A stretch of DNA of 32,000 nucleotides. It comes from an uncultured Chloroflexia bacterium (lineage in GTDB: Bacteria > Chloroflexota > Anaerolineae > Anaerolineales > Anaerolineaceae). The notes under the pieces were generated by a model that searched no databases, had not been told where the DNA came from, and worked only from the letters and a program-made list of their open reading frames with translations. Numbering within the stretch: position 1 is the first letter of the stretch; every line of letters starts with the position of its first letter. The position numbers were made by a program, and so were the translations under genes. Location: assembly GCA_963704755.1 (NCBI GenBank), contig OY969938.1:1770001-1802000 (forward strand). The letters run 5' to 3'. Positions 1 through 32,000 of the stretch are shown one piece after another.

Positions 1-69
1 GGTTGCTCACCTGAGGTTAGCGTCTATCCGCAAGTTTTTACGGGTAGGTTTTTATAATATCAGGTGGCT

Positions 70-97
70 GTTACAGGGCAGTTACAAAAGAGTTACA
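70..97 (-). repeat. Three hexamer direct repeats (GTTACA on +, TGTAAC on -) with exact 11-bp phasing; candidate SARP/BTAD-type activator site
   Basis: GTTACA occurs at 70-75, 81-86 and 92-97. On the - strand the last repeat is followed after 10 nt by TATTAT (59-54). The block starts 7 nt past the stop codon (105-107) of the BTAD regulator gene. Confidence 0.45.
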
Positions 98-104
98 AAT
101 AGGA

Positions 105-3100
105 TCAATTTACCAGAGTGAGCATTTGGTGCAGCCGCTGGATGCTCACAGAAGGTTCGATACCCAATTCGTCCTCTAAAATCGTTTTGAAATGCTGGTA
201 CGTAGCTTCGGCCTGGGGAAGGTTCCCTTGCGCGGTATGGACCTGCATCATTATTCCATAGGCCGGCTCACAAAACCTGTCACGGCGGAGGGCGCCGGTG
301 CATACGGCCAGAGCTTCATTCCATTGTTGGGCTTGAAGGTAGGCGCGGGCCAGGCGTTCGGCCAGGTTCAAATATTGCTGGCGATAATTGCCCCGTTCGA
401 TGGACGACCAGTCGCAATACAGGCAGTCCGGAAGGTAATCTTCCTCGTATAGATTGAGGGCTGCCTGCATTTTCTCCGGATTATCCAGAGCGGCCATCTG
501 CGAAAAAACTTCGCCATCCGTCACGATACTTGCCTGTGGATTGATCCCATAAGCATTGCCCTGGCGAATGATAAAGTAAGGTTTTAAATTTCGCGGGCGG
601 GTGGGTTCGATTGCGCGGTTTAGTGCATTCAAAGCCACTTTAAAATCGCTTAATGCACTTTCAGGGGTTGATTCAGGCCAGAGCATATCCATAATTTGCT
701 CGCGCAGCAGCCATTGACCGCGCGATGTAATCAGTAGCTGGAATAGCTGCCTGGCCTTTTCCCTCTGCCATTCGCGCGACGTGACCAGATCATCCCCCCG
801 CCAGAGATTGAAAGGCCCAAGGGTTCGCACCCATAACGTGTAGCCGGGATGGAACTCGAGGCCGGCTTTGCCTGCCCTGGAAAGCAGTTTGAGCACAAAT
901 TCACGCTGGATACCCTGGCGATAGGCTTCCATCAAAAGAGGAATCGCGGCCTGGTCATCTTTTAAACCCGCATGGGTAGGCTTGATCAGCAAGGAATCAT
1001 AGCCATTTTCAGCGACCACCCCTAACAGGGCGGAGAGGTGCTGGAGGGCGCTCTCGACCTGCCCGCTCCACCAGGCATTCAAGCTCAACCACAGCTTGGC
1101 CGCTGACCAGGCGTACGTATCCTGCACCTTCACCAATCCTTCGGCCGCCTCGTTCAACCAGCGAGCCGCAACCTGCGGGCGCTGGCTCATGGCGTAAGAG
1201 GCCCCCATGATGATCCGGACGTAGTGGCCAAACCATTCGTCGCCGGCGGAGGTGGCCAGTTCAATGGCATTGACGGCGTGCCCTTCCGCAACTTCCAGGT
1301 CACCCGCATATCCATAGGCTCTGCATAACCCCCACAGCGGTTCCAATCCTACGCGGGCGACCTTGAATGGGCGGATTTTGCCCATAACGCTTTCGTAACA
1401 ATCGATCGCTGCCTGGCGCTGGTCCCCGCCCCAGGGAGAAAAGCTGCCCAGTTGCAGGGCATGCCCCAGCCGCATAAAGCCAACCGCTTCGACATACGTG
1501 GATTGCATATTTTGCCCGATCGCGATCCCTTCGCGGGCATATCGTTCCGCATCCGCTTGATTGCCCTGCAATACACACACCAGGGATAAAAGCAGTTCCT
1601 TTTCGCGATGAAAATGAACCTCGCGGTTCTGGCCCAGGAGTTGTTCGTCCAGCTTGTAGCTCTCGAGCAGCCGTTGAGATTCGGCCAGTTTACCCGTACG
1701 CAAAAGAATGCGCGTTTCGAGGTAAATATCGGCCGATTTGGCCTCACCGTGCAGCCGCAGCGATTCGCGATGCAGCTCCTTGGCCTGGTCCGGCATGCCG
1801 GCATTGAGCTTATTCTCCGCCAGCATTTCCAGCAGGTCGGCAGTCTCTTGGGCATAAGCAGCCGGGTCAAGCAGGTCGAGCGCCTCGGCGAGTAATGGAA
1901 CCGCCTGCAGCGGGCGGACGGTATCCAGGTATACCTGCGCCTGTCCGCTGATCGCCTGGCTCTGGCCCAGGTTATTGGCTTCATCCTGGTACAGGCCAAG
2001 CGCCAATTGATAGTGCTGGAGGGCGGTTTCGAAGCGGGCCTTCTGGCGGCACACATCCCCGTAAAGCAGTTCCAGAAAAGGGCGGCTCGCGCGTAATTCG
2101 GCCGGGGTATGTTCCAGCCAATAGTTCAGGCTGTCCAGACGGCCGGCCAGCAGCAAGTTGCCGCCGATCTTTTCGATCAAGTCCGCCGCCTGCACGTAAT
2201 CGCCTGCCCCAAACAAATGATGAAGATTTTCTTCGGGTTGGTTAGCCCGGTCATAGTATTGGGCCGCCCGGCGATGCATGGCCTTTTTTTGCTGCGGGTC
2301 TTTACCGGCCAGGTTGAGCAAAAAATCATGGAACAAGCGCTGGTACCGGTAGGTTCGCTCCCCGACCAGGTCGACGAACAGGCCAATTTCGTGAAGGTAC
2401 TTTAATGTCTTTTGTGAATCTTGCGTCTCGAGCAGCGCGTCGCAAGAGGGACCATCCATCTGGCGCAATATGGATGTGGTGATCAAAAAGCGCTGAATAT
2501 CCGCGGTCTGCCGTGCCAGGACCTCGGGCGCCAGGTAGTCGAACAGGTGATCGAAAGTGGTTGGGGGCTTGAGGAGGGCCGTCTCCAGGCCTGGGATGAT
2601 CCCGGATTGAAGGCTTTGCCAGATCATCTGTAAGGCAATGGTCCACCCTTCAGTCTCCGCCGCCAGCAGTTCCGCCTGTTGAGTGGTGATGGGGTAATGA
2701 TACTTTTCGTTGAAAAGGACTTCGATCTCTTCCGCGGTGAAGGCCAGGTCGCTCACACCGATCGTATTCAACTTTCCTTTTACCCGCCAGCGGTTGATAT
2801 CCGGGAATTCGGGCATGTAACGGGTAGAAAGGACGATGTGAAGATGGGGTGGGCAATAATCGACCAGCTTTTTGGTCAATTCGATGATGTCGTTATTCTT
2901 CGAGACGAGGTGGTAATCGTCCAGAACCAGAATGGTTTCCGCGGAAATCGCGCCGGTCAGCGCATTGAGCAAGGGGATCAGCACGGCCGGGGTAACCTGG
3001 CCGCCGTTCGAACTCGAGCGCGTCGAGGGCTTTTTCGCCGTATTGGCCAAAGACCGAGAGCAGGTGAACCAGGAAAACCAACGGATCCCGGTCGGGGTCG

Positions 3101-3309
3101 GTGATGGTGTACCAATAGATTTGCTGCCCCGTCAGCGCCAGCGATGCCAGCGTGGTGCTTTTGCCATACCCGGTGGCGGCGTTGACGATGGTCAGCGGGT
3201 AATCCAGGATCGTGGATAGGAGAGATTCGAGACGCGGCCGATGTAAAAGGTCACTTCGCAGGCGCGGCGGATACAATTGGCTTTGGATAACTAAATCCTG
3301 TAGACTCAT
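105..3309 (-). pseudogene. STAND-type transcriptional regulator (MalT-like P-loop ATPase, TPR-like repeats, C-terminal wHTH plus BTAD), interrupted by an apparent frameshift
   Basis: ORF 2893..3309 carries Walker A (NAATGYGKSTT). ORF 105..3050 continues with Walker B (ILVLDDYH), a long helical-repeat region, a C-terminal OmpR/SARP-like wHTH (LWVRTLGPF...WQREKARQLF) and a BTAD-like tail (YEEDYLPD...AYGIMMQVHTAQGN...DELGIEPS). The two frames overlap at 2893-3050, and the shift is probably near 2990-3015. Confidence 0.8.
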
Positions 3310-3513
3310 CGGGGGGTCATTCGTAAAAGAACAGTGGACACAGCGTCGGGCTCATGCAATGCCAGCAGATGATTTTAATTTTACTGTGTTTCGAAAAATT
3401 AAGAGCCGGGCCGCCGCCCAATTTCAGCGGCCTGTGTGCTGAAAAGGACGCATTTCGTCGATTCCTTCCCGGCCAAGCCGGAGGGGGTTTCGGAAGATCA
3501 AGGGGAAGAGGGG

Positions 3514-3563
3514 CTGAAACGAAAAAAAGCTGCTCCATCCGGAGCAGCTTTTTTTCGTTTCAG
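3514..3563. terminator. Bidirectional intrinsic terminator
   Basis: Perfect 23-bp inverted repeat (ctgaaacgaaaaaaagctgctcc / ggagcagctttttttcgtttcag) with the 4-nt loop atcc. The GC-rich core gctgctcc/ggagcagc is flanked by A7 on the left and T7 on the right. It sits between the higA 3' end and the regulator promoter region. Confidence 0.7.
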
Positions 3564-3591
3564 AAGTGGCTGGCCAATCCAACCAAAAAAC

Positions 3592-3894
3592 TTATCCAAC
3601 CTGTTCTAGTGGGCGAACTTCCCGGCTCAAGCGAGGACCCAGGGCATCTTCGGCAACGTCCAGATCGTATTGGCCTTGCAGTCCCAACCAGAATTGGGGC
3701 GAATTGCCAAAGAAGCGGCCCAGGCGCAGAGCGGTATCCGCGCTGATGCTGCGTTTGCCCAACACGATTTCGTTGATACGGCGCGCATTCACGCCGATGT
3801 GGATCGCCAGGCGATTCTAGCTCAGCTTCAGCGGCTTGAGGAATTCTTCCAATAACACTTCCCCAGGGTGGATCGGGGCAAGTTTATCCGTCAT
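3592..3894 (-). pseudogene. higA: HigA/VapI-type XRE-HTH antitoxin with an in-frame TAG
   Basis: Translation from ATG 3894 gives MTDKLAPIHPGEVLLEEFLKPLKLS*NRLAIHIGVNARRINEIVLGKRSISADTALRLGRFFGNSPQFWLGLQ... The stop is TAG at 3817-3819. From memory of the family (..GISQNRLA..) a Gln is expected at that position, so this would be a single CAG to TAG change. Confidence 0.8.
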
Positions 3895-3908
3895 GGTTTT
3901 GCAGCTTT

Positions 3909-4004
3909 CTAGTGGATCATTCTCAATTTCCGGGGCAGCTTGCACGATGGTTGGCATCGATAAATCTTCTCGGTCTCGGCATCATTGAAGGTCTTGATCA
4001 CCAT
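3909..4004 (-). pseudogene. higB: Truncated HigB/RelE-type toxin remnant (31 codons)
   Basis: Translation from ATG 4004 gives MVIKTFNDAETEKIYRCQPSCKLPRKLRMIH*. This resembles only the N-terminal third of HigB-like killer proteins (..IKSF.d.etEKif....klP..). It lies 14 nt upstream of higA in the usual higB-higA order. TTGACG and TATATA boxes sit just upstream. Confidence 0.5.
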
Positions 4005-4176
4005 ACTAGTATATAACGCATCACGCTAAACGTCAAACGATAAGATTTTTTAGCTCGAATGCATCTTCCTCTCCACCACCCGCTAAGAGAACGAAGTTGA
4101 GGCGACTATCAAAGCCGTCTTGCGGAGGTTTCGGTTGGTTAATGGGAAGATAAGGTAAAAAGTTGAAATATAAAGA

Positions 4177-4213
4177 GCTGCTCAGGATAACTATTTTGAG
4201 CAGCCCTTTTTAT
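4177..4213. terminator. Hairpin with T-rich tail at the left edge of the island
   Basis: 8-bp stem gctgctca (4177-4184) / tgagcagc (4197-4204), 12-nt loop, followed by cctttttatttc. Confidence 0.4.
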
Positions 4214-4337
4214 TTCAACTTTAATTTATGGATCCAATCACTAAACAGAGAGAGCATAGATTTGTCAAAAATTATTTGATAAGGAGACGTGGAACCTTGC
4301 AAATTGAAGTAAGTGACAATGTTCAAGCCAAGGCAAA

Positions 4338-4478
4338 AAAATCCTTTAAAGCAGTATCGCGTTTCATTTATCTCTAAAAAAATTTTTTTTCTTCGAAGGA
4401 AGGAAACGCTACGCCAAGCAATAATCTTTTTCAATACATTGGGTTGGGTCTTAGTATCAAAATCCGTTAAAGCAGTAT
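4338..4478 (+). repeat. Pair of 20-bp direct repeats (19/20 identical) 121 bp apart, upstream of the island operon
   Basis: aaaatcctttaaagcagtat at 4338-4357 and aaaatccgttaaagcagtat at 4459-4478. The flanking sequences are unrelated. Confidence 0.8.
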
Positions 4479-4631
4479 ATAATAATTAATAATATAACCA
4501 GTTATAGATTAGTGGGATATTTACTGGTAAGGCGATTCCAACCAATAAATTCTGTTTTAGTTAAATGCTTTTTTAATATAAGAGCATTCTAAAGGTCGGC
4601 TTTTTTCATATCAGCAAGGAAGGTAAAGTAA

Positions 4632-5347
4632 ATGAAAAATGTAAAACAATCAATACATATGACACGTCTTGAATGCTTAACCTCAGAAATGGTGAAAGAG
4701 TTTTTTCAGCAGATATCAAACTTAAAATATTCTGAAGCAACAGGATTCGGATTTGATAAAGTTGTTTTCGATGGAGACTTTTTGTCAGCATCTCTTTAAA
4801 GAGAACGCCTACATTTATTACTCAATATGACGCTGAGAATGGGCAGCTTATTCAACAACAGTTTTATGTTTTTACTGAGATAAATTGGGAAATTGATGTT
4901 GAAAATGGAATTCTTCAAGTGTTTGGGCCAGTAAGGAATACTCGAAAGCTGCTATCTCTAATTACGGCATATCTAAATCCAAAAATCCAGATAAGTAATT
5001 TAGAACTTAATCCAAGTATTTTGATTCCAATTTTGGTTGATAAATCTCTATTGATCGAAATCCAAAAGCTTACAGTGAATCTATTCGAATATAAAAAGGG
5101 GATTATTGGCCGCTATGAAATGAAAGTTTTGCAACCCGAACTGGCTAGGGAAATCATTGATCAATATTCAGAGGAAATATCGAAAGCTAAAATTCTTGTG
5201 AATTTTCCTGAGATCGGGTTAATATCGATGGCGTTTACAGCAGAAGGGCACATTGAAATATCCTGTACCGAAGATGACATAAACGTAATACTTTCTATTA
5301 TCAAAACAATAGTATTAAATCCTACAACAGGAGATCAAAATGCCTGA
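4632..5347 (+). pseudogene. Island ORF1, hypothetical protein of about 238 aa, interrupted by an apparent 1-nt frameshift near 4794-4798
   Basis: SD AAGGAAGG (4616-4623) precedes ATG 4632. Frame 0 reads MKNVKQSIHMTRLECLTSEMVKEFFQQISNLKYSEATGFGFDKVVFDGDFLSASL and stops at TAA 4797-4799. The -1 frame is already open from 4760 and runs stop-free to TGA 5345-5347 (..KRTPTFITQYDAENGQLIQQQFYVFTEINWEIDVENGILQVFGPVRN..). That frame has no ATG, GTG or TTG before 4919. Confidence 0.6.
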
Positions 5348-6272
5348 AGATCAAGGTGTAAACGGTGATCGTTGGACAAATGAAGCGTCAAGATTTTTAG
5401 TAAGATTAAATTGGGAAAAAGTTGCTGATAGTAACATAGATATCCCAGGAGTTGATGGACGTGAGCATGGGATCGATGCTATGTTTACATACAAGCTGTT
5501 GCCTAACGATGAGAGCGAAGGGGTTTTTCTAGAGGCAAAAAACTATAGCAAAGATTCTTTCAAAATAGGTATGCTTCAGGATTGGGTGAATGTTATAAAC
5601 CAAAAAATTTTGGATATTAAAAGATCTGAAGAATTCTATAAAAAATATCCTGCATTTATTAATGGTGTTAAAGTTAGGAATGGTTTATTAGCAATATGGA
5701 TAAACGACTTGGATAACGACAAAGCTTTCAGAGAAAAATTTACAAAAGCGCTCGTTTCAATTAGTGTACCGCGTGGCCGTCTGGGACGTATAAACCGGCT
5801 ATTTATACTCACTAATGATAACATTTTGCGACTTTGTTCTTTAATCGATACAATAGGAAAGCTGAAATCTACTGATCAGTCACAAGATAACGAATATTAT
5901 TTTTGGTACCCAGCCACCAATAGAACATCGGCTATCTATTCGAATGTGCTGAATCTTGAATATATGTACTCAAAGTTTGTCTTTGTGAAAGTAGGCTCAA
6001 AAGGGCTTCGGCCCAGTGATAGAAATGTTGTTTGCTATTTCGGCGCTAGAGATGTCCAAAGTTATTCGAAATTACGAGATGCAATGCTCTTATATCAGTT
6101 TGTTAGCAATAACAACCAATTAACAATATATAGTTATCAAGATGATAAAGATTTTAGAAAAATAAAACCCGATGTTGAAAAACTTTTCACAGACATCGGA
6201 AGCCAAAAAGTCGATTTTTGTGAAATGAATGCCTTTTCTCGATTACCTGGGTGGATTAAAGATGAGCATTGA
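5340..6272 (+). CDS. Island ORF2: N-terminal Mrr-like PD-(D/E)xK nuclease domain plus unknown C-terminal domain (310 aa)
   Basis: A strong SD AGGAG (5329-5333) precedes the ATG, which overlaps the ORF1 stop (ATGCCTGA). The motif is E15 ... HGID46AMF ... 18 aa ... VFLE65AK67NY. The later segments GLLAIWINDLDNDKAF and RLFILTNDNILRLCSLI resemble the distal part of Mrr_cat-type domains. No Walker motif is present. Confidence 0.75.
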   Translation: MPEDQGVNGDRWTNEASRFLVRLNWEKVADSNIDIPGVDGREHGIDAMFTYKLLPNDESEGVFLEAKNYSKDSFKIGMLQDWVNVINQKILDIKRSEEFYKKYPAFINGVKVRNGLLAIWINDLDNDKAFREKFTKALVSISVPRGRLGRINRLFILTNDNILRLCSLIDTIGKLKSTDQSQDNEYYFWYPATNRTSAIYSNVLNLEYMYSKFVFVKVGSKGLRPSDRNVVCYFGARDVQSYSKLRDAMLLYQFVSNNNQLTIYSYQDDKDFRKIKPDVEKLFTDIGSQKVDFCEMNAFSRLPGWIKDEH

Positions 6273-7023
6273 TAAAGAAACTACCGAACATATCAATTAT
6301 CCCAACCGATATGAATTAAATCTGTCTTTGGCAGAATTTTGTTCCAGAGATTTTGTGGATCATTTTGCCCAAGGAAAAGGTATTTTCATTGCTAATGCTA
6401 CAACGAAAGAAATTAGTGCCTTTTTATCGAATATATTTTATGAATATGGTGATATAGAAGACATACATTCGGCTGCCCTTCATATTTCCGAAAACAGAAG
6501 TCTTTCAGGTTTCTGGGCTGAAGAAATCGAAAAAGGCATAGGATTAGTAAACGAATTGGAGGCTTCTGTAGGGAATATCGTAGATGAAAGATCGCAAATG
6601 AGATTGGGAGCGATTATTGAAAAGAAGGGATTAGGAGAACAAATTTATTGTAGCCATGTAGGCTATACTCAAAAACAACCTGGACGAGTTGAGTTTTTAA
6701 GTGAAATTCCAAGGGAGTTTGAGTTTTATATTAAACAACTAGATGAGAATAAGTGGGAAATCCTTGTAGACGGAAACCGAGCACAAGATACTCAAACTTT
6801 GGCAGATTGGTTTGAAGGCAAAGCAAGAAAGAATTATCGATTAGTAACAATTGATCAAGCTCTATTTAGTAAAGAAATACAAACAATTCAATTTTTTGAT
6901 GAGTTATCAAAGTCCGGAATGCAAGACGACTGGAGATTTTCACAAGTTAGACGAATTACTTTAAGGAAACCGCCAAAGAATGCAGATGACGAAGAGGAGA
7001 TCGAAGAGGCAACTCAGACTTAG
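6262..7023 (+). CDS. Island ORF3, hypothetical protein (253 aa from ATG 6262; alternative ATG at 6229)
   Basis: ATG 6262 is preceded by GGTGGA and overlaps the ORF2 stop by 11 nt. It has an acidic C-terminal tail (NADDEEEIEEATQT) and ends at TAG 7021-7023. I see no recognisable motif. Confidence 0.65.
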   Translation: MSIDKETTEHINYPNRYELNLSLAEFCSRDFVDHFAQGKGIFIANATTKEISAFLSNIFYEYGDIEDIHSAALHISENRSLSGFWAEEIEKGIGLVNELEASVGNIVDERSQMRLGAIIEKKGLGEQIYCSHVGYTQKQPGRVEFLSEIPREFEFYIKQLDENKWEILVDGNRAQDTQTLADWFEGKARKNYRLVTIDQALFSKEIQTIQFFDELSKSGMQDDWRFSQVRRITLRKPPKNADDEEEIEEATQT

Positions 7024-7353
7024 TTGTCCGGTATCAGCCAGGCTATATTAGAGGGCAGCGACTTACGCAGGAACCCTTTTGTAAAGTCTTGCGAAGAAGG
7101 CGGTTATCGCTTTACAGCCATGACCTATGAGTACGAGAATATAAAAGAGCCTTATTTGATTTTATTACGTGCAGAATTTAAAGGAAAACCAAAATTATTT
7201 GAGATAGCACTTGAGAAAACTTACAAAAAAGAAGGAATAAACGCGAAACCTGTAGATTATCATATGCCTAAAGAACAAGAAATAAAAATATTGTCATATT
7301 TCTACACTCAAGCAAGAAAGGTGTTCGACAAAATTGCAGTTGGCCTCCCATGA
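7024..7353 (+). CDS. Island ORF4, hypothetical (109 codons), in the same frame as ORF3 and separated from it only by TAG
   Basis: The frame continues directly after TAG 7021-7023 (LSGISQAILEGSDLRRNPFVK...). The only start adjacent to the stop is TTG 7024, with a poorly spaced SD. The first ATG is 31 codons in. Confidence 0.5.
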   Translation: MSGISQAILEGSDLRRNPFVKSCEEGGYRFTAMTYEYENIKEPYLILLRAEFKGKPKLFEIALEKTYKKEGINAKPVDYHMPKEQEIKILSYFYTQARKVFDKIAVGLP

Positions 7354-8002
7354 CGTTACCTAAAATAGACTACATACCAGAAACATTATTAATGACCACC
7401 TGAATTTCAAACATATGAGGTTCGATATTCTCTTGGGTTTAACTGAGTTCTGCCTCTCAGCACATATTTTGTGCTATCGTTCGGGCCGGTCTCCAGACCG
7501 AGCCCGCTCTTCAACGCCGGCAAAGAACCCGGCTTTGAAAGCCGGGCTATCCAGTATCAACTCATGTAAGACTGACAAACGCCTCGAATTATGGAACTTT
7601 GTGTCAGGAACCCGAGTAGTTACGAATTCATCTCAAAAAGATACCCTACCTGACCCATGACACCTGACACCAGTTTTCCACCACTCCCCCACCCCACCGA
7701 CCAGTCGGGCCGCACAAATTGTTTACCCGGCTGGTGTATAATTTAAATTAACGAGATCGTAATCGTTTGAATAATTTTAGCCGGGTTTGGATTCTTTCAT
7801 GAGGTCCCAACAGCGATGGCACGGATAGAAACCTTTCCACCTGCCTCCAGCAACTGCCTTTCAATCGACATAAAGATGCATCGCTTCTCTATGACTTTGT
7901 ACTTCTCCGGGCCGGGGCAATAAATTCCTCAATTTCAAGGACTTCTATCGCGCCCGAGCGCCGATTGGCCCGCCCTTTCAGGACTGATTACAGGATGTCA
8001 AT

Positions 8003-9682
8003 ATGCTCGGCAAGGAAAATTTTCGATTGGATATAGAAGCCATGCTCCAACGCTATCCTTCGATCCAACAGGCTTTGCAAAATATCGATCAGGTGATCTG
8101 GATTCAGGATACAAGTGGCAATCTCCTGTATGTCAGCCCGGCTTTTGAGACAGTATGGAACCGCAGCCGTGAAAGTCTGTACGCCGACCCGTTAACCCTG
8201 ATTAAAAGCGTTCACCCGGAGGACCGGGTGAAAGTGATGTCCTCCAGCCCCGACCTCAACCGTAAATCCCTGGACCAGTCCTACCGGATACTACGGCCGG
8301 ATGGCAGCCTGCGCTATATCTCGGCCCATCTATTTCTGATCTGCGAAGAACCCCCGGCCGGTTCATACCAGGTCTGCATTGCCCAGGATGTCACCGATCA
8401 AAGCCTGGTCGACCAGACTTTGCGCAAGGCGCTGGATCGATCCCGCGAGCAATTTACCCTCAGCCGGCGCATGAGCCTGGCGCGGAAACCGGAAGCCGTG
8501 CTCAAAACATTGATGTCGGCCTCGGAGCTGCGGACGGCAAAACGCGCCTTTGTGCTGTTTTTTGAATCGCCGCCGGGTGGGCTTTCCCGGGACGTCGAGG
8601 TGATTACTTCCTGGCCCGCGGTTTCCTACCCGGCCGGTCCCAATACGAGCGAATCGCTTAACGAAGCCGGCCTGTTCGAAGACCTTTCATCACTGGATCT
8701 TTTCCACCCCTTAAAACCGGTGATTGTTTCGGAAATCTCCAGGGATCAGCGCCTGACACCCGCGGTACGGGACCTGCTGTTACAGGCCCAATTCCAAACC
8801 ATGGCCATCTTCCCGCTGGTCGCCCTGGGCAATTGGCTGGGGTGCCTTTTGGTGTTTTTCACCAAAGAGACCCATTTCGATCCGATTGAACTGCGCCATA
8901 TCAAGGTGTTGGTCGATCAAGCCACCATTACCTTATATAACCTCCAATTACTGGAAATCGAAGCGGAATCTCGCCACGAGGCCGAGCAGGCCAACGAGAT
9001 TAAGACCCGTTTCCTGGCCATGATTTCGCACGAGCTGCGCACACCATTGACGTCGATCAAAGGATTTACCACCACTCTTCTGGCAGACGACGTCACCTGG
9101 GAGCCGGAGGAGCAGCGCGACTTTATCCAGACCATCGAACAAGAGGCCAACCGGCTCCAGGAACTCATCGATCACTTGCTGGATCTTTCCCGGTTGGAAG
9201 CGGGGATGCTGCCGATCGAGTTAGAACCTCACGCCCTGGAAGAGATCATCGAGGATGCGCTGCCTCAATTTAAGGTCATGACCCAATCGCACACATTTTC
9301 CATCCGCATCCCAGCCAATCTCCCGCCCGTTTTTGCGGATGCAAAGCGGATCGCCCAGGTTCTGGTGAACCTGGTTCATAACGCGGCCATTTACACCCCG
9401 GCCGGAACGGAAATCATTCTCACTGCCCGGGCACGAAGGGAGTTTGTACAGGTGAGTGTCGTCGATTTAGGCCCCGGCATACCCCCTGCCGAACGTAAAC
9501 GCGTTTTTCAAGCCTTTCGCAGAGGCATTCACGAAGAGGATGGCGCCGGTAAAGGCGCGGGGTTGGGCCTGGCAATCTGTAAAGGGCTGGTAGAAGCCCA
9601 TGGCGGCCACATCTGGATCAAAAGACAAACTACTCCAGGAACGACCATTTCTTTTACCCTGCCGCTCGTTCCTTTAAAATAA
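8003..9682 (+). CDS. Sensor histidine kinase (PAS, GAF-like, HisKA, HATPase_c)
   Basis: H-box FLAMISHELRTPLTSIKG, N-box VLVNLVHNAAIYTP, G-boxes VVDLGPGIP and GAGLGLAICKGLVEAHGG. The N-terminal region is PAS-like (IWIQDTSGNLLYVSPAFETVW). Confidence 0.9.
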   Translation: MLGKENFRLDIEAMLQRYPSIQQALQNIDQVIWIQDTSGNLLYVSPAFETVWNRSRESLYADPLTLIKSVHPEDRVKVMSSSPDLNRKSLDQSYRILRPDGSLRYISAHLFLICEEPPAGSYQVCIAQDVTDQSLVDQTLRKALDRSREQFTLSRRMSLARKPEAVLKTLMSASELRTAKRAFVLFFESPPGGLSRDVEVITSWPAVSYPAGPNTSESLNEAGLFEDLSSLDLFHPLKPVIVSEISRDQRLTPAVRDLLLQAQFQTMAIFPLVALGNWLGCLLVFFTKETHFDPIELRHIKVLVDQATITLYNLQLLEIEAESRHEAEQANEIKTRFLAMISHELRTPLTSIKGFTTTLLADDVTWEPEEQRDFIQTIEQEANRLQELIDHLLDLSRLEAGMLPIELEPHALEEIIEDALPQFKVMTQSHTFSIRIPANLPPVFADAKRIAQVLVNLVHNAAIYTPAGTEIILTARARREFVQVSVVDLGPGIPPAERKRVFQAFRRGIHEEDGAGKGAGLGLAICKGLVEAHGGHIWIKRQTTPGTTISFTLPLVPLK

Positions 9683-9814
9683 GCCGGACTTCTCCCCGGT
9701 AAGAGACTGATCGCGTTTCAGCGATTTTGCCTCACCTGGGAGGGAATATTTTGGGAATAGCCCTCGAAAAAAGATGGATCCATCCGAACTGACCAGAAAG
9801 AAGCATAACAATTT

Positions 9815-10486
9815 ATGGGAAATATTTTAATCGTCGAAGACGACCCAAATATACGCAAGCTGGTGCGGGTCAACCTGGTCAAACGCGGCTATACCGTCAG
9901 TGAGGCAGAAGACAGCCATCAGGCAATGGCTCACTTCCAGGCCGAACCGTTCGACCTGGTGCTGCTCGACCTGGTGCTTCCGGGCTTATCCGGGGTGGAT
10001 ATCTGTGCCTGGATGCGGGCCCGGTCGGAAGTCCCTATTATCGTGTTGAGCGCCCGCTCGGAAGAGGATTTAAAAGTTGCTGCACTGGACGCAGGCGCCG
10101 ACGACTACGTCACTAAACCATTCGGGCAGGAAGAACTACTGGCGCGAGTGCGTGCCTTTCTGCGCCGTTCCTATACAGCGCCCCAAACCCCCGATTCGAT
10201 TATCCAAATAGGCGACCTGCGAATTGATTTAGAAGAGCGCCGTGTGTTCATTAATGAAGAGGATCTGCATCTCACCCGCACCGAATATGCTATCCTGGCC
10301 GAGCTGGCCCAACACCCAGACGCAATTGTCACCCACGACGAATTGATTACCCAGGTTTGGGGCCTTGAGTACCGTGGATCGAACCATTATTTGCACAATT
10401 ACCTGGGCCGGCTGCGCAAAAAGTTGGGGGCCTACAGCGACCGGATCGAAACCGTGCCGGGCATGGGATATATTCTTCATACTTAA
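9815..10486 (+). CDS. OmpR/KdpE-family response regulator (REC plus winged-helix)
   Basis: ILIVEDD, phospho-acceptor context DLVLLDLVLPG, TKPF. The C-terminal trans_reg_C-like part reads LTRTEYAILAELA...HYLHNYLGRLRKKL...VPGMGY. Confidence 0.9.
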   Translation: MGNILIVEDDPNIRKLVRVNLVKRGYTVSEAEDSHQAMAHFQAEPFDLVLLDLVLPGLSGVDICAWMRARSEVPIIVLSARSEEDLKVAALDAGADDYVTKPFGQEELLARVRAFLRRSYTAPQTPDSIIQIGDLRIDLEERRVFINEEDLHLTRTEYAILAELAQHPDAIVTHDELITQVWGLEYRGSNHYLHNYLGRLRKKLGAYSDRIETVPGMGYILHT

Positions 10487-10681
10487 CTCCCCAGGCTCAG
10501 GTAATCGAGTCTCTACACCCTTCAGGTTAAGCAACGGCCTTCCTGTAAAGATAGATCACCTCTCGAGCCGGCTCAAATTAATAGAAATTTAATAGGTTAA
10601 TTCAAGGACTTAAGGAGACCTTTTCGGTTAAGCTAAGTCGTATTACAAGTATTCCCCTTTGATTGAAAGTATAGGAAAAAA

Positions 10682-10969
10682 ATGGAAACAAAACTTTACG
10701 TAGGAAATATGTCTTTCGAGACAACCGAGCAAGAATTGCGCACGATGTTTACTGAAGCTGGTACCGTATCCTCAGTCGATATGATCACGGATCGCCAAAC
10801 CGGCCAGTCGAAGGGTTTTGCCTTCGTTACCATGAGCAACCAGGCCGAGGCCGAGAAAGCCATCAGCATGTTCGACACAAAAGAATTGAACGCGCGGGCT
10901 CTTAAAGTCAACGTAGCGAAGCCAAGAGAAGAACGCGCCCCCATGGGCGGTCGCCGCGACAGGCATTAA
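10682..10969 (+). CDS. RRM-type RNA-binding protein
   Basis: RNP-2 KLYVGNM and RNP-1 KGFAFVTM, with a basic Arg/Gly C-terminal tail. Confidence 0.9.
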   Translation: METKLYVGNMSFETTEQELRTMFTEAGTVSSVDMITDRQTGQSKGFAFVTMSNQAEAEKAISMFDTKELNARALKVNVAKPREERAPMGGRRDRH

Positions 10970-11011
10970 TCTCTTCAGACTGCACAGAATGTTCGTCTGA
11001 GTTGAATTTTT

Positions 11012-11049
11012 CGTATCGAGCCTGTAGTTAGAGGCTCGATACGTTTTTT
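11012..11049 (+). terminator. Intrinsic terminator of the RRM gene
   Basis: Perfect 12-bp stem cgtatcgagcct / aggctcgatacg, 8-nt loop, then T6 (11044-11049). Confidence 0.8.
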
Positions 11050-11281
11050 AGGAATTTTATAGATTGTCGCAAGGACGTAGATAGACCCCGTCAGGTATGA
11101 TGGAAATTACGAAGGTAGGATTGATTTCTGATGACAAAAAAGACCATTACAACCAAAAAATTTAACGAAATCGCAGCGCACCCATGTACGGAGATTGAAA
11201 CAGGAAGCTCGCAAAGAAGACAAAGTTTATAAGCCTGGTCTCCTGTAAACATTTCTTCATCGAACGAAGGAGCTGAATTTT

Positions 11282-11809
11282 ATGCCACGGACTACTTTCT
11301 ATATCAATGAAAAAGTACAGGTTACTTTCCAGCCTAACATTGGCCTGGATGCTTCCGATCGCCAGTCCGTAGTGGAAATTCTCAATATTATTCTGGCCGA
11401 TGAATCCGTGTTATTGTCCAAAACCCATCGCGCAGAAGAGCATCCGGCTGAAACCGTTCTGCCTGACTTATTAGCCCTTTTCAAGGCTCAATGTGATCCA
11501 ATCCATCACATTATCCTCGAGGTTGTGGAACGAATAAACATATTAGGTGGTTCACCCATTCACAATCAAGATGAATTAATCGACACGGCTCGATTATACG
11601 GAAGCGCCGAAGTCATTCCCGGCGCCACGGCAATATTAGCCGACCACGAAGCCTTCATCCGCTATTTGCGTGAAGATGCCCAGAAATGTGCTGAACTGTA
11701 TGAAGATCAGGGCAGCTTTGCACAGCTTGTCAGCGTCATGCGGCAGCACGAAAAAATGGCCTGGACGCTGCGTCCTTTTATCGAGCCGGGCCTGCCTGGC
11801 GACAGTTAA
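11282..11809 (+). CDS. dps: Dps/ferritin-like DNA-protection protein
   Basis: ILNIILADESVLLSKTHRAEEH, VVERINILGGSPI and ILADHEAFIRYLRE...QHEKMAWTLRPFIE follow the Dps helix pattern as I remember it. SD GAAGGAG lies upstream. Confidence 0.7.
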   Translation: MPRTTFYINEKVQVTFQPNIGLDASDRQSVVEILNIILADESVLLSKTHRAEEHPAETVLPDLLALFKAQCDPIHHIILEVVERINILGGSPIHNQDELIDTARLYGSAEVIPGATAILADHEAFIRYLREDAQKCAELYEDQGSFAQLVSVMRQHEKMAWTLRPFIEPGLPGDS

Positions 11810-11881
11810 CTGCTGGCTCAGGAAAAAGCTCAGCATTGGTTTTGAGGTTTGGCTATATGGGCAATAATTTGTGCAAAGGAT

Positions 11882-12121
11882 ATGATGAACGAATTACAGA
11901 TGACCAAGATTTTGGAACAGTTTAGCCGCAAGAGCGAACCGGTGAATGGGCAAGTTAAAGTCACACGCGTTCCGGATTACAAGACGGTCTACATCGAACA
12001 AATGGGGGGAATTGGGCGTGCGGTTATGCTGAGCGAGTTCAAAGTGGATGGAAAAACGTATTGGGCAGGGTACAGCGAACGCAGCGATACCGTTTTCGTG
12101 AGCCAGGCCAGCCCGGACTAG
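11882..12121 (+). CDS. Small hypothetical protein (about 79 aa)
   Basis: Open frame with ATG 11882/11885 after AAAGGA. There are no recognisable motifs. It ends in TAG and is followed by a hairpin. Confidence 0.4.
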   Translation: MMNELQMTKILEQFSRKSEPVNGQVKVTRVPDYKTVYIEQMGGIGRAVMLSEFKVDGKTYWAGYSERSDTVFVSQASPD

Positions 12122-12158
12122 CAGGTAAAACCATTAACCGCCCTGGAAAATTTAACAA

Positions 12159-12191
12159 AAATCCCCAGGGCCTCGTTTGCCCTGGGGATTT
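12159..12191. terminator. Hairpin between convergent units, with a T-run on the - strand
   Basis: 12-bp stem aaatccccaggg / ccctggggattt with a 9-nt loop. On the - strand it is followed by TTTTTGTT. Confidence 0.5.
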
Positions 12192-12215
12192 ACCATAATT
12201 GTATGCTGATTTGTT

Positions 12216-12497
12216 TTAGATCGCGCCGGTAGCGATGGCGCGCCCGGTCAGGTAACCAAAGGTCAGGCAGCATGCGCCCAGGTTGTTACCCGCAACGTTG
12301 AAGTTGTAGCAGTTGGCGTAGTAGTCGCCGGTCATGGTGCCCACGTTGAACAGGCCAGGGATGGGCTAGTCGTTCTCGTCGCACACCTGCAGGTTGAGGT
12401 TGGTGCGCAGGCCGCCCATGACGGTCAGGAAATCGGGTGGGTTCGAGAAATCGCCGTAGAACGGCCCAGTCTTGATCGGGGCCAAAGGGTTTGTCAT
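12216..12497 (-). pseudogene. C-terminal fragment of an FAD-dependent oxidoreductase (fumarate-reductase/KstD-like flavoprotein) with an in-frame TAG
   Basis: Translation is MTNPLAPIKTGPFYGDFSNPPDFLTVMGGLRTNLNLQVCDEND*PIPGLFNVGTMTGDYYANCYNFNVAGNNLGACCLTFGYLTGRAIATGAI. It matches only the last ~90 aa pattern of such flavoproteins (..PFY..T.GGl....v.d..g.PIpGLya.G...G......g.LG....fG...G). The TAG is at 12366-12368. Confidence 0.6.
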
Positions 12498-12531
12498 CGC
12501 GAAGGCAGCAAAAAACGCTGCCTTCGCGATG
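12495..12531. repeat. 15-bp perfect inverted repeat at the truncation point of the flavoprotein fragment
   Basis: catcgcgaaggcagc (12495-12509), loop aaaaaac, gctgccttcgcgatg (12517-12531). Confidence 0.8.
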
Positions 12532-12865
12532 GCAATGTTCCTGTTTTTTTGTCAAGTGAACACAAGAAGGCCATTCTGGTCTGAGTCTTTCCCCTTCCGC
12601 TGCCTGGAGTATTTTCCCCAGGGTGTGGAAAAAGCGGGACGTGTTTCTCTTGGGGAGGACGTCGGCGGGGAACCGGCCGGAAAGCGGCCGGCCACGGAAT
12701 ATTCCCGCTGGAGCGCTCGATTATTCCATATTGCTATTCGGCCAGGTTAATTCTCCGCCAGGAGAAAATTTATAGATATTTAATAGGTCGTATCCGGGAC
12801 ATAGATAGGTCTTTTCGATTACCATGCTATTGTAGAAAAATTCTGCCCCCAGCAGATTTTACAGG

Positions 12866-13108
12866 ATGCATCGTCATCAAACCCTCAGAAAGGCCTATTG
12901 GATGCCAAGAAAATATAATTTCGAGAATCAATCCGAGGGTAAGGCCAAACGCGAACGGTTACTTGCCATGCTTAAGGTCCGGTATGGTTACACCAACGAG
13001 AAGGCGGTGGACGAATTGCAAAGGCTTCTAAGGCAGTTCTACATCACCAACAAGTCACTGGGTACCCACCACGCGAAGCCCGCTCTCGGAAATCCTGGTC
13101 CCAAATAG
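12866..13108 (+). CDS. Small hypothetical protein (80 aa; alternative start at 12902)
   Basis: Open frame only, with no motif recognised. It ends in TAG. Confidence 0.35.
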   Translation: MHRHQTLRKAYWMPRKYNFENQSEGKAKRERLLAMLKVRYGYTNEKAVDELQRLLRQFYITNKSLGTHHAKPALGNPGPK

Positions 13109-13230
13109 TCGGGGCACAGGAATGGATTAAACTTTAAGGGGACTGCCCTATCCAGCCTGGACCTTTTTCAATAAGCTGAGTAGATCCAATTTTATTCGCC
13201 TGTTCGTGTAAGTTTTCAAGGAGTAAAATC

Positions 13231-13689
13231 ATGAAAAGAGAAGTGGGTTTATGGATTGATCGCAACAAAACGGTGATGGTCACCATCCAAGAAGAAACGG
13301 AAGCGATTCTAGAAGTAAAATCGAACATCGAGAAGCGCCTTCAATCCTCAAGTGGCAAGAATGCTAAAACCCCCAACACATCCGAAGGCTCAACGGCAGA
13401 AGATATGATGGACCGGCGATTTGGGAACCACCTTGGCAAATACTATGAAGGAGTTATCTCCCTTATCCGTGAAGCCGATTCTATTTGGATATTTGGCCCT
13501 GGCGAGGCAAAAATCGAACTTGAAAATTGCCTGAAGCGCGATAACCTTGGAGACCGTATCGTAGGTGTGGATACTGTCGACCGGATGACCGATCATCAAA
13601 TTGCTGCTAAGGTCAGAGATCGGTTTCAAAATAAGTTGCCATCTGCCCTGCCACAAACAATTGATCAAGGGAGAGGCTCCAAAAGATAG
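13231..13689 (+). CDS. Hypothetical protein, possibly of the host-attachment / bacterial eRF1-like family
   Basis: A strong SD AAGGAG lies 8 nt upstream. The pattern [13 protein letters not shown] ... [38 protein letters not shown]...[23 protein letters not shown] resembles that family from memory. This is not verified. Confidence 0.6.
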
Positions 13690-13708
13690 CCTCGAACAAG
13701 GAGATCAA

Positions 13709-14192
13709 ATGGAACAGAAGAAAATACCCATCGAACGCAACAAGAAAATAGCCCTGGTCGCGCACGATAACAAAAAGCCCGACCTGGTCGAGTGGGCCAA
13801 ATTCAATCGTGACCTGCTTGCCCACCATACTGTTTACGCCACCGGCACCACCGGAGCGTTATTAGAGCGCGAGCTCGGTTTCCCCATTCAAAAGCTCGAG
13901 AGCGGACCGCTCGGTGGAGATCAACAAATCGGGGCCAAAATCGTGGTAGGTGACATCGACTTTTTGATTTTCTTCTGGGATCCGCTCGAGTTCGATGTCC
14001 CATGACCCGGACGTAAAAGCACTTCTACGAATGGCCGTGGTGTGGAACATTCCGATCGCCTGTAACCGGGCAACCGCCGATTTCATGATCTCCTCGCCGC
14101 TGATGGATGAGGAATACGATCGCCTACTGCCCGAATATGATGATTTCAGGAATCGCAAAGCGATTCAAAAAATTTCGAATTCTCCCACGTAA
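13709..14192 (+). pseudogene. mgsA: Methylglyoxal synthase, split by a 1-nt frameshift at the CCC run 13999-14001
   Basis: [17 protein letters not shown]...[11 protein letters not shown]...[27 protein letters not shown] runs to the stop at 14003-14005. The next frame continues with [29 protein letters not shown]. coli MgsA has [20 protein letters not shown]. Adding one C restores DVPHDPDVK. Confidence 0.85.
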
Positions 14193-14324
14193 AAATCCCG
14201 GCAGGCTCCCGGATTGCCCCGCCCTGGCCAAGAAATCCAACCGAGCGGATTTCTACTCTTTAGCCGAACAAATTTCCACCGCTGAAATTCTCGAAAAAAT
14301 TTAGGGCGATGGATGTATTTTCAT

Positions 14325-16604
14325 TTAATCGATCCCGGCCACTTTCTCTGCCGAAATAGGCAGATTCTTAATCCGCTTACCACTGGCGGCAAATACGGCG
14401 TTGGCAATGGCCGGCGCGGCAGCCGGTACGGCAATTTCCGCCACGCCTTTGACACCATATGGGCCGGTCTTTTCTGGAATTTCCAGCAAGGTGATTTTGA
14501 TTTGTTCCGGCATGTCGCGGGTGGTGGGCAGCAGGTATTCGCTAAAACTATCCACCCATTTTTGGTTATCCTTTAACGGCATGTCTTCGTACAGGGCGTA
14601 TCCGATCCCCATCGAAATGCCGCCCTCGATCTGGCCTTCCGTTGCCGCCCGGTTGATTACTCTCCCGACGTCATGGATGGCTTCGAATTGTTTGACCTGA
14701 ATCGTCCCTAAAAGCGGATCCACCTCTACCCGCGCAACCTGGGCGGCAAAAGTGAATTTGACGTGGGGCATACCGATCGGTAAATGCTGCGGGGTGGTCT
14801 CTTCCGGGTAAGGGAAGGTCGCGGTTGCCTGGGCCTGAATGGGTTGATTATCTTCGGCTGCCCGGCTGGAGAATTCGCTGGCTGCATAGCGCCGGCCATT
14901 GAGGTCGATGATTTCACCGCGGCGATAGCCGAGATCGTCCGGGGAGACCTGCAATCGTTGGGCCGCCGCCGTGATTAAATTCTGGCGCAGTTGTTGGGCG
15001 GCGGCGTGCAGTGCATTGCCTGCCAGATAGGTCATGCGTGAGCCGCAGGTGGTGCCGCCGTTGGGGGTAACCAGGGTGTCGATCGGGACGGTCACAACCT
15101 GGTCGAAGGGCAAATCCAGGGCGGCCGCGACCATTTGTTCCGAAACGGTCGTCAGGCCCTGGCCAAGATCAGGGGCGCCCAGGTACACCGCCACCCGGCC
15201 ATCCGGCAGCCATTCCAGGCGGTGAGCGGATTGGTCCAGTATTTTCGCACCCAGTCCCATGGATTGGATGGCCAGCGCAAACCCCACTCCGCTGGCTTTC
15301 CCCGGGCCGGCCGGGATTTGACCCAGCCTTTCGCGCGCTTCGGCGACGGCGTCCAGGCACAGCGGCAGGCTATTGGCCGTTTCGTCGACCACCACACGCG
15401 TTGCCAGCGAATCCCCCGGCCGCAGAATATTCTTGCGGCGCAATTCGATGGGATCCATGCCCAATCGTTCCGCCAGCATGTCCAGGCTGCTTTCGATGGC
15501 GAAGTGCGCCTGCGGGCTGCCGAATCCACGCATGGCGCCTGAATAAGGGCTGTTCGTGTATACCACGTAGGTTTGCACATCCACGTTGGGAATGCGGTAG
15601 GCGCCCTGGACCAGTTCGGTCAGCAAGCCGCCCACAGCCGGGCCAAATGACGAATATGCGCCGGTGTCCATATGGACGATTCCCTGCAAGGCGACCAGCG
15701 TCCCGTCATTTTTGGCGCCCAGTTTGATGTGGATCTGGGCCGGGTGCCTTTTTGGATGGGCCACGAAGGATTCATGACGGTCGTTGGCCACCAGCACTGT
15801 ACTGTGGGTGATGTAAGCGGCCAGTGCGGCCAGTACCGCGATACTGGCGTCCTCCTTGCCGCCGAAAGCGCCGCCTACCATGGCGCCGATGACCTGAATT
15901 TTCTCAACCGGTAAGGCCAACACACCGGCGATGGTCTGCTGATCGTCGAATGGTTTTTGCGAACTGACCCACACGGTCAGGCTGCCATCCGGATTCCATT
16001 TTGCCAGCGAATTTTCTGGCTCCATATAACCGGGTGAAATCCGTTGAACCGAGAAGTCATCCTCCAGGATCACATCCGCCCCGGCGAAACCCGCTTCGAT
16101 ATTTCCAGCGGCGACCACGTAGCTGGCGTTGAGATTGCCGCTATCCTGCACCTGAGGCGCATCCGCTTGCAAGGCCGCGCGCGGATCGAATACGGCCGGC
16201 AGCGGATCGTAATCTACACGCACACAGCTGGCCGCGCGTTGGGCGATTTCTTTGCTTTCTGCAATCACCATAACAACCGGTTCACCGATATGGCGCACGC
16301 GATCGAAGGCCAGCACCGGTTGGTCGGGGATAATCGAGCCGATAGTTTTATCCCCGGGTACGTCCCGGGCGGTGATGACGGCCAGCACACCGGGGATCGC
16401 GCGGGCAGCCCCGGCGTCGATGTTCAGTATACGGGCGTGATGGTGGGGCGAACGAACCACGGCGGTGTACCGCAGCCCTTTGGCCGGGATGTCGGCCGTG
16501 TATTGAGCCGTACCGGTGACCTTGCTCCAGGCATCTTTGCGAATCGCAGATTTGCCGATGATTTCTTCCCGGCCGTCCGCTGCATAATTTTCTCGATTAA
16601 GCAT
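14325..16604 (-). CDS. Xanthine dehydrogenase/aldehyde oxidase-family molybdopterin-binding large subunit
   Basis: 759 aa. Family-typical segments include GTAQYTADIP, GGAFGGK, GAMRGFGSPQ and PYGVKGVAEIA. It overlaps the 2Fe-2S subunit gene by 8 nt. Confidence 0.9.
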   Translation of the reverse strand: MLNRENYAADGREEIIGKSAIRKDAWSKVTGTAQYTADIPAKGLRYTAVVRSPHHHARILNIDAGAARAIPGVLAVITARDVPGDKTIGSIIPDQPVLAFDRVRHIGEPVVMVIAESKEIAQRAASCVRVDYDPLPAVFDPRAALQADAPQVQDSGNLNASYVVAAGNIEAGFAGADVILEDDFSVQRISPGYMEPENSLAKWNPDGSLTVWVSSQKPFDDQQTIAGVLALPVEKIQVIGAMVGGAFGGKEDASIAVLAALAAYITHSTVLVANDRHESFVAHPKRHPAQIHIKLGAKNDGTLVALQGIVHMDTGAYSSFGPAVGGLLTELVQGAYRIPNVDVQTYVVYTNSPYSGAMRGFGSPQAHFAIESSLDMLAERLGMDPIELRRKNILRPGDSLATRVVVDETANSLPLCLDAVAEARERLGQIPAGPGKASGVGFALAIQSMGLGAKILDQSAHRLEWLPDGRVAVYLGAPDLGQGLTTVSEQMVAAALDLPFDQVVTVPIDTLVTPNGGTTCGSRMTYLAGNALHAAAQQLRQNLITAAAQRLQVSPDDLGYRRGEIIDLNGRRYAASEFSSRAAEDNQPIQAQATATFPYPEETTPQHLPIGMPHVKFTFAAQVARVEVDPLLGTIQVKQFEAIHDVGRVINRAATEGQIEGGISMGIGYALYEDMPLKDNQKWVDSFSEYLLPTTRDMPEQIKITLLEIPEKTGPYGVKGVAEIAVPAAAPAIANAVFAASGKRIKNLPISAEKVAGID

Positions 16605-17076
16605 GGCTCAAAACCTCCTCGGCCTGGTGGACGGCCTGGATTATTTTTGTATAACCGGTGCAGCGGCACAGGTTGCCCGCCAGCGCCTCGCGAATTTCGT
16701 CGTCGTTGGGGTGTGGGTTACGGTCGAGCAGGGCTTTGGAGGCCAAAATCATCCCGGGAGTGCAGTAACCGCATTGCACCGCCCCCGCCTCGACAAACGC
16801 CCGCTGCAAAGGGTGATACTCACCGTTTTGAGACAGGCCCTCGATGGTCTCGACCCGGCAGCCCTCGAGCTGGCCGGCCAGTACCATGCAGGAATTCACC
16901 GGCACAGCATCGACCAGCACCGTGCAGGCGCCGCACTCGCCTTCCCCCCCGCAGGCATCCTTGACCCCGGTCAGGCCCAGGTCATCCCGTAATATGTCCA
17001 AAAGAGTGCGGTTGACCGCAACGTTCAAGGAATAGGGCCGGTTATTGATGGTTAACTTAATCTCGATTCGTTTCAT
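16597..17076 (-). CDS. (2Fe-2S)-binding small subunit (CoxS/XdhC-iron-sulfur type)
   Basis: [12 protein letters not shown] and QCGYCTPGM...NLCRCTGY cysteine motifs. Confidence 0.9.
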
Positions 17077-17945
17077 CTGGTTCTCTCTCCAGCAGCCCGC
17101 TGCCAGGCTTCATTTAATACACGCGCTATGAGAATACTGCACACATGCCGGCGGTAGGCTGAGCTGGCGCGCAGGTCGTCGATGGGGGCAATGTCTTCAC
17201 CTGCCGCCTGGGCGGCTCGGGAAAATAATGGCGAACCGGCTTTTTCCCCGAGCAACGTTTCTTCAACCCGCGGGCTCCGGACCGCGGTCGGAGCCACCGA
17301 CCCCAGCGCCAGGCGAGCCGCCTGGATGCACCCGTCTGGATCGATCTCCAGATAAGCCGCGGCGCTGGCCAAAGCAATCGCCATCCCATTGCGTTTGCCT
17401 GACTTGGCGAAGGTCATCCCCCACGATCCAGTAGGGTGTTTGAAACGGACGGAATGGAGGAATTCACCAGCGGCCAGGCCGGTTTTACCCGGGCCGAGCA
17501 AAAATTTTTCGAGGGCAAGATTCCGTTCTCCAAAGGCGCTTACCAGGCAGACCTCGGCACCCAGCACCAACAACGGTGGAACCGTGTCGGCTGCCGGCGA
17601 GCCATTGACCAGGTTTCCGCCCAATGTGCCGCGTTGGCGGGTCTGCGGGCAGCCAACCGTCGCGACCGCCTCGACCAGGGCCGGTGAAACGGATTGCAGC
17701 CGGGATGAGGATAAAATGTCGGCGTGGGTTGCCAGCGCACCGATTTCGATATACCCGGCGGATTCGCGGATAAAGCGCAGTTCATCCAACTGACTGATAT
17801 CGACCAGGTGGTCCACGGTATAGGTCCCCCGGCGCAGCCTGGGAAGGATATCGGTGCCACCGGCCACGATGCGCAACCCTTTCAGTTCGAGCAGCGGAAA
17901 TAATTCGGCGATGGAAGCCGGGCGGTAATATTCGAATTCTTGCAT
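17073..17945 (-). CDS. FAD-binding medium subunit (CoxM/XdhB type)
   Basis: FEYYRPASIAE...IVAGGTDILP...GTLGGNL...ASSAYRRHV. It overlaps the next gene by 4 nt. Confidence 0.9.
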   Translation of the reverse strand: MQEFEYYRPASIAELFPLLELKGLRIVAGGTDILPRLRRGTYTVDHLVDISQLDELRFIRESAGYIEIGALATHADILSSSRLQSVSPALVEAVATVGCPQTRQRGTLGGNLVNGSPAADTVPPLLVLGAEVCLVSAFGERNLALEKFLLGPGKTGLAAGEFLHSVRFKHPTGSWGMTFAKSGKRNGMAIALASAAAYLEIDPDGCIQAARLALGSVAPTAVRSPRVEETLLGEKAGSPLFSRAAQAAGEDIAPIDDLRASSAYRRHVCSILIARVLNEAWQRAAGERTR

Positions 17946-17951
17946 TGAAAT

Positions 17952-18692
17952 TTATCCTCGTTGCATCAACAGTCTGAAATTAATCACGTCCCGATTGAAA
18001 TAATTCATCGAAAATGCAATTGGCCTGGTCTGGGTGACATCCAAAAAGGTCTCCATCATCAGTAAGGCCGGCGTCCCGGAGGGGCAGCCAAATGTCTGGG
18101 CAACCTCTCCAATCGCTTCCACGGAAGAAATATCGACCAATACATACTCCACGTGCATGCCCGAAACGCGATCCAGAAAGCGCATGAAGCCTTCCCCCTC
18201 AATCGACAGGTCGTATTGGCCAACCATGTTGGACGGCAAATAATCTTTGGTGAACATGGCCGGCCGCTCATCGGCGTAAAAGATCATGGTATGGCAAATC
18301 GCGTTCGCATCCGCCGGGAGCTTGAGTGCATTACGAGCCGCTTCCGGTGCTGCCACCTCGGTGGCGGAAACATATTTTGCGCTGGGGCTGAACCCAGCCC
18401 ACTTGAGCAAATCCCGATTTTCATAGAAGGTATCCAGCATATAGTTGAAGCGGTTGGACAGCTTGGATACGTAAGTCCCATGCCCGAGTTCCCGCACGAT
18501 CAGGCCCTCTTTGGCCAATTGATCGAAAGCCTGCCGTACTGTGTTGCGGCTCAATTCATATTTCTGCATCAAGGCTCGTTCGGAAGGCAGGATTTCGCCC
18601 GCCTTTAATTCACCGATCCGAATCTGCTCCCGCAAGAGCTGGGCCAGTTGATAATACATTGGAATTAGCGAGCGCCGGTCAATAGCGGCCAT
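17952..18692 (-). CDS. GntR-family transcriptional regulator with UTRA-type effector domain
   Basis: From ATG 18692 (SD GAAGGTGA) the protein reads MAAIDRRSLIPMYYQLAQLLREQI..GELKAGEILPSERALMQKYELSRNTVRQAFDQLAKEGLI. The stop is 6 nt before the coxM-like start. Confidence 0.85.
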   Translation of the reverse strand: MAAIDRRSLIPMYYQLAQLLREQIRIGELKAGEILPSERALMQKYELSRNTVRQAFDQLAKEGLIVRELGHGTYVSKLSNRFNYMLDTFYENRDLLKWAGFSPSAKYVSATEVAAPEAARNALKLPADANAICHTMIFYADERPAMFTKDYLPSNMVGQYDLSIEGEGFMRFLDRVSGMHVEYVLVDISSVEAIGEVAQTFGCPSGTPALLMMETFLDVTQTRPIAFSMNYFNRDVINFRLLMQRG

Positions 18693-18955
18693 TTTAATCA
18701 CCTTCACAAAGTGGTTGGTACATCCCATCCACTTTCTATTTTAGCGATTCTTGGGGTGATTTCAAGTCTGATTTTTGGCGAATACGGGCCGGCCCTGGCG
18801 CTTCGCTATTCTTAACAATTGAATAAACGGAACTTCTCAGGCTCCTGTAAAAAAGTCCCCGGATTTGAGGTGTTCGCGGGGGTCTAACCGCTGCGAACAC
18901 CTCAAATTCGAGTTTCATCCCGGTAGTCCGAGCAGTCACGCACAAAAACTGATTA

Positions 18956-18985
18956 TTGAACTCTTAAAATTATATTTGCTATAAT
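18956..18985 (+). promoter_or_regulatory. Sigma-70-like promoter of the LacI-family gene
   Basis: TTGAAC (18956-18961), an 18-nt spacer, then TATAAT (18980-18985). Confidence 0.55.
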
Positions 18986-19021
18986 GTTATCGTTCCCGTT
19001 ATCGATAACGGGAACGATAAC
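18986..19021. promoter_or_regulatory. 36-bp perfect palindrome, probable LacI-family operator
   Basis: gttatcgttcccgttatc|gataacgggaacgataac starts immediately after the -10 box and ends 10 nt before ATG 19032. The centre ttatCGataa has the central-CG signature of LacI/GalR operators. Confidence 0.6.
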
Positions 19022-19031
19022 GGGGAGGAAA

Positions 19032-20078
19032 ATGTCTCAACGGGTGATGAGAGCGACAATTAAGGAAGTTGCATCTGTGGCGGGTGTGTCCACACAGACT
19101 GTATCAAGGGTTATTAATGAGAGACCCGACGTTTCCTCAGAAACTCGAAAACGGGTTCAAGAAGTTATCAATGATTTAGGCTACCAACCCAGCGCTCTGG
19201 CACGCAGTTTAATCCAGCAACGCAGCTATACGCTTGGCGTGGCTACGGCCGGATTGCGCTATATTGGACCTTCGAGAACATTAAGTGGTATTGCATCGGC
19301 GGCGGAAGAAGCGGGCTATTCTGTCCTGCTCAAAGAACTTCCGGGGTTTCATGCCAATAATATTGCGCCGATCATTCAAGCGTTTATCTCTCGTCATGTC
19401 GACGGCATTATCTGGGCAGTTCCTGAAATTGGGGATAATCACGACTGGATCGCCAGTCAATCACTGAACCTGGATATTCCGCTTGTCTATATCACCATGG
19501 AACCGCGCCAGGGCAGTTCGGTAGTTTGCATAGACAATTACTTAGGCGGGCGGATGGCCGTATCCCACCTTCTCGAACAGGGATACAAACACATCGCCCA
19601 CCTTTCGGGACCAATGGACTGGTGGGAAGCGCGCCAGCGTAAAGCCGCGTGGGAAGATGCGCTGACCGATCACGGGCTGGAGGTAAGCGACGCCTATTGG
19701 GCAGAAGGGAACTGGTCATCCTCGAGCGGCGTTCCGGCCTTCGAGCAAATCCTTGAGCAATACCCGCAGATGGATTCGATTTTCGTCGGCAACGACCAAA
19801 TGGCGCTCGGTGTGATCCAGGTAGCCCACCAGCGAGGACTGCGAATTCCGGAAGATATCGGGGTAGTCGGTTTTGACAACATTCCCAAATCCCCTTTTTT
19901 CTCCCCTCCGCTGACCACTATACAGCAGGATCAACACAACCAGGCAAAATTGACCGTAGAAGAAGTTATCAGAATAATTAAATCGGGCTGGAGGGGACAG
20001 GAACCTGACGAACCACGCACCATCGTACTTCCACCCAATCTTGTCGTTCGTCAAAGCACACTGCTAAAAAAGGGGTAG
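19032..20078 (+). CDS. LacI-family transcriptional regulator
   Basis: SD GGGGAGGA precedes the start. The HTH is ATIKEVASVAGVSTQTVSRVIN and is followed by a periplasmic-binding-protein-like sugar-binding core. The gene ends in TAG. Confidence 0.9.
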   Translation: MSQRVMRATIKEVASVAGVSTQTVSRVINERPDVSSETRKRVQEVINDLGYQPSALARSLIQQRSYTLGVATAGLRYIGPSRTLSGIASAAEEAGYSVLLKELPGFHANNIAPIIQAFISRHVDGIIWAVPEIGDNHDWIASQSLNLDIPLVYITMEPRQGSSVVCIDNYLGGRMAVSHLLEQGYKHIAHLSGPMDWWEARQRKAAWEDALTDHGLEVSDAYWAEGNWSSSSGVPAFEQILEQYPQMDSIFVGNDQMALGVIQVAHQRGLRIPEDIGVVGFDNIPKSPFFSPPLTTIQQDQHNQAKLTVEEVIRIIKSGWRGQEPDEPRTIVLPPNLVVRQSTLLKKG

Positions 20079-20134
20079 GGGAAAAGGAGGAGAATTCGAC
20101 ATAAGCAGAATGTAAAACCTGGATAATTAAAGAT

Positions 20135-20176
20135 GAAGTGCTTGCGCAGAGATTGGCGTTTCCAGGCAAGCACTTC
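20135..20176. repeat. 11-bp inverted repeat with a 20-nt spacer between lacI-like and the transporter genes
   Basis: gaagtgcttgc (20135-20145) / gcaagcacttc (20166-20176), with no T-run after it. Confidence 0.6.
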
Positions 20177-20280
20177 GGGCGAGTAGAATGTCATGCTTGT
20201 GATGGCACTCTCGTGTGCTCCATTATAACGCCTAAGATCCCCATAAAGAAAACAATTGAATTCTATTAGGAGAGAAGACC

Positions 20281-21321
20281 ATGTTTCGTATCAAAACGAT
20301 CGCTTTTCTCGTTGTAGCCATTGCGCTGGTTCTCGGCGGATGTGCACAACCCGCGGCCACGACCGCGCCCACAACCGCACCGGCTGCACCTGCTGATACG
20401 GCTGTATCTGCCCCGTTTGGTGAGGCTGCCTGCGGACCTAATTGCCAAAACTCCGATATGGTACTTTGCTTCCCCCAGCTTGGTGCCGAAAGTGACTGGC
20501 GCACGGCTGATACCGCTTCCTTCAAGCAGACAGCCGACGAATTGAAGATCAAGCAATTGGTTTTCTCCGATGCCCAGCAGAAACAGGAAAATCAGATCTC
20601 GGCTGTACGGGCCTGCATCCAGCAGGGCGTTAGCGTTATCGCGCTGCCCCCAGTGGTTGAGGATGGTTGGGACGCTGTTTTGACCGAAGCCCACAATGCC
20701 GGCATCCCGGTGATTATTGTGGACCGCACCGTGAGTGCCGATCCGTCCTTATACGCAGCTCACATCGGTTCCGATATGGAATTGGAAGGCAAACGCGCTG
20801 CTGCAGAGTTCAATAAACTCCTGCCCGATGGCGGCGCAATCCTCGAGGTCTCTGGAACCACCGGTTCCGGCGCTGCGGTTGGCCGTGCAAAAGGCTTCCG
20901 CGAAGCCCTCAATTCCAACATCAAGATCCTGGATTCCCAGACGGGTAACTTCACCCGCGCCGAAGCCCTCCCTGTTGTGCAGGCTTTCTTGCAGAAATAC
21001 AAATACGGTACCGACTTCCAGGGTATCTTCTTCCACAATGACGATATGGGTATTGGTGGTATCGAAGCCTTGAAGGCCGCTGGCGTAAATCCTGGCGATC
21101 TCAAGATCGTATCTGTAGATGGCACGCGCGGTGGTTTCCAGGCGATGGTCGATGGCTGGTTCCAGGCTGATGTCGAATGCAATCCTTTACTCGGACCGCA
21201 GGTCTTCGACATGGCTCTGAAACTCATGAATGGCCAACCGATTGACAAAGAAGTACTCACCAACGAGACGGTCTATTATCCGGACAACGCTGCCGAATTG
21301 TTGCCGACACGTCAATATTAA
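20281..21321 (+). CDS. Sugar ABC transporter substrate-binding lipoprotein (YtfQ-like)
   Basis: Signal peptide with lipobox LVLGGC, an Ala/Pro/Thr linker and a type-I periplasmic-binding fold pattern. It is followed by a two-domain ATPase and two permeases, as in ytfQRT-yjfF. Confidence 0.85.
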   Translation: MFRIKTIAFLVVAIALVLGGCAQPAATTAPTTAPAAPADTAVSAPFGEAACGPNCQNSDMVLCFPQLGAESDWRTADTASFKQTADELKIKQLVFSDAQQKQENQISAVRACIQQGVSVIALPPVVEDGWDAVLTEAHNAGIPVIIVDRTVSADPSLYAAHIGSDMELEGKRAAAEFNKLLPDGGAILEVSGTTGSGAAVGRAKGFREALNSNIKILDSQTGNFTRAEALPVVQAFLQKYKYGTDFQGIFFHNDDMGIGGIEALKAAGVNPGDLKIVSVDGTRGGFQAMVDGWFQADVECNPLLGPQVFDMALKLMNGQPIDKEVLTNETVYYPDNAAELLPTRQY

Positions 21322-21373
21322 AAATTGACTGTCTGAGCAAAGTCCATGCCTATGCGCGTGGATTAGTCTAGTC

Positions 21374-21414
21374 GATAGAGAAGCGGCAAGAAACACTATT
21401 GTCGCTTCTCTATC
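21374..21414 (+). other. Intra-operon stem-loop after the binding-protein gene
   Basis: Perfect 12-bp stem gatagagaagcg / cgcttctctatc with a 17-nt loop. This arrangement is typical of mRNA-stabilising hairpins behind SBP genes. Confidence 0.5.
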
Positions 21415-21455
21415 CTAAAAAGATAAATAGATTGTTCACAAACACAGGTTATACG

Positions 21456-22970
21456 ATGGCAGACACTCAGAATGTTGTTGTAATGAAGGCAATTTCCAAA
21501 TCCTTTCCGGGTGTAGTTGCCCTTGAGAATGTCGATTTTGATCTGAGAAAGGGGGAAATTCATGCTTTGATGGGGGAAAATGGGGCTGGAAAATCAACCC
21601 TCATCAAGGTTCTGACGGGTGTGGAACAACCTGATACCGGCACAATTGAACTGAATGGGAAAATTATCCAGGTACGATCACCACAACATTCTCAAGAACT
21701 TGGCATCAGTACAGTTTATCAAGAGGTCAATCTCTGTACCAATATTTCCGTCGCAGAAAATATCATGCTGGGGCATGAACCATACCGATTTGGGACCATC
21801 GATTGGCGCAAGACGCATGAAATGGCCTCCCAGGCAATTAAACGACTGGGCATTGAGGTGGATGTTACCCAGCCATTGGGAAATTATTCGGTCGCTATCC
21901 AACAGATGGTTGCCATTACCCGCGCTTTGGCCGTCCAGTCTGCCAAAGTGCTGATTTTAGACGAACCGACCTCCAGTCTGGATATTCACGAAACGAACCT
22001 GCTCTTTGAAGTTATGAATAGATTGAAGGGCGAAGGCATCGGAATTATTTTTATAACGCATTTTCTGGATCAGGTCTATCAAGTTGCCGATCGGATCACG
22101 GTTCTGCGCAACGGCAAGCTGGTTGGCACATTCGAGGCTGCCTCGCTGCCGCGCGTGGAACTGGTTGCCAAAATGTTGGGGCGCAGTTTGATCGAGTTGG
22201 ATGCAATATCCAAGGAGAAATCTCTGGAGGGCGACAAGAAAGATAAAGAACACGTGGTGGAAGCCAGGGGGCTGGGACTGAAAGGGTCGCTGGAGCCGAT
22301 GGACCTGGAATTAAATGCCCATGAGATTTTAGGAATTGCTGGCCTGTTAGGCTCGGGACGGACCGAGATGGCCGGTTTGATCTTCGGAATTGATTCTCCG
22401 GATAGTGGGTCGTTGGAGGTATCCGGTGAAAAGGTAACCAGTTTTTCTCCCCTCGAATCGCTGAAACGCGGAATTGCCCTGTGCCCTGAAGACCGTAAGG
22501 CACAAGGCATCGTAGGGGATTTGACTATTCGCGAAAATATCATCCTGGCTTTGCAGGCCCGCTATGGCTGGTTCAAATTCATGTCCAGGCCCAAGCAGGA
22601 TGAAATTGCCGAGAAGTATATTAAATTATTGGGAATCGTCACCCCTTCACCTGATCAACTGGTAAAGAATTTAAGCGGTGGTAATCAACAGAAGGTCATC
22701 CTTGCTCGCTGGCTTGCAACGGATCCAAAAGTTTTGATTTTGGATGAACCCACCCGAGGTATCGACGTGGGCGCCAAAACAGAGATTCAAAAACTGGTAT
22801 TGGAACTGGCAGAGGAGGGAAAATCGTGTGTGTTCATCTCCTCTGAGATGGAAGAAGTGCTTCGTATTAGCGACCGGATTGCGGTGATGCGTGACCGCAA
22901 AAAGGTCGCTGAATATCCCGGCGGTGTGGACGACCAGACCCTGATTCATACCATGGCAGGAGAATCATGA
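21456..22970 (+). CDS. Sugar ABC transporter ATP-binding protein with duplicated ABC domains (YtfR-like)
   Basis: Start is ATG 21456 (MADTQNVVVMKAISKSF). Walker A GENGAGKST, signature LSGGNQQK, Walker B ILDEPT in both halves. Confidence 0.9.
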   Translation: MADTQNVVVMKAISKSFPGVVALENVDFDLRKGEIHALMGENGAGKSTLIKVLTGVEQPDTGTIELNGKIIQVRSPQHSQELGISTVYQEVNLCTNISVAENIMLGHEPYRFGTIDWRKTHEMASQAIKRLGIEVDVTQPLGNYSVAIQQMVAITRALAVQSAKVLILDEPTSSLDIHETNLLFEVMNRLKGEGIGIIFITHFLDQVYQVADRITVLRNGKLVGTFEAASLPRVELVAKMLGRSLIELDAISKEKSLEGDKKDKEHVVEARGLGLKGSLEPMDLELNAHEILGIAGLLGSGRTEMAGLIFGIDSPDSGSLEVSGEKVTSFSPLESLKRGIALCPEDRKAQGIVGDLTIRENIILALQARYGWFKFMSRPKQDEIAEKYIKLLGIVTPSPDQLVKNLSGGNQQKVILARWLATDPKVLILDEPTRGIDVGAKTEIQKLVLELAEEGKSCVFISSEMEEVLRISDRIAVMRDRKKVAEYPGGVDDQTLIHTMAGES

Positions 22971-24055
22971 AACAGAATTTCTTTAAGCGCATCCGCGAAA
23001 ACCGGTTATTCTGGCCGTTGACGGCTTGGATCCTGATCCTGGTATTTGACGCCATCGTTGAACCAAGTTTCTTCAAACTCGGCATCATTCAAGATCCTGT
23101 GTACGGAAATCATTTGTACGGCAACCTCATCGATATCTTCAACAATGGGGCGCCGCTCATGCTGGTGGCCATTGGTATGACTTTGGTGATTGCCACGGGC
23201 GGTATCGACCTCTCTGTCGGAGCCGTGATCGCGATCTCGGCAGCCATGGGGGCAGTCCTGATCAATCCCGCGCTGGGCAATCAATTGATCTCGAACCAGA
23301 TTCTGACCCGCGACGCGACAAACACTCCGCTGGCGCTCATCGTCCTGGCCGATTTGGCAGCCGGTACACTCTGCGGGTTATGGAATGGCATACTCGTTTC
23401 CAGGGCAAAGATCCAGCCCATGGTTGCCACCTTGATTCTGATGGTTGCCGGTCGCGGAATCGCCCAGTTGATCACCAACGGGCAAATCATGACGATTTAC
23501 TACTCGCCCTATTTCTGGTTTGGAAATGGCTTTATCCTCGGCCTGCCCGTCTCGATTTATATCGTCGCTTTAGTCCTGGTCCTGGGTTGGATTCTGGTGC
23601 GAAAGACAGCCATCGGCCTGTTCATCGAGTCGGTTGGACTGAATGCCAAATCGACCTATTTTAGCGGCATCAACGAAAAGAACGTCAAGTTGTTAGCCTA
23701 TATGTTCTGCGGTTTTTGCGGCGCAATCGCCGGCTTGATCCTGAGTTCTTACGTCCACAGCGCAGATGGGAACAACAATGGCTTGAACTATGAGTTAGAC
23801 GCCATCCTGGCAGTCGTCATGGGCGGGACCCTGATGACCGGCGGGCGGTTTTCCATGCTCGCCAGCGCAATAGGCGCGGTCGTTATCTGGACTTTCACGG
23901 TCACGGTTTATAGCCTGGGTGTACCGGCCAATGCCTTGTTAGCTGCAAAGGCAGTGTTGGTCTTGCTGGTTATCCTGCTCTACTCCGATTACTCCCGCCG
24001 TTTGATGAATCGAATATTCGAGCGAAGAGGATCTCAGCATGGCACAACGAACTAA
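22967..24055 (+). CDS. Sugar ABC transporter permease (YtfT-like)
   Basis: 362 aa and multi-span hydrophobic. The ATGA start overlaps the ATPase stop. Confidence 0.85.
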   Translation: MKQNFFKRIRENRLFWPLTAWILILVFDAIVEPSFFKLGIIQDPVYGNHLYGNLIDIFNNGAPLMLVAIGMTLVIATGGIDLSVGAVIAISAAMGAVLINPALGNQLISNQILTRDATNTPLALIVLADLAAGTLCGLWNGILVSRAKIQPMVATLILMVAGRGIAQLITNGQIMTIYYSPYFWFGNGFILGLPVSIYIVALVLVLGWILVRKTAIGLFIESVGLNAKSTYFSGINEKNVKLLAYMFCGFCGAIAGLILSSYVHSADGNNNGLNYELDAILAVVMGGTLMTGGRFSMLASAIGAVVIWTFTVTVYSLGVPANALLAAKAVLVLLVILLYSDYSRRLMNRIFERRGSQHGTTN

Positions 24056-25025
24056 AATATTCTTTTTGCGTTTTGGCCCACTCCTCCTGACCTTTGCGGT
24101 CTTCCTCCTGGCTTATTTTGTTGGCGGTCAACTGTACCCCACCATGCAGAAGCCACAGGTGTTTTTCAATCTGTTCATCAATGACAACAGCCTGTTGCTG
24201 GTTTCGATTGGGATGACGATGGTGATCCTGAGCGGTGGGGGTGGGATTGACCTTTCGGTGGGTGGAATGATTGCCCTGGTCAGCACAGCCTCAGCCGCAC
24301 TGCTCCGGCTCGGCGTAAGCCCGTACATCGTCATTCCTTTGATGATCGTGATAGGGGTTGCGTTCGGGGGCCTGATGGGCTGGATCATTCAAACGCTCAA
24401 GGTACAGCCGTTCATCGCCACGCTGATGGGCCTTTTCTTCGCCCGCGGGATGGCCTACATCATCAGCCTGACCTCGGTAACGATTACGGATCCGGTTTAC
24501 AAGAAACTGGCCTTGACCCCCATCTATATCCCCTTCTTCGAAAAAGCGTATGTCTATCCTACAGCTTTGGTGGGTCCCATCATGTTGGTGGTGGCGATTT
24601 ACCTGAGCTTTTTCACCCGCTTTGGGCGCACGATCTACGCTATGGGCAATAATGAGCAATCCGCAATCCTGATGGGCCTGTCGGTCGCGCGCACAAAGAT
24701 TATGGTTTATGCCTTCAGCGGCCTGTGTTCGGCTCTGGCAGGGATTGTCTTCAGCATGTCACTGCTGGCCGGTTATGGACAGTTTGCGACCGGCATGGAG
24801 CTGGACTCAATTGCCGCTATCGTAATTGGAGGAACCTCGCTATTTGGCGGTATCGGGAATGTGATTGGCACCTTGTTTGGTGTAATGATCCACGGCACCA
24901 TTGTGTCCATTCTGCAGTTCAATGGCACATTGAGCTCGTGGTGGACCCGCATTGGTGTTGGCTTACTCACCTTACTCGCCATCGGGATTCAGAGCATATT
25001 CACAATCAGGAAGAAACACTCATAA
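24039..25025 (+). CDS. Sugar ABC transporter permease (YjfF-like)
   Basis: 328 aa and multi-span hydrophobic. It overlaps the previous permease gene by 17 nt. Confidence 0.85.
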   Translation: MAQRTKIFFLRFGPLLLTFAVFLLAYFVGGQLYPTMQKPQVFFNLFINDNSLLLVSIGMTMVILSGGGGIDLSVGGMIALVSTASAALLRLGVSPYIVIPLMIVIGVAFGGLMGWIIQTLKVQPFIATLMGLFFARGMAYIISLTSVTITDPVYKKLALTPIYIPFFEKAYVYPTALVGPIMLVVAIYLSFFTRFGRTIYAMGNNEQSAILMGLSVARTKIMVYAFSGLCSALAGIVFSMSLLAGYGQFATGMELDSIAAIVIGGTSLFGGIGNVIGTLFGVMIHGTIVSILQFNGTLSSWWTRIGVGLLTLLAIGIQSIFTIRKKHS

Positions 25026-25091
25026 GCAAGCCGGGAGTGCGGTCTGTACTTCTCTCTTGCCGGCCACGAAAGAATCTTCAAGGGTAGAGGC

Positions 25092-26204
25092 ATGGGATCA
25101 AATCAAACCACGGTCAAGCTAGAAATCAATCTCAAAGAGGAGCGCATCCATGGGCTGCTCGCCCGTACCGGGCTGGATGCGCTCCTGCTCCAACGGTACA
25201 GTAATTTTGCCTGGGCAACCTGCGGCGCATCCTGCTACATCAATACCGCGGATACATTTGGCAACGCCAGTCTGCTGATCACGCCGGCCGGGCGATTTGT
25301 CCTGACCGATAATATCGAAGCCCCCCGCTTGATGCAGGAAGAGGGCCTGGCCGATCAAGGCTGGGAATTTGTGACCTCCCCCTGGTATGAACGCAAAGAC
25401 AACGTCTCTGCACTGACCCGCGGGCTGAAATTAGGGGCGGATAGCTGCTTCCCAAATGCAAAAGAATTAGCCGCAGAAATTGCTGCCTTGCGCTTTGACT
25501 TGACCCAAGAAGAGGGGGACCGGTTCCGGGCCCTGGCTAAATTATGCGCCGAAGGCATGCGAGAGGCGATCGAGTTTTTGCGGCCCGGTTTGACCGAATA
25601 CGAAATTGCGGGATTGCTTTCAAGGGCAGTCGAAAGCCGGGGCGTGCAAGCCATCGTTAACTTGATCTCGACCGATGAGCGCATCTTTGCCTATCGCCAT
25701 CCTTTGCCCGGCTCGAAAAAGCTGCAACGGTACGCCATGCTCATTCTGTGCGGGCGTAAATGGGGATTGATCTGTTCGCTCAGCCGCCTGGTCCATTTCG
25801 GGCCCATGCCGGCCGAGGTACGCCGCAAAGCCGAAGCCGTCGCCAAAATTGACGCGGCTATGATTGCGGCGACTCGTCCCGGTGCGACCCTGGGCGACGT
25901 GTTCCATCAGGCCCAATCCGCTTACGCGTCATTCGGCTACCCTGATGAATGGAAGCTTCATCACCAGGGCGGAATGGCAGGGTATGAACCGCGCGAAATT
26001 ACAGCGGCACCTTCATCTACCCAGCCGGTTGTCCCTGGCCAGGCCTATGCCTGGAATCCTTCGATCGCCGGTACAAAGTCGGAAGACACAATTCTGGTGC
26101 ACGAGAATTCCAACGAAATTTTGACAGAGATGAAAGATTGGCCAACCACGGAAATACAAATTGGCAGGCAATGGATTAAACGGCCGGCCATCCTCGAGAA
26201 ATAA
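25092..26204 (+). CDS. M24-family metallopeptidase / creatinase-like (Xaa-Pro peptidase fold)
   Basis: The N-terminal creatinase-like part is followed by a pita-bread-type C-terminal part (YRHPLPG, HHQGGMAGYEPRE, EDTILV). Confidence 0.7.
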   Translation: MGSNQTTVKLEINLKEERIHGLLARTGLDALLLQRYSNFAWATCGASCYINTADTFGNASLLITPAGRFVLTDNIEAPRLMQEEGLADQGWEFVTSPWYERKDNVSALTRGLKLGADSCFPNAKELAAEIAALRFDLTQEEGDRFRALAKLCAEGMREAIEFLRPGLTEYEIAGLLSRAVESRGVQAIVNLISTDERIFAYRHPLPGSKKLQRYAMLILCGRKWGLICSLSRLVHFGPMPAEVRRKAEAVAKIDAAMIAATRPGATLGDVFHQAQSAYASFGYPDEWKLHHQGGMAGYEPREITAAPSSTQPVVPGQAYAWNPSIAGTKSEDTILVHENSNEILTEMKDWPTTEIQIGRQWIKRPAILEK

Positions 26205-26251
26205 TGGCGTATTTTGACAAATCGACTTCGGATCAAGGAAGATGAAAATGA

Positions 26252-27853
26252 GTTCAAAACGATATTCAAAAGGCAATTGCGAGTGGATCGACCGTTCTTG
26301 GCATCGAGTTCGGCTCAACGCGGATCAAGGCCGTACTGATCAGCGAAGATCATACGCCCATTGCATCGGGTAGTTACGAATGGGAAAACCGGTACGAAGA
26401 CGGTATTTGGACCTATAGCCTCGAAGATGTTTGGACAGGCTTACAGGCAAGCTACCGGATGCTCAAGAGCGAGGTTTTTGAGAAATACGCCACATCGCTC
26501 AAGACCCTTGGCGCCATCGGATTCAGCGCCATGATGCATGGGTATATGGCCTTCGACCAGAACGGGAACCAACTGGTACCATTTCGAACCTGGCGAAACA
26601 CCACCACTGAACAGGCTTCAAAAGAGCTCACGGACCTGTTCCAATTCAATATTCCCCAGCGGTGGAGTATTGCCCACCTGTATCAGGCGATATTGAACAA
26701 GGAATCTCACATCCAGCAAATCAGCTTTCTGACCACCCTGGCGGGTTATGTCCACTGGAAACTGACCGGACAAAAGGTGCTGGGCGTCGGCGAAGCATCC
26801 GGTATGTTCCCCATCGACAGCCTGACCAACGACTACGATCAGCACATGCTGCGCCTGTTCAACGAACGGATCGCCGCAGAAAAGCTGCCCTGGAAACTCG
26901 CGGACATCCTGCCCGAGGTTCTTCTCGCCGGTGATTCCGCCGGTGTTCTGACCGAAGCAGGAGCAAAGCTGCTCGACCCCTCCGGCGAACTGCAAGCCGG
27001 GATACCACTCTGCCCGCCCGAAGGCGATGCAGGCACAGGCATGGTCGCGACCAACAGCGTTGCAGAACGAACCTGCAATGTATCGGCCGGGACATCCGTG
27101 TTTGCCATGATCGTTTTGGAGAAAGCCCTGTCGAAGCTGTATCCCGAGATCGACATGGTGACGACGCCCACCGGCAAGCCGGTCGCCATGGTCCATGCGA
27201 ACAACTGCACCTCCGATCTCAACGCCTGGGTCGACCTGTTCCAAGAATTTACGACCGCACTGGGTGTAAAGATCGAGGAATCCAGGCTGTTCGAATTGCT
27301 CTATCAGAAGGGGCTCGAGGGCGATGAAGATTGCGGCAAGCTCCTGGCTTACAACTATTTCTCGGGCGAACCCATCACCCACCTGGAAGAAGGACGTCCT
27401 CTGTTCGTCCGTACCCCCGAAAGCCGTTTCACCCTTGCGAACTTCATGCGGATGCACCTGTTCTCGGCGCTCGGCACCTTGAAGATCGGCCTGGATATTC
27501 TGCTTAAACAGGAGCAAGTGAAGATCGACCAGGTCCTCGGCCACGGCGGGTTCTTTAAAACCAGGGAAGTTGGCCAGAGGATCATGGCGGCGGCTATGAA
27601 CGTCCCCGTTTCGGTGATGGAAACGGCCGGCGAAGGCGGCGCCTGGGGCATCGCCCTGCTGGCTGCCTACATGCGCTTCAAATCGGAGAAAGAACCCCTG
27701 GAAGCCTACCTCTCCGATAGAGTCTTTGCCGGGGAAAATGGCACCACGATCGTCCCCAACCAGAAAGATATCGACAGCTTCACGGCATTCATGGAACGCT
27801 ACCAAATAGGGCTCGTCCTCGAAAGAGCCGCTGTAGATGTGCTGAAAAGGTAG
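26252..27853 (+). CDS. araB: FGGY-family sugar kinase, probable L-ribulokinase; start codon unresolved
   Basis: The frame is open from 26252 ([30 protein letters not shown]..., a conserved FGGY N-terminus). The first in-frame ATG/GTG/TTG is only at 26459. ATG 26242/26248 behind SD AAGGAAG is in another frame, offset by 1 nt. Confidence 0.8.
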
Positions 27854-27865
27854 GAAATTAGAAAA

Positions 27866-27914
27866 GAGAGAGTAGAGAATAGTTATCCATTCACAACCAA
27901 TCATCTACTCTCTC
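27866..27914 (+). other. Stem-loop between araB and araD
   Basis: gagagagtaga (27866-27876) pairs with tctactctctc (27904-27914), with a 27-nt loop. Confidence 0.3.
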
Positions 27915-27938
27915 GTTATCTAATCTCTGGAGATAAAT

Positions 27939-28580
27939 ATGCTTGAAAAACTAAAAGAAGAACTTGTCCAGTTACATCTCGAACTACCCAAGAATAACCT
28001 GGTGGTATGGACCGGCGGGAATATCAGCGCACGCGATGCCGAGACCGGGCTGGTTGTCATCAAAGCCTCCGGGGTGCGCTATGACGATTTGCGCCCAGAG
28101 CACATGGTCGTCGTCGACCCGGAGGGTGCCGTGGTGGAAGGTGACTTTAAGCCCTCCTCCGATATGGCCAGCCACCTCTACATCTACAAACATCGCCCGG
28201 ACGTAGCCGGGGTGGTACATACCCATTCGGCTTATGCCACAGCCTTTGCGGCGGTGAATCGCCCCATTCCGGTGGTATTGACGGCTATCGCCGACGAGTT
28301 CGGCGGGCCGATCCCCTGTGGTGGTTTCGCCCTGATCGGCGACGACGCGATAGGCAAGGTTGTGATCGAAGGAATTGGAAATTCGAGCGCAATTTTACTC
28401 AAGAACCACGGGGTGTTCACCATCGGCAAGGATGCGAAATCCGCCGTCAAAGCCGCGGTAATGACCGAAGATAATGCCAAAACAGTTTGGCTGGCCCTGC
28501 AAATTGGCATTCCGGAGGAAATTCCATTGGAAGATGTAGAAAAATTGCATTACCGCTACACCCATGTTTACGGACAATAA
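27939..28580 (+). CDS. araD: L-ribulose-5-phosphate 4-epimerase
   Basis: MLEKLKEELVQLHLELPKNNLVVWTGGNISARD...KPSSD...VVHTHS...HGVFT aligns along its whole length with E. coli AraD as I remember it. Confidence 0.9.
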   Translation: MLEKLKEELVQLHLELPKNNLVVWTGGNISARDAETGLVVIKASGVRYDDLRPEHMVVVDPEGAVVEGDFKPSSDMASHLYIYKHRPDVAGVVHTHSAYATAFAAVNRPIPVVLTAIADEFGGPIPCGGFALIGDDAIGKVVIEGIGNSSAILLKNHGVFTIGKDAKSAVKAAVMTEDNAKTVWLALQIGIPEEIPLEDVEKLHYRYTHVYGQ

Positions 28581-28734
28581 TTTTGAAAAATCAAAATCCA
28601 TTATCCCGATATCGAATCTAAACGTGACCACTCAGGCTGACCAGAAAGAACCGCAAATCAGGGAATTTCTACCACGTACTTGAGTAGTGACCACTAATCA
28701 AATTTATCAGTTTTACTCCTCAGGAGAGATCATT

Positions 28735-30240
28735 ATGATCGATTTAACTCATTGTGAAGTCTGGTTTGTAACCGGCAGCCAGCATTTGTACGGACCCAAA
28801 ACACTCGAATCCGTGGCCGACCATTCCCGCGAAATCGCAGCATTTTTGAGCGATTCTATTCATATCCCTGCCCAGGTCATTTATAAACCAGTGGTAACCA
28901 CATCGGAAGAAATCTATAAATTATGCCTGGAAGCAAACGCAGCGGATTCCTGCGTGGGGATCATTACCTGGATGCACACGTTCTCTCCGGCAAAAATGTG
29001 GATCGCCGGCTTGAGCATCCTCAAGAAACCATTTTTACATTTGCACACCCAATACAATCGCGAAATCCCCTGGTCCGAGATCGATATGGATTTCATGAAC
29101 CTGAACCAGTCCGCGCACGGGGACCGCGAATTCGGCTTTATTGGCAGCCGCATGCGGCTGAATCGCAAAGTGGTTGTTGGCTACTGGCACGACCAGGACG
29201 TTCAAAATAGCATCGGTACCTGGACCCGGGCTGCCTGCGCCTGGGCCAACTCACAAGGATCAAAAATTGCCCGCTTCGGCGATAATATGCGCGACGTGGC
29301 CGTCACGGAAGGGGATAAAGTAGAAGCCCAAATCAGGTTCGGTTACGATGTGTTGGGCTACGGGATTGGTGACCTTGTCGATGCGGTAGACCAGGTCTCG
29401 GATGCCGAAACCGACCGCATGGTCCAGGCCTACCTGGACGAATACGACGTTGTCCCCGCCTTACAGCCCACCGGTGAAAAATTCGACTCCCTGAAGTGGG
29501 GAGCCCGGATGGAAGTCGGCCTGCGGAATTTCCTTTCGGCCGGGGATTTCAACGCCTTTACCACCACGTTTGAAGATTTACACGGCCTGGTCCAGCTCCC
29601 TGGACTGGCCGTACAGCGATTGATGCGCGATGGCTACGGCTTTGGCGCCGAAGGCGATTGGAAGACCTCTGCGTTGGTGCGCGCCATGAAGGTCATGAGT
29701 GCCGGGTTGAAGGGCGGCGTCAGCTTCATGGAGGATTACACCTACCATTTTTCCGCCTCCGGCGACAAGGTGCTCGGAGCACACATGCTCGAAGTCTGCG
29801 AATCGATTGCCGCATCCCGGCCCCGCCTGGATATCCAACCACTTTCCATCGGCGGGAAAGACGATCCGTTGCGCTTGATCTTCGATGCCAACCTCGGGCC
29901 GGCGATCGCTGCCTCCATCATGGATATGGGCCTGCGCTTCCGGCTGGTGGCCAACCTGATCGATATCGTCCCTGCGGATGCACCGCTTTCCAAACTGCCG
30001 GTAGCCCATGCGCTTTGGCTGCCGCGCCCCAACCTGAAGACCGCGGCGACGGCCTGGATCTACGCCGGCGGGGCTCACCACACGAGCTTCAGCTACGCAG
30101 TTACGGCCGAGCATCTACGCGATTTTGCCGAGATTGCCGGGATGGAATACCTGCAAATCGACGAGAACACCTGCGTGGATGAATTCAAGAAAGAATTACG
30201 CTGGAATGATCTGTATTACCATATGGCCAACGGGCTCTAA
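28735..30240 (+). CDS. araA: L-arabinose isomerase
   Basis: Start is ATG 28735 after [78 protein letters not shown] and FMEDYTYHF closely match E. coli AraA. Confidence 0.95.
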
Positions 30241-30260
30241 TCGCCGGGCCAAATCTGTGC

Positions 30261-31416
30261 TCATTCCGTCTTGCCATTCTTCTTAATTACCACAGCCGTA
30301 AAATCGTCCTGTTGAACGGCATCCCCGGTAAAGGCCTGTAACGACTGCCACAATTCCTGGCAGATTTCTCCCGCCGATCTCTCGCGCAGGCGCACCAGTT
30401 GTTCCACGATGCGCTCGCCGCCAAAGGAATGCCCGTCTCCATGGATCAACTCGGTCAGGCAGTCGCTGAAGAGCAGCATTACCCCGCCCTCCTCCAGTGT
30501 GATCCGGTTTTCGTCCAGCACCAGGTCATCGAACACCCCCAGGGCCGCCCCAGGGCCGGGTTTTACCGCCAGCGGCCGGCCGTCGCCGCCCAGCAAGACC
30601 GGCGCGGGGTGCCCGGCGCGGGCGTAGTCGAACGTCCCGCTGGGGCCATCCAGAATGCCGAAAAACAGGGTCACGAACATGTCCGCAGCATTCATATTCA
30701 CCAGGTAGCGATTGACCCGTTCCAGCACCTCCCGCGGGCTGCAATCGGGGTCGGCCTCGGCATGGATCAGGCTGAAGGTCAGCGCCATGAACAAGGCCGC
30801 CGGCACGCCTTTATCGGACACGTCTCCCAAAATAATCGCCGTGCGGCCGCGGCCGAAATCGAGAAACTCGTAAAAATCTCCGCCCACGGCGCGGGCCGGC
30901 TCCATCAAAGCCCCCAGGTCGTAACCGGGCAGGCTTGGCGCCGATTCGGGCAGCATGCTACGCTGGATCTGCCGGGCAAAATCCAGCTCGATTTCCATTT
31001 TGCGCAGCAAATCGCGCTGCCGGTCACGCAGGCGCTTCTTTTCCAGGCTGGCATCGATGCGCGCTTTGAGCAGCACCTGGTCCACCGGCTTGGTCAGGTA
31101 ATCCTCGGCCCCCATCTGGATGCACTTGACCACGCTGTCCATTTCTTCCAGCGCCGAGGTGATGATCACGGGCGTATCGCGCAGCCGCGGGTCGGCCAGC
31201 ACCTGCTCGAGCACGCTGTAGCCGTTCATTTCGGGCATCTCGATATCCAGCAGCATCAATTCCACCGGGCAGGAGCGCAGCAGTTCCAGCGCCTGCCGGC
31301 CATTTTCGGCATACATCACCCGGTGGCCCTGCAATTCCAGGTAGCGGCCCAGCAAAAGCCGGTTGGTCTTGACGTCATCGACCACCAGCAGGCTGCCCCC
31401 GTTCAGATTCAGGCAT
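30261..31416 (-). CDS. Response-regulator receiver fused to a PP2C/SpoIIE-type phosphatase (RsbU-like); N-terminus affected by a 1-nt frame problem in a C5 run
   Basis: The ORF from GTG 31385 starts in the middle of REC strand beta-1 (MVDDVKTNR). ATG 31416 overlaps the Hpt stop (ATGCCTGA) and gives MPESER. Removing one base of the run 31396-31400 yields MPESERGSLLVVDDV. The PP2C part contains VGGDFYEF and LLFSDCLTE. Confidence 0.8.
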
Positions 31417-31751
31417 GGCTCAGCTTCAGCAGCGCGTCCTGGATCAGGTCGTATTCAGAGGATAAGTCCGCGGCCTTCTGCGCAATACCGGCCAGGCGGC
31501 CTTCTTTTCCCAGGGTCTCGATCTCCTGGGCCAGGCTGCCCAGGTGCAGGGCGCCGAAATTGTTGCTGGAGGATTTGATCGCGTGGGCGGCCCGGCGGAC
31601 GCCGTCGGCGTCATTGGCGGCCACGGCCTGCTGCAACTGCGCGATCAGCGCGGGCGTTTCCTCGCGGTAGGTATCCACCAATTCGATCACAAAATCAAGC
31701 CCGACCTCCTGTTTAAGTTCTTCGAACACCACCCGATCGATCAGGTTGTTT

Positions 31752-31759
<8 letters not shown>
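31409..31759 (-). CDS. Histidine phosphotransfer (Hpt) domain protein
   Basis: [12 protein letters not shown] matches the Hpt HxxKGxxxxxGA motif. The protein is 116 aa and helical. Confidence 0.85.

Positions 31760-32000
<241 letters not shown>

Follow-up and report, generated by a model that had tools for sequence, protein, structure and literature searches.

A probably inactivated locus in a Chloroflexota genome points to a three-gene branch of GAPS4-like anti-phage systems with an RdgC-like component

GAPS4 is a published, experimentally validated anti-phage system (10.1101/2023.03.28.534373; 10.1101/2025.09.07.674715) and one of the few defence systems proposed to serve as a sentinel of DNA integrity. 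GAPS4a has a divergent PD-(D/E)xK domain at its N terminus, with a conserved HGxD ... (S)xK motif whose Asp is essential. In the canonical form of the system, the genes for GAPS4a and GAPS4b lie in tandem or are fused; together they are sufficient for protection, and neither gene protects alone. The system acts as an abortive-infection DNase triggered by DNA breaks, and it is costly to the host through autoimmunity (10.1101/2025.09.07.674715). Shedu and Hachiman work by the same logic, with a PD-(D/E)xK effector under the control of a step that senses DNA ends or damage; the parallel was drawn by the authors of the GAPS4 work themselves (10.1101/2025.09.07.674715). A separate group of proteins that bears on the present locus comprises RdgC, RexA and Iml3-Chl4, which bind DNA non-specifically as rings or horseshoes (PMC11077077). 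Within this group, RexA of phage lambda (RexAB exclusion; PDB 8twq) is an RdgC-fold DNA-binding dimer that works inside an abortive-infection system (PMC11077077).

The locus analysed here is part of a window of 32,000 nucleotides from an uncultured Chloroflexia bacterium (GCA_963704755.1, contig OY969938.1). The original prediction, made from the nucleotide sequence, described a coupled operon of four ORFs, proposed as a candidate undescribed defence system in which an Mrr-like nuclease is joined by two or three novel partners. We favour a different reading, to which we assign a probability of roughly 70%: the locus is a horizontally acquired and now decayed copy of a three-gene relative of GAPS4, the closest known system being that of Vibrio parahaemolyticus MAVP-R and E. 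coli RiKo 2299/09 (Mahata et al.). This reading draws on homology, synteny, two lesions and predicted folds.

The operon occupies the plus strand and consists of three genes, not four, namely ORF1, ORF2 and ORF3+4 (Table 1). The predicted coupling of the ORFs and its coordinates are borne out by the overlapping junctions, and it is the number of genes that has to be corrected. Shine-Dalgarno sites are present as foreseen upstream of ORF1 (AAGGAAGG, 5' of ATG 4632) and ORF2 (AGGAG, 5' of ATG 5340), and GGTGGA precedes ATG 6262. The description of the DNA as foreign and AT-rich holds as well, with a GC content of 31-40% over approximately 4100-7400 against 52-60% in the flanks. The operon promoter presumably lies within the leader of this island; promoter-like sites there are no commoner than in shuffled sequence, and the promoter and terminator scans as a whole gave background levels. 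Searches for features that could mark an integration site (tRNA genes, Rfam families, direct repeats at the flanks) gave no result. The decayed toxin-antitoxin module postulated next to the operon is real, in that joined minus-strand fragments match HigA (TIGR02607, E = 1.8e-24). These fragments sit in DNA of host-like GC, outside the AT-rich stretch.

Table 1. Features of the operon and its surroundings, in coordinates of the window
Feature	Position	Strand	Remarks
Joined HigA fragments	~3592-3957	-	decayed toxin-antitoxin module
AT-rich non-coding leader of island	4100..4631	+	GC 31-34%
Terminator-like inverted repeat in leader	4159-4222		31 nt
Direct repeat in leader	4338-4357 and 4459-4478		20 nt
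Gene 1 (ORF1)	4632..5347	+	frameshifted pseudogene; family of ~230 aa with predicted RdgC/RexA-like fold
ORF1, frame 0 part	4632-4799	+	ends at premature TAA 4797-4799; frame 2 carries on up to 5347
Frameshift site in gene 1	4793..4800	+	one-base deletion in TCTTTAAA
Overlap of ORF1 stop with ORF2 start	5340-5347	+	ATGCCTGA
Gene 2 (ORF2)	5340..6272	+	intact, 310 aa; predicted divergent GAPS4a PD-(D/E)xK DNase
Overlap of ORF3 start with ORF2 stop	6262-6272	+	ATG 6262; TGA 6270-6272
Gene 3 (ORF3 plus ORF4)	6262..7353	+	363 codons; putative remote GAPS4b homologue
ORF3	6262-7023	+	same frame as ORF4
In-frame TAG splitting gene 3	7021..7023	+	between ORF3 and ORF4
ORF4	7024-7353	+	same frame as ORF3

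Kinship with GAPS4 is seen in the second gene, the only one in the operon left intact. Its product contains the motif H43-G-I-D46 ... E65-A-K67, in which the catalytic residues D46, E65 and K67 are intact; together with G44 they form invariant columns in an alignment of 41 relatives, which upholds the assignment of ORF2 to the PD-(D/E)xK nucleases. Altogether, 23 of 23 invariant columns of the family are kept. The family PF26115 (PDDEXK_GAPS4) is on record for ORF2, where it is marked as weak, and for 59 of the 67 ORF2 matches listed, most of the relatives carrying it unmarked. Profile comparison by hhalign of the ORF2 family with a set of eight canonical GAPS4a sequences, among them the MAVP-R protein that has been tested experimentally, gave a probability of 96.9 and E = 1.4e-10 over 270 of 310 columns. 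The alignment pairs D46 with the essential D59 of GAPS4a from MAVP-R and K67 with its K81, and it places E65 where the Vibrio active site has a serine. Profile identity between this branch and the canonical proteins is about 19%, and pairwise BLASTP of ORF2 against Vibrio GAPS4a returned a weak, exclusively N-terminal match (E = 3e-4). As judged by these sequence comparisons, ORF2 is a divergent GAPS4a PD-(D/E)xK nuclease. An assignment to type IV restriction Mrr, defined by an Mrr_cat nuclease domain together with a winged-helix DNA-binding domain at the N terminus, is unsupported, since there is no Mrr_cat match at E ≤ 1 and the best relatives are GAPS4a proteins.

The third gene tells a similar story at a greater evolutionary distance. 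In 72 relatives, the region of ORF3 and ORF4 is read without a break as a single protein of 350-373 aa (coverage 95-98%), and AlphaFold2 predicts a single confident, compact fold for the fused product (pLDDT 88.3, pTM 0.84). Therefore, ORF3 and ORF4 are one gene rather than two. The only family matched by the relatives was NCBIfam NF047934 (antiphage_GapS4b), which was found in 16 of 44, with a best E-value of 5.3e-8; scores are far under the curated cut-off (26.2 bits for the one shown, against 300 bits), and the fused protein of the window itself had no match to the NCBIfam model at E ≤ 0.01. Comparison of the ORF3+4 family with canonical GAPS4b by hhalign gave collinear alignments with E-values from 1.1e-4 to 2e-3, compared with 0.16-0.37 in cross-family controls. 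The score was not improved by additional canonical GAPS4b sequences; hhalign of the ORF3+4 profile against a single GAPS4b sequence was not significant, and pairwise BLASTP against GAPS4b found nothing. The domain PF26110 (GAPS4b_N) is on record in 3 of the 73 matches listed, and is faint where its strength is given. Both the position and the size of the gene match GAPS4b. Taken together, these comparisons indicate that the ORF3+4 product is a GAPS4b homologue, at the level of remote homology. The best structural matches of its monomer model in Foldseek are Iml3 and CENP-L, proteins of the RdgC-type dimer family.

These results bear directly on the idea of a wholly new system, in which an Mrr-like type IV restriction nuclease would cooperate with three novel partners. 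At first sight, that idea agrees with the silence of the family searches: when the five ORF pieces were scanned against local copies of Pfam, PADLOC and NCBIfam, matches were absent or at chance level, and no helicase, ATPase, methyltransferase, TIR or HEPN domain was detectable, the absence of helicase, methyltransferase, TIR and HEPN signatures having been noted already in the original prediction. However, the silence is an artefact that arises because the genes are broken and because the local Pfam copy is limited, failing to match even a relative whose PF26115 record is unmarked. Genes 2 and 3 are assigned to GAPS4a and GAPS4b both by database records and by comparison of profiles; the genes number three, not four; and ORF2 matched no Pfam family at E ≤ 1, Mrr_cat included, so that the label Mrr-like is unsupported. 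We therefore give a wholly new system hardly any credence. The PADLOC scans, in which neither the ORF pieces of the window nor the family members had a significant match, also revealed no homology to Shedu or Hachiman. The DUF4263 architecture of Shedu and the helicase partner of Hachiman are likewise missing here.

What does appear to be new is the first gene, and with it a conserved three-gene variant that has an RdgC-like partner. The claim that the system is undescribed survives in this part, whereas the nuclease and the ORF3+4 product, counted in the original prediction among the components of a novel system, are homologues, remote ones in the latter case, of GAPS4a and GAPS4b; of the two or three partners thought to be novel, ORF1 is the one that remains. 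Its family, with members of about 230 aa, is unannotated, and no description of it was found in the literature. A word-index search for homologues gave only two relatives, and an exhaustive profile search was needed, which identified 222 representatives in 1.84 billion proteins. When its frame is repaired, the ORF1 protein of 238 aa aligns over its full length with the products of the upstream genes in related loci (phmmer E-values from 1e-9 to 1e-88), and a profile built without the window sequence recovers it at E = 2.4e-73. None of the scans run matched the family to an entry of Pfam, NCBIfam or PADLOC: PADLOC and Pfam on 17 of its members, like PADLOC on 41 members of the ORF2 family, gave only single matches at chance level. 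An origin of ORF1 by gene duplication is unsupported, as hhalign found no similarity of its family to the GAPS4a-like, GAPS4b-like or canonical families.

A predicted fold provides the main clue to the nature of this protein. Its AlphaFold2 model (pLDDT 95.8, pTM 0.89) has E. coli RdgC as the top Foldseek match (2owl_A; E = 5.7e-8, probability 1.00, query TM-score 0.59), followed by CENP-L/Iml3, lambda RexA and TBP; matches in BFVD include several phage proteins named RdgC. The product would accordingly share with RdgC (PDB 2owl, 2owy), its best structural match, tandem alpha/beta domains of the RdgC/Iml3/TBP-like type, and the predicted fold, a moderate match, suggests a dimer that encircles or cradles DNA with no sequence specificity. 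It differs from RdgC in having no detectable sequence similarity to it: the RdgC family was absent among the Pfam matches of the 17 ORF1-family members at E ≤ 0.1, and a profile search of PDB sequences with the ORF1 family did not find RdgC, such searches having yielded nothing meaningful for any of the three families. It is also about 65 residues shorter (238 versus approximately 300 aa) and always encoded in an operon with a nuclease, whereas rdgC is a stand-alone housekeeping gene. Lambda RexA, as a precedent for the RdgC fold in phage exclusion, is a weaker structural match (E = 4.4e-4, query TM-score 0.29), and its partner is the membrane protein RexB, as against a soluble DNase pair in the present case.

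Another significant line of evidence is the conservation of the arrangement. Another 17 loci, distributed over the phyla Chloroflexota and Bacteroidota, have all three genes in identical order and joined by short overlaps, and because of this recurrence the arrangement is far beyond chance. A gene of the ORF1 family stands directly upstream in 17 of 17 related loci, as detected with the family profile, compared with 0 of 10 canonical two-gene GAPS4 loci, in which the upstream gene is a tail-fibre assembly gene, an IS110 element or a recombinase separated by a gap of 180-260 nt. The junctions between gene 1 and the nuclease gene in the related loci range from 8-nt overlaps to gaps of at most 5 nt, and two distant members of the ORF1 family are also located directly upstream of PF26115 genes. 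Co-occurrence of homologues in a fixed order had been one of the tests attached to the original prediction.

The genomic surroundings of the related loci agree with the defence-type context that had been proposed. Neighbouring genes encode a type I restriction enzyme, AbiU, AbiGi, AbiJ, PtuA, SAVED-HNH, integrases and TraG, so that restriction, Abi, Septu and CBASS-like functions are all represented near the homologues. It could be argued that the three genes are instead a module for DNA repair, recombination or the maintenance of mobile elements, in which a structure-specific nuclease is combined with an RdgC-like modulator of recombination and an accessory factor. Gene 1 does have a recombination-associated protein as its best structural match, phage proteins described as RdgC-like or as 'exonuclease' also match its model, some related loci adjoin integrases, a resolvase or TraG, and one is found among housekeeping genes. 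We nevertheless consider such a module very unlikely: both the nuclease and the partner encoded downstream have homologues in a system with experimentally shown phage protection, known defence genes abound in the neighbourhood, and the patchy distribution over two phyla, the foreign composition and the pseudogenised copy fit accessory defence genes.

The preferred reading, a three-gene relative of GAPS4, leaves both likenesses to and differences from the canonical system. The nuclease is homologous to GAPS4a over its whole length and has the HGxD...xK active site, the downstream partner is similar in size (about 360 aa versus 379 aa in GAPS4b), the junctions overlap, and the genes are carried on mobile or defence islands; by analogy, the expected action would likewise be a DNase released upon the sensing of DNA breaks, leading to abortive infection. 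The branch differs in its upstream RdgC-like gene, in an active site of the classical ExK type instead of the canonical SxK, and in its hosts, which are Chloroflexota and Bacteroidota; the window copy, moreover, is pseudogenised, its reading frames no longer being intact. With a third gene upstream in all related loci, the branch departs from the two-gene architecture, and it falls below the published and curated thresholds for membership in GAPS4, such as that of the GMT paper (RPS-BLAST E ≤ 1e-15 with 70% coverage). Neither of the two branch-carrying genomes that were checked, those of Pedobacter nyackensis and Mucilaginibacter sp. L294, both with an intact trio, appears in the accessible part of the alphabetical homologue table of the GAPS4 paper.

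Two lesions characterise the copy in the window. In gene 1, the restoration of one T in the T-run at 4795-4797 yields a product whose whole length can be aligned with intact relatives, and these read uninterrupted across the site (LSA(T/S)LLKRTPTF). Programmed -1 frameshifting at CTTTAAAG was rejected, as the register is wrong for a slippery heptamer of the X_XXY_YYZ type, by inference from the sequence, and the relatives show no shift. The frameshift could be a sequencing error: it affects a short homopolymer, and the assembly is apparently a single contig. In gene 3, the TAG falls at the end of a variable acidic linker, directly before the near-invariant motif LSGIxQAILEG. An independent Logan assembly (ERR11571143) agrees with the window at every position of 5227-7507, the TAG included; the frameshift site is outside its coverage. 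With relatives intact and unsplit, the repair of ORF1 and the fusion of ORF3 with ORF4, both envisaged in the original prediction, proved necessary.

Because gene 1 is frameshifted and gene 3 contains a nonsense codon, the operon of the window is most likely an inactivated relic. The alternative that it still functions, the frameshift being an assembly error and the split of the GAPS4b-like protein being tolerated, with ORF4 re-initiating at the TTG after the TAG, deserves consideration, since the frameshift involves a single base of a T3A3 run outside the independent contig, the TAG is at the end of a variable linker with a possible start directly behind it, and the invariant residues of all three families are still present. 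Retention of these residues means that any decay happened recently, or else that the protein tolerates being split at the linker. We regard a functional operon as improbable, however: all 72 relatives are continuous at this position, the TTG is a conserved Leu codon, the TAG is confirmed by the second assembly, the ORF3 and ORF4 halves are modelled as one compact fold, two independent lesions in a 2.7-kb operon are the usual signature of decay, and GAPS4 has its autoimmunity cost. For practical purposes, the window copy offers no working system that could be cloned unrepaired.

In intact relatives of this inactivated GAPS4-like operon, the first product would be an RdgC/RexA-like protein of about 230 aa, predicted to form a DNA-binding ring or horseshoe dimer, the second a GAPS4a-type PD-(D/E)xK DNase with catalytic D46/E65/K67, and the third, of about 360 aa, a GAPS4b-type scaffold. 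If canonical GAPS4 is a guide, the nuclease would be kept inactive on a GAPS4b ring in a 2:2 complex; DNA breaks or ends that arise in infection would unleash a non-selective DNase and cause cell death, that is, abortive infection. It should be noted that the trigger and the abortive outcome are extrapolated to this branch from proteins about 19% identical. We infer that the RdgC-like protein may be a branch-specific DNA-engaging subunit, which either aids the sensing of DNA ends or tunes the threshold against autoimmunity; this role is read from a predicted fold whose TM-score is moderate, in a protein with no detectable sequence similarity to RdgC. A stronger proposal, that the family is the obligatory third subunit of a distinct three-component GAPS4-type class, in which a DNA-encircling ring protein carries out the sensing of DNA ends or gates it, is in our opinion tentative and falls a little short of an even chance. 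In such a class, the gene-1 product might pair with the GAPS4b-like protein as Iml3 does with Chl4. If the proposal is true, the trigger of this branch or its control of autoimmunity could differ from that of the two-gene system.

For the genome of the window, the islet would represent a recently inactivated defence relic adjoining a decayed HigBA module. For the family, the three genes of such loci in Bacteroidota and Chloroflexota at present all bear the annotation of hypothetical protein, and current models miss the branch, the NCBIfam cut-off being unreached and PADLOC 2.0 giving no match. The surviving part of the novelty claim, an RdgC-like family strictly linked to this branch of GAPS4, prompts the question of whether GAPS4, given an additional subunit, becomes harder to activate and thereby less costly in autoimmunity. 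It also gives a concrete handle on how GAPS4 recognises DNA breaks, that is, on which subunit touches the ends.

An AT-rich islet at window positions ~4100-7400 (GC 31-40% vs 52-60% on both sides) carries a decayed, GAPS4-like three-gene operon; GAPS4 is a known anti-phage system in which the nuclease GAPS4a acts with the partner GAPS4b. The coupled junctions of the original prediction were all found in place, but the four genes that it counted are three, two of them broken.

Features of the islet and its flanks (window coordinates)
Feature	Position	Strand	Remark
BTAD/TPR transcriptional activator, 981 aa	105-3050	minus	flanking host gene
HigB/HigA toxin-antitoxin remnants	3592-4010	minus	host-like GC; HigA in two frames
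HigB-like stub, 31 aa	3909-4004	minus	recognised by eye only, without family match
Gene 1 (ORF1)	4632-5347	plus	
Gene 2 (ORF2), nuclease	5340-6272	plus	
Gene 3 (ORF3+4)	6262-7353	plus	
Shine-Dalgarno-like purine runs	5' of ATG 4632, 5340 and 6262	plus	window sequence
Overlap of ORF1 stop and ORF2 start, ATGCCTGA	5340-5347	plus	window sequence
Overlap of ORF2 stop and ORF3 start	ATG 6262 over TGA 6270-6272	plus	window sequence
TAG separating ORF3 and ORF4	7021-7023	plus	same frame, then open to 7353
PAS-GAF histidine kinase	8003-9682	plus	flanking host gene
OmpR-type response regulator	9815-10486	plus	flanking host gene

Frame 0 of ORF1 ends at TAA 4797-4799, and the remainder lies in frame 2 up to 5347. 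Restoring one T in the run at 4795-4797 yields a 238-aa protein that can be aligned over its whole length with intact relatives; these are uninterrupted across the lesion and read LSATLLKRTPTF. Joined as a query, ORF3 and ORF4 find 72 relatives, each a single protein of 350-373 aa (query coverage 95-98%), and AlphaFold2 models the joined product as one compact fold (pLDDT 88.3, pTM 0.84). In the alignment, the TAG falls on a variable position that closes an acidic linker, directly followed by the near-invariant LSGIxQAILEG motif; a gene 3 split at this linker might alternatively be tolerated. An independent Logan assembly (ERR11571143) is identical across window 5227-7507, TAG included; the ORF1 frameshift site lies outside its span, and this lesion might alternatively be an assembly error. 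The simplest reading, in our opinion, is recent inactivation of a costly system, because lesions interrupt two of the three genes, yet the window copy retains all family-invariant residues. The intact nuclease gene is probably inert by itself, since in canonical (published-type, two-gene) GAPS4 neither gene is protective without its partner (10.1101/2025.09.07.674715).

At the sequence level, profile comparisons and family records identify gene 2 with confidence as a GAPS4a homologue and point to gene 3 as a remote homologue of GAPS4b. GAPS4a belongs to the PD-(D/E)xK enzymes as a divergent member, and its motif is HGxD-SxK (10.1101/2025.09.07.674715). The ORF2-family profile matches one built from eight canonical GAPS4a proteins along essentially its full length (Prob 96.9, E 1.4e-10; canonical GAPS4a and GAPS4b sequences were taken from the supplements of 10.1101/2025.09.07.674715), aligning D46 with the essential D59 of GAPS4a and K67 with K81, whereas E65 stands in place of the canonical Ser of SxK. 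Among the 67 ORF2 matches listed (66 without self; identity 33-52%), 59 have PF26115 on record, a family named PDDEXK_GAPS4 in the context look-up. A local Pfam scan of ORF2 gave no match, and equally none for a relative whose PF26115 record is unmarked, i.e., not flagged weak or faint; the earlier label "Mrr-like" is unsupported by the scan of ORF2. Residues 29-103 of ORF2 weakly match the NCBIfam family LIC_12708 (E 0.0024, profile positions 290-360 of 391), which may reflect a PD-(D/E)xK core common with this Leptospira protein family.

Pairwise comparison of the ORF3+4 family with GAPS4b detected no similarity; three independent profile methods indicate GAPS4b and nothing else. With hhalign, the family gave collinear alignments with five canonical GAPS4b at E 1.1e-4 and, with ten, E 7e-4 to 2e-3, the cross-family controls reaching E 0.16-0.37 over 13-40 columns. 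The sole NCBIfam family matched is NF047934 (antiphage_GapS4b), which 16 of 44 relatives hit with E values down to 5.3e-8; the single score displayed is 26.2 bits, far under the curated 300-bit cut-off. PF26110 is on record for 3 of the 73 matches listed, and the one context looked up names it GAPS4b_N, marked faint. NF047934 was at first missed, the window gene 3 being split exactly across the matching region; because of this split, and because the local Pfam copy is silent even for the unmarked PF26115 protein, scanning broken ORF pieces gave false negatives (Pfam, NCBIfam). The top structural matches of the ORF3+4 model are Iml3/CENP-L, with low TM scores, a modelled likeness that would fit the GAPS4b ring predicted by the GAPS4 authors.

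The third gene distinguishes this branch, the loci related to the window operon, from canonical GAPS4. In all related loci fetched, the end of a 226-248-aa gene lies only a few bases from the nuclease start, often with the identical 8-nt overlap, and a gene of 352-381 aa lies downstream of the nuclease gene. Repaired ORF1 has its homologues in these upstream proteins (E 1e-9 to 1e-88). The loci derive from Anaerolineae, Saprospiraceae, Chitinophagaceae, Pedobacter, Mucilaginibacter, Draconibacterium, Bacteroidales and Apibacter, as well as metagenome contigs and one complete genome. An exhaustive profile search recovered 222 ORF1-family representatives, the best 150 of which are all stand-alone proteins of <=245 aa; two remote members (E about 1e-9 and 1e-14) are each encoded immediately 5' of a PF26115 gene. 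On six-frame translations, the family HMM found its gene in all 17 loci scanned from this branch and in 0 of 10 canonical loci (one of these without upstream sequence). The canonical loci examined in detail have a P2-type tail-fibre assembly gene, an IS110 transposase or a recombinase upstream, at a gap of 180-260 nt. In two IMG/VR prophage contigs, the canonical two-gene system (3288-6071) lies between apparent tail-fibre assembly and tail-sheath genes of what we take to be a P2-like prophage. In P2-like phages, defence genes are known to accumulate at this position.

The ORF1 family has no match in Pfam, NCBIfam, PADLOC or PDB sequences. AlphaFold2 models its product with very high confidence (pLDDT 95.8, pTM 0.89), and the closest structure is E. 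coli RdgC (E 5.7e-8, TMq 0.59), followed by CENP-L/Iml3, lambda RexA and TBP; several phage proteins named RdgC match in a viral structure library. RdgC, RexA, Iml3 and Chl4 share one fold and are non-specific DNA binders forming ring- or horseshoe-shaped dimers, and RexA is part of an abortive-infection system (PMC11077077).

The three-gene loci sit in a defence-island and mobile-element setting; among their neighbours are a type I restriction R subunit, AbiU, AbiGi, AbiJ, PtuA, a SAVED-HNH protein and several PADLOC candidate families, together with phage-type integrases, a resolvase and TraG. Adjoining one locus, CP185385.1 1-1909 holds a large helicase gene (ResIII, ERCC3_RAD25_C, Intein_splicing and LAGLIDADG_3 on record) and a SNase-domain gene. 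The window islet is inserted between regulatory genes, flanked by the decayed HigBA module, whose joined HigA fragments match TIGR02607 (E 1.8e-24), and by the histidine kinase and response regulator pair. At the islet borders, no tRNA, Rfam element or att-like repeat was found. A perfect inverted repeat of 23 nt, with 4 nt in the loop and A and T runs on its flanks, lies at 3514-3563, where the BTAD regulator region gives way to the remains of HigA; it resembles a bidirectional terminator. Ahead of ORF1, the AT-rich leader contains a terminator-like 31-nt inverted repeat (4159-4222, 87% complementary) and a 20-nt direct repeat, AAAATCC(T/G)TTAAAGCAGTAT, with copies 121 nt apart (4338-4478); these may have a regulatory role or mark the border of the acquired DNA. 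Further GC dips (44-48% vs 52-62%) at about 10500-12000, 12500-14000 and 18500-19500 may be other acquired segments.

GAPS4, first found in Vibrio GMT islands as a two-gene anti-phage system (10.1101/2023.03.28.534373), forms a 2:2 complex with a ring made up of the two GAPS4b subunits; it senses DNA breaks and degrades phage and host DNA, an abortive response (10.1101/2025.09.07.674715). By homology and fold, the GAPS4b-like protein of intact relatives would bind and restrain the GAPS4a-like DNase, DNA ends or breaks arising during infection would unleash indiscriminate cleavage and cell death, and the RdgC-like protein would be a branch-specific subunit that engages DNA. The latter might act as a brake on autoimmunity, an idea suggested by the attenuation of GAPS4 by DNA-binding homing endonucleases, for which masking of breaks is proposed (10.1101/2025.09.07.674715); we consider a sensor or adaptor role somewhat more likely.

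The claim of an undescribed system is only partly right, because the core is already known as GAPS4; the conserved arrangement of three genes and the RdgC-like family do appear undescribed. In the literature searched, phage-related papers on GAPS4 treat a two-gene or fused system only, and other than for RexAB, none ties an RdgC-fold protein to nuclease-based defence. Pedobacter nyackensis and Mucilaginibacter sp. L294, which carry this branch, are absent from those parts of the GAPS4 paper's alphabetical homologue table where their alphabetical neighbours are present. The interest lies in the family rather than in the decayed window copy.
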